Shown: one piece after another, positions 1 to 64,000 of the stretch
Layout: each line of letters opens with the position of its first letter
How positions within the stretch are numbered: the stretch's first letter is position 1
Assembly: GCA_963665095.1 (NCBI GenBank)
Contig: OY762069.1
Location: 256,001-320,000 of the forward strand
Direction of reading: 5' to 3'
Length of the DNA: 64,000 nucleotides
Source: an uncultured Desulfobacter sp.
GTDB taxonomy: Bacteria > Desulfobacterota > Desulfobacteria > Desulfobacterales > Desulfobacteraceae
The notes under the pieces: model-generated
Databases searched by the model: none
The model's input: the letters and a program-made list of their open reading frames with translations, nothing else
What the model was told of the DNA's origin: nothing
Position numbers and translations under genes: made by a program

Positions 1-1294
1 CATGCCGCCATCCTTCCACGCCCGTAAAGCGCATCCACCGGGACCAGTCTGCAAAAAGGTCGAGCATTCCCCTGGGTCCCACAGGGGGGTGCAGCGGGAC
101 TTCCTTTACCAGAAGCCCGGGTTGGAGATGGGGAAGCGGAGCCTGGTGGAAAAAGCTCTGCAGATAGAGATCCGCCTTTTTCTCAGAATTCCTGGCCAGC
201 ATCTCTTCAGGCCCCAATCCTTTGTTGACCGGACAGGGAAACGTTCCGGGATCATCCAGGAAATTCGCTTCAAAATATCGGGTATTCAGAAGGTTCACCT
301 CTACAAGATCCGCCTGAACCAGGTCCAGAAACTCCATGAGCCATCCTAAGTGAACCGGTGCTGCATTGACAATGACCCTGAGGCCTTTGAACGGATTTCC
401 CAGGCGCTCGACCTCTTCCACGAAAAAGCGTTTTTCCTCTTCCATGATCCCATCCAGATCCACTTTCATGCCCAGCACTGTTAAAATGGCATCCAGCCAT
501 TCTCGGGTATCTTTGAACCCGGAAGGGAATCCCTGGCTGATATAGGGCATACCGAAACGCTCGTGAAGGTGGCTGCACACGGCCAGAGACTGATTCCTGG
601 CTGCCGGCAGATTCAGGCCGGCCCGGGTGACTTTGGGCAGATCTTCAAAGGGCAGGTCCACGATAAACCGGGTGTTGATCCTGAGACCGATTTTCTGCAG
701 CAGGCGCCGGATCTCCCAGTAATCAAAGTCAGCTATGGGCATGATACCGGGCTCAGCCACCAGGTTCACCAGGCCGGAGTCCACGGCTGATGACGGTGCA
801 AGGAACCGGTCAATGACATCCAGGTAAGCGGTGTTTATACCCTCATAATGATCGCCTTTTAGAAACCCACCCATGTTGAAATAGATCACCTGGCGCCCGG
901 TTTCTTCGGCCATGGCATCGCAGACACCGGACACGTCATCGCCGATCACCTCCACGGTGCAGCTGGGGATCACAAGCAGGGGACGTCCTGGGAACTGCTC
1001 CAGGGTTTCCCTGATTTTCCGGCTCAGTTTTTCCTCTCCGCCAAAGATCAGCTCATTTTCCGTCATGCCGGTGGAGGTAAACCGGATGTTTGGCAGGCCG
1101 AAATCCGGCAACAGCTCTTGTTTTCTCATGAGCATCTGCTGGCAGAATTTCATGCCGTAGTGGGCGCATCCCGGTGTGCCGTGGAGCAGGACAACCGTAT
1201 CACGAAGATTGAGCAGGACGCTTAACGCCCCCACCAGGGTGCAGGAAAGACGGCTTCCCTTGATACATGGGATACAATATTTGGTCTCAGACAT
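1..1294 (-). CDS. Nitrogenase component-1-like oxidoreductase (NifD/NifE/CfbD-like, 'NflD'); 3' end runs off the window
   Basis: Not in the ORF track; I translated it by hand from the ATG at 1294, which overlaps the NifH-like stop. It reads MSETKYCIPCIKGSRLSCTLVGALSVLLNLRDTVVLLHGTPGCAHYG...STGMTENELIFGGEEKL...VIPSCTVEVIGDDV...LHERFGMPY and stays open to position 2 (>430 codons). The three N-terminal cluster Cys motifs of the component-1 fold are present. Confidence 0.9.
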   Translation of the reverse strand, partial: MSETKYCIPCIKGSRLSCTLVGALSVLLNLRDTVVLLHGTPGCAHYGMKFCQQMLMRKQELLPDFGLPNIRFTSTGMTENELIFGGEEKLSRKIRETLEQFPGRPLLVIPSCTVEVIGDDVSGVCDAMAEETGRQVIYFNMGGFLKGDHYEGINTAYLDVIDRFLAPSSAVDSGLVNLVAEPGIMPIADFDYWEIRRLLQKIGLRINTRFIVDLPFEDLPKVTRAGLNLPAARNQSLAVCSHLHERFGMPYISQGFPSGFKDTREWLDAILTVLGMKVDLDGIMEEEKRFFVEEVERLGNPFKGLRVIVNAAPVHLGWLMEFLDLVQADLVEVNLLNTRYFEANFLDDPGTFPCPVNKGLGPEEMLARNSEKKADLYLQSFFHQAPLPHLQPGLLVKEVPLHPPVGPRGMLDLFADWSRWMRFTGVEGWRH

Positions 1295-2102
1295 AACGGT
1301 TCACCAGTGCATCAAGGCCATCCTGTTCAAAGGGAGACGGCGTCACCAGTTCAGGGGCGCTCGCCACTTTACGGGCAAGGTCGGCAAACTGCCCGGCAAT
1401 GTCATGCTCCCCATTGTAGGCCATTACAGTTTTACGGCTGATTTCGGCTTTGTGGAAAATGTCGTCACGGGGGAAAAAGGCCACCATACGTGATCCCACC
1501 TCACGGGCAAAGGCGTCAATCAGCTCCTTTTCCCAGGGTTTGTTGAAGCGGGCGTTTCCGATGATGCCGGCAAGCCGCCCCCTGTCTGCCGAGGAAAACC
1601 GGGCAATGCACTTGCAGATATTGTTGGCCGCATACAGGGACATGAACTCCCCGGAGGTCACGATATAAATCTCCTGAGCATAGTTTTTGCGGATGGGAAC
1701 CGCAAAACCACCGCAGACCACATCCCCAAGGACATCATAAAGAATGATATCAATGTCCGGCGTGATCACGGACAGCTTGTCCAGTACCTCAAACATGGAG
1801 ATGATGCCCCTGCCTGCGCATCCGATACCCGGTTCAGGCCCCCCGGCTTCTATGGTCAGTACCCCGGCGTATCCGGTTTTTAAAATTTCATCCTTTGTGA
1901 CCCCGGCAGGCCCTTTGGCCCTCAGGGTATCCAGGACCGTAGGCTGAAGCTGCCCGTTGTGAAGCATCTGGGTGGAGTCGTGTTTGGGATCACAACCGAT
2001 CTGCAGGATGGTGGACCCGGAATTAGACAGGCAGACCGACAGATTGGTTGTGATGGTTGATTTGCCGATTCCCCCTTTGCCGTATATCGCGATCTGTTTC
2101 AT
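1287..2102 (-). CDS. NifH/CfbC/BchL-family iron protein (nitrogenase-like reductase ATPase)
   Basis: YGKGGIGKST P-loop, GCDPKHDST, EAGGPEPGIGCAGRG and YDVLGDVVCGGF carrying both [4Fe-4S] Cys; AAAGGAG RBS upstream. Confidence 0.95.
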   Translation of the reverse strand: MKQIAIYGKGGIGKSTITTNLSVCLSNSGSTILQIGCDPKHDSTQMLHNGQLQPTVLDTLRAKGPAGVTKDEILKTGYAGVLTIEAGGPEPGIGCAGRGIISMFEVLDKLSVITPDIDIILYDVLGDVVCGGFAVPIRKNYAQEIYIVTSGEFMSLYAANNICKCIARFSSADRGRLAGIIGNARFNKPWEKELIDAFAREVGSRMVAFFPRDDIFHKAEISRKTVMAYNGEHDIAGQFADLARKVASAPELVTPSPFEQDGLDALVNRYV

Positions 2103-2152
2103 GAATACTCCTTTATATTCTCAATTCGATTATCTTGCTGGCCAGTCTGCTC

Positions 2153-4270
2153 TCACAGACGGCAGCGCTCCAATGTCACCATATCGGCATATACGCCCCT
2201 GGCGTCCATCAGGCTGTAATGATCCCCATCCTCAATGACCTGTCCCTCCCTGATAACCAGAATACGATGAGCATAACGGGCCGAGGCCAGGCGGTGGGCC
2301 ACGGTAATACAGGTGCGGCCGGCCATGATCGAGGGCAGCCGGGACTGGATCAGCTGCTCGCTTTCGGGATCAATCTGGCTGAAGGCCTCATCAAGGATCA
2401 GAATACGCGGGTCACCTGCCAGGGCCCGGGCCAGGGCCAGCATCTGGCACTGCCCCTGGCTGAGCTTGCGCCCACCTTCCCCGATACGGGTGTGTATTCC
2501 CTGGGGCAGGGTGTTCACCCAGGTGTCCACCCCGCTGATTTCAATGGCCCGGTCAACCATGTCAGGGGGGATTCCACTGCGGCCAAGGAGGATGTTCTCC
2601 CGGATGTCCGCTGCCAAAAGAATCATCTCCTGGCTGACCAGGGTGATCTGCTTTACCAGGTCTTTGGAAGGAATAGCCGTGAGGGGGGTTCCGCCAAGGC
2701 TGATTTCTCCCTGCATGGGGTCGTACAGGCGCAGCAGCAGGTTAACCAGGGTGCTTTTCCCGCCCCCGCTGGGTCCCACAAGCGTCACGGTCTGTCCCTG
2801 GGGGATGAACAGGTTGAAATTGTCAAGGATCTTTCGGCCCGTATGATACCCAAAGTCAACCGCATGAAATTTGATATCCCCTTTATTTGGTGTCCCTTTA
2901 TTTGGTGCACCGGTGCCGGGTTTGCCTGCTGTTTCAAGGCGCCGGGGATCGTCCAGAAGGATAAAGATACGTTCGGTGCTGGCAACGGCACCCTGCAGTT
3001 GATTATATTTGTCGCTCAATCCGCGGATTGGGACAAGCAGCATCTGGATGTAGGTCAGAAATGCCACAAGGGTCCCAAGACTGAGGCGGTCATGGATGAC
3101 GCTGAAACCGCCGTGCCAGATGATCAGGGCAATGCCCAGGCTGCCCAGAAGTTCCATCAGTGGGGTAAATACGGCAAACATTTTTGTCTGGGCCAGACCG
3201 GCCCTGAAATACCGGTTGTTTGTCCGGATCAGTTTTTCCATGACCATGGATTGTGCACCGAGCAGCCGGATGGTGTCGATTCCGGCGATGCTTTCCTGCA
3301 GTCCGGTATTCACCTGGCCGGTGCAGGCTTTGATCCGGTGAAAAATCTGTTTGGAGACTTTGGCAAAATACCAGGCAAGGAGTGCCATTGGCGGCACAAT
3401 CAGCATGCAGACCATTGCCAGGCGGGCATTGAGCGCAAACATTACCCCGGTGATGCCGATGAACAGGAACAGCTCCTTGAACAGGCCCGTCACCATGTGG
3501 CGGAACAGCTCGGCCATGCTCTGAACATCGTTGTTCATACGGGTAACCAGCCTGCCTGCGGGGTTGTCGCTGAAAAAGGCCTGGGAACGGGTCAGGATAT
3601 GGTGAAACAGGGCTGCCCGGACATCCTTCATCATTAATTGTCCTGCGCGCTCCAGACACACGCTTTGAATGTAGGAGGCGCCCAGCAGGGCGACGGCCAG
3701 GAACGAAAACAGCAGGGCCATGCTGATCAGCCCGCAGGCATCCGCCCGCCGAATCGTCTTCAGGTCCTCTGCCGGGAGCTGCTTTAGATCCTTTTCCGCA
3801 ATGAGGATGTCGGCATCCCGGCGCTGAAACACCCCGGGATGCCGGCTGATCAGTTCGTCATTTTCCGCTGTTGCCGGTGCGACATAGTACCGCAGGGCAG
3901 ACACGCCACCGGCCGCCCGAATCCGGGCGGTAAGAGCCGGATCCAACTTACGCCAGTTCCCTTCCCGTATAAACAGATCTTTTTTTATCTCTTTGGGATT
4001 TAGTCCATGGGGCAGGGCGCCATTCAGGGCTTCCTGCAGGGAGGTATCCAGTTGTTCAGGATGCACATGAACATGATAGGGGACCAGATATCGGTCAATG
4101 GCCGTGCGGGTAATCACCGGCAGGCTCAACTCCAGTCCGATGCACAAAGGGATCAGGATGGAAGCGATGACCACAAGGCGGCGGTGGGGGGCAAGGAAGC
4201 CGGCCATCCGACGTATCATTCCTCGTTTTAAAAATACAGCCGGCCTCAGGACAGCATCGGGTCCGCTCAT
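2153..4270 (-). CDS. ABC transporter fused permease/ATPase (exporter-fold heterodimer subunit 2)
   Basis: TM domain, GPSGGGKST Walker A, LSQGQ signature, ILDEA Walker B, AHRL; start overlaps the upstream ABC gene (ATGA). Confidence 0.93.
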   Translation of the reverse strand: MSGPDAVLRPAVFLKRGMIRRMAGFLAPHRRLVVIASILIPLCIGLELSLPVITRTAIDRYLVPYHVHVHPEQLDTSLQEALNGALPHGLNPKEIKKDLFIREGNWRKLDPALTARIRAAGGVSALRYYVAPATAENDELISRHPGVFQRRDADILIAEKDLKQLPAEDLKTIRRADACGLISMALLFSFLAVALLGASYIQSVCLERAGQLMMKDVRAALFHHILTRSQAFFSDNPAGRLVTRMNNDVQSMAELFRHMVTGLFKELFLFIGITGVMFALNARLAMVCMLIVPPMALLAWYFAKVSKQIFHRIKACTGQVNTGLQESIAGIDTIRLLGAQSMVMEKLIRTNNRYFRAGLAQTKMFAVFTPLMELLGSLGIALIIWHGGFSVIHDRLSLGTLVAFLTYIQMLLVPIRGLSDKYNQLQGAVASTERIFILLDDPRRLETAGKPGTGAPNKGTPNKGDIKFHAVDFGYHTGRKILDNFNLFIPQGQTVTLVGPSGGGKSTLVNLLLRLYDPMQGEISLGGTPLTAIPSKDLVKQITLVSQEMILLAADIRENILLGRSGIPPDMVDRAIEISGVDTWVNTLPQGIHTRIGEGGRKLSQGQCQMLALARALAGDPRILILDEAFSQIDPESEQLIQSRLPSIMAGRTCITVAHRLASARYAHRILVIREGQVIEDGDHYSLMDARGVYADMVTLERCRL

Positions 4271-6054
4271 ATTCCCTCCGAAAGTCTGGACGTCAGCTGC
4301 TGGGTCTGGACCAGGCGCCGGTACAGGCCGCTGTTTTCGATCAGGTCTTCATGACTGCCCTCTGCTTTAATATATCCCTCTTCCAGGACGACAATATGGT
4401 CGCAGAAGGCCAGGGACTGGGGGCGGTGGCTGACAATCAGGCAGCCGGTCCCGGCCCGGGTGCGCGACAGATTTTCAAGTATCCGGGCTTCAATCCTGTT
4501 GTCCATCGCTGACAGGGAATCATCCAGAAGGAGCCAGGGGCAGCCCTGGAGAAGGGTGCGGGCCAGGCATAACCTTGCCTTCTGGCCGCCGCTCAGGGTT
4601 CTTCCCTGCTCCCCAAGGACGCTGTCCAGCTGTTCGGAAAGGTTTTGGATCTCTTGGGAAAGCCCTGCGGTATCAATGATCTCCCACAGTTTCCGGTCTC
4701 CTGCCGACGGGCTGGCCAGACGCAGGTTTTCACGGATGGTATCGGAAAACAGGAACGGTTGTTGAACCGCCATGCCCAGGGTGGATCTCAACTGCCCAAG
4801 GGGCATGTACGTAATGTCAATGTCCCCGAGAAAAATACTGCCCGGCGGCGGTTCGCAAAGACGGGTCAGCAGGTGCAGCAGGGTGGATTTTCCGCTTCCT
4901 ACGGGACCCACAATGGCGGTGGCCGTTCCGAAAGGTATTTGGAGCGTGATGTTTTTTACAGCAGGCCGGTCCTCGCCCGGATAGGTAAAGGACAGGTCCT
5001 TGATCAAAATATCAGGGGGTAAAATTCCAGGGGTGACAGTTTCATCTCCCCTGCCGTGCCGGACAGGGGCTTCCTCCGTTAAGGAGGCCCGTTCCCTGCC
5101 GGGCTGCCGCGCCAGGATTTCATCCACCCGTGCGCAGGAACTTCTGGCCCGCTGGTACAGGTTGATCAGATAGCCGGAATAGACCAGCGGGGTTCTGAGC
5201 ATCACCAGATAGGCGGAAAAGGCCACAATATCCCCGGCGCTCAGCAGCCCGAATACGGCCATGGCCCCACCCAGTCCCCATACCGCGGCCTGGCTGAGAT
5301 GGGTGACCAGGGTCATGACCGGCAGATACAGGGCCGAGACCCGTGCCAGTTCCATATTGTTATCCAGATGACGCCGTGCCAACCGTTCCAGCTGCCGGTC
5401 CTTGACGGAAATCAGATTAAATACTTTGATCAGCCGGATGGCATTGACACTGTCCCTTGACTCTTCGGTCAGGGCGGAAAAGGATTCCTGAATGCACTTG
5501 TGACATTGGTGGTACCGTTTGCTCTGGCGGGTGGTCAGCCAGGGGATGACCACCAGGGGCAAAAAGGCCAGAAGGGTCAAGACGGGGCTCATGCAAATCA
5601 TATAGGCCAGCGCCAGCACCAGCGTCAGAACGGAGTTCACCGCTGCCTGGAAGCCGTAGCCGCAGGCCAGGCGGATATTGTCTATATCATAGGTGGCCCG
5701 GGCCATGACGTCTCCGGCAGGACGCCGGCTGCCGCCGTTGCCGGACCGGCCGATGACACAGGAAAAAAAAAGTTTGCGCAGGTCCCTTTCGATCATATAG
5801 CCAAAGGCCAGCATAAACGGCCGTCCCACTGCCCGCAGGACTGCCACGCCGCAGGCCAGTGCCACAATGCCGCCGCCGATCCGGACAAGATCTCCTGTAT
5901 CGGCCCTGCCGGCAGCCAGCAGGTTAACGGCCTGTTTGATCAGCTGCGGGGAGTACAGGGCCATCAGCTCCAGGCAGAGAATCGCTGTAGCCCCGACTCC
6001 CGGCAGCCACCAATACCTGCGAACATCCTTTTTAATGAGTGCTATTGCCTTCAT
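4267..6054 (-). CDS. ABC transporter fused permease/ATPase (exporter-fold heterodimer subunit 1, degenerate Walker B)
   Basis: TM domain, GPVGSGKST, LSGGQ, LLDDSLSA (Asp in place of the catalytic Glu), SHR. Confidence 0.93.
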   Translation of the reverse strand: MKAIALIKKDVRRYWWLPGVGATAILCLELMALYSPQLIKQAVNLLAAGRADTGDLVRIGGGIVALACGVAVLRAVGRPFMLAFGYMIERDLRKLFFSCVIGRSGNGGSRRPAGDVMARATYDIDNIRLACGYGFQAAVNSVLTLVLALAYMICMSPVLTLLAFLPLVVIPWLTTRQSKRYHQCHKCIQESFSALTEESRDSVNAIRLIKVFNLISVKDRQLERLARRHLDNNMELARVSALYLPVMTLVTHLSQAAVWGLGGAMAVFGLLSAGDIVAFSAYLVMLRTPLVYSGYLINLYQRARSSCARVDEILARQPGRERASLTEEAPVRHGRGDETVTPGILPPDILIKDLSFTYPGEDRPAVKNITLQIPFGTATAIVGPVGSGKSTLLHLLTRLCEPPPGSIFLGDIDITYMPLGQLRSTLGMAVQQPFLFSDTIRENLRLASPSAGDRKLWEIIDTAGLSQEIQNLSEQLDSVLGEQGRTLSGGQKARLCLARTLLQGCPWLLLDDSLSAMDNRIEARILENLSRTRAGTGCLIVSHRPQSLAFCDHIVVLEEGYIKAEGSHEDLIENSGLYRRLVQTQQLTSRLSEGI

Positions 6055-6831
6055 TTATAAGTTCGAATCCAGGGACCGGGCAGCGCCGTAGGCTACGCTG
6101 AACTGGGGATGCGGCAGGACATGGAGATCCCGGCACAACTCATCCTCGATGGCAGCGGCCAGGCCGTGGTTGTTGGCGGAACCACCATCCAGGTAGACGT
6201 CGTCTTCGATGTCCCGTCCACCGGCCAGCCCGGCAATACGGCGGGCCAGGGATTCATGCAGCCCCCGGATGATGGATTGCTTTTCAATGCCCTTGGCCAT
6301 CAGGGAAACGATCTCGCTTTCCGCAAACACCACACAGGTGCTGCTGATATTGACGGTGTCCGATGAGGACATCCCCAGATCGCCGAAGTCATTCACCGGG
6401 GTATCCAGAATCCTTCCCGCCACCTCAAAAAACCTGCCGGTGCCTGCTGCACACTTGTCGTTCATTTTAAAATCGATCAGCCTGCCGGTTTCCGAAAGGC
6501 GGATCACCTTGACGTCCTGGCCACCGATATTGATGATGGTCCGGGCTTTTTCGCCGCTGAGCAGAAATACCCCCAGGGCGTTGGCACTGACCTCATCCAC
6601 CACCTTGCCGGCGTCATTGACCAGGCCTTTGCCATAGCCGGTGGCCACCGGGGCCTCCAGTTGATCCGGCGAATATCCGGTTTCTGCCAGGCCTTGGACA
6701 ATCAGGTCATTTGCGATTTGCGCCTGTCCGGGAATGGTGGGTACGACGCTTTTCCAGACGATCTCCCGGTTTTTCAAAAATACCACTTTGATGGCTGTAC
6801 TTCCCAGATCAATACCTACTTTTACTGTCAT
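6055..6831 (-). CDS. Acyl-CoA dehydratase activase (HgdC/BcrAD ASKHA-fold archerase; DCCP-reductase-like)
   Basis: GIDLGST, ATGYG, IGGQDVK, MNDKCAAGTGRF and ISSTCVVFAESE motifs. Confidence 0.93.
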   Translation of the reverse strand: MTVKVGIDLGSTAIKVVFLKNREIVWKSVVPTIPGQAQIANDLIVQGLAETGYSPDQLEAPVATGYGKGLVNDAGKVVDEVSANALGVFLLSGEKARTIINIGGQDVKVIRLSETGRLIDFKMNDKCAAGTGRFFEVAGRILDTPVNDFGDLGMSSSDTVNISSTCVVFAESEIVSLMAKGIEKQSIIRGLHESLARRIAGLAGGRDIEDDVYLDGGSANNHGLAAAIEDELCRDLHVLPHPQFSVAYGAARSLDSNL

Positions 6832-6883
6832 TATAAATGGTTGCCTCCTTAGGTTAAGGTCAGGATGAATTTGTGCAGGGGAT

Positions 6884-8131
6884 TCAAATTCCGCTGAATG
6901 CCTCCAGACGGGTTAAGATATTGCGGCTGTCCTCTTCCACATAATCTGTTTCGATTCGTAAAAATTTATACCCCTCCTGCTTCAGCTTCTGTTCCAGGCT
7001 CAAACTTTCAATATCAAAGGGATGGCACCCCTTGAGTACATGAAAGACCACCCCCCGGATGCGGTGCTGTTCCAGGGTGTTGAGAATGCTGTTGATCCTT
7101 CGTTCATTGTCCGCAAAGGTAGGGCAGATGCAGGCCCTGTGATACCGCTGGGACAATGCCTTGATCAGCCCGTGAAAAGAGCTGTCGTCATAACAGACGC
7201 CGCCGGGCCAGATCCGTTCGGATGTGCACAGATCATCGGCAAACACATCCATTCCGGCCGATTCGATCAAATCAAGAAGTTTATAGTTGGGGAAAACAAT
7301 GGGGGAACCGGCCAGGAAAAGGCCCTGGGGTAAAGGCTGAAAGGAACTTTCTTCAAGGCCGTCTAACAGTTTTTCAACCTGTTCGGTCCAGATTTCCACC
7401 GGGTCCATCATGAAGCTGTTGATCACCACCATAAACCAGATGCCGGAAAGCAGGCCCCTGCGTCGCAGGTCAATAAGCTTGCCCATAGTCTTCCATGCCT
7501 GCATAAAGGTCTGCACCGATGCCTTCAGGGTTTTACGTTTCAGCTTTCTGCCGGTTTGATTTTCCAGAAAATCCACCAGGCCGTACATCTCTTCCAGCCA
7601 TCGCTGCTGCCCTTTTTCATTTTCACGCAGATGGGGCAGCTCAAGAAAACAGGTTTTTTCAACCGTATCTGCCATCTCCGGAAATTTAACCACCCAGTCA
7701 CAGGTGGTCGGTACCACCTGAGGCAGTGCATCGGTACGGGTGTCATTGTGTAACTCGAGCATTCCCATGGTGGCCTTGAGATAGGGGCACATGAGAACGG
7801 GCAGACGGGAAGAAGATACCCGCACAACATTGAATGATCCGCTGCCCAGCCGGACGGGGTGCACCCCCATGGCATGGAAGAGTTCAAAGGGCGCCTGATT
7901 GCATAAATGCGCCACCACCGGGCGGCCTGTTGCCTCACCTATTGCGTTTGGATAAAGGGCGCGCATGAGCAGATCGAGAAAATAGGTCATCTGGGGACAA
8001 AAGTCCCTGCGCTGCTCCAGCCGGGACCGGGCTCTTTCAAATTCCGCCCGGGTGTCTCTGCTGATTTTTGTCAACTGCCGCTGTCTGCGCTGATTGGATT
8101 TTGGGTCTGCTTTTTTATCTTTATTGTCCAT
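6884..8131 (-). CDS. 2-hydroxyacyl-CoA dehydratase (HgdAB)-family Fe-S protein, candidate double-cubane cluster protein
   Basis: Six Cys motifs (HLCNQAPFEL, LMCPYLK, PTTCDW, DDLCTSER, CICPTF, KGCHPF) and the family C-terminus IETDY...TRLEAF; adjacent to an activase. Confidence 0.88.
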   Translation of the reverse strand: MDNKDKKADPKSNQRRQRQLTKISRDTRAEFERARSRLEQRRDFCPQMTYFLDLLMRALYPNAIGEATGRPVVAHLCNQAPFELFHAMGVHPVRLGSGSFNVVRVSSSRLPVLMCPYLKATMGMLELHNDTRTDALPQVVPTTCDWVVKFPEMADTVEKTCFLELPHLRENEKGQQRWLEEMYGLVDFLENQTGRKLKRKTLKASVQTFMQAWKTMGKLIDLRRRGLLSGIWFMVVINSFMMDPVEIWTEQVEKLLDGLEESSFQPLPQGLFLAGSPIVFPNYKLLDLIESAGMDVFADDLCTSERIWPGGVCYDDSSFHGLIKALSQRYHRACICPTFADNERRINSILNTLEQHRIRGVVFHVLKGCHPFDIESLSLEQKLKQEGYKFLRIETDYVEEDSRNILTRLEAFSGI

Positions 8132-9077
8132 GGGGCACCTTTTTTGGGGTAAACCGGCGGGTCATATAGTTACGGGAAGAGGAAAACAGCCGCCACTTAA
8201 AAAATTTTACCTGCAGCACCTCATCCTCCGGGCAGGCCTCTGTACAGGTCATGCACAACAGGCAATCCTCACTGAGGACATCTTTACCCGTTTTCTGTTC
8301 ATGGACGGTTCGGATATCCATGGGGCACATGCGGTGGCAGTTTCCGCAGCCGGTGCATCCCGACACCTTTTTCTGGAACCGGATCGGACTGAGTTTCCTG
8401 AAAATATGAATAAGGACAAGCAGGGGGCAGAACAGGCAGAAAAACCGTTCCTTAAAGAACATGCCCACCACCATTCCGCCGGCGATGCCCACTGAAAGGA
8501 TGGAAAAGACCAGGGTGACCGTGTTGGTGAAATCCAGTGCCAGATGGTGGGTATGGCCGATAAACAGCGGCATCAGGGGCTTTGCCGGACAGATACTGCG
8601 GCAGAACGGCAGATGAAGATCATTGTGCCAGCCGGCATGGGCGATAAGTAAAGGGATGATCAGGGTGTAAGCCAGCAGAATCCATTTGATGACCATAAGG
8701 CGGTCTTTTGTCAGCCAGGAGAACTGGGCCTCGCGAATTCCCAGCCAGCGACGAAGATAGGTAAACCAGTCCTGCAGGGTACCAAAGGGACAGATCCAGC
8801 CGCACCAGTATTTGTTCAGGAGGATGACCAGCAGGATGAAAACCCCTAAATGGGAGAGCAGCTGCAGCCCCATGACGCTGGTGAGGTTGTCCCAGGACAT
8901 CTGCAGGCCCCACCAATTGCCCTGCAGGGCCATCAGATAACAGCCTCCGCCGCATCCGAATACATAGGGACAGCTGAAACAGGGCAGAGAATTGCCCAGG
9001 CTGACGCCGAAGCGGCCGCCGTAAGTCAGCACGACAAACATGAGATGCTGGGTGATCAGGCGTAGATTGGTAACCAT
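8121..9077 (-). CDS. Membrane-bound 4Fe-4S polyferredoxin (NapH/MauN/FixG-like)
   Basis: TM helices with CxxxCP motifs (CGWICPFG, CRSICP, FCLFCP) and a C-terminal 2x CxxCxxCxxxCP ferredoxin; start moved to the ATG at 9077, which overlaps the upstream stop (TAATG). Confidence 0.9.
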   Translation of the reverse strand: MVTNLRLITQHLMFVVLTYGGRFGVSLGNSLPCFSCPYVFGCGGGCYLMALQGNWWGLQMSWDNLTSVMGLQLLSHLGVFILLVILLNKYWCGWICPFGTLQDWFTYLRRWLGIREAQFSWLTKDRLMVIKWILLAYTLIIPLLIAHAGWHNDLHLPFCRSICPAKPLMPLFIGHTHHLALDFTNTVTLVFSILSVGIAGGMVVGMFFKERFFCLFCPLLVLIHIFRKLSPIRFQKKVSGCTGCGNCHRMCPMDIRTVHEQKTGKDVLSEDCLLCMTCTEACPEDEVLQVKFFKWRLFSSSRNYMTRRFTPKKVPHGQ

Positions 9078-9970
9078 TATATCCACCTGTGTTTTCGGTT
9101 GAATATCGTCAAAATAGAAAATACCAGAACCGTGGCGCAAAAAAGTATCAGTCCGGGTTTCAGCCGGTTGTGGGCCAGATAGGCCCTGTGCAGGAGCAAT
9201 GTCCGGGTAGTGGCGTATTCCTGGTCTGCAAAGGATTCTTCAACCAGCACAACGGTTTGCTTGCAGTCGTAGGGACCGGAATTATCCAGCTTTGGATCAT
9301 GGGGCGCTGTATAGGAAAAGGTGTCGGCGCTGGATACGGAAAGCCGGGCAACCTGCCCCTGCTCCTCTATGATCGAAACCGAACCGATCATTTTACCTTT
9401 GGGTGCATACATGAAGGTGTAGGGCAGCCCGGTCATCATATAGGTTACGCGTGATTTTGATGTCAGTCTGAGTTGCGGCAGATTCCAGGGCAGTTGGGCC
9501 GATCCCTGTTGAACCTGCGCTTCGTGCGGGGCTTTGCCGAATATAGGATGGACCACATGGGCCAGGAGTTGTTTCGGGCCGCAGGAGGCTGTCACATATA
9601 CTTCCGCAATATTGTTGCCCTGGGATGTGATGGTGAAGCCGAGCCCATCTTGATCACGAACTACCGGGGCGGTAAAATAGCCCTCCCTGGGGGAGAACAG
9701 ATCAAATCCATAGGGGCGTGTCTTGGGCCTGGACCTTATCCGGAACCGATATATGGCCGTGCAATCTCCCGGAACCAGCCCGCCCGGGTCCATATCCCGG
9801 CTGTAACGGATATAATAATATTGGGTCAACGCGCCGTTTTTATGCCGGCACTGATGGGCGCAATTGATCCAGATATACTGCGGACACAGGTTAGAGGTTT
9901 CGGGCGGTAAACTGGAAATTGCCGCTGCCGGTAAAAATATAATGAAAACAATCATCAGAATGTTTCTCAT
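9077..9970 (-). CDS. Hypothetical exported protein with N-terminal signal peptide and C-terminal membrane anchor
   Basis: MRNILMIVFIIFLPAAAIS signal-like start after a GAAAGG RBS; hydrophobic C-terminus followed by basic residues; translationally coupled to the next gene. Confidence 0.75.
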   Translation of the reverse strand: MRNILMIVFIIFLPAAAISSLPPETSNLCPQYIWINCAHQCRHKNGALTQYYYIRYSRDMDPGGLVPGDCTAIYRFRIRSRPKTRPYGFDLFSPREGYFTAPVVRDQDGLGFTITSQGNNIAEVYVTASCGPKQLLAHVVHPIFGKAPHEAQVQQGSAQLPWNLPQLRLTSKSRVTYMMTGLPYTFMYAPKGKMIGSVSIIEEQGQVARLSVSSADTFSYTAPHDPKLDNSGPYDCKQTVVLVEESFADQEYATTRTLLLHRAYLAHNRLKPGLILFCATVLVFSILTIFNRKHRWI

Positions 9971-10070
9971 GTTGATGCCTTTCTTCAGCCCCTGCTTCTG
10001 CCCGGGGTTCCCGGTTGAAACGCCGGCTGACAATGCCCCGGGGCCTTTGCCATCACCCCAGGCAGGGAGA

Positions 10071-10108
10071 CGGCAGAACCGTCCAAAAAGGAGATATCGG
10101 TTCTGCCG
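10071..10108 (-). other. Intercistronic stem-loop after the TonB receptor gene
   Basis: CGGCAGAACCG-N16-CGGTTCTGCCG perfect 11-bp inverted repeat with no clear U tract; could stabilise or attenuate the mRNA. Confidence 0.5.
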
Positions 10109-10148
10109 CTCAATTAAAAATGCAGCATTGTCATCACATATTTTTTGG

Positions 10149-12128
10149 TCAATAGGTCAGGTTCAACCCTGCGTAGAAACCAATGCCCGGACCCGTGTAC
10201 CCGTACATGGACTGGTACTTTTCATTCGTAAAATTTTCAATCCTGGCTGTAAGCTGAAGCCAGTCCATGAAGTCGTAGGAGATCTTGGTGTTAAATATCA
10301 ACTGGGCCGGAACCACAGGATAACTGTCTCCCAGTTTTGCGGCGTAACGTTTCCCCTTGTACTGCGCGGACACATTCCAGTTAAATTTTTCCCACGGTGT
10401 GTAATTGATGGAGCCGCCACCGGTGTGTTTAGGAATGTGGGTCCTCTGCCGGTCTAAAGAGTCATCAATGGATTCCTGGTAAGTATAGTGGAGATTGAGC
10501 GTCAATTCGGGAATGACACGCCAGCTCAGGGAGGTCTCCAGACCGTCTGTCGTAACACCTTCAACGTTGTAAAATTGAGTTTGACCGTTGATCCTAGCAG
10601 TTCCGATCAAATTCGTAATGTCATTGTGAAAATAGGCAATGGAAAGGGCCAGCCTGTCATCAAGCAGATACTGGTCAATGCCGATATCAAAAGACTTGCT
10701 CTTTTCGGGTTCAAGGTCCTCATTTCCATAACCATAGGGATAGTACAGCTGCAGGAGGCTGGGTGCCTTAAATCCCGTGCCATAGCTGGTTCTAATTTTT
10801 GTCCCGGTATTGTCAAAAAAATAGGCAGCTGAAACCTGGTACGTTGTGGCGGATCCGAAATTTTCGTGTTCATCGTACCGCAATCCTGTCGAGATATTTA
10901 TATTATCCGTAGGCGTCCAGTGGTTGCTGACAAATCCGCTTGTTGTATAGGCACTCTCATTGTTGATCGGTATCGAAGAACCGGAATTCATCCTTGCCTC
11001 CTCCTGGATGTAGTCAATACCGGCCGTGAGGGTGTCCCTGTCACCGAGAAAAAAATTATTCTGCCAGGAAGCTGTCTGGGTGGTGCCTTCATAACTATAC
11101 TTAAATTTCTCGATTTCCGTAGAGGCATCATAATATTCCGCTTCGTTGTTGGTGTTCCCCACCTTCAGGGAACTGGTCCACCATTTACTGATATCCTGAT
11201 CCAGGTGAGCGCTTATGATAAGCATTTCGTTATACATTATATCGTAACCATCCCTGCCAAGACCGGTGATCGGATCGGGTGAGTCGTCAGTCTCCATACT
11301 GGTGTCTGAGTAATATGCGGTAAGTCCCACTTCCGTCTTATCCGTGATCCGCGCGTTGAGCTTTCCTGAAAGGGATGTGTTGCCGTACTCATCTTCTTCC
11401 TGTTCCGGGCTGTCCGCCTTTGACAGGCCGCTAATGTCCGTCCGGGTTGCCTGGAGGCTGTAATCTAATATAGCATTGCCTCCCCTGACTCCCAGATTCT
11501 CCTTAAAGGTCTCAAAGGACCCCCCTTCAAAACCGGCAGTAACTGTAGGTTTACCCTTTCCCTTTTTGGTGATGATATTGATAACGCCTCCCATGGCATC
11601 GGAGCCGTACAATACACTTTCAGCCCCTCGAACCACTTCGATACGTTCAATATTGTCTGTCCCCAGATAGGCCAGACTCAGGGCGTTGCTTGTGGAACCG
11701 GGATTCTGCACCCGGACGCCGTCAATCATAACAAGGGTTTTGCCGTTGGCGGCACCGCGGACATACATGTATTCCGCACCGCCGGGAGGACCGTAGGAAC
11801 TGATAGTTACTCCCGGAACATCATTCAGCACATCAATAACGGACTGGGTGCCCTTTTGCTGAATTTCCACATCGGTGATGACCGTCACCGATTTTGTTAC
11901 CATGCGCAGGGATTCCTCCACACGGCTGGCTGTAATCACCACCTCATCCAACTTTAGCGTGTCGTCCTCTGTCTCCTCCTGGGTTTTGTTATTTGCTTCC
12001 ATTTTTTGGGTTTCGCTTTTTGACGTTGTCTCATCCTGATCTGCGCCAACGGCAAAAGCCGGAATTAACAGCAGCCACAATACTCCTAACATTGACGACA
12101 ACAACTTGTTTCCGCAGATTGACTTCAT
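10149..12128 (-). CDS. TonB-dependent outer-membrane receptor, BtuB-like
   Basis: Signal peptide, TonB box DEVVITASR, plug motifs LVMIDGV and IERIEVVRGAESVLYGSDAMGGVINIITK, C-terminal YAGLNLTY; directly downstream of a cobalamin riboswitch. Confidence 0.93.
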   Translation of the reverse strand: MKSICGNKLLSSMLGVLWLLLIPAFAVGADQDETTSKSETQKMEANNKTQEETEDDTLKLDEVVITASRVEESLRMVTKSVTVITDVEIQQKGTQSVIDVLNDVPGVTISSYGPPGGAEYMYVRGAANGKTLVMIDGVRVQNPGSTSNALSLAYLGTDNIERIEVVRGAESVLYGSDAMGGVINIITKKGKGKPTVTAGFEGGSFETFKENLGVRGGNAILDYSLQATRTDISGLSKADSPEQEEDEYGNTSLSGKLNARITDKTEVGLTAYYSDTSMETDDSPDPITGLGRDGYDIMYNEMLIISAHLDQDISKWWTSSLKVGNTNNEAEYYDASTEIEKFKYSYEGTTQTASWQNNFFLGDRDTLTAGIDYIQEEARMNSGSSIPINNESAYTTSGFVSNHWTPTDNINISTGLRYDEHENFGSATTYQVSAAYFFDNTGTKIRTSYGTGFKAPSLLQLYYPYGYGNEDLEPEKSKSFDIGIDQYLLDDRLALSIAYFHNDITNLIGTARINGQTQFYNVEGVTTDGLETSLSWRVIPELTLNLHYTYQESIDDSLDRQRTHIPKHTGGGSINYTPWEKFNWNVSAQYKGKRYAAKLGDSYPVVPAQLIFNTKISYDFMDWLQLTARIENFTNEKYQSMYGYTGPGIGFYAGLNLTY

Positions 12129-12166
12129 TTCGATTCCCCTTAAAACATTTAGATAAACGATTGGAC

Positions 12167-12202
12167 AAAAAAAAATCCCCGCGTTTTTTTAAACGCGGGG
12201 AT
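12167..12202 (-). terminator. Intrinsic terminator (riboswitch expression platform)
   Basis: Minus strand ATCCCCGCGTTT-AAAA-AAACGCGGGGA followed by nine T, between the aptamer and the receptor start codon. Confidence 0.85.
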
Positions 12203-12274
12203 ACCGTTTTTTATCCCTTTAACCAATTGTCTTCAGCAGAACACTCTACACCCGAGAGATTTCCGCTATGACGA

Positions 12275-12470
12275 TCCCAGGCAGGTCTTCTGGCTTCCTT
12301 CCTTTTTGCCTGCCTTCCCATTCGATCTTTCTCGAACAGTGGCATATTTCGGCTAAAAAGGACTCTTTTTAATAATATAAATTAAAAAAGAGTAACGGTT
12401 ACAGCGGCGGGTCCACCCCCGAATTTCACGGGGTTCCCTATTAAGTCCTTTCAGACACCTGAAATCCATA
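12275..12470 (-). ncRNA. Cobalamin (B12) riboswitch
   Basis: Minus strand carries the conserved elements AGGTG...AATAGGGAACCCCGTGAAATTCGGGG...CCCGCCGCTGTAA...GCCACTG...TGGGAAGG...AGCCAGAAGACCTGCC (B12 box). Confidence 0.95.
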
Positions 12471-12483
12471 CAAGTTTGAGGAT

Positions 12484-12515
12484 AGCATATAGAATAATTA
12501 TTTTTGATCTGTCAA
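12484..12515 (-). promoter_or_regulatory. Putative sigma70 promoter of the riboswitch operon
   Basis: Minus-strand TTGACA at 12515-12510, then an AT-rich spacer and TATATGCT just upstream of the aptamer; the -10 register is uncertain. Confidence 0.5.
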
Positions 12516-12741
12516 GATAATTGTTTTACATGCTATCCTCAATTGGGATGCGCATCGGCAAACAAGATGTAAGCAGCCTGAAGTCTCCTGCCAGATGCTC
12601 GAGTTCGGCAATGCCTGACGAAGGCGAGCTGGATGCCATTGGGCAGTCCGGCAATGTGGTTGAGTCAGCCATGGAAGCTGATGCGTTTTGTCAATATGTC
12701 ATTTATCTGTAGCCTGCTTGGAAAGCCGCCTTAACTTTTAT

Positions 12742-12905
12742 GTTTTGAACAGGTTTTCAACATGACCTGTTATGTTTTGAACATGTTTCCGATTGTGCGT
12801 TTTCAACGGTTTTATACGTTTTGAACATGTTCTGATCATGGTTTTCAACATGGTTTTCAACACCCGGTTCTTTTATTTGACGCTTTTTGAACATACTTAT
12901 GAACA
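12742..12905. repeat. Array of about 11 degenerate direct repeats GTTTT(G/C)AACA
   Basis: Copies begin at about 12742, 12753, 12774, 12799, 12809, 12818, 12829, 12841, 12853, 12884 and 12897, all in the same orientation. Confidence 0.8.
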
Positions 12906-13289
12906 CGAATGTGACTCCTCAGTTTTGCGGTATGAAGTATCACAATTCAGGGTGCAAGGCCGACATCTGGCAAAACAGGCATGAGCATATTTCATTCCGG
13001 GGGAAACCCGAATAATACAGTATGCTTTAAAGGGGCATTGCAGATCAGCCCTTGCAGGAAACACCAGATGCAGCCATTTACCCTGAGGCCTGGCACAGGC
13101 ACCGGAAAAACGATACCATCCAAATCATGATAAAAACCATCCTGAGATTGCCCAGGCAGTTTCCGCACCTGATTCGGCCAGAATAGGGTGTTCACCCCAT
13201 AGGCCTTTCAGGTTGATCATGACGCTGGCAACGATTACACTGCAATGCTGAGAAACCGTTACTTTAACCCAGTCAGGGGACCTATTTCC

Positions 13290-14420
13290 GTGAAGATTCA
13301 TAATGAACAGACCAAAATAGTTTACGATACAAATATTGTTGATTATATCAAAGAGCTCAAGCCCAAAAGGGTGTGTGTGACCAGTGACCCGTTCATGCTT
13401 AAGCTCGGGGTGGTTGCGCCCCTTGAACAATATTTCAAAACCAGTAACATTCCCTATAAAATTTTTTCAGATGTAAAGCCCAACCCCAGTCAGGCCCTTG
13501 TTACCGAAGGACTGGCTCATATCTTTGACACCAAGCCCAGCCTGATCATTGCCGTGGGTGGTGGCTCGGCCATTGATCTTGCCAAGGCCATCATGTACTT
13601 CTGTCTTCAGATCAAGACAGGTTTTATTGCAGAAGATGAACTGGTAAAACCTGTCTTTATCGCCGTGCCTACCACGGCCGGAACCGGCTCTGAAGTCACC
13701 AATTTCGCGGTGATCACCGATGACGAAACCGGTGCCAAGCAGGTGATCCGGTCCGATCTCATGCAGCCGGATGCAGCGGTGCTTGATGTTGATCTTACCA
13801 TGACCGCACCGCCCCACATTACCGCCGATACCGGATTTGATGCCCTGACCCATGCCATTGAGGCGTATGTCTCACGGGTGAGTACCCCGTTTTCAGATGC
13901 CTATGCCCTGCAGGCGGCTCAGATGATTTTTGATAATCTGGTGCCGGCCTTTGTCAGCAAAGACCGGGAAGCCAAACGCAACATGCAGCTGGCCGCCAGC
14001 ATTGCAGGTCTGGCTTTTAACCATTCCGCCCTGGGCCTTAACCACAGTATTGCCCATGCCGCGGGGGCCATTTTTCACCTGCCCCACGGCCGGGCCAACG
14101 CCCTGATCCTGCCGGCACTCATGCGGTTTAACATGAAAGATGAACCCACATTGAACCGGTACAGCCAGATGGGCAAGGCCCTGGGCTTTGTATTTGAAAC
14201 GCCTGGGAAGACAGCTGCCGCCCTTGTGCGGGCCGTGGAAATTCTAAAAAAAATGCTCGAACTGCCGGCCGGGTTTGCAGACATCGGTATAGACCGGAAG
14301 CAGCTGGAGGCTGAGCTCTCTGTGATTGCCCAGGAGGCTGTCAATGACTACTGCACCCCGGGCCACCCCTTTGAGGTGACAAAGGATGATGTAAAAAGTA
14401 TCGTCAGAACTCTGATTTGA
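13290..14420 (+). CDS. Iron-containing alcohol dehydrogenase (PduQ/AdhE-ADH-like)
   Basis: GGGSAIDLAK, PTTAGTGSEVT, DALTHAIEAY, HSIAH and HGRANA motifs; GTG at 13290 after an AGGGGA RBS. Confidence 0.93.
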   Translation: MKIHNEQTKIVYDTNIVDYIKELKPKRVCVTSDPFMLKLGVVAPLEQYFKTSNIPYKIFSDVKPNPSQALVTEGLAHIFDTKPSLIIAVGGGSAIDLAKAIMYFCLQIKTGFIAEDELVKPVFIAVPTTAGTGSEVTNFAVITDDETGAKQVIRSDLMQPDAAVLDVDLTMTAPPHITADTGFDALTHAIEAYVSRVSTPFSDAYALQAAQMIFDNLVPAFVSKDREAKRNMQLAASIAGLAFNHSALGLNHSIAHAAGAIFHLPHGRANALILPALMRFNMKDEPTLNRYSQMGKALGFVFETPGKTAAALVRAVEILKKMLELPAGFADIGIDRKQLEAELSVIAQEAVNDYCTPGHPFEVTKDDVKSIVRTLI

Positions 14421-14594
14421 TTTCCTGTCCTTCCTGCGGGGGGATCAAACTGTTTTTGGGAGCAGACATCTGGATGGTGCGCATATATCTGCCCGAGTAC
14501 CGTCCATTGCAATAATGCGACTCATAAGTGTTTTAAGGGTGTTCTTTTACGATGCCTTCTGAACTAACTTGCTGAATATATGACTTATTTATTT

Positions 14595-14610
14595 GGGTAT
14601 GTATTTTGCA
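14595..14610 (+). promoter_or_regulatory. Putative sigma54 (-24/-12) promoter
   Basis: GGGTATGTATTTTGCA has GG-N10-GC spacing and lies about 57 bp upstream of the NifB/NifX gene. Confidence 0.55.
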
Positions 14611-14667
14611 TATACCTTCTGAACGTATAGGGGACAGTCATTAATTCTGAAAACTACAGGAGGAAAT

Positions 14668-15240
14668 ATGAAAGTAGCCGTCAGTGCTTATGGAGATACC
14701 CTGGAGGCTGAAATTAACCCCAGGTTCGGCAGGTGCGACTATCTGGTCATTGTGGATACCGATACAATGGCATTTGAATCGTATCCCAACACAAATAATC
14801 AATTATCCGGCGGGGCCGGCATCCAGACGGCAACTTTTGTGATCTCTCAGGGTGCCCAGGCCATCCTGACCGGCAGCTGCGGTCCTAAAGCCATGGATGT
14901 GTTTAACTCAGCCAATATTCCGGTTTATCCGGGCCAGGCCGGAACCGTGGTCCAGGCTGTGGCGCGGTTTAAAAATAATGAGCTGGCATCCACTTCCCAG
15001 GCCACAGCCCCGGAAAAGGCCGGCATTAATCCGGGGTTTAACACCAGCCAGTCCAGGGCGGAAAACAATCCGTTTATTCCCGGCATGGGAGGTGGCGGTG
15101 GCAGAGGTATGGGCGGCGGCCGTGGTATGGGAGGCGGCAGAGGCCTTGGCGGTGGCCGCGGCATGGGCGGCGGTGGCGGCAGAGGCATGGGAGGCGGCCG
15201 TGGTATGGGCGGCGGCAGCGGTATGGGCCGGGGACGTTAA
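14668..15240 (+). CDS. NifB/NifX-family (dinitrogenase FeMo-cofactor-binding fold) protein with Gly/Arg/Met-rich tail
   Basis: MKVAVS...PRFGRC...GGAGIQ...TGSCGPKA; C-terminal (GGGRGM)n repeats; AGGAGG RBS. Confidence 0.9.
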   Translation: MKVAVSAYGDTLEAEINPRFGRCDYLVIVDTDTMAFESYPNTNNQLSGGAGIQTATFVISQGAQAILTGSCGPKAMDVFNSANIPVYPGQAGTVVQAVARFKNNELASTSQATAPEKAGINPGFNTSQSRAENNPFIPGMGGGGGRGMGGGRGMGGGRGLGGGRGMGGGGGRGMGGGRGMGGGSGMGRGR

Positions 15241-15273
15241 TGTTGGAATATGCGTAAGCAAAAGGAGGCAGCT

Positions 15274-15654
15274 ATGACAAAAGTAGGCATTATTCGGTGT
15301 GAAAAAAATGAAAACAGGTGTCCGTTGACCAACTGTTTTAAAACAATGATTGAGACCACCCAGGGCTTCGCCGGCTACGAGGCCTGTACCCCGGCAGGGG
15401 TGTTTACCTGCCGATGTCCGGGTGACAATGTGGCGGATATGGCAAAGATCCTCAAGGCAAAGGGGGCCGAGGCCATTCATCTGTGTACCTGTGCATTTGC
15501 GTCAAAAACCGAAGAAGGATGGAATAAGGACAAGGGCGGATTCTGCCCGGATATTGATAAGGTTGCAGCCGTTGTTTCCAATGCTTCGGGGCTTCCCTGT
15601 ACCCTGGGCACCGCCCATCTGCCCAAAGGGTATACGCCGGTTACCATCGGATAA
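15274..15654 (+). CDS. CGGC-domain small Cys-rich protein
   Basis: KVGIIRC...CPLTNC...FTCRCPG...IHLCTC...CP...GTAH pattern; AAGGAGG RBS before the ATG at 15274. Confidence 0.82.
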   Translation: MTKVGIIRCEKNENRCPLTNCFKTMIETTQGFAGYEACTPAGVFTCRCPGDNVADMAKILKAKGAEAIHLCTCAFASKTEEGWNKDKGGFCPDIDKVAAVVSNASGLPCTLGTAHLPKGYTPVTIG

Positions 15655-15700
15655 AAAAAACAGCTGCCCGGGTGTGTTACATCCGGGCAGCTGATATTTA
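15653..15700. terminator. Stem-loop terminator after the CGGC gene
   Basis: CAGCTGCCCGGGTGT-GTT-ACATCCGGGCAGCTG hairpin flanked by an A tract. Confidence 0.7.
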
Positions 15701-16030
15701 CAGCTTTCTGTTTACCGCCAATTGGCTCACCCCATTATAAGTCTCTTCTTCTCACATATTGCCATAGATCTCAATTGACCCGGAAACAAGGGTCCTATAA
15801 AATTTAAATAAGATTTCAAAAACACAAACAGTTGGGAGATCAATATTTGTCAAAACAGCACAACATGCCGGGGGACATGGAAGCCATATTTTAGGACAGA
15901 TTTATCTGGCTGTTCTTATTGCCCGTCTGTTGGGTATGCAGGGAAATTCGGGTCCTTCCTGTTAGGCGCAGGCCCCATACCCTTGTGCAGCAGGAGATAA
16001 AGCTTGAAAAAATAGCGGTTTTTGCTTATC

Positions 16031-16064
16031 AATAAAGAGTTTCTGTAAATAAAGAGTTTCTGTA
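16031..16064. repeat. Tandem 17-bp duplication
   Basis: AATAAAGAGTTTCTGTA twice, just upstream of the HDOD gene. Confidence 0.85.
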
Positions 16065-16112
16065 AAAATATCATCCCATAAGATCGTGAACTCAAAACAC
16101 AGGAAGAACATT

Positions 16113-17216
16113 ATGGTTGCATTGCAAATTTCTGTGGCGGGTCTGGCTGTCCTGCTTGTGATAGTGGCTATCCGGTACTTTTTTATTTCAGGTGCCAGTG
16201 ATAAGGAAATTCATGAAAAAAGTTCAGACCGGGATTTCTCATCATCTTCAAAATCTGATACCGAGATCGGTTCAATACCTGTAACTGCGTATCAGCCCCC
16301 TGAATTTGAATATGCGGGCCTGGATGATAGTATTACCCTGATTGGTGAAGAAGATATCAAGGGCGATCTGCTTGACAGTCTGGATGAGACATTGAAAGCA
16401 TTGACCCCGCCAACCACTGCCGCCTTCAAGATTTTAAAGCTGCTTCACAACCCCAATGTCAAGAATGAGGACCTGGCAGCCATGGTGACGACAGATCCTG
16501 TTTTCAGTGCAAATATATTAAAGATGGTCAATTCCGCCTATTTTAATCTCCCTAATAAAATTAATTCTGTGGGCACAGCCATCCTGTTTATCGGATACAA
16601 CAATTTCAAGGTAATGGTGATGAAGTCCAATCTTCAGAATTCTTTACCCGAGACCCAGGATGAAGAACTAAAAAAACAGTACAATGCACTGTGGCTTCAT
16701 TCCTCAGTGGTTTCAACCTGTGCCTATTATCTTGGACAGACTGTTTTTCACCAGTATGAGCAGGAACTGGGTACCATAGGACTCTTGCATGATATCGGCA
16801 AATACTATCTGCCCCTGTTTACAAAAAATGAAAATGCCCCGGATCATGCCCCCTCCTGTATTGAGGAAGATGCGTCCTATGGCCTCAATCATACAGTCTT
16901 AGGCAGTTTTATTGCCAGGGAGTGGCACCTCGGGGATATGATTGCCAACGCTATTTACTATCATCATTACCCCCAGTTTTTTCCACCCGAAGACATCCCC
17001 CGGGAATATCGAAAACTCAGCTTTATCATCTGCCTTGCCAACATCATCTGCAAAGCATACGGCTATCATGTCAGTGGTGGGGAAATTTTCCCCATTCGTG
17101 AGGAGTATTTTGATCTTTATGGCGTGGAACCGGATCTGGCCGGTATTTTTTCAAAGAAGCTGGAAAAGGATATTGAAAAGGCCAGATTTGCTGTTGAATC
17201 CTTTATGGACAGCTGA
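16113..17216 (+). CDS. HDOD-domain protein with N-terminal membrane anchor
   Basis: DPVFSANILKMVNSAYF, GLLHDIGK, NHTVLG...EW, IYYHH; hydrophobic N-terminus; alternative GTG start at 16086. Confidence 0.88.
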   Translation: MVALQISVAGLAVLLVIVAIRYFFISGASDKEIHEKSSDRDFSSSSKSDTEIGSIPVTAYQPPEFEYAGLDDSITLIGEEDIKGDLLDSLDETLKALTPPTTAAFKILKLLHNPNVKNEDLAAMVTTDPVFSANILKMVNSAYFNLPNKINSVGTAILFIGYNNFKVMVMKSNLQNSLPETQDEELKKQYNALWLHSSVVSTCAYYLGQTVFHQYEQELGTIGLLHDIGKYYLPLFTKNENAPDHAPSCIEEDASYGLNHTVLGSFIAREWHLGDMIANAIYYHHYPQFFPPEDIPREYRKLSFIICLANIICKAYGYHVSGGEIFPIREEYFDLYGVEPDLAGIFSKKLEKDIEKARFAVESFMDS

Positions 17217-17241
17217 AACAAATACTGCAATCAGGCAAACG

Positions 17242-17277
17242 GCCGATTTTTTGTTCAACGCCGATTTTTTGTTCAAC
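17242..17277. repeat. Tandem 18-bp duplication
   Basis: GCCGATTTTTTGTTCAAC twice, between the HDOD gene and ispF. Confidence 0.85.
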
Positions 17278-17360
17278 CAGGATCAGTTTTTGACTTTTGA
17301 TGTGAAGATGCATATATTAATGTCCCAAATTTGTCAGGCAGCAAGGAGATCTAAAAACAT

Positions 17361-17849
17361 ATGGGGCAGATGCAGTTAAGGGTGGGTTCAGGAACAGATG
17401 TGCATGAACTGGTGCCCGGCAGAAAACTGATCATCGGCGGCATATCCATTGATCACCCCTTTGGCCTTAAAGGCCATTCCGATGCGGACGTGCTGCTTCA
17501 CGCCGTATGTGATGCGCTTTTAGGGGCTGCAGGCCTTGGGGATATTGGCGAGCATTTTCCGGACACGGATCCGGCCTACAAAGATATGAACAGCAGCCGG
17601 TTCCTGGAGATATGTAATATAAAAGTCCGGGACAACGGATTCAGTATAGCCAACCTGGACTGTACTATCTTTGCCCAGGCACCGAAAATGGGTCCCCATA
17701 AAAAAGAGATGGCGGTTCATATAGCAAAGACACTGGGCCTTGATCCGGATTGCGTAAACATCAAGGCCACCACCACGGAACACTTGGGATTTATCGGCAG
17801 AAAACAGGGCATTGCAGCCCAGGCCACCGTACTGTTGGTTAAAGCATAA
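17361..17849 (+). CDS. ispF: 2-C-methyl-D-erythritol 2,4-cyclodiphosphate synthase
   Basis: DVH, GHSDADVLLHA, GDIGEHFPD and KATTTE motifs. Confidence 0.97.
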   Translation: MGQMQLRVGSGTDVHELVPGRKLIIGGISIDHPFGLKGHSDADVLLHAVCDALLGAAGLGDIGEHFPDTDPAYKDMNSSRFLEICNIKVRDNGFSIANLDCTIFAQAPKMGPHKKEMAVHIAKTLGLDPDCVNIKATTTEHLGFIGRKQGIAAQATVLLVKA

Positions 17850-17864
17850 TACAGGGAAAAAATA

Positions 17865-19304
17865 ATGAGTCTAAGAATTTACAACACTCTGAGCGGAAAG
17901 AAAGAGATTTTTGAGCCAATTATACCCAACAAGGTCGGTATGTATGTGTGCGGCCCAACGGTGTATGATACCAGTCACATCGGCCATGCGCGGTCCGTAG
18001 TGGTGTTTGATATGGTGTACAGGTGGCTCAGGCACCTGGCATATGAGGTCTCCTATGTGCGTAATTTTACGGATGTGGATGACAAGATTATAAAAAAATC
18101 CAATGAAACCGGAGAGTCCTGTACTGCCATCACCACAAAATACATTGATGAGTTTCACAATGAAATGGATGCCCTCAATGTTCTTAGACCCACCGTGGCT
18201 CCCAAGGCCACAGAGCATATTGATCACATCATCCGTTTTGTTCAGCGTCTGATTGACCAGGGAAAGGCCTATCATGTGGAAGGCGGCGATGTCTATTTCT
18301 CCATCCCCTCTTTCAAGGAGTACGGCAAGCTGTCCGGCCGCAATCCCGAGGATATGCAGGCGGGGGCCAGGATTGCTGTGGACGAAAAAAAGAGAAACCC
18401 TCTTGATTTTACTTTGTGGAAACCAGCCAAACCCGGGGAGCCCTCCTGGGACAGCCCCTGGGGAGAGGGGCGGCCCGGATGGCATATTGAATGCTCTGCC
18501 ATGAGTCTGGAATATTTAGGTGAAAGCTTTGATATTCATGGTGGCGGCAAGGACCTGATTTTTCCCCACCATGAAAATGAAATCGCCCAGAGTGAGGCTG
18601 CCTTTGGGGTGCCCTTTGTCAAATACTGGATTCATAACGGGTTTGTGGACATCAACAATGAAAAGATGTCCAAATCCCTGGGCAACTTCACCATGATCAA
18701 AGAGGTACTGGCCGACTACAGTCCTGAAGTGATCCGCATGTTTCTATTGTCCAAGCATTACCGTTCCCCCATTGATTACAATGAGGACAGTATGCGGGAG
18801 GTGTCTGTGGGGCTGGATCGGATTTATTCTTTCCTGGAACGGCTGGATAAGTCCGGGATTGAACCCGTTGCCGGCGATGGTGGTCGCGGTCCGCTCTGGG
18901 AAGAGTTTGAACAGGCCATGAACGATGATTTCAACTCCGCCCGTGCCCTGGCTGCAGTGTTTGATGCGGTTAAAAAAGGCAATAAGCTGCTGGATGACAG
19001 CCAGGGTGAACCAGGCGCTGATGACCGGGCCATGCTGGCCGCCATGTACGGTGATATCCGGGCGGCGTCAGATGTTCTGGGTATTTTCATGATGCCGGCA
19101 GATCAATATTTTGGTCAGAAAAAAGACCGGGCCATGGCAGACCAGGATGTGGATCCGGCCATGATTGAAGATCTGATTGCCCAGCGGGCCGCTGCAAGAA
19201 AGGAAAAGAATTTTGCCCGGGCAGATGAGATCCGGGACCAGCTTCAGGCAATGAACATTGTGCTGGAGGATGGGCCGGGGGGAACCACCTGGCGGGTAGA
19301 ATAA
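17865..19304 (+). CDS. cysS: Cysteine--tRNA ligase
   Basis: YVCGPTVY, HIGH, GRPGWHIECSAM, KMSKS. Confidence 0.98.
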   Translation: MSLRIYNTLSGKKEIFEPIIPNKVGMYVCGPTVYDTSHIGHARSVVVFDMVYRWLRHLAYEVSYVRNFTDVDDKIIKKSNETGESCTAITTKYIDEFHNEMDALNVLRPTVAPKATEHIDHIIRFVQRLIDQGKAYHVEGGDVYFSIPSFKEYGKLSGRNPEDMQAGARIAVDEKKRNPLDFTLWKPAKPGEPSWDSPWGEGRPGWHIECSAMSLEYLGESFDIHGGGKDLIFPHHENEIAQSEAAFGVPFVKYWIHNGFVDINNEKMSKSLGNFTMIKEVLADYSPEVIRMFLLSKHYRSPIDYNEDSMREVSVGLDRIYSFLERLDKSGIEPVAGDGGRGPLWEEFEQAMNDDFNSARALAAVFDAVKKGNKLLDDSQGEPGADDRAMLAAMYGDIRAASDVLGIFMMPADQYFGQKKDRAMADQDVDPAMIEDLIAQRAAARKEKNFARADEIRDQLQAMNIVLEDGPGGTTWRVE

Positions 19305-19324
19305 TTATTCCCACCCCAAATGTG

Positions 19325-19352
19325 AAAAAGGCCCCTGAAAAAGGGGCCTTTG
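19325..19352. terminator. Bidirectional terminator between convergent cysS and glnS
   Basis: AAAGGCCCCT-GAAAA-AGGGGCCTTT. Confidence 0.8.
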
Positions 19353-19395
19353 TATTTATAAATGAGTATTGTTCTGCCGGGCTGGCAGTCGGTTT

Positions 19396-21066
19396 TTATT
19401 TTTTTGTCAGCTTGGCCCAGGCATCCCTTAGGGTGACGGTTCTGTTGAAGACCGGCATGTCAGGAGTGCTGTCTTTGGAATCCAGGCAGAAATAGCCTAA
19501 GCGCTCAAACTGATAGACCGCTTCGGGCCTTGCATTTTCCAGGCTTCGTTCCAGTTTGGCGTGTGCCAGAATTTCAAGGGAATCAGGGTTCAGGTTGGTG
19601 ACGAAATCCTGGCCGTCTTTTTCCGGATTCTCATCCTTGAAAAGACGGTCGTAAAGCCGTACTTCCGCATCCATGCAATCCCGGGCATTGACCCAGTGGA
19701 TGGTGCCTTTCACCTTTCTGCCGTCCGGCGCGTTGCCGCCTCTTGTTTCCGGATCATAGGTGCAGATCAGTTCAACCACCTCTCCGGCCTCATTTTTAAT
19801 CACCTCTTTGCAGGTGATCAGATAGGCTGCCCGCAGGCGCACCTCCCGGCCCGGCCCCAGACGGAAAAACTTTTTAGGCGGATTTTCCATAAAGTCGTCC
19901 TGTTCAACCCAGATCTCCCTTGAAAAGCTTACCTCCCGTTTCCCGAATTCCGGTTTCTGGGGATGGTTCATCGCTTCCAGGGTTTCGGCTTTGTCTTCGG
20001 GATAGTTTTCAATGGTGACCTTTAGTGGTCTGATGACTCCCATGGCGCGGGGGGCGTTTTCATTGAGGTCATCACGCAGACAGGACTCCAGAAGCCCCAT
20101 GTCAATGCGGCTCTCCTTTTTGGAGACACCGATGATATTGCAGAAGTTGCGGATGGCCGCCGGGGTATATCCTCTGCAGCGCATGCCTTCAAGGGTGGGG
20201 AGCCGGGGATCGTCCCAGCCGGAGACCACCCCTTCGTTAATCAGCCGCTGCAGCTTTCTTTTACTTAATACCGTGTAGTTTATATTCATCCGGGCAAATT
20301 CAATCTGCTGGGGATGGCAGGGGATGGTGATATTGTCCAGAATCCAGTCGTACAAAGGCCGGTGGTCTTCAAACTCCAGGCTGCAAAGCGAGTGGGTGAT
20401 GCCCTCTAAAGCATCGGAGATGCAGTGGGTGAAATCGTACATGGGGTAGATACACCACTTGTCCCCGGTGCGCGGATGGGGTGCTTTTTTCACGCGGTAG
20501 ATCACCGGATCACGCATGTTGATATTGGGGGAGGACATGTCGATCTTGGCCCGAAGCGTATGCTCGCCCTCCTCAAACTGACCATCCTTCATCCGCTGGA
20601 ACAGGTCCAGGTTTTCCTCCACACTGCGGTTTCGGTAGGGTGAATCTTTGCCTGGTTCCGTGAGGGTGCCCCGGTACTCTTTCATCTCTTCAGCGGAAAG
20701 ACTGCAGACATAAGCTTTGCCTGCCTTGATCAGCTCAATGGCATAATTATACAGGTCGTCAAAATAATCTGATGCATAAAAAGGGGTTCTGTAGTCAAAT
20801 CCCAGCCACTTGACCGTGCTCTTGATGGAATCAATGTAGATCTGTTTTTCCTTGGCCGGGTTGGAGTCATCAAAGCGCAGGTTGCACTTTCCATTAAACT
20901 GGTTGGCCATGTTGAAGTTCAGGCAAATGGATTTGGCGTGGCCGATGTGCAGAAAGCCGTTGGGTTCCGGCGGGAACCGGGTGGCAACCGGGCCGCTGTT
21001 TTTGTTGTTCGCAAGGTCTTCTTTGATGATGGCTTCAATAAAATGCCCTTTTGCTTCTGTTTCCAT
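19396..21066 (-). CDS. glnS: Glutamine--tRNA ligase
   Basis: [39 protein letters not shown]. Confidence 0.97.
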
Positions 21067-21313
21067 TTGTCCTCTTTGATGGTTAAAAAAAGATGGTTAA
21101 TAAAATATTTCTAAATATCATATCCCCTCTGCCGTGGAAAGAGGGCGGACGTATTTCCATTGGTCTTTCTTAAGCAAATTGCCTCTATTTTGATGCCGGT
21201 TTTGAATTGCCATACCCAAAAAATTTTTGACAGTATATTTTTGTGTATTCTATCATGTCGACATGAATAAGAAAAATATGCCAAAAGAGATCTACTCCCT
21301 GAGAGGAAGCCCG

Positions 21314-22114
21314 ATGTCACCGGATGATTTCATTAAAGTTAAGCAGCAGTTTTACTCATTTACGCAACCCTTTGAAGACAAGGCCGAAGATCCATATCCC
21401 TTTGTTCTCAAACGGGAGCATACTGACCGGGTCTGTACCGCCATGCAGATGCTGTGTATTGCTCTGGCGCTTGATGAACAGGAAACGGCCCGGGCCTGTG
21501 CCGCGGCCATGGTCCATGATATGGGCCGGTTCCCGCAGTTTGCCCGGTACCACACTTATGTGGATGCCCGGTCAAAAAACCATGCGGCCTTAAGTTGCGG
21601 CCAGATAGTTCGCACAGGCATTCTGTCCCACCTGCCGGATAGGGACAGGCGGCTGATTTTAAGGGCCGTGGCCCTGCATAACCGCCCCAGAGTGCCTGAC
21701 GGTCTTGAGCCGGATTTGGATCTCCTGGCCCGGCTGCTCAGGGATGCCGATAAAATTGATATTTATCATGTGATGAAAGCCCATTATTTAAGCAGGGAAA
21801 CCGGCCGGGAATTTATCACCCACGACCTGCCGGATGACGGGAAAGTGCCAAAACAGGTGGCCCAGGCCCTGCTGGATACCCGGGAGAATAAGTATGCCGG
21901 GGTGAACACCCTTAATGCCATGAAAGTATTCCAGGCCGGCATGGTTTATGACTTGAATTTTCCGGCAACAGCCAGTGCCATCCGGGATATGGCAGTGATT
22001 CCGGTGCTGCTGGCAGGCATTCCTGTATCGGATTTGATGACCCGTTTGAAACAGGATCTTCTGGATCACCTGGATACCCTTGCGGCGTCCCCTGTTCCGA
22101 GCAGGCCTTTATGA
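21314..22114 (+). CDS. HD-domain phosphohydrolase
   Basis: KREHT...HDMGRFPQ...HA...HN...RDADKID; ATG 21314 follows a GAGAGGA RBS; TTGACA-N18-TATCAT at 21227-21256 is a plausible promoter. Confidence 0.85.
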   Translation: MSPDDFIKVKQQFYSFTQPFEDKAEDPYPFVLKREHTDRVCTAMQMLCIALALDEQETARACAAAMVHDMGRFPQFARYHTYVDARSKNHAALSCGQIVRTGILSHLPDRDRRLILRAVALHNRPRVPDGLEPDLDLLARLLRDADKIDIYHVMKAHYLSRETGREFITHDLPDDGKVPKQVAQALLDTRENKYAGVNTLNAMKVFQAGMVYDLNFPATASAIRDMAVIPVLLAGIPVSDLMTRLKQDLLDHLDTLAASPVPSRPL

Positions 22115-22140
22115 GTTCTGTAACATTGGGGGGTACCCCG

Positions 22141-23064
22141 TCAATCCAGAAGCGTTTTCAGCTCTTGTTTTGAAAATGTATATTCTGAATTGCAGTGGTG
22201 GCATCTGATCTCCAGGGGAAAGGGACCATTGTCGCGGATATCAATGAGATCCTGTTCCGGCAGGCTTTTCAGATGGCCGGCCATATGCTCCTTTGAACAC
22301 CGGCAGTAAAATTCCACCCGGGAGGTATCCAGCAGCCGGGGGGCAAGGCCGGAAAATGAAGATTCAATGACGGATTCAGGCGTTTGCCCGTCAGCAAACA
22401 TCTGCCCTAAAGAGTCAATGGATTGAATTAGAGCTTCAGCCCGGGCCACATTGTCAGGATCTGCTCCGGGAAGTGCCTGCAGGAATATGCCGCCGGCGCC
22501 TGTTACCTGTTCATTTTCATCAAAGGCTACGCTCAGGCTGAATCCGGAAGGGATCTGTTCGGAAGTCAGATAATACTCTGCCAGATCTTCGGCAATGGAG
22601 CCGTGTGCCAGGGCAATCTGGCCGGTATAGGGATGTCCTGTACCTTCTATATATCGGGTCACGGATAAGAAACCTGCCCCGTAAAGGGTGGAAAGATATT
22701 TGATTTTATCAGGGTGGGCCACCTCAATGGGGTTGGCCTTTAAAAATCCCCGGATCTCCCCGAATGCATTGGCTTCCACATCAAAGCCCTTGACGGGGCC
22801 TGAACACTGGATACTGATGCAGACCCGGTCCCGGCCTTTCAGCGGTGCACTCATAAGCGCCGCTGCTATGTAAGCCTGGCCCAGCACCAGAGTTTCCAGA
22901 GGACCTAATTCGTGATTGGCCTGCATCTCCCTGACCATCCGGTGGGCATGCACCACCACCCCCTTGATCTGGTCATCGGCCATGAGGAACCGGTAAAGCC
23001 GTTCCTTTGCCGAAGCCTTGAACTGCGCCTTTACATCGTGGTTGAATATATCTTTTTTGATCAT
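22141..23064 (-). CDS. hslO: Hsp33 redox-regulated chaperone
   Basis: SEQIPS, AGGIFLQALPG, C-terminal CRCS...CHHC zinc motif. Confidence 0.93.
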   Translation of the reverse strand: MIKKDIFNHDVKAQFKASAKERLYRFLMADDQIKGVVVHAHRMVREMQANHELGPLETLVLGQAYIAAALMSAPLKGRDRVCISIQCSGPVKGFDVEANAFGEIRGFLKANPIEVAHPDKIKYLSTLYGAGFLSVTRYIEGTGHPYTGQIALAHGSIAEDLAEYYLTSEQIPSGFSLSVAFDENEQVTGAGGIFLQALPGADPDNVARAEALIQSIDSLGQMFADGQTPESVIESSFSGLAPRLLDTSRVEFYCRCSKEHMAGHLKSLPEQDLIDIRDNGPFPLEIRCHHCNSEYTFSKQELKTLLD

Positions 23065-23164
23065 TTTGTTATCTGTCCGAATGTCAAATTGTTTTGCCGT
23101 AAAATCGGCAGCTTGTTCTTTCCATCCGGGGTATTATAATGCCTTATTTATGAATGTAAACCTT

Positions 23165-24712
23165 TTACCCCTGCACATCATCTGTGCGGTCCATCCTCTT
23201 ATACTGCACCGCCTCCAGCACATGGGGTTTTAAAATCTGAGGCTCCCCTGCCAGATCCGCAATGGTGCGGGCCACCTTTAAAATGGAGGCATAGGCCCGG
23301 CCTGACAGGTTGAGTCGTGCCATGGCCGTTTGAATTATTTTACGACAGGAGTCGTCGAGAGGGCAGAAGCGCTCGATCAGATCTGCACCCATATCGGCAT
23401 TGGAAAAACAGGCCGCTTCTGCCTTTCTGAAGCGTTGGGCCTGAATCTGTGCGGCCTTGCCCACCCGTTTCTGTATGGCTGCGGAGGATTCATCTGCTTT
23501 TGGTGTACTGATTTCATTGAACGAAAGCCGGGGGACTTCAACCAGGATATCCATCCGGTCCATAAGCGGTCCTGAGATCCGGTTTCTGTATTGTTGGATT
23601 CTGGTGGGCGTGCAGGTGCACTGCCTGTCCGGATTGGTCAGGTTGCCACAGGGGCAGGGATTCATGGCCCCGGCCAGCATAAAACGGCAGGGATAGGTGG
23701 CTTTGTCTAATGCCCGGGCCAGGGTGATCTGCCCTTCTTCCAGGGGCTGGCGCAGCACCTCGAGGACATTGCGCCGGAACTCTGGCAGTTCGTCTAAAAA
23801 CAGCACCCCATTGTGGGCCAGGCTGATCTCCCCTGGCCTGGGCCGGGCTCCGCCGCCCACAAGACCGGCATCGGAAATGGAGTGGTGGGGTGCTCTGAAC
23901 GGCCGTTCTCCCAGGCCCTGGTCCGGTTCCCGGGATACGCCGGCCACGGAGTATACCTGGGCGATCTCCATGGCCTCTTCAAAGGTGGGTTCCGGCAGGA
24001 TGGAGGGCAGACATTTGGCCATCATGCTCTTCCCTGATCCTGCCGGGCCGTTGAGAAGAATATGGTGATGGCCGGCCGCAGCCACCTCCATGGCCCGCTT
24101 AACATGGGCCTGGCCCCGGACATGGGAAAAATCGTTTTCAAGGATGCCGGTTCCGGATCTGGTAAGGATGGTCAGGTCCGGCGGCAGCGGGGACAGAGCA
24201 ATGTGTCCGGCCAGAAAATCCACCACCTGGCACAGGTGCTCCACCGCAAGCACATCGATATCTTTGACAAGAGCGGCTTCGGTCCCGTTCTCTTTGGGCA
24301 GGATAATTCCCTTGAACCCGTTGTCCCTGGCTGCCAGAGCAAAGGGAAGCGCCGCCTTGACAGGGCGTAAGTGCCCGTCCAGGGACAACTCTCCGGCTGT
24401 CAGCCATGGCGCCACAGCCTTCGGGTCTACCAGTCCCTGGGCACAAAGAATGCCCAGTGCCACGGGCAGATCCAGGCTAGTTCCCTCTTTTTTAAAATCC
24501 GCCGGGGCCAGGTTCACCACCACCCTGTCCATGGGGAAATGATATCCTGCGTTCTGCAGTGCCGAGCGCACCCTGTCCCGGCTCTCCCTGACAGCGGCCT
24601 CCGCTAGACCCACCATGTTAAATACTGGAAGACCCAGGGTGATGTCCACTTCCACATCCACAACAATGGCCTCAAATCCGTTTAATGCACAGGATTGCAT
24701 TCTGGCGATCAT
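23165..24712 (-). CDS. comM: YifB/ComM Mg-chelatase-like AAA+ ATPase
   Basis: VNLAPAD, GPAGSGKSM, RAPHH, PGEISLAHNGVLFLDELPEF, MNPCPCG. Confidence 0.93.
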   Translation of the reverse strand: MIARMQSCALNGFEAIVVDVEVDITLGLPVFNMVGLAEAAVRESRDRVRSALQNAGYHFPMDRVVVNLAPADFKKEGTSLDLPVALGILCAQGLVDPKAVAPWLTAGELSLDGHLRPVKAALPFALAARDNGFKGIILPKENGTEAALVKDIDVLAVEHLCQVVDFLAGHIALSPLPPDLTILTRSGTGILENDFSHVRGQAHVKRAMEVAAAGHHHILLNGPAGSGKSMMAKCLPSILPEPTFEEAMEIAQVYSVAGVSREPDQGLGERPFRAPHHSISDAGLVGGGARPRPGEISLAHNGVLFLDELPEFRRNVLEVLRQPLEEGQITLARALDKATYPCRFMLAGAMNPCPCGNLTNPDRQCTCTPTRIQQYRNRISGPLMDRMDILVEVPRLSFNEISTPKADESSAAIQKRVGKAAQIQAQRFRKAEAACFSNADMGADLIERFCPLDDSCRKIIQTAMARLNLSGRAYASILKVARTIADLAGEPQILKPHVLEAVQYKRMDRTDDVQG

Positions 24713-24915
24713 GGAAAGCCTGCCTTTAAAATTTTAACCGTTATTAAAAAGTATCTGTAAAGCCAAAAAGAAGAGATGAAAATGAAACGGTACTTTAAAC
24801 GGTCCTGACAAAAAATTAATACAAACCAAAGATTTTTTTCATTTGTTTTGCTTTGTATTATTAAATCATATATATATACCACGTTTTAAAATTGTCTGAC
24901 ACGTTGAGATTCAAA

Positions 24916-25785
24916 ATGGATTCTTTTTATAACCAACGGACCGTTGCGGGAAATGTAGCCCTTTCAGGAACAGGGGTTCATTCAGGGAAAAAAACAAACC
25001 TGATTATCCGGCCGGCAGAGGAGAACCACGGCATTAAATTCCGTCGGCTTGATCTGCCAGGCACTCCGGACATTCCCGCTTTGTTCAAAATGGTGGTGGA
25101 TACCAGCCTTGCCACGGTCCTTGGCGGCAACGGTGCCATTGTGTCCACCATTGAGCATCTCATGGCAAGCTTTGCAGGGCTTGGCATTGACAATGCTCTG
25201 GTGGAGGTGGATGACTATGAAATGCCCATTATGGACGGGTCGGCCAGACAGTTTGCCCAGGCGTTAACAGCTGTTGGCATTGTTGAGCAGGAAAAACCCC
25301 GGCACCTGATTATTATTAAGGACCCCATTGAAGTTATAGAGGGAGACAAATGGGTTAAGGTGCTGCCTGAGCCCTGTTTCAAAATTTCCTGCACCATTGA
25401 TTTTGACCATCCGCTCATAGGTGTTCAGAGTATAACCTTTGACAAGGCAAATAATAATTTTGAAGAAGAGGTCAGCGGGGCCAGAACCTTTGGGTTTGTA
25501 AAAGACCTGGAGCTGTTGAAAAAATTCAGCCTGGGCAGGGGCGGAAGCCTTGACAACGCCATAGTTATCGATAATGATAAGGTTTTGAATGAGGAGGGCC
25601 TGCGGTACCCGGATGAGTTTGTCCGGCATAAGCTTCTGGACTGTTTAGGAGACTTTTCTCTTCTGGGCATGCCGATCCAGGGGCATATCATCACGCATAA
25701 GTCCGGTCATCACCTCAATCATTTGTTTATAAAAAAATTTCTTGACGAAAAGCAGGCTTGGGAGACCGGGCCGGCACAACCCTGA
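24916..25785 (+). CDS. lpxC: UDP-3-O-acyl-N-acetylglucosamine deacetylase
   Basis: QRT, GVHSG, TIEHLM, PIMDGS, ARTFGF, RHKLLD, KSGH. Confidence 0.96.
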   Translation: MDSFYNQRTVAGNVALSGTGVHSGKKTNLIIRPAEENHGIKFRRLDLPGTPDIPALFKMVVDTSLATVLGGNGAIVSTIEHLMASFAGLGIDNALVEVDDYEMPIMDGSARQFAQALTAVGIVEQEKPRHLIIIKDPIEVIEGDKWVKVLPEPCFKISCTIDFDHPLIGVQSITFDKANNNFEEEVSGARTFGFVKDLELLKKFSLGRGGSLDNAIVIDNDKVLNEEGLRYPDEFVRHKLLDCLGDFSLLGMPIQGHIITHKSGHHLNHLFIKKFLDEKQAWETGPAQP

Positions 25786-25795
25786 CATAAACTCA

Positions 25796-26392
25796 ATGCC
25801 AATGATCTGCAACCGTAAATTCCTTAAATTTGTATGCGCCGTTTGCGTTGTTATCAGCCTGATCTTCATTGGGCCACCCGCTATTTTTGCCGACGACGAT
25901 GATGACGCTGTACTGACGAATATCAAACTGGCCAACACCCGGGATGATCTGCTCACCTACTTTACTGTTGAAAATGCCTTTAAGGAAAAGAATATACAGG
26001 CGATTCAAAAAGGCATTCCCGCCTCTTTTACCTATTACGTATCTTTGTACAGGACCTCAAGCGGCTTTTTTGACAAGGAGATTGCTGATATTAAGGTGAA
26101 GTCCAGCGTGAAATACAACTCTTTGAAAGAAGAGTACACAATTGTCCGCAGCTGGAAAAATGAAAGCCCTCTGATCACCAAATCCCTTGATGAGGCAAAA
26201 GCCTGGATGGCTGAAGTGGACAACCTGAAAGTGGTCCCCTTAAACCGGCTTGTCAAAGGGGACAAATACAAAATTCAGATTAAAGCGGAGCTGGATAAAG
26301 TCACTTTGCCCTTTGCGTTGCACTATGTTTTCTTTTTTGTCTCTTTCTGGGATTTTGAAACGGACTGGTATGTGATTAATTTCACCTATTAA
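25796..26392 (+). CDS. DUF4390-like exported protein
   Basis: Signal-like N-terminus, C-terminal LP...WDFETDW, located directly before an NtrY-like kinase. Confidence 0.7.
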   Translation: MPMICNRKFLKFVCAVCVVISLIFIGPPAIFADDDDDAVLTNIKLANTRDDLLTYFTVENAFKEKNIQAIQKGIPASFTYYVSLYRTSSGFFDKEIADIKVKSSVKYNSLKEEYTIVRSWKNESPLITKSLDEAKAWMAEVDNLKVVPLNRLVKGDKYKIQIKAELDKVTLPFALHYVFFFVSFWDFETDWYVINFTY

Positions 26393-26471
26393 TAAAAAAT
26401 ACAAAAGATGTCTGAGGACGGCTGTTTATCCCAAGGCTCCATCACAGTTTTAATCATGCCGTCAGGCAGAC

Positions 26472-28691
26472 ATGGCAACCATGACCTCCACATCCCATAT
26501 AAATAAGGACGGTTCCGGCCGGAAACGAGAAATTTTTCTCATTATAGGGCTGCTTTTTGCCATGGCCGGCCTTACGGTGTTCGAAACCCGGGTCACTCCG
26601 TTTGATATCGGGCTTCCTTTGTCATCCACAGTGCTGATGTTTATTCTGATTAACATCAACCTGCTGCTGCTGCTCACACTGCTGTTACTGGTGTTTCGGA
26701 ATCTTGCCAAACTTTACTATGAAAAAAAGAACAACATCCTGGGTTCCAAGATTAAGACCCGGCTCATCATTGCCTTTATTATTCTGGCACTTTTACCCAC
26801 TACCGTGCTTTTCTTTTTTTCCATCCAGTTCATATCCAGTTCCATTGCGTTCTGGTTCAATGCCCCGGTGGAAAAAACCCTGGATGCCTCCCTGGCCGTT
26901 GGTCAGACTCTGTACGATTATATTGAAGAAAAAAATGCGTTTTTTGCCAAAAGAGGCGCATTTCAAATTCATTCCAGGGAGTTGCTCAAACCGGCAAATC
27001 AGGAAAAGCTGACCCGCTACACCCAGGTCATCCAGCGTGCCTTTAACCGCCACGGTGTGGAGACTTACACTGCAGATGCCCGGCGGGTGAGCCTCTCGCT
27101 GGCCAGTGAGCTGGAGGCCATGCACTTCGGCCTTTTAACCACTACGGAGCTGCGGGGAATTTCCAACGGCAGCACCAGCCATACAGTGTATCAGGTAGTG
27201 GCTGAAGGGGAATTTTTGCGCACCGTATGTACCATCCCCTTTGATGTTGAACCGGATAAAGCAACCGGCTTCATCGTGATCACCACCCTGGTGGCCCCGG
27301 AACTGTCTGAAAATCTGAAAGCGATTCTTAAGGGCGTGGAGGAATACAACCAGCTGAAGCTGACAAAAAGGCCTGCCCAGATTTCATATTATATTGCTTT
27401 ATCCATTGTGGCACTTCTGGTTGTGTTCTGTGCCATCTGGTTCGGGTTTCAGATTGCCAAATCCATCACCATCCCCATTATGGAATTTGCCGAAGGCACC
27501 CAGCGTATTATAGACGGTGACCTGAACTACCAGATTGATTTTCAGACGGATGATGAGATCGGTACCCTGATTAAAAGTTTTAATTCCATGACCCAGCAGC
27601 TGGCAACAGGACGCCGGCAGATTGCCCTGTCCGAAAGCATGCTCAAGCAGCAGAATGCGGAACTGGAAAAAAGCCGCCGGTATATTGAAATTGTGTTAAA
27701 AAATATTTCAGCCGGGGTGATCTCCATTGATGACAAGGGAATCATCACCACCATGAACAAGGCCGCTGAATCCATGCTGGATATCAGCAGCAAAGATATC
27801 CTGAATCAAAATTTCAGACAGGTCCTCTCTGAGGAGTACCTGTCTGTGGCCAACAAAATATATGACCAGGCCGCGCAGGGGGGGACCCATTTTAACGTAC
27901 CTGTGGCCGCTACCATCTCGGGCGTTCCCAAGCATTTTTCCCTGAATTATACCCAGTTGAAAGATGATACCGGCAGAAATATGGGCGCTGTCATGGTGTT
28001 TGATGATGTGACTGAGCTGGAAAAAGCCCAGCGCATGGTGGCCTGGCGTGAAGTGGCCCGCCGCATTGCCCATGAGGTGAAAAATCCCCTGACCCCCATT
28101 AAGCTGTCTGCCCAGCGTATGAAACGCAAATACGGAAAGCAGATTAATGACGAGATCTTCACAGGCTGTGCCGACACCATTGTGGAGCATGTGGACCTGA
28201 TCCGTAACCTGGTGAATCAGTTTTCCGCCTTTGCCAAATTCCCGGATACCAACTTTGCATCCGCCCGCATCGACAATATTATTCTGGAAACCGTGGCTTT
28301 GTATAAGGAGGGACTGGAGCAGGTGGAGATCCAGACCCGGTTCAAGGACAATATTCCCACCCTGAAGCTGGATCACCAGCACATGAAACAGGCCTTTATC
28401 AACCTGATTGACAATGCGGTCTATGCCATGAACAAGGTTGGCACCATTATCATTGACCTCTCCTATGATTCCATCCTTAAGATTGTGCGCATTGAAATTG
28501 CTGATAACGGCAAGGGGATTTCAGACAAGGAAAAGACCAAGCTGTTTGAACCCTATTTTTCCACCAAGAAAACAGGCATGGGGCTTGGGCTTGCCATTGT
28601 GAATTCCATTATTTCAGACCATAACGGTGTGATCCGGGTCCAGGACAACCAGCCCCGGGGCGCTAAATTTATTATTGAGTTGCCGGCCTGA
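26472..28691 (+). CDS. NtrY-like sensor histidine kinase (HAMP-PAS-HisKA-HATPase)
   Basis: AWREVARRIAHEVKNPLTPIKLSAQR, DNGKG, FEPYFSTK, GMGLGLAIV. Confidence 0.93.
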   Translation: MATMTSTSHINKDGSGRKREIFLIIGLLFAMAGLTVFETRVTPFDIGLPLSSTVLMFILININLLLLLTLLLLVFRNLAKLYYEKKNNILGSKIKTRLIIAFIILALLPTTVLFFFSIQFISSSIAFWFNAPVEKTLDASLAVGQTLYDYIEEKNAFFAKRGAFQIHSRELLKPANQEKLTRYTQVIQRAFNRHGVETYTADARRVSLSLASELEAMHFGLLTTTELRGISNGSTSHTVYQVVAEGEFLRTVCTIPFDVEPDKATGFIVITTLVAPELSENLKAILKGVEEYNQLKLTKRPAQISYYIALSIVALLVVFCAIWFGFQIAKSITIPIMEFAEGTQRIIDGDLNYQIDFQTDDEIGTLIKSFNSMTQQLATGRRQIALSESMLKQQNAELEKSRRYIEIVLKNISAGVISIDDKGIITTMNKAAESMLDISSKDILNQNFRQVLSEEYLSVANKIYDQAAQGGTHFNVPVAATISGVPKHFSLNYTQLKDDTGRNMGAVMVFDDVTELEKAQRMVAWREVARRIAHEVKNPLTPIKLSAQRMKRKYGKQINDEIFTGCADTIVEHVDLIRNLVNQFSAFAKFPDTNFASARIDNIILETVALYKEGLEQVEIQTRFKDNIPTLKLDHQHMKQAFINLIDNAVYAMNKVGTIIIDLSYDSILKIVRIEIADNGKGISDKEKTKLFEPYFSTKKTGMGLGLAIVNSIISDHNGVIRVQDNQPRGAKFIIELPA

Positions 28692-28705
28692 CCAATTGTA
28701 TGTAA

Positions 28706-28845
28706 TGTTTGAACGGAAAAGCACCCACCTGCGGCGTTGTTGAGCAAAGCTGCCAAATCATGAAATCGGGCCTCACGTACTAAAGCACGTTTGTGGTTTT
28801 CAGCTTTGCCTGGGCCTTGCATCCGGGCAACTTTGCGCCCAAACA
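28706..28845. repeat. About 140-bp intergenic imperfect palindrome (MITE/REP-like long hairpin)
   Basis: The ends TGTTTGAACGGAAAAGCACCC and GGGCAACTTTGCGCCCAAACA are imperfect inverted repeats; the inner arms GCAAAGCTG and CAGCTTTGC also pair. Confidence 0.6.
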
Positions 28846-28909
28846 GGTGGCCGTTTTGACGCGATAAAGCGGCAATTTGGAATCGGAAAATATAGAAAGG
28901 ATTGTATTT

Positions 28910-30262
28910 ATGTACCCGGCAGTTTTGATTGTTGACGACGAATCCACCATCATTGATTCCCTTGAAGGTATTCTTTCAGATGACGGATTTGAAGTTATTC
29001 ATGCATACAACGGATACGAAGCATTAAAAAAGATAGACTCCCATTCCCCTGACATTGTGCTGTTGGATATCTGGATGCCGGGCATGGACGGGATTGATAC
29101 TTTAAGGGAGATTAAAAAAAATCATCCCAGCCTGCCCGTGGTCATGATTACGGGGCATGGATCCATTGAGTCTGCCGTGGATGCCACCAAGTCAGGCGCC
29201 TTTGATTTCCTTGAAAAGCCGTTGTCCATTGATAAGGTCATGGTCACCATCAACAATGCCTTGAACTTCAGAAAGCTTGAGGAGGAGAATCTATATCTGC
29301 GTAAAAAGACCATTGAGAAAAATTCCATCACCGGAACCAGTCCGGCGGTTCAGAAACTTTACAGCGAGATCATGGCTGCGGCCCCGGCAGATGCTTCTAT
29401 TCTGATTACCGGTGAAAACGGCACCGGCAAGGAGATGGTGGCCCGGACGATTCATCAGTTCTCCAAACGGCCCGAAGGTCCCTTTATTATCATCAATTGT
29501 GCCGCCATCCCTGAAGACCATCTGGAATCTGAGCTGTTTGGCCATGAAAAAGGCGCCTTTGAAGGGGCTGTGGCTAAAAACAGGGGTAAGTTTGAACTGG
29601 CTTCAGGCGGTACGCTGTTTCTGGATGAAATCGGTGATATGAGCATCAGCACCCAGGCCAAAATGCTGCGTGCCCTTGAGTCCAGGACTTTTCAGCGAAT
29701 CGGCTCCAGCCGAACCCTTCATATGGATGTCCGCCTGATCACCTCGTCCAACAAAGACCTTGAAACTGAAATCAAAGCGGGCCGGTTTCGGGAGGATCTG
29801 TTTTTCAGGCTTAATGTCATTCCTATCCATGTCCCTGCATTACGGGAGAGAAGAGAGGATATTCCTATTTTAGTGGACTGCTTTCTGGATAAACTGGCTG
29901 ATAAATCATCAGCTCCTAAGAAGCGTTTATCCAAAGAGGCCCTTGACCTTTTGTGCCAGTGGCACTGGAAAGGTAATGTCAGGGAGCTTAAAAATCTGAT
30001 GGAGCGTCTATCCATCATGGTGGAGGCAGATGTCATTGAAAAGGATGATATTCCCATGCCCTACAACGCTGATCTTGACACGGCACTGACTGAGGAGCAC
30101 AGCGGTTTTTTGTCCATTGAGAGCCTGGATGAGGCAAAAGATGCCTTTGAAAGAGAATTCATCAGATCAAGGGTGGACCAGATGGACGGTGACCTTAAAG
30201 CAGCAGCAAAACAGATGGGTGCCAGCCTTAACTTTATCAAGAAAAAAATTTCTAAAAACTGA
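28910..30262 (+). CDS. NtrX-like REC-AAA+ (sigma54-activator family) response regulator
   Basis: LLDIWMPGMDG, GENGTGKE, ESELFGHEKGAFEGA, LFLDEIGD, FREDLFFRLNV, WKGNVRELKN; GAAAGGA RBS. Confidence 0.93.
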   Translation: MYPAVLIVDDESTIIDSLEGILSDDGFEVIHAYNGYEALKKIDSHSPDIVLLDIWMPGMDGIDTLREIKKNHPSLPVVMITGHGSIESAVDATKSGAFDFLEKPLSIDKVMVTINNALNFRKLEEENLYLRKKTIEKNSITGTSPAVQKLYSEIMAAAPADASILITGENGTGKEMVARTIHQFSKRPEGPFIIINCAAIPEDHLESELFGHEKGAFEGAVAKNRGKFELASGGTLFLDEIGDMSISTQAKMLRALESRTFQRIGSSRTLHMDVRLITSSNKDLETEIKAGRFREDLFFRLNVIPIHVPALRERREDIPILVDCFLDKLADKSSAPKKRLSKEALDLLCQWHWKGNVRELKNLMERLSIMVEADVIEKDDIPMPYNADLDTALTEEHSGFLSIESLDEAKDAFEREFIRSRVDQMDGDLKAAAKQMGASLNFIKKKISKN

Positions 30263-30816
30263 TGCGGATTATCAGTGGAACCTGCCGGGGCCGGAAACTG
30301 GTGCAGATTCAGGGCCGAGATATCCGGCCTACTTCCGACAGGGTCAGAGAAGCCCTGTTTAACATCATTGGGCCTGCTATCAGGGGGACCCGGGTGCTTG
30401 ATCTGTTTGCCGGAACCGGGGCCTTCGGGCTTGAGGCTGTCAGTCGCGGGGCGAAACAGGCTGTGTTTGTAGATGCGGCCGCCTCCTCCTGCCAGGTGAT
30501 TAAGAAAAATATTGAACTGTGCCGGATGGATATACAGACACAAGTTGTCCGTCACGATCTGATTCTGGCCCCTCTGCCTGAATTGTGTGGTCCCTTTGAT
30601 TTTGTTTTCATGGATCCCCCATATTACAAAGAGTATCCTGGCGCAGTGCTTGGACAGCCCGGGTTCTGCAGCCTCTTAGCCCCCGGCAGCATTGTTATTG
30701 TAGAGCACGCTTCTAAAGAAACCCTAACTATTCCTGGAAACAGTCTTGACAAATACCTTCAAAAAAAATACTCAAAGACAACTCTTACATTTTTGCGGGA
30801 AGCCGCCACAGACTAA
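30262..30816 (+). CDS. rsmD: 16S rRNA m2G966 methyltransferase
   Basis: MRIISG, RPTSDRVREALFN, LDLFAGTG, DPPY. Confidence 0.94.
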   Translation: MRIISGTCRGRKLVQIQGRDIRPTSDRVREALFNIIGPAIRGTRVLDLFAGTGAFGLEAVSRGAKQAVFVDAAASSCQVIKKNIELCRMDIQTQVVRHDLILAPLPELCGPFDFVFMDPPYYKEYPGAVLGQPGFCSLLAPGSIVIVEHASKETLTIPGNSLDKYLQKKYSKTTLTFLREAATD

Positions 30817-30825
30817 AGGATGCGT

Positions 30826-31359
30826 ATGACTGACCCAAAATGGAAAATTGCGATCTACCCCGGCTCCTTCGACCCCCTGACCTGCGGGCATCTTGACGTC
30901 ATTAGACGGGCACAGGATATTTTTGACCATGTCATTGTGGCCGTTCTTCACAACCCGAATAAAAATGCACTGTTCTCTCCAGCGGAACGGATCTCCATGA
31001 TCAATGACAGTCTTGACGACGACTCACTGGTCAAGGTGGATAAATCCCGCATTGAGGTGGACACTTTTGACGGGCTTTTAGTGGAATATGCCAAAATGAA
31101 AAACGCAGTGGCTGTCATCAGAGGTATGCGGGCTATTTCCGATTTTGAAAATGAATTCCAGATGGCCCTGATGAACCGAAAACTCAATAAAGAGGTGCAA
31201 TCGGTGTTTCTGATGACCGGCATGCGGTGGATTTTTACTTCATCGTCCATCATCAAGGAGGCAGCCCGGTTTGGCGGGGATGTTTCCGATATGGTGCCCA
31301 AGCCTGTGGACCGCTGTTTAAAGAAGAAGTTTTCAAAACAGGGTCTTACAGTAACTTGA
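30826..31359 (+). CDS. coaD: Pantetheine-phosphate adenylyltransferase
   Basis: YPGSFDPLTCGH, IRGMRAISDFE, SSSIIKE. Confidence 0.96.
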   Translation: MTDPKWKIAIYPGSFDPLTCGHLDVIRRAQDIFDHVIVAVLHNPNKNALFSPAERISMINDSLDDDSLVKVDKSRIEVDTFDGLLVEYAKMKNAVAVIRGMRAISDFENEFQMALMNRKLNKEVQSVFLMTGMRWIFTSSSIIKEAARFGGDVSDMVPKPVDRCLKKKFSKQGLTVT

Positions 31360-31461
31360 GGCCCGCCTGATTTTATATCCAGGTACAACCCATAACCAGG
31401 ATGAAAGATGCCGGCAGATAGCCGGGAACTTTTATTATATTATAGATAAGGAAGGTTAGAC

Positions 31462-32358
31462 GTGGATCTGTGGCAGCTTCATATATTTGTTTCCGTGGTG
31501 GAGCAGAAAAGTTTTTCCCGGGCATCGGAGCAGATTCATCTGTCCCAGCCCACTGTGTCCACCCATATCAAGGAACTGGAAGCCCATTTCCAATGCCGTC
31601 TTTTGGACCGGTTAGGCAAGGTGACCGAACCTACCCGGGCTGGTGAGCTTCTGTACGATTATGCCAAACGGATGCTGGCGCTGAAGCAGGAAACCCAGTC
31701 CGCCATGCTGGATTTTCTGGGCCATACCAAAGGTCAGCTCATTCTTGGCGGATCATCCATTCCGGCAGGGTACATCCTTCCTAAAATGATGGGGGGGTTT
31801 AAAGATGCGTTCCCGGATGTATCCATACTTCTGAATGTCGGGGATACCGGCCAGATCACCCAGGCGGTCAAACACGGAGAACTGGAACTCGGCGTTGTCG
31901 GGGCAAAGTCAGATGACCCCGATATTGTTCAGGAAAAACTGGTTGGCGATGAGATGAAGCTGGTTGTGCCGGCAGGACACGAGTGGGCCCGTAAAACCGG
32001 TGTGACCTGCAAGCAGTTTTTATCCCAGCCCTATATTGCCAGAGAACAGGGGTCCGGAACCTGGAAGACTATCCTTGCCAGCATGGAAAAAGCAGGCGTT
32101 GACGTGTCCCGGCTTGAGCCGGCCGTCACCATGGGTAATTCCGTGTCCGTAATTCAGGGTATTTTAAACAATGTGGGGATTTCCATTCTCTCCACCATTG
32201 CAGTGGCTGATGAACTGGCCAGCGGACGGCTTGTTGCCCTGAGTGTGACAGATCTTGATCTTTCCAGGAGTTTTTACCTGACGCTATCCCGGAAAAGAAC
32301 GCGGTCCCCCATATGTGAAAAATTCATTGAGTTTGCCCGGCTGGTCTCTTTGCCCTGA
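31462..32358 (+). CDS. LysR-family transcriptional regulator (CysL-like)
   Basis: SFSRAS...LSQPTVSTHIKELE HTH; REQGSGT in the substrate domain. Confidence 0.93.
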   Translation: MDLWQLHIFVSVVEQKSFSRASEQIHLSQPTVSTHIKELEAHFQCRLLDRLGKVTEPTRAGELLYDYAKRMLALKQETQSAMLDFLGHTKGQLILGGSSIPAGYILPKMMGGFKDAFPDVSILLNVGDTGQITQAVKHGELELGVVGAKSDDPDIVQEKLVGDEMKLVVPAGHEWARKTGVTCKQFLSQPYIAREQGSGTWKTILASMEKAGVDVSRLEPAVTMGNSVSVIQGILNNVGISILSTIAVADELASGRLVALSVTDLDLSRSFYLTLSRKRTRSPICEKFIEFARLVSLP

Positions 32359-32533
32359 TTTTGGTTTTGGCGTCAGGCAGGGGACAACACCGCCGGTTGA
32401 ATTGATTACATTGCAGTAATGCAGCAGAACATGGCGGCGCACCGCGTTGGGACGCATTATCCGGCCCGACCGGCCCTGATTAAAATTCAGTCGAGAACCC
32501 ATTCTGAATCCAGGGCCGGCACATGCCGATCTT

Positions 32534-33256
32534 TTATTCGTTTACAAACAGATTTAACGCATCAATGAATTCCGGATCTTCTTCATCAATCACCCGGATC
32601 AGCTCCTTGTGAATCCGCTTTTTTAGTTCCTGGAAAATTCCCCGCTTTTTATCAAACCCTTGTGCAAAGGCACGGGCATCCCTCATCAGTTCCTCCTGAT
32701 TTTCGCTTGCCTTGACAAGGACATTGGCCTGTTCCAGGGCATCGGCCGTCATCCGCTGGCCGGACAGCAGCATATAATTGAACTGGTATTCAGGCACTGC
32801 CTTGCGTACAAAGCCGATCATGCCGGGCAGGAAGGGAATGCTCACATCCACTTCAGGAAAGCAGAAAAATCCTCTGTCTTTTTTCATGAGCCGGAAATCG
32901 CAGGCGCATGATATAATTGCGCCGTTGCCAAAGGCGTGTCCGTTAATGGCGGCAATCACCGGCACCGGAAAGAGCAGCAGTCGTTTAAATACATTGTTCA
33001 TGCCGTACATGAAATTAATAACTGCCTGGTTTTCCTTTGCGGCAAGCTTTCCGCCGATCCACTCCACATCAATCCCCTGTGAAAAATTTTTATCATCTGT
33101 AGAGGTCAGAATGACGGATTTTACCTCTGTATCCGCTTCCACCTGGTCCAGAACAAGATTCAAATCCCGGGCAAACACTTCGTTCATCCGGTTGGGACCA
33201 TTACACATTTCAACCACAGCCACAGCGCTTTCTTTTTTCCATTGAACAACAGCCAT
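32534..33256 (-). CDS. Enoyl-CoA hydratase/isomerase (delta-isomerase-like)
   Basis: FSQGID, IAAINGHAFGNG, CDFR, PEV. Confidence 0.9.
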   Translation of the reverse strand: MAVVQWKKESAVAVVEMCNGPNRMNEVFARDLNLVLDQVEADTEVKSVILTSTDDKNFSQGIDVEWIGGKLAAKENQAVINFMYGMNNVFKRLLLFPVPVIAAINGHAFGNGAIISCACDFRLMKKDRGFFCFPEVDVSIPFLPGMIGFVRKAVPEYQFNYMLLSGQRMTADALEQANVLVKASENQEELMRDARAFAQGFDKKRGIFQELKKRIHKELIRVIDEEDPEFIDALNLFVNE

Positions 33257-33425
33257 AATGTTGTACTCCTATTTATTAAAAAAACAGAACAATATCCTGG
33301 GGAAGATAAATTAAATCACCCTGTATTTCAAGGGGCTAAAACTTCATTGACAAGCTTTGCGATTTCTGAGAAGCTTTCCAGACACCGTATAAAGCGGTTC
33401 AATTCATAATGCCAAGGAAGACGCC

Positions 33426-35120
33426 ATGATTTTAGGATTAGATGTCGGTGGCACACACACGGATGCTGTACTTCTGAGCAGCAAAGGTGTTCAAAAACGA
33501 GTAAAAGTTCCCACTCAACCGGACAATTTATTTAAAAGCGTGCTTTCAGGCTTTACTCTGCTTCTGGAGGATGTTGATCCGGGTCAGGTTGAGCGGGTGG
33601 TCATTTCAACCACTCTGACCACCAATGCCATTGTCCAGCAGACTGTAACACCGGTGGGGATGATCGTATCGGCCGGTCCCGGCATTGACCCTGAAAACTT
33701 CAGGACAGGGGAACACTACTATGCCGTGGGCGGATCCATCAACCACCGGGGCCGTGAGAAAGAAGCGGTCAATGAGATGGAAATTGAGGACATCGGCAAA
33801 AAGCTGAAGAAAGCCGGTATTGAATATGTGGGCGTGGTCAGTAAATTCTGCGTTAGAAACCCATCCCATGAAATCCTGATCAGACGGATTTTAAATAAGC
33901 AGTTTAAAAATATTTTCCTGGGCCACCATGTCTCAGGGAACTTAAATTTTCCGCGCCGGATTGCCACCACCCACCTGAACGCGGCTGTTTTTTCCCTTCA
34001 TAAGGATTTCTTTGAGGCGGTGGAACAGTCCCTTGAGGAAAAAGGCCTGACCGTTCCCATCCAGATCCTCAAGGCAGACGGGGGCACCATGTCCCTGGAA
34101 GCCTCCATGAGCTTTCCGGCCCAGACAGTACTCTCCGGCCCAGCAGCCAGCATCATGGGCGCTATTCCCTATGCCCCTGAAGGCCAGGATGCAGTGGTCC
34201 TTGATATTGGCGGCACCACCACGGATATCGCCTTTCTGGTGGATAAGACCCCGTTGCTGGAACCCGTGGGTATTCAACGGGGGCGCTATAAGAGTCTGAT
34301 TCGCTCCCTGCGCACCGATTCCAAGGGGATCGGGGGGGATTCCGCCCTGCGGGTAAATGACGAGGGCAAGCTCACTGTGGGACCGGACCGTATGGGGCCG
34401 GCCATGGCCTTTGGCGGGCCAGTCCCCACCCCCACCGATGCCCTGGTGGCACTGGGGTTGATGAATGAGGGGGATAGGGAAAAAGCCCGGCAGGGGATCA
34501 GTGCCATTGCTGAGAAACTGGAAATGGACGAAGCTGGAGCAGCCGAGCATATATTTAAGATCTGCTGTAATATCATTTTGAAGAAAACCTTCGAGATGAT
34601 TGACACGCTTAATTCCCAGCCGGTGTATACGGTGCATGATTTTCTTGAGGGATATACATTCAGCCCGGACAAAATATTGCTTATGGGCGGACCGGCGGGA
34701 TTTTTTGCTGAAAAAATTCAGGATATGTACCAGCTTGAAACCATTGCAGTGCCTGATGCTGCCGTTGCAAATGCCATTGGCGCGGCCCTGGCCCGGACAA
34801 CCTGCGAGGTGACCCTGAATGCCGATACAGAGCAGGGGATTGTCACGGCCCATGAAGAGGATTTTGCAGAACCTGTATCCAAATCCTTTTCCAAGGATGA
34901 CCTGATTGAAACCGCCTTAAGCCTTCTTAAAGACAAGGCGGAAAACGCAGGTGCGGATACTGACAACCTCGACGAAGTGGAGGTGGTGGAGTTTCAGGAA
35001 TTCAATATTGTGCGCAATTTTTCACCCAAAGGGAAAATTCTGCGGACAAAAATGCAGCTTAAACCCGGCCTGATTCAGGGGTATGAATCAGTACTCAAAC
35101 TGCAGGCACAAGAAAATTAA
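33426..35120 (+). CDS. Hydantoinase/oxoprolinase A-family ATPase
   Basis: GLDVGGTHTD, STTLTTN, SGPAAS, DIGGTTTD, IGGDS, PTPTDA, ANAIGAA. Confidence 0.9.
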   Translation: MILGLDVGGTHTDAVLLSSKGVQKRVKVPTQPDNLFKSVLSGFTLLLEDVDPGQVERVVISTTLTTNAIVQQTVTPVGMIVSAGPGIDPENFRTGEHYYAVGGSINHRGREKEAVNEMEIEDIGKKLKKAGIEYVGVVSKFCVRNPSHEILIRRILNKQFKNIFLGHHVSGNLNFPRRIATTHLNAAVFSLHKDFFEAVEQSLEEKGLTVPIQILKADGGTMSLEASMSFPAQTVLSGPAASIMGAIPYAPEGQDAVVLDIGGTTTDIAFLVDKTPLLEPVGIQRGRYKSLIRSLRTDSKGIGGDSALRVNDEGKLTVGPDRMGPAMAFGGPVPTPTDALVALGLMNEGDREKARQGISAIAEKLEMDEAGAAEHIFKICCNIILKKTFEMIDTLNSQPVYTVHDFLEGYTFSPDKILLMGGPAGFFAEKIQDMYQLETIAVPDAAVANAIGAALARTTCEVTLNADTEQGIVTAHEEDFAEPVSKSFSKDDLIETALSLLKDKAENAGADTDNLDEVEVVEFQEFNIVRNFSPKGKILRTKMQLKPGLIQGYESVLKLQAQEN

Positions 35121-35130
35121 AGGGGATACC

Positions 35131-36441
35131 ATGTTACAAGCATCTCATAAAACCGGACTGGTCTTTTTTCCTGCATTTGACTGGGCCATTGATCCCACCC
35201 ATCCGGAACGGGAAGAGCGGCTGCTTTATACCCAGGACCAGGTGACTGAGGAGGGTGTCTTTGATATTCCCGGAATTGTGGAATATAAGCCTGACCTGGT
35301 GACTGCCGAAGACATTCGCAGGACCCATTTCTGCGTGCCTGACGAACCCAGTGTGACCACTGAATCCCATCTGATCTCTGCCGGGGGGGCCAAAGCCATT
35401 GCCAATGCCGTCATGAGAAAAGAGGTGAAAAACGGATTTGCCCTGGTCCGGCCACCGGGCCATCACTCCATGCGGGTCTCCCACGGGGGCAGGGGATTCT
35501 GTCATATCAACATTGAGGCGGTGATGGTGGAATACCTGCGGTCACAGTTTGGTGTCAAGCGCATTGCCGTCATTGACACGGACTGCCACCACGGAGACGG
35601 TACAAATGATATTTTCTGGCATGATCCGGATGTGCTGTTCATCTCTTTACACCAGGACGGACGGACCATGTATCCGGGCACAGGCTTCCCCGGTGAGCTT
35701 GGAGGCCCCAATGCCAAGGGGTCTAACCTGAATATCCCGTTGCCCCCGGGTACATCCACCAAAGGATATCTTTACGTAATTGAGCATTGTGTCCTCCCGG
35801 TGCTTGAGGCATTCAAGCCTGAGATCGTGGTGAACTCCGCCGGCCAGGACAACCACTACACAGACCCCTTGACCAACATGAATTTTTCAGCCCAGGGCTA
35901 TGCCAAACTGACCACGCTCCTAAAGCCCGACATTGCCGTGCTTGAGGGGGGGTACTCCATAGAAGGGGCGCTTCCCTATGTCAACCTGGGCATTATACTG
36001 GCCATGGCCGGCATTGACTATTCAGGCGTGGTGGAGCCGGATTACAATCCTGAAAAACTTAAACAGTCCGTCAGCATCACAGACAAGATCAAAAAGACCT
36101 GTGACCAGATCATGAATTACTGGGACCAGCGGTATGAGATGAGGGAATCGGCCGGGGAACCCGGTCAGATTCTGGTACGCCATCGCGAGGTCTTTTATGA
36201 TACAGACAACATTTTTGAGCGCCAGAAGGAAAAGGTGCGGGTATGCAGGGATTGTGGCGGCAGTTTTGAGGTGGATTCCAAGGCCTCTCCCGGGCACCAT
36301 ATTCTGGGTGTTCATATTCCTATCAATGCCTGTCCCGCCTGCAGGGAGAAGGGGTATGAGTTTTATGACCGGGCCGACAAAACCCGGTATGACCGGATCT
36401 ATCTACAGGACAGGACCAAGGACCTGTATGAGATTAAATAA
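35131..36441 (+). CDS. Zn-dependent histone-deacetylase-family protein with C-terminal Cys-rich extension
   Basis: RPPGHH, GFC, DTDCHHGDGT, SAGQD, LEGGY; CRDC...CPAC near the C-terminus; AGGGGA RBS. Confidence 0.9.
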   Translation: MLQASHKTGLVFFPAFDWAIDPTHPEREERLLYTQDQVTEEGVFDIPGIVEYKPDLVTAEDIRRTHFCVPDEPSVTTESHLISAGGAKAIANAVMRKEVKNGFALVRPPGHHSMRVSHGGRGFCHINIEAVMVEYLRSQFGVKRIAVIDTDCHHGDGTNDIFWHDPDVLFISLHQDGRTMYPGTGFPGELGGPNAKGSNLNIPLPPGTSTKGYLYVIEHCVLPVLEAFKPEIVVNSAGQDNHYTDPLTNMNFSAQGYAKLTTLLKPDIAVLEGGYSIEGALPYVNLGIILAMAGIDYSGVVEPDYNPEKLKQSVSITDKIKKTCDQIMNYWDQRYEMRESAGEPGQILVRHREVFYDTDNIFERQKEKVRVCRDCGGSFEVDSKASPGHHILGVHIPINACPACREKGYEFYDRADKTRYDRIYLQDRTKDLYEIK

Positions 36442-37360
36442 TAGGGAAGGGGGGTATGCCTTCCCTTGGGAAAACCTTAAAAAAAGAGCCCTTGTCATTG
36501 ATTTGACAAGGGATTTTTTTCGCAGTCTGGGATATCTTGAGGTGGAAACCCCGTTAAGGTGCCCGGTGGTAATCCCGGAAGCCCACATTGACCCGGTGAC
36601 ATCGGAAGAGGCATTTCTTCAGGCCTCACCGGAGCTGTGTATGAAACGGCTGCTGGCCGGGGGGGCAGAAAAAATTTTTCAGATCTGTAAATGCTTTCGC
36701 AAAGGTGAACGGGGAAGCCGGCACCTGCCGGAACTCTCCCTTCTGGAATGGTATGCCGTACACCAGACCTATGAAGACCTCATGGAACAGTGCCAGGGGC
36801 TTTTACGCCACATTGCTCCGGGTTTAGGCGCTCAGGAGCAAATCCTGTTCCAGGGAAACCATATAGACCTGTCCGGCCCCTTTGACAGGATTACCGTTTC
36901 TGAAGCGTTTGATCAATTTGCCGATTTGTCTTTGGATGCGGCGCTTGCAACCGGGAAGTTTGATGAAATCATAAGTTTCGATATCGAACCAAACCTGGGG
37001 CGTACCCGGCCCTGCTTTCTTTATGATTATCCTGTAGAGCTGGCGTCTCTGGCTGCGTCGCATCCTGAGAAAGACGGGGTGGCCCAGCGGTTTGAACTTT
37101 ATGTTGCCGGCATTGAACTGGCCAATGGTTTTACGGAACTGACCAATCCCGACATCCAGAAAGAGCGATTTAAGAAGGAAAACCAGATTCGTGTCCAACA
37201 GGGAAAGCCTGAGCTGCCCCTGCCTGAAAAATTTCTGTCCGATCTGTCCCGAATGCCGGATGCCGCCGGCATTGCCCTTGGCATGGATCGCCTGGTGATG
37301 CTGTTCTGTGATACCATAGATATTGGCAATGTTGTTGCCTTTACGCCTGAATCGCTTTGA
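36428..37360 (+). CDS. epmA: EF-P lysine aminoacylase (LysRS-like, catalytic domain only)
   Basis: LEVETP, LQASPELCMKRLL, FRKGE...RHLPE, RFELYVAGIELANGF, GIALGMDRL; no anticodon-binding domain; start uncertain. Confidence 0.9.
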   Translation: MRLNNREGGYAFPWENLKKRALVIDLTRDFFRSLGYLEVETPLRCPVVIPEAHIDPVTSEEAFLQASPELCMKRLLAGGAEKIFQICKCFRKGERGSRHLPELSLLEWYAVHQTYEDLMEQCQGLLRHIAPGLGAQEQILFQGNHIDLSGPFDRITVSEAFDQFADLSLDAALATGKFDEIISFDIEPNLGRTRPCFLYDYPVELASLAASHPEKDGVAQRFELYVAGIELANGFTELTNPDIQKERFKKENQIRVQQGKPELPLPEKFLSDLSRMPDAAGIALGMDRLVMLFCDTIDIGNVVAFTPESL

Positions 37361-37469
37361 TTCCGTGCCAAAAAATTAGGATGTTGGGATTAGCGTCTTC
37401 TATTAAGATACAAGGCCGGTATGCTGTGTGTGAATTAAAAATACCGGATAAATAATTTACAGGAGAATC

Positions 37470-38369
37470 ATGCTTCAGACTAAGTCCGGCTTTATTGGAA
37501 AAGACAGACGGTTAAGCATTCCAGGACAACTGCGCAAATTATGGCGTCTGGATCAGAATGATAACGATTTCGTCTAGGTCTTAAGTTTTGGTGATGCACT
37601 GTATGTGATACCGGATAAAACCTGGCAGGATATTGAAAAATCGCTTATGACGGCAACAGATGAGGCAACCAGTAAGATCCGGCGGTTGAGAATCGGAAGC
37701 GCCGTATATTGCCGGCTGGATAAACGGGGACGGGTCCGGATTCCTGCCGGCTTTTTAAAACGGGGAATGCTTAAGGCCGGATTAATCCGTTTTGGCTGGA
37801 AACAGGACATTCTGATGGTTTTTCCTTTGGAGACTTCGGCGTTATTTTCAGAATCGTTATACCCGGATTTCATTGAGTTAAGGCTGACGGCTTTATATGA
37901 TTATACCCGGCTGCTGACCCGCAACAGGGATCTTCTCATTCCCTTATTCGAGGATGGCCGGCAGCAGGAGTTGGCAGATCGGATCGCGACTCTTTTCAAT
38001 ATCGAAACTGACAGCTTATCCATCCAGATACTTGATGAGCAGGATCCGGATGTATCCGCAATCGCCTTAATCCGGCAAGACAGCCATTGTGAGTGTTTAT
38101 GGGTACGGTATGATCCTAAAACAAACAAGTTCCGGATTTCTGATATCTTTGATTTTATCGGAGTCGAGTTCCCTTTTGAGAATAGTCCACACACTTTTTT
38201 AAAGGATCAGCACTGCACGGTTCAGCCACCAGTCATGGCAGACTGGGACATTTTGGAATTCAAGCTGCCGCTATCGGTTTCGTATGCTGTCCCGGCATAT
38301 TTCCATGTCCAATTATGTGGCTTCAGCCAGCAGACCCAACTCAATGTGTCATTTCTATTTTCTTCTTGA
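37470..38369 (+). pseudogene. MraZ-like (SpoVT/AbrB-fold) protein with C-terminal extension, interrupted by an in-frame TAG at 37575-37577
   Basis: AGGAGA RBS + ATG 37470 gives MLQTKSGFIGKDRRLSIPGQLRK...FV*VLSFGDALYVIP...CRLDKRGRVRIP; both MraZ-type repeats are in frame across the stop. Confidence 0.65.
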
Positions 38370-38682
38370 CAATATTTCTGAAGAGCTGGAGCGCTTGACT
38401 GTACGCATATACAGTGAAAATAGCAGCAGTTATGAGAAAACGCTTCATCGCAACCGGGACGGTATGGCAGACGTACTTTCCTGTGTCAGGCGGAATCCGC
38501 CTCAAAAAGGGGAACCCTGCCGCGATTATGTGGAACGGCTTCAATCTCTGGTGGAAAATTACAGAACCATGACTGCAGCCGTTCTGGAAACGGAAAAGGG
38601 GGAAGAGTATGCCAGATTCTGGAACAGTGGCGCCAGGTCTGCCCGGAGCCTGATTGAGGCCCCTGAAGTGCCAATGGCGTAA
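38284..38682 (+). CDS. Hypothetical protein (possibly a frameshifted continuation of the upstream gene)
   Basis: ORF overlapping the end of the MraZ-like frame with no clear RBS and no recognisable motif. Confidence 0.35.
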   Translation: MLSRHISMSNYVASASRPNSMCHFYFLLDNISEELERLTVRIYSENSSSYEKTLHRNRDGMADVLSCVRRNPPQKGEPCRDYVERLQSLVENYRTMTAAVLETEKGEEYARFWNSGARSARSLIEAPEVPMA

Positions 38683-38748
38683 TCCCTTTGTAATATTGGC
38701 ATGTAATTTAGCCGCTGAACGGAAACCCGTGTTTGGACGGCTCGCAAG

Positions 38749-38960
38749 CTATGCTTTAAACTGAATTACGGTTTTGCTGAGCCCTTTGGAGAACCTGTTT
38801 AATACATTGGTGCTGTTGTTAATCTGTAAATTTTTTTAAAAATTTTCGAAGATGCCTGATTTACGTCTGTGATGTCCCTGGCAATTTCATCTGCCAGGGC
38901 AGGGCTGTTGGTGAGATTTTTCGCTTCCGCCATGATTCCCCGGACTATTTCCATAACATT
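38749..38960 (-). pseudogene. Remnant of a methyl-accepting chemotaxis protein C-terminus
   Basis: Minus strand reads ...ADEIARDITDVNQASSKI, shifts frame, then QINNSTNVLNRFSKGLSKTVIQFKA*, matching the usual MCP tail pattern; the rest of the gene is absent. Confidence 0.55.
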
Positions 38961-39222
38961 GGGTAGTGCTTTTTTTATTTTTTCCCCGCCTGGTCATCAA
39001 CCGCTATCGCTATATCCAGGGGTGTTATCCCAACAATTTTTATTGTTTCAACAAAATAAATTGTTATTTATGTAACTCCTTATTTTAAGTGCATTTTCTT
39101 TCTATACCGCACTTCTACAACTTTTATTGTTACAACTATATTTGTACTGCCTTTGGGGCAGTTAGGGGTGTTTTGTTTATATTGTAATTATTATCAATTG
39201 GTTACCTATTGATAGAACCACC

Positions 39223-39238
39223 TGGCATAGAACGTGCT
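39223..39238 (+). promoter_or_regulatory. Putative sigma54 promoter of acs
   Basis: TGGCATAGAACGTGCT (GG-N10-GC) about 90 bp upstream of acs, with an AT-rich tract and TTGTT/AACAA palindromes further upstream. Confidence 0.6.
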
Positions 39239-39326
39239 GGGATAGATTATAGATCAATAGCATTTATTTGGTGAATGTCATTCATTCTGTTGGCTTTGCC
39301 AACCTTAACAAAAAAGGAGAATTATT

Positions 39327-41363
39327 ATGAGTGAAGAAAAACAGGCCGCAGTAGAGACAACTGAAGCGCAGATCGCAGTTCATTGGCAGGAAGAAGAGTA
39401 CTTTTATCCCTCAACCAAGTTCATTGGTCAGGCCAACCTGACAGATCCTGAAGTTTTTGACCGGTTCAGTCTTGATAATTTCCCCAATTGTTACACTGAG
39501 TTTGCCGAGCTTCTGACCTGGTATAAGTACTGGGATGAAGTGCTGGACACCAGTGACGCGCCCTGCTGGAAATGGTTTAAGGGTGGAAAGATCAATGCAA
39601 GCTATAACTGCATTGACAGGCATTTAAAGGATAATAAAAATAAAACCGCCATCCATTTTGTCCCGGAACTGGAAGATGAACGCATTGACCATATCACCTA
39701 CCAGGAGCTCTATGTCCGGGTAAATGAAATGTCGGCTATGCTAAGGGATTTTGCCCAGCTGAAAAAAGGCGACCGTGTTACCATCCATATGCCCATGAGT
39801 GCGGAACTGCCAATCACCATGCTGGCCTGCGCCCGCCTTGGCGTTATCCATTCCGTTGTGTTCGGCGGTTTTTCCGCCAGTGCCTGTGCCGACAGGATTG
39901 TTGACTCCAATTCACGGGTGCTTATCACCATGGATGCCTACTACCGGGCCGGCGGCCTTTTGAACCATAAGATCAATGCCGACGAAGCTGTGCAGCTGGC
40001 TGCCAAGGAGGGACAGAAAGTGGACAAGGTGCTTGTATGGCAGAGATACCCGGGCAAATACTCCTCAGAAACCCCCATGGTGGACGGCAGAGATTTCTTT
40101 GTCAACGAGATGGTCAAACAGTACTATGGGAAGATCATTGAACCCGAGCAGATGCTCAGTGAGGACCCGCTGTTCCTGATGTACACCAGTGGCACCACAG
40201 GCAAGCCCAAAGGCGCCCAGCACTCCACCGGCGGCTATCTTGCCTATGTCACGGCCATGAGTAAATATATCCAGGACATCCATCCCACGGATGTATACTG
40301 GTGCATGGCGGACATCGGCTGGATCACCGGCCACTCCTTTATTGTATACGGCCCTCTGGCGCTGTGCGCGTCATCGGTTATTTATGAAGGGGTTCCCACC
40401 TATCCGGATGCCGGCAGATCCTGGAGAATCGCCCAGGCACTGGATGTCAATATTTTCCATACAGCGCCCACAGCCATCCGGGCGTTAAGGAAAATCGGTC
40501 CTGATGAACCCGGCAAGTATAATTACAGCTTCAAACATATGACCACCGTAGGCGAGCCCATTGAGCCAGAAGTATGGAGATGGTATCAGTCGGTTGTCGG
40601 CCGGGGTGAGGCTGCCATTGTGGACACCTGGTGGCAGACGGAAACCGGCGGCTTTCTGTGCAGCACCGTGCCGGGCATCAGCCCCATGAAACCGGGCAGT
40701 GCAGGGCCGGGCGTTCCGGGCATTCATCCCATTATTTATGATGACGCAGGCAATGAGATCAAAGAAGCAGGCATTGCCGGTAATGTCTGCATCCAGAATC
40801 CGTGGCCCGGCCTGATGCAGACGATCTGGGGCGATAAACAGCGCTTTATTGACACCTATTATGCAAAATTCTGTAAAGATCCCCAAAGCAAAGACTGGCG
40901 TGACTGGCCCTATGTGGCCGGTGATGCTGCCATGCGGGCCGAAGACGGCTATTACCGGATTCTGGGCAGGATTGACGACGTGATTAATGTCTCCGGTCAT
41001 CGCCTGGGCACCAAGGAGATTGAGTCCGCAGCCATGGTGGTTGAAGAGGTGGCGGAAGCGGCCGTTGTGCCGGTTGCCCATGAAATCAAAGGCAAGGAGC
41101 CCGATCTGTATATATCCCTGAAACCGGGTGTTGCTCCCACCGAGGAGATGGCCAGGAAAATATCAGATATGGTATGCACTCAGATCGGCAAAATCGCCAA
41201 ACCCAGAAAAGTATGGCTCGTGCCGGATATGCCTAAAACCCGTTCCGGTAAGATCATGCGCCGGGTCCTTGGCGCCATTTCAAACAAGGGAGATGTCGGC
41301 AACGTCATGACGCTTGCCAATCCTGAAATTGTGGAAGAAATCCGGCAGATGGTTCAGAACTGA
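39327..41363 (+). CDS. acs: Acetate--CoA ligase (AMP-forming)
   Basis: YTSGTTGKPKG, ADIGWITGHS, VGEPI, DTWWQTETG, GRIDDV, PKTRSGKIMRR. Confidence 0.96.
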   Translation: MSEEKQAAVETTEAQIAVHWQEEEYFYPSTKFIGQANLTDPEVFDRFSLDNFPNCYTEFAELLTWYKYWDEVLDTSDAPCWKWFKGGKINASYNCIDRHLKDNKNKTAIHFVPELEDERIDHITYQELYVRVNEMSAMLRDFAQLKKGDRVTIHMPMSAELPITMLACARLGVIHSVVFGGFSASACADRIVDSNSRVLITMDAYYRAGGLLNHKINADEAVQLAAKEGQKVDKVLVWQRYPGKYSSETPMVDGRDFFVNEMVKQYYGKIIEPEQMLSEDPLFLMYTSGTTGKPKGAQHSTGGYLAYVTAMSKYIQDIHPTDVYWCMADIGWITGHSFIVYGPLALCASSVIYEGVPTYPDAGRSWRIAQALDVNIFHTAPTAIRALRKIGPDEPGKYNYSFKHMTTVGEPIEPEVWRWYQSVVGRGEAAIVDTWWQTETGGFLCSTVPGISPMKPGSAGPGVPGIHPIIYDDAGNEIKEAGIAGNVCIQNPWPGLMQTIWGDKQRFIDTYYAKFCKDPQSKDWRDWPYVAGDAAMRAEDGYYRILGRIDDVINVSGHRLGTKEIESAAMVVEEVAEAAVVPVAHEIKGKEPDLYISLKPGVAPTEEMARKISDMVCTQIGKIAKPRKVWLVPDMPKTRSGKIMRRVLGAISNKGDVGNVMTLANPEIVEEIRQMVQN

Positions 41364-41378
41364 TTTTTTTAAAAAATA

Positions 41379-41410
41379 TCCGGGAGCTGGCCGATATCAC
41401 GGCTCCCGGA
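41379..41410 (+). other. Intercistronic hairpin between acs and the MFS gene
   Basis: TCCGGGAGC...GCTCCCGGA inverted repeat without a U tract. Confidence 0.5.
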
Positions 41411-41452
41411 ATTAAAAGCTTTCCCCATAATAATCAAAAAAGGAGCTTTGTT

Positions 41453-42775
41453 ATGACATTACAAACCATCACCGAGCCTTCCGACAATCAAGTCGATGAA
41501 AAAGTGCCGACTCAGGCATGGATCACCACTTTTTCAGGCACGGCCGTCAACTTGTGCCTCGGCATTTTATATGCCTGGAGTATCTGGAAGTCCGCATTGG
41601 TCAACGTGGATATTGCCGGCCAGGCTATGACCGGCATAAATGAAGGCTGGACCTATCTGACAAATGCCCAGGCCGCAACACCGTATTCTCTGTGCGCCAT
41701 CATATTTGCGGTGTTTATGATCCCGGGCGGTAAAATTCAGGACAAAATCAGCCCGAAATTCGGTGCCACAGTGGGCGGCCTGCTGCTGGCCATCGGCTGT
41801 ATCCTGGCTGGCTACATGAAGAGCTACACCGGCCTGATACTTGGCTTCGGTGTTCTTGGCGGTGCCGGTATGGGCATCGGTTATGCCGCACCAACCCCTG
41901 CGGCCCTTAAGTGGTTCGGCCCGGAAAAACGCGGGCTGATCGCGGGCCTGGTGGTAGGCGGGTATGGCGGAGCAGCTCTTTACATCGGTTATCTGGGACA
42001 GTATTTAATTAAAGCCTACGGCATTTCAGGCAGTTTTTATGCCCTGGGCACCCTTTTCTGTATTGTGGTTGTCATTGCCGGGCAGATGCTAAAAACCCCG
42101 CCGGAAGGGTATACGCCGCCAATGTCAGCAAAACAGGCCGCTGCCCAGACAAATATGGCAACAGAAAAAACCCATGACTGGGAAGCCGGAGACGTTTTGA
42201 AAACCTGGCAGCTCTATGCCCTGATATTCATGTTCATTCTTACCACCCAGTCCGGTCTTCTGATCATCAGCAGTGCCAAAGGTCTGATGGTAACAACGGC
42301 AAAGGGCATGCCCTTTTTTGTAGCCAATGCCTGGCTTCTGGTCTCCTTCGGCGGCCTGGTCAATGCCTCGGGCCGGGTGGGAACCGGATGGTATTCCGAC
42401 CGGATCGGCCGGTTGAATGCCTATTGCATTAACTGCGGTGTTTCCGCACTCTGCCTGTTTTCTCTGCCCTATGTCATTTCCACCCAGAACCTTTTGCTGC
42501 TCTTCATCGTGGTGGGAATTGCCTACTGGCAGTATGGCGGCGGTCTGGCCCTCATGCCTTCCTTTACGGCTGATTTCTTCGGTGCAAAGAACTTAGGATT
42601 TAACTATGGTCTGGTATTTATCGGCTGGGGTTGCGGCGTATTTATCGCCAGAATCGGCGGCTGGATTCAGGACGTCACCGGCAGCCTGGACAATGCGTTT
42701 TATCTGTCAGGGGGCCTGCTCGTCGTGGGCGTTATCCTGGCGAAAATGACCAAGAAACCGGTTTATAAAGGATAA
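41453..42775 (+). CDS. OFA-family (OxlT-like) MFS transporter, probable monocarboxylate carrier
   Basis: About 12 TM; GILYAWS, GKIQDK, GMGIGY, KWFGPEKRG, GWYSDRIGR, FFGAKNLGFNYG. Confidence 0.88.
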   Translation: MTLQTITEPSDNQVDEKVPTQAWITTFSGTAVNLCLGILYAWSIWKSALVNVDIAGQAMTGINEGWTYLTNAQAATPYSLCAIIFAVFMIPGGKIQDKISPKFGATVGGLLLAIGCILAGYMKSYTGLILGFGVLGGAGMGIGYAAPTPAALKWFGPEKRGLIAGLVVGGYGGAALYIGYLGQYLIKAYGISGSFYALGTLFCIVVVIAGQMLKTPPEGYTPPMSAKQAAAQTNMATEKTHDWEAGDVLKTWQLYALIFMFILTTQSGLLIISSAKGLMVTTAKGMPFFVANAWLLVSFGGLVNASGRVGTGWYSDRIGRLNAYCINCGVSALCLFSLPYVISTQNLLLLFIVVGIAYWQYGGGLALMPSFTADFFGAKNLGFNYGLVFIGWGCGVFIARIGGWIQDVTGSLDNAFYLSGGLLVVGVILAKMTKKPVYKG

Positions 42776-42832
42776 GTGTATGCTTTCCTGATTTCTTTCT
42801 TCTCAAAGAGATCGTAGACTTTCGTAACAACT

Positions 42833-42874
42833 AAGGCGGCTGTTCCTGCAGAATATGCAGAGACAGCCGCCTTT
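42833..42874 (+). terminator. Putative terminator after the MFS gene
   Basis: AAGGCGGCTGT...ACAGCCGCCTTT hairpin. Confidence 0.65.
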
Positions 42875-42963
42875 CAAAGTTGGTCAATTCCGTCCAACGT
42901 ATTGGTTTCCAACGCTGCAATGTCCTGCCCCCCTTATACGAAGAGAAAAAAAGGTTGCCCATC

Positions 42964-42979
42964 TGGCACGACACTGGCT
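42964..42979 (+). promoter_or_regulatory. Possible sigma54 promoter of the hybrid kinase
   Basis: TGGCACGACACTGGCT: perfect -24 element and GG-N10-GC spacing. Confidence 0.45.
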
Positions 42980-43051
42980 ATGATAAAAAATTAACCCCTT
43001 TTACCTTTAAGACCGGTCAGATATTTTCCTGGACATGGGAGGGTATGTGAT

Positions 43052-46000
43052 GTGACAGCACTGGAGTATATAATGCATTTGCCAGCCCTGTATTTTTTTT
43101 GTTCATTGATTCTGTATAGCTGTCTGTACCCTGGCAATGCCTGTGCCCACATCCCGCCCATGGCTGACAAGGCGCAACTGGAGGATAGGGTTTGGGGGGA
43201 GGAAACACTTACCTTACTTGAGCGGCAGTGGCTTAAAAGCCATCCCGTGATACGGATCGGCGTCCACCCCAATGTGCCCCCCTTTGAATTTATTGACGAC
43301 CAGGGCCGCTACCATGGTATTACCCCGGAATATTTACGCCTTATTTCAGATCGGCTTCAGGTGACGTTTCAGCCGGAGTATAAAAAGGACGGCACCCCGT
43401 ATGCCTGGGACGAGGTTCTGGCGGCCGGTCGCCGCAGGGAACTGGACCTTATTCCCTGTATAGTGAAGACCGAAAGTCGTGATTTCCTGGAATTTACCCG
43501 TTCATATATGGATTTCCCCTGGGTTGTCATCACCCGTGAGGACCATAAGAAATCCGGGGATCTGTCCTATTTTGCCCGGGAGAAAGAGACCGTGGGGATT
43601 GTAAAATCCTATCCCCTTCACGAAGAGTTGGCAGACCGATATCCCGGCCTTAAGATCATTCCGGTTAAAGACTCCTTTCAGGGCCTGACCAAGGTGGCAC
43701 AAGGCCGGATGAATGCGTTCATCGATATTGCCGCCGTTACCGTGTATCTGATGAAAAAGCACGGTCTTAAGCAGTTGAAAATTGCCGGCTCTTTAAAGGA
43801 ATATGATACCATGCTGCGCATGGGAGTCAGATCAGACTGGCCGATTCTTGTGACCATTCTTAACAAAGCAATCGATTCTTTGACCCCGGAAGAGCAGGCT
43901 GTGATTCACAATCGCTGGGTCTCCGTTGAACTGACATCACAGATCAACTGGAAAAAGATTGCCACAGTGGTACTGCCCGTTATCCTGTTGGGGCTGGCTA
44001 TTCTCATGGTGATCCTGGCTGCCAACCGGCGTTTGAAAAAAGAGGTTCTGCTGCGGCGTCACGCAGAAGATGAGTTTCGCATCATTGCCGATTACACCTA
44101 TGGGGCGGAAAGTCTTCATGATGAATGCGGGAAGCTGCGCTGGGTAAGCCGGGCCGTGGAAGGTGTGACCGGATATACCGCACAGGAGTGCATGCAGATG
44201 CCTGATTATCCGGTGCCCATTATTATTGCCGATGATCTCCCCAAGTGGCAGGATGTCTGCCAGGCCGCCATGGACAACAGGGCAGGCAGTGATATCAGGG
44301 TCACTATACTGCGAAAAGACGGGGCCAGGCGTCAGGTCGCGTTATTCTGGAATCCTGTTTTCAGGAAAGACGATGAATTTTACGGTTTCCGCGTCAGCAC
44401 CTTTGATATTACAGACAGGCTTAAGGCTGAAGAGGCAATACGAAAAGGTGAGGAGCGTTTTCGTTTTATTCTGCTGGCTGCCGGAGCTGTTTACTGGCAG
44501 TATGACTGGGTCAAAAACCGGTTTATTTATGAACCCCTTCAATTCTTTACCCATTACGGGTATTCCCAGGAGGAAATTCCTGAAACCATAGAGGCACTTT
44601 ATGACCTGATGCATCCGGATGACCGGGAAAAGGTGGCCCTGGTTATCCGGAAACACGCCCGGGGCGACACGTTTTTCAGGGTTGACTACCGAATTGAAAA
44701 CAAGCTGACCAATGGCTACATCTGGCTGAATTCCTCCGGCAGACTGCTGGAAAAGGGTGCAGATGGCAGGTTTTCCATGACAGCCGGTCTTACCGTGGAT
44801 ATCACAGAACGACAGCACTTGCTTGAACAGATCCGGCAATCCCAGGAACGCTTAAGGGTCCTGGCTGAGCATACCCATGACTGGCAGACATGGCGCAGCC
44901 TTGACGGTGAATTGCTCTGGGTGAATAAGGCCATGGAGCGTATCTCCGGATACTCGATTGATGAGTACAAGGCCATGGGAGACAGTATTGTTGAGATTAT
45001 TGATGAGCGAGACCGGGAACGTTTCATTGAACACCTCCGGCGGGCGTCCCAGGGAGAGGCCGGGCAGCAGTGCCATGTGCGGTTTCATCGTAAGGATGGG
45101 ACTATAGCCTGGGTGTCGGTGGTGTTTGAGCCTGTTTTTGGCAAGGATGGGCAGATTATCGGAATTGCCAGTTCTGCAAAGGATATCACCGATCAAAGGG
45201 CGGCTGAACAGGAGTTGCGGTTGATGTCCAAGGTATTTGAAAACGCTGCCGATCCCATACAGATCCAGGATTTAAAGGGCCGGATCATAAACATGAATGA
45301 AACCTCCGTGAACATGTATGGATATTCCAGGGAAGAGGTTCTTGGCCAGCATGTCTCCATGCTTGTGGGGGAAGATACAATGCCGCGTGCCCGGGAGTTG
45401 TTTCATCGCTGCCTGAACGGGGAGATTATCCGTAATGTTGACTGGGAACGTAAAGGGAAAGACGGTAAGATCTATCCTTTACTGCTGACCATGTCCCTTT
45501 TAAAGGATGATGATGACAACCCCATTGCCGTGGCATCCATTGGGAAGGATATCAGTGATCTTAAAGAAGCTGAGAATAAACTGAAAGCATATAAGGACCA
45601 CCTTGAGGAGCTCGTGGAGAAGCGCACTGCAGAGCTGGTAAAGGCCATGCAGATGGTTCAGGCGGCTTCCAAAGTAAAAAGTGAGTTTTTGGCCAATATG
45701 AGCCATGAGATCCGCACCCCGCTCAATGCCATCATCGGGTTTTCCCATCTGGCAACCCAGACCCGGCTGGACGCCCACCAGCATGATCTGCTTGAAAAAA
45801 TTCAGAACAGTTCAACCATCCTTCTGGGGGTTATCAACGATATCCTTGATGTCAGTAAGATTGATGCCGGAAAGCTGGAGCTTGAGTCCACCACCTTTGA
45901 TCTGGATGAAGTGCTGAACAATGTGTCAAGCCTGGTGAGCCTTAAAGCCCGGGAAAAAGGGCTGGAGGTAATTCTGGATATTGAACCGGACACCTCCCAT

Positions 46001-47893
46001 ATGCTCGTTGGTGATCCCTTAAGGCTTGCCCAGATCCTGACCAACCTTGCCAATAATGCCGTGAAATTTACGGACAAAGGCCGGGTGGTCATGGGGTGCA
46101 GGGCCCGGAGCAGTGAAGCTGAACTGGTTGAACTGGAGTTTTTTGTCAGGGACAGTGGTATCGGATTAAGCCGGGAGCAGCAGAACAATCTGTTCCAGGC
46201 CTTTTCCCAGGTAGATACCTCCACCACCCGTAAATACGGAGGCACAGGGCTTGGGCTTTACATTACCAAGACGCTTGTGGAGATGATGGGCGGCCGGATC
46301 TGGGTGGATAGTGAACCGGGCCATGGCGCCACGTTTTTCTTCACTGTGTGGCTGCACACGACCCAGGATACCTCACTGCTTCCTGCACAGTCCGGTGCCA
46401 GGGACAGCCAGGGCCGGATTCTGCTGGTGGAGGATGACCCTTTATGCCGCAGAAGCATGAAGCGGGTGCTTGCCGCCATGTACTTCCGGGTTACGCCCAT
46501 GGATAATGCCCAGGCCGGTCTTGAGGAACTTGAAAGTGCCCTGGCGCAGGATCCCTATGATCTGGTTATGATGAACTGGAATATGCCGGGCATGGACGGC
46601 CTTGAGGCGTTTAAGAAAATAAGACACACGCTGAACCTGCCCTTGCCCTTTATTCTCATGATGTCTGTGTTTGACCGGGAAGACTTGGGAGAAAAGATTG
46701 ATAAAATTAAAATTGACGGATCTCTGGTGAAACCGGCGACCCCGTCGGCAATCCTTGATACCGTGATGACGGCCCTTGGCAGACAGTACGTTGCAACGCA
46801 CATTGCCTCACGCCTGTATGAGAACCTGCCCCCTGTTGAGGCCATTGCCGGTGCAAAACTTCTTGTGGTGGAGGACAACGAGATCAACCAGGAGGTGATC
46901 CAGGGGCTGCTGGAAAACCATGGATTTGTCGTCAGTCTCGCCGATAACGGGAAAAAAGCCTTGGCCGCCCTTGAAGAAAACAGCTATGACGCGGTGCTTA
47001 TGGATATTAATATGCCCGAGATGGACGGGTACACCGCCTGCCGGAAGATCAGAGAAAATATGAGCTTCAAATTTTTGCCCATTATTGCCACCACCGCCAA
47101 TGCCATGGCCGGCGACCGGCAGAAAGCGCTGGATGCCGGAATGAATGATCATGTGGCCAAACCCATTGATTTAAGAAATCTGTTGACTGTGCTGCGCCGG
47201 TGGATTGCCCCTGCCGGTAATGAGACACAGAGTCCAAAGGAGATGGGCCGGTCTGACAAGCGCAGCCCCTCCACATCTCTGGGGCTTGATACGCTGCCGG
47301 GCATTAATTTACAAGCCGGACTTGAGCGTCTGGGCGGGGATATTGCCCTGTACCGGGAGATCCTTCGAAAGTTTGCCTTAAATCAGGCCGGGGTGGCTGA
47401 GGAACTTCGAAAGGCACTGGAAACGGGGGATATTGAAACGGCCCGGGTACTGTCTCACACCATTAAAGGGGTGGCCGGAAATATCAGCGCAGACAAACTG
47501 TTCGTGGCTGCGGCCAAACTGGACAGGTCGTTGAGAAGCCAGAATATAGAAAGAGCGCTGGAACAGCTGCCGGTTTTTGCCTATCACCTGGAACGTATTG
47601 TCAACAGTGTTAAAGCCCTTGAAAACAACAATTCAAATAGTGCAGAAAATGATGGCGGTCTGGATTCGTTCGGTAAAATCAATTCGTTACTGGAATCACT
47701 GGCCCGTATGCTCAAGGCGAATGATACCGCAGCAAGGTCTGTCATGCAGGCGCTATCCGGACACTTTAAAGATCCTGCCGTTGAAAAGATATATGACCGG
47801 TTGGCCGGCCAGGTGAGCAGTTACGAATTTGAAGAGGCGAAAAAGAGCCTTGATACACTTTGCAGCATACTTGACATCAGGATTGAAAGGTGA
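43052..47893 (+). CDS. Hybrid sensor histidine kinase (periplasmic binding domain, about 4 PAS, HisKA, HATPase, 2 REC, Hpt)
   Basis: BvgS-like PBP N-terminus, one TM, PAS repeats, [36 protein letters not shown]; start uncertain. Confidence 0.93.
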
Positions 47894-47896
47894 CCC

Positions 47897-49003
47897 ATGA
47901 CCCATGATAAAAGAGTTGTTCTTGTGGTCGACGACACAGCTGAAAATATCGATGTGCTGGTGGGAACATTGCAGAACCAGTACCGGATCAAAGCCGCACT
48001 CAACGGCAAGAAGGCGTTGGAAATCGCCCGGGGGGAGGACCCGCCGGATATCATCCTGCTTGATATTATGATGCCGGGAATGGATGGCTACCAGGTGGCG
48101 CAGGCCCTGAAGGAGGATCCGAAAACAGCCAATATCCCCATTATTTTCGTCACGGCCATGGATGAAATGGAAAATGAGAAAAAAGGGTTTGAGTCAGGCG
48201 CTGTGGACTACATTCTTAAACCTGTCAGCCCGCCCATTGTCAGAGCCCGGGTAAACACACACCTGGAACTGAAAATGCACCGGGATCACCTGGAAGAGAT
48301 GATCCACCTGCGGACAAAGGAGTTGGAACTGACCCGTGAAGTCACTATCTCAAGTCTTGCGTCTCTGGCTGAAACCCGTGATAATGAAACCGGCGGCCAT
48401 ATCCGCCGCACCCAGTTTTACGTTAAAATTCTGGCAGAAACGCTTCAGTCGAATCCTGCATTTTCGCCTTTTTTAGATGACACAACCGTGGGCCTTCTTT
48501 ACAAATCAGCACCACTGCATGATGTCGGCAAGGTCGGCGTTCCTGACGCCATCCTGCTCAAACCCGGAAAACTTAACGATGACGAGTTTGAGGTGATGAA
48601 GAAACACACCGAGTTCGGCCGTGACACTATCCTGCGGGCCGAAGAGGGTATGGGGCATGAGCATGTGAGCGGGTTTTTGCGGTTTGCCCGGGAGATTGCC
48701 TATTCCCATCATGAAAAATGGGATGGAACCGGGTATCCTTTAGGGCTGACGGGACGGGAAATTCCTCTGCCCGGACGAATCATGGCAGTGGCCGATGTCT
48801 ACGATGCCCTGATCAGCCGAAGGGTTTATAAACCGCCCTTTTCCCATGCCAAAGCCAGGGGCATTATTCTGGAAGGCAGCGGTGCCCATTTTGACCCGGA
48901 TATCATCGACGCCTTCATGGCCCGGGAGGAAGGTTTCAGGCAGATTGCCCTTGAGTTTGCCGATCACGAGGAGGAACGCATTCTTTTGCAGCAAAAGGAT
49001 TAA
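47897..49003 (+). CDS. REC + HD-GYP cyclic-di-GMP phosphodiesterase (RpfG-like)
   Basis: LLDIMMP; ETGGH, LHDVGK, HHEKWDGTGYP, ADVYDAL. Confidence 0.94.
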   Translation: MTHDKRVVLVVDDTAENIDVLVGTLQNQYRIKAALNGKKALEIARGEDPPDIILLDIMMPGMDGYQVAQALKEDPKTANIPIIFVTAMDEMENEKKGFESGAVDYILKPVSPPIVRARVNTHLELKMHRDHLEEMIHLRTKELELTREVTISSLASLAETRDNETGGHIRRTQFYVKILAETLQSNPAFSPFLDDTTVGLLYKSAPLHDVGKVGVPDAILLKPGKLNDDEFEVMKKHTEFGRDTILRAEEGMGHEHVSGFLRFAREIAYSHHEKWDGTGYPLGLTGREIPLPGRIMAVADVYDALISRRVYKPPFSHAKARGIILEGSGAHFDPDIIDAFMAREEGFRQIALEFADHEEERILLQQKD

Positions 49004-49807
49004 TTTCTCCAGAAAGTGCTGGTATTTTTGCCTGCCTTTTTGGATTCATAAAGGGCCATGTCCGCTCTTTTGAATCACTCCCCGAAGTCTTTGGCTGGCT
49101 CAACATCCATGGCAATGCCGATGCTGACTGAAATACGGGTATGGGCAAACTGCCGGGCGAGCTGTGTATTGAAGTTGATCAAAAAAGACAGGTTTTCTTT
49201 TTATTCAGGACCACCACTTCCGACGCCAGGCAGATATATTCCCCCTTGGCATATTCGTCCGGTTCAAGGTCCCAGATATAGTAGTGCCCCCGGCCTTCGA
49301 CCATGGCCTTGGTTTTATTGACAGCCCGGCAAAAGCTGTTGTTGACTTTCACATGGGAGCCGCGTGCATCCTTGAACCAGATCAGGTCGGGCAGACTGTC
49401 TATGAGCGTGTCCAGATATCGCCGGTTCAGTATTAAATCCTCCTGTTCCTTTATATGTTTCAGAATCCTGGAAAAGGAAGCGCACACCTTGCTTTGGGTA
49501 AACGGTTTAACCCAGACCTGTTCAAAAAGATGGTAATTGTCGGCAAGAGCTGTAAAATTATTCGTTGAGAAACAGCCGATCACAACAGCGTTCTCCTCTT
49601 TGGCCAGAAAAATGTCCCCCAGGGACCCGGGATCAACCATGTCAAAATCAAGTATGATGATCCCGCATTGTTTCAGGTCGGCAAGTGTGATTTCCTGCCG
49701 GCTGAAAATCGATGGGCAAAATTGTCCATCGGTGGTACACCTTGAAGAAACATTTCCAGTTCAGAGTGCTGTGCTGCAATATAAATGTCTACTCTCCGGT
49801 GGTACAT
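49000..49807 (-). pseudogene. Decayed PAS-GGDEF diguanylate cyclase gene
   Basis: AAGGAG RBS + ATG 49807 (MYHRRVDIYIAAQ...); frameshift near 49700; PAS segment DSLPDLIWFKDARG...VNNSFC; jump at about 49180 to a GGDEF tail SVSIGIA...*FKRADMALYESKKAGKN with an internal stop; the GGDEF core is missing. Confidence 0.8.
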
Positions 49808-50480
49808 GCCCGGCTCCTTGGCCTATGGAAATGACGGAACGTTATTTTGTATTTTACATATAAACTGAAAAGATGGCCATGGTTTAATCAAAGAATCAAG
49901 AAATGAAACATGGCTCAGATAATGGCGGTTATTTCATTGCACAGCATCATGTGCAGTTCGCACCTGCATATCCAAAGCAGTGATCGCTGAAACAGGGAAA
50001 AACAAGGCGGGTTCCCTAAGGCATTGCACAGAAATAAATTATGCAGATTGCGCCGAATTTTTATTCGTATTTAAGGCGGGGCAATGCGCGCATAACGAGC
50101 TATGTAAGTGTTGCCCCAACGAAAAATACGGATAAAAAGGCAAGCAAGATGTGTGATTTATTTTTTTGCAATGCCTAAGGGCCGCTATAAAAGAACGGTG
50201 ACCAACTGGACCGCAGTTTTTGCCGTTTAAAGGCGTACGTTTATCATTGACTCTGCAGAATGAAAGGTATAAGAGCAGGAGATGATGATAAAAATGATCA
50301 TATATCATCAGTAGCTTACAATCCATACCCGCACGTAACCCGGAACTGAAATATTGTAAGACCCCCCAAAAAAATGTTATTTTGTCTGTCAATCCACAGC
50401 CGGCTCAAACCTGTAAAACCGCCATCTCTAAAGTTCCGGCATTTGCTGATTTTATTCAACACCAACACCAAGGAGACCCC

Positions 50481-53400
50481 ATGGAAACCCTGACCCGGGA
50501 ACCTGTTTCAACAGGCTCTTATATCATTAACCAGGCACGACGTGTTAACCTGAACCCAAGTCTGCTCTATGAAGCGGTAATTGACCTGTCATCCGAAGGG
50601 CTGATTACAGCAGACTGTATCAACCGGGCAGCCGGTATTCTCCTCAACGATCTGGGCCTGCCGCCCAATTTTTTTGAAAACATTACCAAGGCTTTTTTAA
50701 AGCATATCCTGTCGTCCATTGCTAAAAGCCTGCGTGTCAGTGGCGACAGTGTGGATCTGTTTCCATGGGTGGCCGACATTGATTTCAGCCTTGCCCAGGG
50801 CCGGCAGGCCCAAAGGGTTCGCATCGCCACAAAAGAGACCCGGGATGCCATGGAGCTCCTTCTGGACAGCCAGCTGGTGGGCCACCGCAGGGAGTACTAT
50901 TATAATCCTGAAAAAGAGTACTACACCTATGTGTTCCGGCCCGAGACAGTGCTGGATATGCCCGAAGAAAAGGTGTCCGGGTCCCGCTTCCTTTTTGACC
51001 TGAACCGCAGATATCGCCAGACACCACGGCTCACCCGGAACCGGTACGAGCAGTTTTTAAAAACCATTGCCGGTCAGGTGACGCCGGTGATTGAGGTGTC
51101 CCGTCTGGCAGATATCGGTGAAACACGGTTTATGTTTAACTCGGATTTTGAAAAACCCCAGATGGCTGTCTTAAGACGGCTGTTTGCCGACCATGGCCTT
51201 ACGATCACCCAGGCCTACTGGGAGCCTTACAGAACCAAAACAGGCGTTCCCTCTTCCATCTGTTCCGTCTATGTCACGGGAAAACTGACAGGCACCGGTG
51301 AGAAGCTGATCATTGATGATCTGCGCGCCTTTTTAAGTTTCAGGATTTCCGGGGTCACAAAGCTATATGTGGACGGCAGCCTGAATTTCAGGCAGATGCT
51401 GTTTGCCGGTAATGCCGTGGATTTCACCCATATGTTTATATATAAGGAACGGGGCAACCACAGTGACCGGGAGATCATGAACAGCCTGGAAAAGCCGGAC
51501 CACAAGGCAGCCTTTTCCTCCAGGATCCACGAATCCAACAAGTTTACCTATGATTCGCGCACCATCCTTGAAACCGCCTGCGCCCATCCGGATCTGATCC
51601 GGCATCTGTTTGAACTGTTTGATAACCGGTTTAACCCGGCAGGCCCCTGTGATGCAGATGAGGACAGGCTGGAACAGGCCAGAGCTGAATTTGAGAAGAC
51701 CCTTTCCATCCGGTTCATGGACGATCCCCTGGACCGGGACATCTTCTCCTTTATGTTCAAGTTTATTGCCGCCACCCTGAAAACCAACTTTTACAAACCC
51801 GAGAAGCGCTCCTTTTCATTCCGGATGGACAACCGGGTTCTGGATCCCCTGGTGTTTGATCAGTTTGTGTTTGGCATTTTCTATGTCAACGGCCATTATG
51901 CCTGCGGTACCCACCTTCGGGCCGATGATATTGCCAGAGGGGGGCTGCGCATGATCCGGGTGACCCCTGCCAACCACTACAGCGAACTGGATAATGCGGT
52001 TCTGCTTAACTATGCCTTAGGCCCCAAGGCCCAGCGCCTGAAACACAAGGATATCTGCGAAAGCGGGTCCAAGGGTGTGGTGGTGCCCCATCCCCTCTAT
52101 GCCACCTACAGCATGGAAGCCCTGTATGACTATACCGACGGGATCATGGATCTCATGCTGCCCGATTTTAATGTGGTGGATCATTACAAAAAGCCTGAGA
52201 TGATCTTCTTTGGTCCGGATGAGGGCACTGCCCCCCTGATGGACAAAGTGGCCTTACGGGCAAGGGAGCGGGGCTATGATTACTGGCGCACCATCACCAC
52301 AGGTAAAAGCTTCGGTATCCCCCACGACACCTACGGGATACTGGACAATGGAGATGTGTTCGGACTGACTGCCCATGACGAAGAGAATACGGAACTTGCC
52401 GTAAATGGCGAGTCCCGGGTGATTACGTCGAATATGGACGAGATCTGGCAGCAGATCGGCAGCCGGGTGGAGATCAGCGGCATGACCACCACCTCGGTCA
52501 TGGGGGCGTTTCGTACCATGACCGGTCATTACGGGGCAAGGGAACAGGATCTGAACCTGATGATGACGGGAGGGCCGGACGGCGACCTTGGATCCAACGA
52601 GATTCAGTCATATAAGGGCAATATCTGTCTGATCATTGACGGCGGCTCCATCTTGTATGACCCGGACGGCCTGGATAAAGAGGCCTTGACCAAAATTGCC
52701 TTTATGCGCCATACCAGCCCCAGGGTCAATTCTTTGGGGTTTCCGGTGGAAAAGCTTGGGCCAAGGGGATTCCAGGTGCCTTTAAAGGCTAAGAACATCA
52801 CCCTTTCTGACGGGACCAAGGTGCCGGACGGGGCCATTTTCCACAGAAATTTCCTCTTTGATCCTGCCAACCGGAAATACATTGAACAGGCCAATATCCA
52901 GGCGTTCATTCCCTGCGGCGGGTTCAAAGATACCATCAACCGGGGAAATGTGGGGGCATTTGCCCGGAATTTTGCCGAGCTTAAATTCATTGTGGAAGGC
53001 GCCAATGTCTTTTTTGATGACGCGGCCCGGCGCTTCATTGCCTCATCCACCCCCATCAAGCAGATCAAGGACAGCTCTGCCAACAAGGGCGGAGTGTTCT
53101 CCTCTGCCGTGGCCGAGGTACTCACCGCCTTCCTTCTGGAGGACGATTATGAAGCGCGCCTTTTGGAGCATGTCCAGACCCGCTGGGCCCTGATCCGGGA
53201 TATCATGGATCTTGTGGCCACCTATGCCAGGCTTGAGGCCTCCATGCTGATCCGCATCCATGAGTCAGATCCCGCTGTGCCTCTGTTTGTACTGTCAGAG
53301 CGAACCAGCGAGCAGATTTTTGCCTTTCAGGCGGTGGTGGCTGAGCATATTGACCAGATTGTTGCGGATGAGGATCTTTTGTGGGCAGTGCTTAAAACCT

Positions 53401-53615
53401 ATATTCCAAACGTCCTTTCCCAAAGTATGGGACGGAATGCGATTTTGAATATTATGAACGCGGAAAAGCTTTTTTCTTATAGAAATGCAATAATAACGAA
53501 AAAAATGGCTTCCATGGCCTTCTACAGGCATGGTATGAATTGGGAGGCATATGTTCAGGAAGCAGCCGGCGATTTCGCCGGTGCCATGACTGATCTTTTC
53601 AAAAAAGACCAATAA
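50481..53615 (+). CDS. Large NAD-specific glutamate dehydrogenase (GDH2-type, about 1040 aa)
   Basis: ARGGLR, GSKG, GPDEGTA, TTGK, TGGPDGDLGSN, EGAN, ANKGGV; AAGGAGA RBS before ATG 50481. Confidence 0.87.
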   Translation: METLTREPVSTGSYIINQARRVNLNPSLLYEAVIDLSSEGLITADCINRAAGILLNDLGLPPNFFENITKAFLKHILSSIAKSLRVSGDSVDLFPWVADIDFSLAQGRQAQRVRIATKETRDAMELLLDSQLVGHRREYYYNPEKEYYTYVFRPETVLDMPEEKVSGSRFLFDLNRRYRQTPRLTRNRYEQFLKTIAGQVTPVIEVSRLADIGETRFMFNSDFEKPQMAVLRRLFADHGLTITQAYWEPYRTKTGVPSSICSVYVTGKLTGTGEKLIIDDLRAFLSFRISGVTKLYVDGSLNFRQMLFAGNAVDFTHMFIYKERGNHSDREIMNSLEKPDHKAAFSSRIHESNKFTYDSRTILETACAHPDLIRHLFELFDNRFNPAGPCDADEDRLEQARAEFEKTLSIRFMDDPLDRDIFSFMFKFIAATLKTNFYKPEKRSFSFRMDNRVLDPLVFDQFVFGIFYVNGHYACGTHLRADDIARGGLRMIRVTPANHYSELDNAVLLNYALGPKAQRLKHKDICESGSKGVVVPHPLYATYSMEALYDYTDGIMDLMLPDFNVVDHYKKPEMIFFGPDEGTAPLMDKVALRARERGYDYWRTITTGKSFGIPHDTYGILDNGDVFGLTAHDEENTELAVNGESRVITSNMDEIWQQIGSRVEISGMTTTSVMGAFRTMTGHYGAREQDLNLMMTGGPDGDLGSNEIQSYKGNICLIIDGGSILYDPDGLDKEALTKIAFMRHTSPRVNSLGFPVEKLGPRGFQVPLKAKNITLSDGTKVPDGAIFHRNFLFDPANRKYIEQANIQAFIPCGGFKDTINRGNVGAFARNFAELKFIVEGANVFFDDAARRFIASSTPIKQIKDSSANKGGVFSSAVAEVLTAFLLEDDYEARLLEHVQTRWALIRDIMDLVATYARLEASMLIRIHESDPAVPLFVLSERTSEQIFAFQAVVAEHIDQIVADEDLLWAVLKTYIPNVLSQSMGRNAILNIMNAEKLFSYRNAIITKKMASMAFYRHGMNWEAYVQEAAGDFAGAMTDLFKKDQ

Positions 53616-53643
53616 TCATCCAAACGAACAGGAGACATGTAAC

Positions 53644-54993
53644 ATGGGAACCATAATGGACATTGTCAGTAACAGAGATCCTTATGAAAAGGAATTTCAT
53701 CAGGCAGTTCATGAGGTGGCAGAGTCTGTAAAACCGGTGCTGGATAAAAATCCTGAGTACCGGCATGCCGGGATCATGGAAAGAATGGTGGAGCCGGAGC
53801 GGGTGATCCAGTTCCGGGTTCCCTGGGTGGATGACCAGGGACGGGTACAGGTGAATCGCGGATTCAGAATCGAGATGAACTCCGCCATCGGACCGTATAA
53901 AGGCGGACTGCGGTTTCACCCTTCGGTAAACCTCTCCATTCTCAAATTCCTTGCCTTTGAACAGGTGTTTAAAAACGCCCTGACCACACTTCCCATGGGG
54001 GGCGGCAAAGGCGGATCTGATTTCGATCCCAAGGGCAAGTCTGATTTTGAAGTGATGCGCTTCTGCCAGAGTTTCATGTCTGAGCTGTACCGCCATATCG
54101 GCCACGACACCGATGTGCCGGCCGGAGATATCGGGGTGGGGGGCCGTGAAATCGGTTATCTGTTTGGCATGTATAAGAAACTGAAAAATGAGTTTACAGG
54201 GGTTCTCACGGGCAAGGCCCTGAACTGGGGCGGTTCCCTGATCCGGCCAGAAGCCACGGGCTATGGATCGGTGTTCTTTGCCGATGAAATGCTGGCCACC
54301 CGTAACGAAAGTCTTAAAGGAAAAATTTGTCTGGTGTCCGGTTCCGGGAATGTGGCCCAGTACACCACGGAAAAGATCAACCATCTGGGGGGCAGGGTGG
54401 TGACCTTGTCAGATTCTTCAGGATTTATCTATGATGAACAGGGCATAGACGCAGATAAACTGCAATGGGTCATGTATCTGAAAAACGTTAAACGGGGAAG
54501 AATCAAAGAGTATGCGGAAAAATTCCCCTCTGCCCAGTACACCCCCATTGACGGCAATGAAGATCACAATCCGTTATGGAATCATAAGGCGGATTGCGCA
54601 TTCCCTTCCGCCACCCAGAATGAGATCAATGATAAAGATGCCCGGAATCTGGTGAATAACGGGGTGTATCTGGTATGCGAAGGGGCCAACATGCCCTCAA
54701 CGCCCGAGGCCATTGACATTTTTCTGGACAAAAAGTTCCTTTATGCCCCGGGCAAGGCTTCCAATGCCGGCGGGGTGGCGGTTTCCGGGCTGGAGATGTC
54801 CCAGAACTCCATGCGGATCAAATGGTCCAGGGAAGAGGTGGAAGCCAAGCTTAAAGGGATTATGCAAAGCATTCACCATGCCTGCCTGGATTTTGCCGAA
54901 GAGTACGGGACGCCTGGCAATTACGTGAATGGCGCCAATATTGCCGGCTTTGTCAAAGTGGCTGACGCCATGATGGACCAGGGCATTGTCTGA
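53644..54993 (+). CDS. gdhA: NADP-specific glutamate dehydrogenase
   Basis: GPYKGGLRFHPSV, GGGKGGSDFDP, DVPAGDIGVG, RPEATGYG, SGSGNVAQ, EGANMP. Confidence 0.96.
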   Translation: MGTIMDIVSNRDPYEKEFHQAVHEVAESVKPVLDKNPEYRHAGIMERMVEPERVIQFRVPWVDDQGRVQVNRGFRIEMNSAIGPYKGGLRFHPSVNLSILKFLAFEQVFKNALTTLPMGGGKGGSDFDPKGKSDFEVMRFCQSFMSELYRHIGHDTDVPAGDIGVGGREIGYLFGMYKKLKNEFTGVLTGKALNWGGSLIRPEATGYGSVFFADEMLATRNESLKGKICLVSGSGNVAQYTTEKINHLGGRVVTLSDSSGFIYDEQGIDADKLQWVMYLKNVKRGRIKEYAEKFPSAQYTPIDGNEDHNPLWNHKADCAFPSATQNEINDKDARNLVNNGVYLVCEGANMPSTPEAIDIFLDKKFLYAPGKASNAGGVAVSGLEMSQNSMRIKWSREEVEAKLKGIMQSIHHACLDFAEEYGTPGNYVNGANIAGFVKVADAMMDQGIV

Positions 54994-55022
54994 TCCGGTC
55001 CAGACGTCTGAAATGTTTATCC

Positions 55023-55057
55023 GCCCCCGTCAGTGAGATTCACTGCCGGGGGCTTTT
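55023..55057 (+). terminator. Intrinsic terminator after gdhA
   Basis: GCCCCCG-T-CAGTGA-GAT-TCACTG-C-CGGGGGC-TTTT. Confidence 0.8.
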
Positions 55058-55172
55058 GCCACAAGGCTTTTCCAACCAAAGGTTCTGTGTGGTTGAGATC
55101 TCAGTGGTGTTGTTTTTTTTAAAGGAAAATCCAACAGCATTTTTCCCTTGGCTGGTATGTGTCCAGCCTGGC

Positions 55173-56264
55173 TCAGGCGCAGATTACCTGGTTTCTTCCA
55201 TGGTTTTTCGCTTCATACATGGCCATATCCGCCTTTTCCAGTGCCTGCTTTAACGGCTGATGCTTGTTTATTTCATACACACCGCAACTTATGGTGACGG
55301 TCAGTTCTTCATGTTCCCAGCGCAGCGCTTCAACGGCCTGTCTCATTTTATCGGCCCGTATCTGGGCGATGCCTGACGGTGCGTTTTCCAGGATGATCAG
55401 AAATTCCTCCCCTCCGTACCGGCCAAAATAATCTGTTTTCCGCATCTTTGAGTTGACTTCCCGGCTGATACCAACAAGAACGGTATCCCCAAAATTGTGG
55501 CCGTAGGTATCATTAACGGATTTAAAGTGGTCAATATCGAACATGATAATGGAGATGGGAAAATTGTCCTTGTGTTCTTTCATGATTTCCAGTCGGTCCA
55601 TGATAAACCGGCGGTTGTAAATGCCGGTTAAAGGATCTTTGATGGACTTTTCACGCAGGTCCTGGTTGATGTTTTCAAGGTTTTTATTTGCCCTTTCCAC
55701 AATGCTTAACAAACGGTTATATTCTGCTGTTAACCGGTGGAGCAGAATAAACAGGGTGACTGCCAGAAGGAACAGGGCAATGGTGATGTCAATGTCCTGG
55801 GATTTCACATCCGGATAGCGGGTAATTACATGGGGAAACGATACTTCTGCCAGAATAAGTCCGCATAAGATCAGCATCTGCAGGGAAAATAACAATGATC
55901 GCCGTTTCAGTCCTTTGAGCATCACAACGGTGCAGCCTATATTTATGATGTAGTAGTAAGGCATTGCACCTGTCAGTCCGCCGCTTGCCAGCCACATACT
56001 TGGAAGCGTGTAAATGCTTATTACCGATATCAGAATGGCGGCCGGTATCACATTGCTGTGTTTATAGTGATAAAAGTAGAAGGCGGTAATGGAGGCAGCA
56101 AGCAGGATCAGCAAGGGGAAAATTGATGAAAAACCCAGTCCCATGAGTAGGTTGATGATGATGCAGATGATGGAAAGGAAAAAGGCTGTGGCACAGGTCA
56201 CTATAAGCATTCTATGCTCAATGGAGATCTGATGGAAATTTTTAATGTAATGCATGATCGTCAT
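55173..56264 (-). CDS. Membrane-anchored GGDEF diguanylate cyclase
   Basis: About 6 TM; DPLTGIYNRR, DIDHFKSVND, RKTD I-site, RYGGEEF. Confidence 0.93.
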   Translation of the reverse strand: MTIMHYIKNFHQISIEHRMLIVTCATAFFLSIICIIINLLMGLGFSSIFPLLILLAASITAFYFYHYKHSNVIPAAILISVISIYTLPSMWLASGGLTGAMPYYYIINIGCTVVMLKGLKRRSLLFSLQMLILCGLILAEVSFPHVITRYPDVKSQDIDITIALFLLAVTLFILLHRLTAEYNRLLSIVERANKNLENINQDLREKSIKDPLTGIYNRRFIMDRLEIMKEHKDNFPISIIMFDIDHFKSVNDTYGHNFGDTVLVGISREVNSKMRKTDYFGRYGGEEFLIILENAPSGIAQIRADKMRQAVEALRWEHEELTVTISCGVYEINKHQPLKQALEKADMAMYEAKNHGRNQVICA

Positions 56265-56485
56265 TCCTGAATAATGGTTTAAGATTCATAACCCCATAAA
56301 TATCGTGTACAGACGTTCCATTAAGAGAAACCCTGGAAAGAAAGTCACTGTCAAAAATTATGAAATGGATTTAATGGCTCTGCTGCGTCTGTTATGAGTC
56401 AATCAATAATAACAAAAAGCTGTGAAAATGTGTAAAAAATATTACTTTTCAGAAGGCGAATTCGTAAGAATGAAATATGGCAGGT

Positions 56486-58711
56486 TCAGGCGAACAGATC
56501 TGCATCGCCGATGGACGATACCATGATCAGTGTCGGCAGGTTGGCCAGGGTGGCCGTATACCTTGCCTGAAACGTTTCTGCCTGGTCCTGTTCCGGGACA
56601 TTAAAGCCGATGAAAACAACCGATGAGTCGGCAGACATGGATTCCAGCACTTTTTCAAAGGGTTCCGGGGATACAATCACCCTTGTTTCGGCCTTTACCC
56701 GGGCTTTTTGCAGCAGCCTTTCCATGGCGTCCCTGGCTGGCTGTTCAGAGGATGACTCCCGGATGATCCTGAACAATCGCAGGGTGGCACCGGCCCACTG
56801 CCGGTTCAGTGTGAGCAGATGGGCAAGGATGAGCATCAGGGAACCGTTTTTCCGGCCCCGCCACCAGATATCGATACACCCTTTGTCCCGGGGTGGCAGT
56901 CCTTTGTCATTAATAATAACAAGGTTCATGCCCATGGCCTGGACAATGCGCAGGTGCCGTGTAAAGGAACAGGCTCTGGCCGGATCCGATGACCAGCCGA
57001 AAATTACCGTATTGGGCTGGAGCGGCCCCTGGGGGTGGGCCTGGAGGGCTGCCGTGATGCCCTGATCAAGATCCTGGGAGACCATGACCGTTGAAAATCC
57101 GCTGAAACCGTGATCCTGGAAGAATTTTTTAAGCTGGATCAGGGCGGCCTGCCTCATCTCCATGAGATCCTGGAGATTGCCGGGAAGGATACGGACCAGG
57201 GTCACGATGCCCCGGTCCTCACCGATCCACAGGGCATACTGGACCAGGGTAAACCGGGTCCGGGGGCTTCCTGAAAACACCAGAATTGCCGGACGCCAGT
57301 TCTTGGGATGGGTGGGCATCAGGGATAACTGGAGAAGATGGGCTCTCAGGCTTGAGTAAAAGAACCCCCACCGGGCATCCCCGAAACGGACTTCCAGGGA
57401 TTTTCGCCTGAGATGGGCGACCATTGCCGATATAAGCCCTGCCGCGCAGACCGCTGTGAGCGGATTGATCAGAAACGCTGTGGCAGCACACCCTATGGCG
57501 GCTATCATGGCCGGGATCCAGTGATAATACTTGAATCCCGGCCTGAAAGAGGGATTGCCGGCAAAGGACTCCACAAAAGCTGCAATATTGATCATTGCAT
57601 AGGTGTAAAGGAAAAACATGGTGACAATGCCGGCCAGGACGTTAAATGCCTGGCCGGTGTTTCCATTGCCGGCCCACAGGATGATGCAGATGGTCACAGC
57701 CAGGGTCAGCCATAGGGCCCTGACCGGTTCGTTGGCCCGGCCAGAACCTTTTTCAAAGGGGTGCAAAAGATGAATCAGCTCGTCCCTGGCCACGGCCTGG
57801 ATAACCCTGGGCGCTCCCATGAACGAGCCGATGGCGCTGGAGAGGGTCGCGGCAAAAACACCGGCCACCACCAGAAAGTCTGCGTTGAAAAGGGCCTGGC
57901 TGCACAGTGTTTCAAAGGAGGCATGAACCAGTGCCTGTCTGGACTGGGCTCCCCCGCATAAAAGGATCTGGAGACCATACACGGCAAATCCGGTGGCAAC
58001 CGCGCCAAGGGTGCCGGCAGGGATAGCCTTGCCGGGATTTCTCAAATCGCCGGACATGCTGATGCCGGCCATGATGCCGGTAACGGCTGGAAAATATATG
58101 GCAAAGACCCGCCAGAATGAGTACGCGTTGCTGGAATAGCCCGGGGGCAGGTTCTGCAGAAATATGTTGATGTCAAAGTGGGTCAGTGCCCCGCCCATGA
58201 AGGCAAGTATGGATAGCACAAGGATGGTCATGATCAGATACTGGGCACGGATGGCCCATCTGGCACCGGCCCGGGTGATGGTGAACAGGACAACCGCCGT
58301 TATCAGGGCAATGGTCCTGAAGTGGGGAACCAGACCCGGCAATGTCCGGACCAGGGATTCTGTGAAGCCTAAAATATAAAAGGGCACGGATATCGCCTGG
58401 GAGCAGAACAGGGCAAGACCGATGGCGCCCCCGAGCTCCGGTCCAACAGACCGAGATATCAGAAAATAGGCACCTCCCCCTGACACCGGTGTATTGGTGG
58501 ATACGGCGGAAACAGACATGGCTGTCAAAAGCGTAATGGCATGGCTCAGGCACAGGATCAGAAATGTCTGCAGAATGCCGGCCTGACCAATGACGAATCC
58601 TGCCCGCATAAACAGGATAACCCCCAGAATTGTCAAAATGGAGGGGGTAAAAACACCGCCAAAGGTGCCAAGTCTGTTGCCCTTATGGTTCTGTCCGGAT
58701 CTGATTTTCAT
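56486..58711 (-). CDS. APC-superfamily transporter, cation-chloride cotransporter (SLC12)-like
   Basis: LGTFGGVFTPSILTILGVILFMR, GGGAYFLISRS, FPAVTGIMAG..MSGDL, KNWRP, IDIWW; start set at the ATG following GGGGA. Confidence 0.88.
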   Translation of the reverse strand: MKIRSGQNHKGNRLGTFGGVFTPSILTILGVILFMRAGFVIGQAGILQTFLILCLSHAITLLTAMSVSAVSTNTPVSGGGAYFLISRSVGPELGGAIGLALFCSQAISVPFYILGFTESLVRTLPGLVPHFRTIALITAVVLFTITRAGARWAIRAQYLIMTILVLSILAFMGGALTHFDINIFLQNLPPGYSSNAYSFWRVFAIYFPAVTGIMAGISMSGDLRNPGKAIPAGTLGAVATGFAVYGLQILLCGGAQSRQALVHASFETLCSQALFNADFLVVAGVFAATLSSAIGSFMGAPRVIQAVARDELIHLLHPFEKGSGRANEPVRALWLTLAVTICIILWAGNGNTGQAFNVLAGIVTMFFLYTYAMINIAAFVESFAGNPSFRPGFKYYHWIPAMIAAIGCAATAFLINPLTAVCAAGLISAMVAHLRRKSLEVRFGDARWGFFYSSLRAHLLQLSLMPTHPKNWRPAILVFSGSPRTRFTLVQYALWIGEDRGIVTLVRILPGNLQDLMEMRQAALIQLKKFFQDHGFSGFSTVMVSQDLDQGITAALQAHPQGPLQPNTVIFGWSSDPARACSFTRHLRIVQAMGMNLVIINDKGLPPRDKGCIDIWWRGRKNGSLMLILAHLLTLNRQWAGATLRLFRIIRESSSEQPARDAMERLLQKARVKAETRVIVSPEPFEKVLESMSADSSVVFIGFNVPEQDQAETFQARYTATLANLPTLIMVSSIGDADLFA

Positions 58712-59472
58712 TCTGTCCCCGCCCGGGCCCGGGTGACTTTCCGGAAACCGGCCGGCCATGACAGGGCAATTCTGCCCGTGGTATTGACGGGGCTATGCTG
58801 TTTCACCACCTTCATCCAATACTCCTGCGCTAAGAGATTCTATCATATCTCCTTTATCCGGCCATGTTCGGCCTGTCAATGGGGATAATGGTTGCCCGCG
58901 GGGTAACCGCATTATAATAATAAATAATACACGCAATCTCCAATAAAGTTGATTTTTAGTTTTTGAAGGCTGGCACCATCATATAGTGGCTGGATATTTT
59001 GCAGAAAAGAGTTCAATCATCATTGTGGTCTACTAAAAAATTTGAATTGAGAGGAATCGGAAACCCCGTGCTACACGTAATATTGCTCGCCGGTTTGAGG
59101 ACTTAAAAAGTGTGGAAGTACAGGGAAAGTCTGGGGGCGTTGTTCGACCGAAAAACGGGGACTGGCCGAAGGGTAGTCTTCACCTCAGCCCCTTGGTTTG
59201 ATTTTCCAGATTTACGATCCAGGTCACCAATAACAAAAGTAGTGACCCCGTCTCAAATAGGCTTAGGAGTTCTTAAATACCATTAAAGCTCTCCCTAAAA
59301 TTACTTAATTTATCTGCAATCATTAGTTTTGTCATAATAGAGAAAAATCGAAGTTTCAACAAAATCCAATACAAGATTTCCTGAAGTCAACTTTTAACCC
59401 TAATCTTTACTCAAAACATTTCCCTTTTGACAAAAAAATTAAATCTAACTGTATATAAGCGCAAAATCCTAC

Positions 59473-59533
59473 TTGACAAAGAATAGAAACATTGTTTTAT
59501 TATTTAGCTAATAAATAAAACAATGTTCCTATT
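59473..59533 (+). promoter_or_regulatory. Promoter with overlapping inverted-repeat operator (probable TetR site)
   Basis: TTGACA at 59473; AATAGAAACATTGTTTTATT-N12-AATAAAACAATGTTCCTATT (19 of 20 positions complementary) upstream of an operon ending in a TetR gene. Confidence 0.7.
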
Positions 59534-59548
59534 TGCACAGGAAGCCAT

Positions 59549-60445
59549 ATGATGATGACATTAAACTCCGATCTTGTCGGAACCCAGCTTAAACCTTATG
59601 AAACCACCATCACCATGCGGCAGACCAAAAATCATGCTGCATCCATTGACGATGGCAACCCCCGATATTTTGACGATACGAACAAAAATGGGATTCTATC
59701 CCATCCCATGTTCCCGGTCACTGTGACCTGGCCTGTGCTCAGCCATCTTGACCGATTTATTGAGGCAGATAATTTCCCCACCGAGGTGCTTTTAACCCAG
59801 GTGCATTACTCAGAACATTTGATTTTACATCGTCTTGTGCAGCCAAATGATGCGTTGACCGTAAAAGGAGTGTTACAGGCATTCATTCCTCATCGGGCAG
59901 GCACCCATGCTGTCATCAAGCTTGATACCCTCGATAAAGCTGGAAAACCTGTATTTACAGAATATATAGGCGCAATGTTGAGAGGAGTTGACTGCGGTAA
60001 AGGCGGGATAGCAGACTCTATCCCTGTTGTTCCCGAAGGCAACAAAAATAATGATACCTCCGTTTGGGCCTCGGATGTCCACATCCATCCCCTCATGCCA
60101 TTTCTCTATGACAGCTGTACTGATATTGAATTCCCCATCCATACATCTGTACAATTTGCCAAAGCCGTTGGACTGCCAGGTATAATACTTCAGGGCACAG
60201 CCACACTTGCCCTGGTGGTAAGGGACATTGTAGACAGGGAGGCTGATATGGATCCATCCCGGGTAACCCAAATCGGCTGCAATTTTACCGGAATGGTCAA
60301 ACCTGATACGGACATCCGGATTCTCTGTACAGACAGAGTATGCCATCAAAACCATACGGATGTCTTTTTTATTGTGCTAAATAATGAAAACAAAAAGGCA
60401 ATCCGCAATGGATTCGTCCAAATCAAAAGGGGAAACCATGGCTGA
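59549..60445 (+). CDS. Double hot-dog MaoC/MFE2-type (R)-enoyl-CoA hydratase-like protein
   Basis: HPMFPV, QVHYSEH, PIHTSVQFAKAVGLPGIILQG. Confidence 0.82.
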   Translation: MMMTLNSDLVGTQLKPYETTITMRQTKNHAASIDDGNPRYFDDTNKNGILSHPMFPVTVTWPVLSHLDRFIEADNFPTEVLLTQVHYSEHLILHRLVQPNDALTVKGVLQAFIPHRAGTHAVIKLDTLDKAGKPVFTEYIGAMLRGVDCGKGGIADSIPVVPEGNKNNDTSVWASDVHIHPLMPFLYDSCTDIEFPIHTSVQFAKAVGLPGIILQGTATLALVVRDIVDREADMDPSRVTQIGCNFTGMVKPDTDIRILCTDRVCHQNHTDVFFIVLNNENKKAIRNGFVQIKRGNHG

Positions 60446-62141
60446 ATCCGCACGCTTACCGCTTGTTAATTCATACATTGATCTTTGGGCCGAGAAAAGA
60501 CCTGATACCATTGCGATTGTCCAGTATGAGGATGGGCGGAAACTGACCTACAAAAAATTTGCGTCATTAATTGATTTTTTTGCACTGAAACTGATGGACA
60601 TGAACATTCGCAAGGGAGATCGCATCGCAACACAATTGGTACTGGTTCCCGAACATATGGCCCTAATGTATGCCTGTTTTAAAATCGGAGCCATTTTCGC
60701 TCCTCTTGATGTGCGGCTTAGTGAAAGCGAAATCGTCAGGGATATTAACAAGATTGCCCCCAAAGCCTTCTTTTTTCTGGGCGAGACCCCTGTGCGGGAT
60801 TTTAGACAGATTGGTTCTGCCGTTCAAAAAGGTTGCCCGTCTGTGGATCACCTAGTTCAATTTACCCCAGACCCAAAACCCGGAGATGTTTTGGATGGAG
60901 CGACGGCCATCACACAAATGATGAGCAAACCTCGGCTCATTTGGCTAAAACTGGCGGACATGGTAACAGGAAGACTTAAAAAAGCGTACCAAACCCTTGA
61001 TACCAGGACACCAGCCCTGATCATCTTTACCACCGGTACGACCGGAGAGCCCAAGCCAGCACTGCTATGCCATGAAAATATCCTTGTTCAGAATCAAGTA
61101 TTGGAACGAGGGCTTGACTACAAAGGCAGTCCGGAAGAATTCTCTATTCTGGTCAACCTACCGCCCAGCCATGTGGGATGTATCACAGAGACCTTCATGA
61201 CAACCATGTTCATTGGTGGCAAAGCGGTCTTCCTTCGGATATTTGATGCCAAAGCGACCCTCGAAGCCATTGAAAAGTACTCAGTAAAGGCCATCGGCCA
61301 AATCCCCACCATGTTCCGAATGCTGTGGAATTTACCTGAGTACGAAAAATATGACCTGTCCAGCCTGGAATTTGTTGCCTATGCCGGTTCAGCCGTTGAT
61401 GTCACATTTTTAAAAAAGCTGTCAACCATGGCTCCAAAATTTGGCACGGGGCTTGGCATGACGGAAAATGCTGGTTTTGCAACCTTCACCCCTCCTGGCA
61501 TCTCCATTGAAGAGATGGCAGGCCAGGTTGGTACTGATTTCCCGGATCTTGCCCGTGTAAGTGTCCGAAAGCCCATGAATAGCGACGGATCAGCAGGGGA
61601 GGAATTGCCGGATAATGAAGTTGGCGAAATCTGTTATCATCCGCCCATTGTATTCTTAGGATATTACAATAAACCTGACCAAACCAAGAATACGATTTCC
61701 ACCGAGGGAATCCTTTATACGGGTGACGTCGGATATTTTAAATCCATGGACAATTACAGAGCTCTTTATCTTGCCGGAAGAAAAAAATTCGTTATCAAGC
61801 AAAAAGGATATAATGTTTTTCCCGGTGAAGTTGAGGATCATATTGCAGGTATGCCCGGCGTCAATACCGTTGATGTGATCGGTGTGAAGCACGAGCTTTT
61901 TGATGAGGGTATATTTGCTTTTGTGAGGCCGGCACCCGGGGTTGATCTCAGCCAAAACGCCGTGATGAACCATTGTAAATCTATTGCGGCCTACAAGCGC
62001 CCTCAGCACGTTGAAATCTGGCCGTCTGATACAGAGTTACCGTTGACAAGGAGTGCCAAAGTGGACAAAATGGCGCTCATTGAACTGGCAGAAAGCATTG
62101 TGGAAGACTTAAGAAAAAATGGACGGTGGGATGCCGATTAA
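60438..62141 (+). CDS. Class I adenylate-forming enzyme (acyl-CoA ligase)
   Basis: FTTGTTGEPK, GMTE, YTGDVG, GRKK..IK..GYNVFPGEVE, SAKVDK; AGGGGA RBS. Confidence 0.9.
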   Translation: MAESARLPLVNSYIDLWAEKRPDTIAIVQYEDGRKLTYKKFASLIDFFALKLMDMNIRKGDRIATQLVLVPEHMALMYACFKIGAIFAPLDVRLSESEIVRDINKIAPKAFFFLGETPVRDFRQIGSAVQKGCPSVDHLVQFTPDPKPGDVLDGATAITQMMSKPRLIWLKLADMVTGRLKKAYQTLDTRTPALIIFTTGTTGEPKPALLCHENILVQNQVLERGLDYKGSPEEFSILVNLPPSHVGCITETFMTTMFIGGKAVFLRIFDAKATLEAIEKYSVKAIGQIPTMFRMLWNLPEYEKYDLSSLEFVAYAGSAVDVTFLKKLSTMAPKFGTGLGMTENAGFATFTPPGISIEEMAGQVGTDFPDLARVSVRKPMNSDGSAGEELPDNEVGEICYHPPIVFLGYYNKPDQTKNTISTEGILYTGDVGYFKSMDNYRALYLAGRKKFVIKQKGYNVFPGEVEDHIAGMPGVNTVDVIGVKHELFDEGIFAFVRPAPGVDLSQNAVMNHCKSIAAYKRPQHVEIWPSDTELPLTRSAKVDKMALIELAESIVEDLRKNGRWDAD

Positions 62142-62748
62142 ATCACCCTCTGAAGTGCAGGAAAACCAGCCTCAGATACCCGAAAAACTTAAACAAAAAC
62201 TCTATCCCATTGTATTAGATCTGTTTGCCAACCATGATTTCCATCGGGTCAATATCCGTGAAATCAGCAAACGATCCGGTGTGAGCACAGGTACTATTTA
62301 TAAATATTTTGCCTCAAAAGAAAACCTGATTTTTAAAATTTTGGATGAGCAGATTGATCAGATCAGCTGTCGTATAGAGCGGCATATTGCCGGTATGAAG
62401 GATATTAAGGAGATCTTCAGAAAAGTATTCTGGGTTACAATGGATGTTTATGACAGCAATCCGGGGGTGGCAGTCACGGCATTCATTACCGTTCCCATGA
62501 GAACCTGGATGCAGGACAAAAGCTACCGGAGAAAAGATGACCTAAGCATATTAAAACAACATATCCAGGTAGCCAGGGCTAAAGGAACCATTGATACCTC
62601 CCTTTCCTCAAGACAAATTGTGGATGCTTACTATATGGTTTGTCACAGGTATATCCATAATTGGTATTATGAAAAAATGGCATTCAGATTGACCGATCGA
62701 TTAGATGAATATTTCAACCTTTTCTGGAAAATCCTTAAGCCGCAATAA
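62131..62748 (+). CDS. TetR/AcrR-family regulator
   Basis: IREISKRSGVSTGTIYKYFASKENL HTH. Confidence 0.92.
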   Translation: MPIKSPSEVQENQPQIPEKLKQKLYPIVLDLFANHDFHRVNIREISKRSGVSTGTIYKYFASKENLIFKILDEQIDQISCRIERHIAGMKDIKEIFRKVFWVTMDVYDSNPGVAVTAFITVPMRTWMQDKSYRRKDDLSILKQHIQVARAKGTIDTSLSSRQIVDAYYMVCHRYIHNWYYEKMAFRLTDRLDEYFNLFWKILKPQ

Positions 62749-62977
62749 GCAATTTTATTAATATCAATAGGGTACAAACCGCATCAGATTCCTCTGAGTT
62801 TGACATTTTTTTTAGAGAGATCAATTGTTCTGTTATTTCCTGGTGAGAATTTATTAGAAATAAACCCGATTAATACGATTAAAGCTCAGCTTCAAAATCA
62901 AGTTTAAACGGTTGTTTTGTTTCTTAATTTGATATAATTTCCCATTTGTCTATATGTAAATTTACACAAGGTAGAAC

Positions 62978-63430
62978 ATGAAAGTACGAAGAGCAACGGT
63001 CCAGGATCTTCAGAGTTTAATTGAGTTTACCAACAACGAAGCCAAGGGAGCTGAAGGGATTACAAAATCACCGAAAAAGCTTGAAACGGGTATTAAATTA
63101 GCCCTTGAAGATGAAACCAAAGCTATATACTGGGTGCTTGTTAATGGTTCTGATGTGCCCGTTGGCAGTGTGTCCGCTCTCAAAGAATGGAGTGATTGGA
63201 ATTCAGGATATTACTGGTGGATACAAAGCATGTATATTGATCCGGCATATAGAGGTAAAAATTACATGACACTTCTTTTAGCAGCAGTAGAACAAGAGAT
63301 GGATGAACAAAATGGTTTGGAATTAAGACTATATGTTCATGAAAAAAATCAAGCTGCAATTAAGGCTTATAAAAAATCCAATTTCAGAGACACAAATTAT
63401 AAAATAATGGTACGGAATCGAGCTACATAA
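62978..63430 (+). CDS. GNAT N-acetyltransferase
   Basis: EWSDW...WIQSMYIDPAYRGK, LYVHEKNQAAIKAY. Confidence 0.9.
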   Translation: MKVRRATVQDLQSLIEFTNNEAKGAEGITKSPKKLETGIKLALEDETKAIYWVLVNGSDVPVGSVSALKEWSDWNSGYYWWIQSMYIDPAYRGKNYMTLLLAAVEQEMDEQNGLELRLYVHEKNQAAIKAYKKSNFRDTNYKIMVRNRAT

Positions 63431-63490
63431 ACATCTGTTGTTTTATTTACCCACGCGAAACAGCGAGGAACCAAAAAGGAAATGTTATTG

Positions 63491-64000
63491 ATGATCGAAA
63501 TCCGTAAAGAAGAACAAAGTGATAGTGGCGCCATTCACCAATTGAATATGGCCGCATTTGATAATGGGCCAGAAGCAGACCTTGTGGATAAACTCCGTGC
63601 CTCATGCAAAGACTATCTATCATTTATCGCAGTTGAAGATGGTTCTATTGTCGGCCACATTTTGTTCACTCCAGTTACCGTGAATGGTTGTTCCACAGCA
63701 GGAATGGGTTTGGCGCCAATGGCAGTATTGCCATCCTACCAAAGAAAAGGCATTGGATCTGAGCTTGTACGTTATGGGCTTGAGTTCTTGCGCAAAGCCT
63801 TTTGCCCGTTCGTTATTGTTCTTGGGCATCCCGAGTATTACCCAAGATTTGGCTTTGAGCTTGCGTCAAAATATCAGCTTATCTGCCAATGGGAAGGGGT
63901 GCCTGATGATGCATTCATGGTTGTCATTTTCGATAAGGTGGCCTTGCCAGAATCCGGCGGTATTGTAAGATATCTGGATGAATTCAATGAGGCTATGTAG
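63491..64000 (+). CDS. GNAT N-acetyltransferase (YhbS-like)
   Basis: VGHILFTPV, LAPMAVLPSYQRKGIG, LGHPEYYPRFGF; stop codon at the window end. Confidence 0.92.
   Translation: MIEIRKEEQSDSGAIHQLNMAAFDNGPEADLVDKLRASCKDYLSFIAVEDGSIVGHILFTPVTVNGCSTAGMGLAPMAVLPSYQRKGIGSELVRYGLEFLRKAFCPFVIVLGHPEYYPRFGFELASKYQLICQWEGVPDDAFMVVIFDKVALPESGGIVRYLDEFNEAM

What the first reader, a model, noticed from the sequence alone, without database searches (positions are those of the whole stretch)
1..12515. B12-riboswitch-controlled uptake operon carrying two different ATP-driven reductases (nitrogenase-like pair and double-cubane/activase pair)
Seen: a cobalamin riboswitch and terminator precede at least 9 co-oriented genes, most with overlapping or abutting start/stop codons (9077, 8121/8131, 6054/6055, 4267/4270, 1287/1294). 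They encode a TonB receptor, an exported protein, a membrane polyferredoxin, an HgdAB-family Fe-S protein, an HgdC-type activase, an ABC heterodimer, a NifH-like and a NifD-like protein. Known: NifH/NifD-like pairs reduce tetrapyrroles (CfbCD in F430 synthesis; BchLNB, BchXYZ) or cleave C-S bonds (MarHDK). HgdC-type ATPases drive low-potential electron transfer. B12 riboswitches control corrinoid/cobalt uptake and synthesis, or B12-independent substitute enzymes. Inference: an undescribed import-and-reduce pathway expressed under B12 limitation. It could salvage or remodel a corrinoid or other metallo-tetrapyrrole, release cobalt reductively from a chelate, or bypass a B12-dependent step. I know of no characterised system with this gene set.
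Basis: partly seen in the sequence, partly recalled or inferred. Interest (0 to 1): 0.92.

Follow-up and report, generated by a model that had tools for sequence, protein, structure and literature searches.

The report
B12-switched operon with two ATP-driven reductases
A vitamin-B12-sensing RNA switch heads an 11-gene uptake operon that joins two rare ATP-powered iron-sulfur reductases; in other genomes checked each occurs without the other, often beside cobalt-chelatase genes, so they likely help salvage B12-type pigments, which would give two enzyme families of unknown job a testable role.

Summary
A cobalamin riboswitch and terminator head 11 intact co-oriented genes: nine in the window plus nflK and a BtuF-like binding protein to its left. 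The operon converges on a second riboswitch operon with three CobN, ChlI/ChlD and CbiZ. The two-reductase set is not a conserved pathway but a mosaic of two cassettes. (1) Exported protein + membrane polyferredoxin + double-cubane-type protein + activase lies behind a cobalamin riboswitch in 10 of 10 other loci; none of 8 such genomes has this NflD. (2) A rare nflHDK clade (six P-cluster Cys, no FeMoco ligands, no nifB neighbour) lies beside CobN or ChlI/D in 4 of 4 other loci, none with cassette 1 nearby and none with a detectable cobalamin riboswitch. One CobN (95% identical) follows either cassette. Best reading (0.55): ATP-driven reduction of imported corrinoid/metallo-tetrapyrrole for cobalt chelation and B12 salvage; substrate unknown, no expression data. 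It fails the tested defining features of nitrogenase, MAR, CfbCD, DPOR/COR and group VI. New variant of known enzyme kinds; no paper found linking either to B12.

The parts
12486..12515 (-). putative sigma70-type promoter (TTGACA, weak -10)
   Evidence: read by eye; not listed by the scan
12263..12477 (-). cobalamin riboswitch aptamer (RF00174)
   Evidence: 83.5 bits, E 4.5e-19
12167..12202 (-). intrinsic terminator of the expression platform (12-bp stem, U8)
10149..12128 (-). TonB-dependent receptor, 659 aa; best NCBIfam match BtuB, below cut-off
   Evidence: PF00593+PF07715; TIGR01779 258 bits vs 599.7
9077..9970 (-). exported, C-terminally anchored beta-sandwich protein (cassette 1), no Pfam
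   Evidence: model pLDDT 82.5; highest TM-score among listed Foldseek rows 0.42/0.51 to DUF4198 protein Zcp, a weak fold likeness
8121..9077 (-). NapH/MauN-type membrane polyferredoxin (cassette 1)
   Evidence: invariant CxxxCP-type and two CxxCxxCxxxC motifs in 12 aligned rows
6884..8131 (-). double-cubane (DCCP)-type protein, six cluster-ligand Cys kept, seventh Cys replaced by Ser (cassette 1)
   Evidence: best PDB hit 6ENO, E 9e-38; NF040772 209.7 vs 350
6055..6831 (-). HgdC/DCCP-R-type ATP-dependent activase (cassette 1)
   Evidence: TIGR00241 220 bits vs 125.4
4267..6054 (-). ABC exporter half, SmdA/BmrC-like
2153..4270 (-). ABC exporter half, BmrD/YheH-like with extracytoplasmic insert
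   Evidence: residues 28-702 match YheH, E 4e-82
1287..2102 (-). NflH, Fe-protein with Walker A and both cluster Cys (cassette 2)
1..1294 (-). NflD (438 aa, ends 22 nt left of the window), Cys18/43/112 (cassette 2)
1..3 (-). start codon of nflK (456 aa, G000 254633-256003); a BtuF-like binding protein follows (G000 253471-254640); both left of the window

Best explanation
This is an 11-gene operon behind a cobalamin riboswitch, built from two separate ATP-driven reductase cassettes, and it likely serves salvage of imported corrinoid-type or other metallo-tetrapyrroles when B12 is short. Shown: gene set, riboswitch, cluster-ligand patterns, independent occurrence of the cassettes, their neighbours. 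Inferred steps: (1) low B12 lets transcription pass the terminator; (2) the TonB receptor and BtuF-like protein bring in the macrocycle; (3) the activase energises the double-cubane protein, which would pass low-potential electrons through the membrane polyferredoxin to reduce the metal centre at the envelope, aiding ligand or metal release by CobN/HmuS-type proteins; (4) NflH drives NflDK, predicted to hold only a P-type cluster, to reduce the ring or the cobalt in the cytoplasm; (5) CobN-ChlI/D and CbiZ of the converging operon would insert cobalt and trim the product for the host B12 pathway; (6) the BmrCD-like pair would export a by-product.
For: Riboswitch and tight gene spacing. Converging riboswitch operon with CobN x3, ChlI/ChlD, CbiZ, BtuFCD-like importer. 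Cassette 1: a cobalamin riboswitch heads the co-oriented run in 8 of 8 class genomes found, in D. variabilis and in the host's paralogue, against about 2% of this genome in such runs; CobN within the fetched DNA in 6 of 10, TonB in 8 of 10; CbiZ, CbiK or the cbi operon nearby in several. Cassette 2: CobN adjacent in 3 of 4 other loci and ChlI plus a ChlD-like fragment in the fourth; the D. variabilis locus continues with CbiC, ChlD, ChlI. A 95%-identical CobN plus GDPD-like gene follows nflDK in L021 and cassette 1 in L069. A second, unrelated nflHDK clade sits in riboswitch-TonB-btuFCD-nflHDK operons in 2 of 251 class genomes, both behind the riboswitch. HmuS de-chelation needs a reductant (PMC12583661, passages); a riboswitch operon with BtuFCD, CbiZ, CobN and Mg-chelatase subunits is induced 346-fold in corrinoid starvation in Dehalobacter (PMC4285132, passages).
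Against: No expression or biochemical data. No cobalamin riboswitch was found at any of the 4 other nflHDK loci: two are cut upstream, while L004 and L022 carry a different, non-Rfam leader, so B12 control of this clade is seen only here. L004 and L022 are close kin (CobN 93%), so at most 3 independent loci. The sister family (nflH-nflD fusion) stood alone, 0 of 4 behind a riboswitch. The host has a de novo cbi operon, so salvage is dispensable. The TonB receptor is below the BtuB cut-off. L021 is cut at nflD, so cassette 1 could lie upstream of it unseen. Structure does not choose between MAR, DPOR and NifEN (Z 24.7, 23.6, 23.2). Kin and transferred islands are not independent samples.
Confidence: 0.55

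Rival explanations
1. The operon scavenges cobalt (or nickel) ions from a non-tetrapyrrole chelate; the reductases release the metal reductively and CobN/CbiK use the freed cobalt.
For: B12 riboswitches also control cobalt uptake (own knowledge). The exported protein resembles the DUF4198 metal-capture protein Zcp in fold (PMC12663993 listing and passages); a DUF4198 gene sits inside the D. variabilis cassette; CbiK flanks two cassettes. In D. variabilis the nflHDK operon has another leader.
Against: CbiZ, HmuS-like CobN with DUF2162/MotA partners, CbiC and BtuF-like proteins point to macrocycles. The Zcp likeness is weak (TM 0.42/0.51, rmsd 7.3).
Confidence: 0.2
2. The two cassettes are one obligate import-and-double-reduction pathway.
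For: Tight co-orientation here, kept in a second strain.
Against: 0 of 8 cassette-1 genomes hold the NflD orthologue; 0 of 4 nflHDK loci have cassette 1 nearby; in D. variabilis the two lie 1.0 Mb apart.
Confidence: 0.08
3. The reductases replace a B12-dependent reaction when B12 is short (a bypass, as MetE or NrdAB do).
For: Riboswitch control fits; NFL and DCCP enzymes reduce small molecules (PMC13474568, PMC7317905).
Against: No substrate-pathway or sulfur genes nearby; neighbours in nearly all loci are uptake, chelation or trimming genes.
Confidence: 0.07
4. nflHDK is a passenger that recombined into a B12 island and does an unrelated job.
For: Very rare and patchy; sister family stands alone; no riboswitch at other loci.
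Against: CobN or ChlI/D beside it in 5 of 5 loci including this one; a second clade shows the same kind of context.
Confidence: 0.1

Closest known systems
[quoted passage not shown]
   Same: ATP-driven nitrogenase-like reductase without FeMoco ligands, placed beside a chelatase; NflH's best NCBIfam model is CfbC (348.5 bits).
   Different: Two different component-1 subunits with 3+3 Cys; separate clade from CfbD; below the CfbC cut-off of 402; no cfbA or cfbE homologue found in the genome; partner chelatase is class I CobN.
DPOR BchLNB / COR BchXYZ (NFL group V)
   Same: Heteromeric, cofactor-less component 1; structural Z 23.6 to BchN-BchB.
   Different: Cys at all three positions of both subunits, no BchB-type Asp; far below all model cut-offs; no bacteriochlorophyll genes nearby.
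Methylthio-alkane reductase MarBHDK (group IV-C) and other six-Cys group IV systems
   Same: All six P-cluster Cys; top structural match MarD, Z 24.7.
   Different: No Cys at the mar2/FeMoco position, no His442 equivalent, no marB/nifB or sulfur genes beside it.
DCCP/DCCP-R of Carboxydothermus hydrogenoformans (6ENO, 7YYL)
   Same: Single HGD-D subunit beside an archerase; six cluster-ligand Cys aligned.
   Different: Seventh Cys is Ser; below NF040772 cut-off; fixed partners are a membrane polyferredoxin and an exported protein; B12 riboswitch control.
HmuS/BtuS de-chelatase loci and Dehalobacter restrictus operon-2
   Same: TonB or BtuFCD uptake plus CobN-family proteins, CbiZ and ChlI/D in a regulated island.
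   Different: In the passages read neither includes a nitrogenase-like or double-cubane reductase.

Membership tests
Cobalamin riboswitch RF00174 | score over Rfam gathering cut-off, upstream of first gene with terminator | tested here: met
   83.5 vs 31.5 bits; terminator 12202-12175
Nitrogenase NifDK (groups I-III) | 3+3 P-cluster Cys | tested here: met
   NflD C18/C43/C112, NflK C18/C43/C116
Nitrogenase NifDK (groups I-III) | FeMoco ligands Cys275 and His442 | tested here: not met
   Ala at the Cys275 column, no His at the His442 column against the host's own NifD; nifD model 90 vs 653 bits
MAR (group IV-C) | Cys+His pair for the mar2 cluster (PMC13753814, part 2) | tested here: not met
   MarD motif FCYTLS aligns with PAARNQ
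MAR (group IV-C) | marB/nifB in the cluster | tested here: not met
   none in the operon or the 4 other loci; the host's nifB lies in the nif cluster 4.6 Mb away
CfbCD (group IV-B) | single homodimeric CfbD with cfbA/B/E | tested here: not met
   two subunits; CfbD forms its own 100/100 clade; no cfbA/cfbE hit at E 1e-8 with one methanogen query each
DPOR/COR (group V) | 3 Cys + Asp cluster ligation, bch context | tested here: not met
   Cys in all six positions; 42-71 bits vs cut-offs of 324-912
NFL group VI | at most four of six P-cluster Cys; radical-SAM-rich loci (PMC13474568 passage; 10.1101/765248 passages) | tested here: not met
   six Cys; no radical SAM gene in the operon
NFL groups IV-A, D, E, F | placement in the published NflD tree | not testable with these tools
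   no named reference sequences on hand; the supplement with the tree was cut at reading
DCCP (double-cubane protein) | six cluster-ligand Cys | tested here: met
   C77, C115, C144, C302, C336, C369 in 11 of 11 rows
DCCP (double-cubane protein) | full 7-Cys motif and NF040772 cut-off | tested here: not met
   Ser97 here and in the 3 closest rows, Cys in 6 and Asn in 1 of the other 7; 209.7 vs 350 bits
DCCP (double-cubane protein) | adjacent archerase gene | tested here: met
   6055-6831, TIGR00241 over cut-off
DCCP (double-cubane protein) | [8Fe-9S] cluster and ATP-dependent reduction | not testable with these tools
   needs purified protein
2-hydroxyacyl-CoA dehydratase HgdAB / benzoyl-CoA reductase | two different 3-Cys subunits | tested here: not met
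   one HGD-D gene with six ligand Cys
BtuB | TIGR01779 cut-off | tested here: inconclusive
   best model, 258 vs 599.7 bits

The most novel reading that the evidence does not exclude
Nitrogenase-like NflHDK and the membrane double-cubane cassette are two interchangeable ATP-driven electron sources for CobN-family proteins, allowing reductive metal exchange in scavenged tetrapyrroles (haem, siroheme, F430-type or mis-metalated and metal-free corrins) so that anaerobes turn foreign macrocycles into B12 precursors: an undescribed salvage route and a new reaction class for both enzyme families.
Probability: 0.2. Interest if true: 0.9.

Novelty: new variant of a known kind. Interest (0 to 1): 0.66.

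Why it matters
A 2026 review (PMC13474568; section 2.4 and passages read) calls finding the function of uncharacterised nitrogenase-like systems one of the field's main challenges and says gene context has given little beyond sulfur (group IV) and tetrapyrrole (group VI) hints; 'riboswitch', 'CobN' and 'double-cubane' have 0 occurrences in it. Here a six-Cys, cofactor-less NflDK clade and a DCCP-type module both come with a defined signal (B12) and a short substrate list. A complete genome holds both modules, three other nitrogenase-like loci, six CobN and 14 cobalamin riboswitches, so one B12 on/off experiment tests several orphan enzymes at once.

Tried and rejected
No RNA holder listed for the operon. 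Complex prediction of the double-cubane protein with the polyferredoxin was not available, so binding is untested. The exhaustive profile search of protein representatives was not available; reach for distant relatives rests on word-indexed searches. Contexts of the other close NflD proteins (P0002-P0017) could mostly not be fetched. ESM Atlas gave only two hypothetical clusters at 0.81 for the exported protein. The ABC pair had no close orthologue in 250 other class genomes, but only 4 candidates a genome were scored. Plasmid search: the 40 listed of 261 records were NifE-type hits at about 25% identity (38 annotated nifE, 2 unannotated). GC content shows no sharp cassette junction (0.48-0.60). 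The 458-aa hits in same-genus genomes are ordinary NifE. Rfam finds nothing credible in the D. variabilis leader. The idea that an anaerobic-pathway ring reduction lacks an enzyme is recalled; the search and passages did not confirm it, so it is not used. A hydropathy and TonB-comparison script did not run, so signal peptides and anchors are read by eye. Literature searches listed no paper linking NFL or DCCP enzymes to cobalamin riboswitches or CobN; subscription papers (for example Rodionov 2003, seen only as cited) and most supplements were not seen and could hold such a note.
Full report
Observation. The window is G000:C1:256001-320000 of a one-contig 6.9 Mb genome. A cobalamin riboswitch (12477-12263, 83.5 bits) and a 12-bp terminator (12202-12175) precede a minus-strand run. 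Pfam and NCBIfam give TonB receptor, a protein of no family, NapH-type polyferredoxin, HGD-D protein (best model double_cubane), BcrAD/BadFG activase, two ABC exporter halves, NifH-like and component-1 protein. Left of the window the run continues with a second component-1 subunit and a Peripla_BP_2 protein: 11 intact genes, 7 of 10 junctions overlapping or abutting. It ends 6 nt from the end of a converging operon that starts at another cobalamin riboswitch (G000 226040) and holds CcmC- and ResB-like genes, a BtuFCD-like importer, a radical SAM gene, three CobN, ChlD/ChlI, an ABC-2 pair, a nitrilase-family gene, a TonB receptor and CbiZ. Public contigs confirm the assembly and show the same order in a near-identical strain.

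Cassette 1. The double-cubane-type protein matched at E<=1e-80 in 8 of 300 other genomes of the class. In these, in the host's paralogue and in Desulfosarcina variabilis the order exported protein - polyferredoxin - DCCP - activase is kept (G230 is split over two contig ends and counted once; D. variabilis has a DUF4198 insert and a more distant exported protein). A cobalamin riboswitch heads the co-oriented run in 10 of 10; about 2% of the host genome lies in such runs (one nested run counted twice). CobN lies within the fetched DNA in 6 of 10; five of these carry a signal peptide and C-terminal anchor by eye and travel with DUF2162 and MotA/ExbB genes, as HmuS/BtuS loci do (the hmu comparison is partly recalled). 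The six cluster ligands of DCCP are kept in 11 of 11 rows; the seventh, non-ligand Cys (PMC7317905, part 2 of 4 read) is Ser here. The exported protein folds as tandem beta-sandwiches with a C-terminal helix; its best TM-score among listed rows is to the DUF4198 metal-capture protein Zcp, 0.42/0.51, a lead only.

Cassette 2. NflD belongs to a small, sharply bounded family: 17 clusters at 55-100% identity (self included), then a drop to under 30%. It was not found in 60 relatives, 400 class genomes or, with NflK, 400 phylum genomes (in some only 4 candidates a genome were scored), and in 1 of 65 genomes of the D. variabilis family. Four other loci could be read: CobN is adjacent in 3, ChlI with a ChlD-like fragment in the fourth; TonB in 3; cassette 1 in none. 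D. variabilis continues with binding proteins, FecCD, ABC-2, CbiC, ChlD, ChlI and a PCP_red-radical SAM fusion. None of the 4 shows a cobalamin riboswitch; L004 and L022 share another leader with a terminator. Both subunits keep three P-cluster Cys; the FeMoco Cys and His are absent; no nifB is adjacent. In a 29-row tree both subunits are sister to the nflH-nflD fusion family (98/95 and 99/99) and apart from CfbD and NifD/E (no MAR, ISR, DPOR or group VI rows were available). Four loci of that fusion family were not behind a riboswitch. The fold search ranks MarD, BchNB and NifEN within 1.5 Z units.

The two cassettes are independent. None of the 8 class genomes with cassette 1 holds the NflD orthologue (best hits 30% or less). 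D. variabilis has both, 1.0 Mb apart. Yet a CobN that is 95% identical, with the same GDPD-like gene behind it, follows nflDK in L021 and cassette 1 in L069; L021 is cut at nflD, so this shows a shared slot, not proven exchange. A second, distant nflHDK clade forms riboswitch-TonB-btuF-btuC-btuD-nflHDK operons in both genomes where it was found, 2 of 251. The window's operon is therefore best read as a mosaic within a large B12 island.

Mechanism. The common ground of all contexts is macrocycle or cobalt uptake plus CobN-family chelation. HmuS removes iron from haem only with a reductant (PMC12583661, passages); BtuS was predicted to salvage metalloporphyrins (PMC6460266, passages citing Rodionov 2003); CobN inserts cobalt into hydrogenobyrinic acid a,c-diamide and Co(II) must then be reduced (PMC7242693, passages); a BtuFCD-CbiZ-CobN-chelatase operon answers corrinoid starvation in Dehalobacter (PMC4285132, passages). 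I infer that both reductases supply ATP-energised electrons for salvage of imported corrinoid-type tetrapyrroles, cassette 1 at the membrane and NflHDK in the cytoplasm (0.55). Cobalt release from another chelate is the main rival (0.2). The host has a de novo cbi operon and no cfbA or cfbE hit, so this is an accessory route and not F430 synthesis. No expression data exist in what could be searched.

Comparison and novelty. It works most like CfbCD or DPOR in being a cofactor-less nitrogenase-like reductase tied to tetrapyrrole genes, but fails the tested features of nitrogenase, MAR, CfbCD, DPOR/COR and group VI; placement in groups IV-A/D/E/F could not be tested. Dos Santos 2012 (PMC3464626, passages) already noted six-Cys proteins without FeMoco ligands, the nifH-nifE fusion, and co-location with ABC transporters. 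Searches listed no paper tying NFL or DCCP enzymes to cobalamin riboswitches or CobN. Other papers seen: PMC13753814 (parts 1-2 of 7; supplement 1 cut), PMC10418091, PMC10846266, 10.1101/765248, PMC12663993 (passages). Earlier AI notes of this scan describe each module separately as B12-linked; they are leads, and my counts come from my own samples.

Verdict. Real, intact and interesting, but two modules rather than one conserved pathway: new variant of known enzyme kinds, interest 0.66; the boldest reading not excluded (reductive metal exchange feeding B12 salvage) has probability 0.2.

Noticed in passing
G000 226040-253464 (L002 8540 to L001 16464), left of the window: Second cobalamin-riboswitch operon of about 27 kb converging on the finding: CcmC- and ResB-like genes, BtuFCD-like importer, radical SAM, three cytoplasmic-type CobN, ChlD/ChlI, ABC-2 pair with a His-rich tail, nitrilase-family protein, TonB receptor, CbiZ.
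   Followed up: partly
L005 10560-19066 and L073 1722-10505: A second, distant nflHDK clade in riboswitch-TonB-btuFCD-nflHDK operons in 2 of 251 class genomes; its subunits keep fewer cluster Cys.
   Followed up: yes
L004 1345-1405; L022; L067 8739; L068 3974; G000 5723971, 6125914, 6627515: A recurring non-Rfam leader, GGCCA..AAGG-hairpin-TGGC.TTTTT, terminator-like, ahead of TonB/CobN/DUF4198 or exported-protein genes; 3 hits in the host genome, 0 in one mononucleotide shuffle. Candidate unknown attenuator or riboswitch platform.
   Followed up: partly
L006 16321 to L007 13116 (G000 6126321-6143116): DUF4198-TonB-btuFCD-Opp-type ABC-methyltransferase-nflD-nflK-nflH run behind that leader, without a cobalamin riboswitch.
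   Followed up: partly
L008 858-9543 (G000 3518858-3527543): Aspartase-like gene, HydF, NiFe-hydrogenase-large-subunit-like protein, radical SAM and a divergent nflHDK trio in one run.
   Followed up: no
L051-L053 (G000 4515000-4547800): Riboswitch-led island with three HmuS/BtuS-like exported CobN, three TonB receptors, PBP-CbiZ fusion, nitrilase-family protein, a paralogous double-cubane cassette and CbiK. Nitrilase-family genes occur in both CobN islands of this genome.
   Followed up: partly
L067 10019-11593: PCP_red domain (the BchB C-terminal domain) fused to a radical SAM domain, downstream of the D. variabilis nflHDK locus.
   Followed up: no
L024, L025: Nitrogenase-like locus with two tandem nifH-like genes among acyl-CoA, aldehyde:ferredoxin-oxidoreductase-like and branched-chain transport genes (labels by eye).
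   Followed up: no
G005, G016, G021, G022, G024: Several same-genus genomes give two to five hits that look like repeated nifK-nifE copies.
   Followed up: no
window 14668-15654: Nitro_FeMo-Co protein with a Gly/Arg/Met-rich tail and a CGGC-domain protein just right of the finding; probably unrelated.
   Followed up: no
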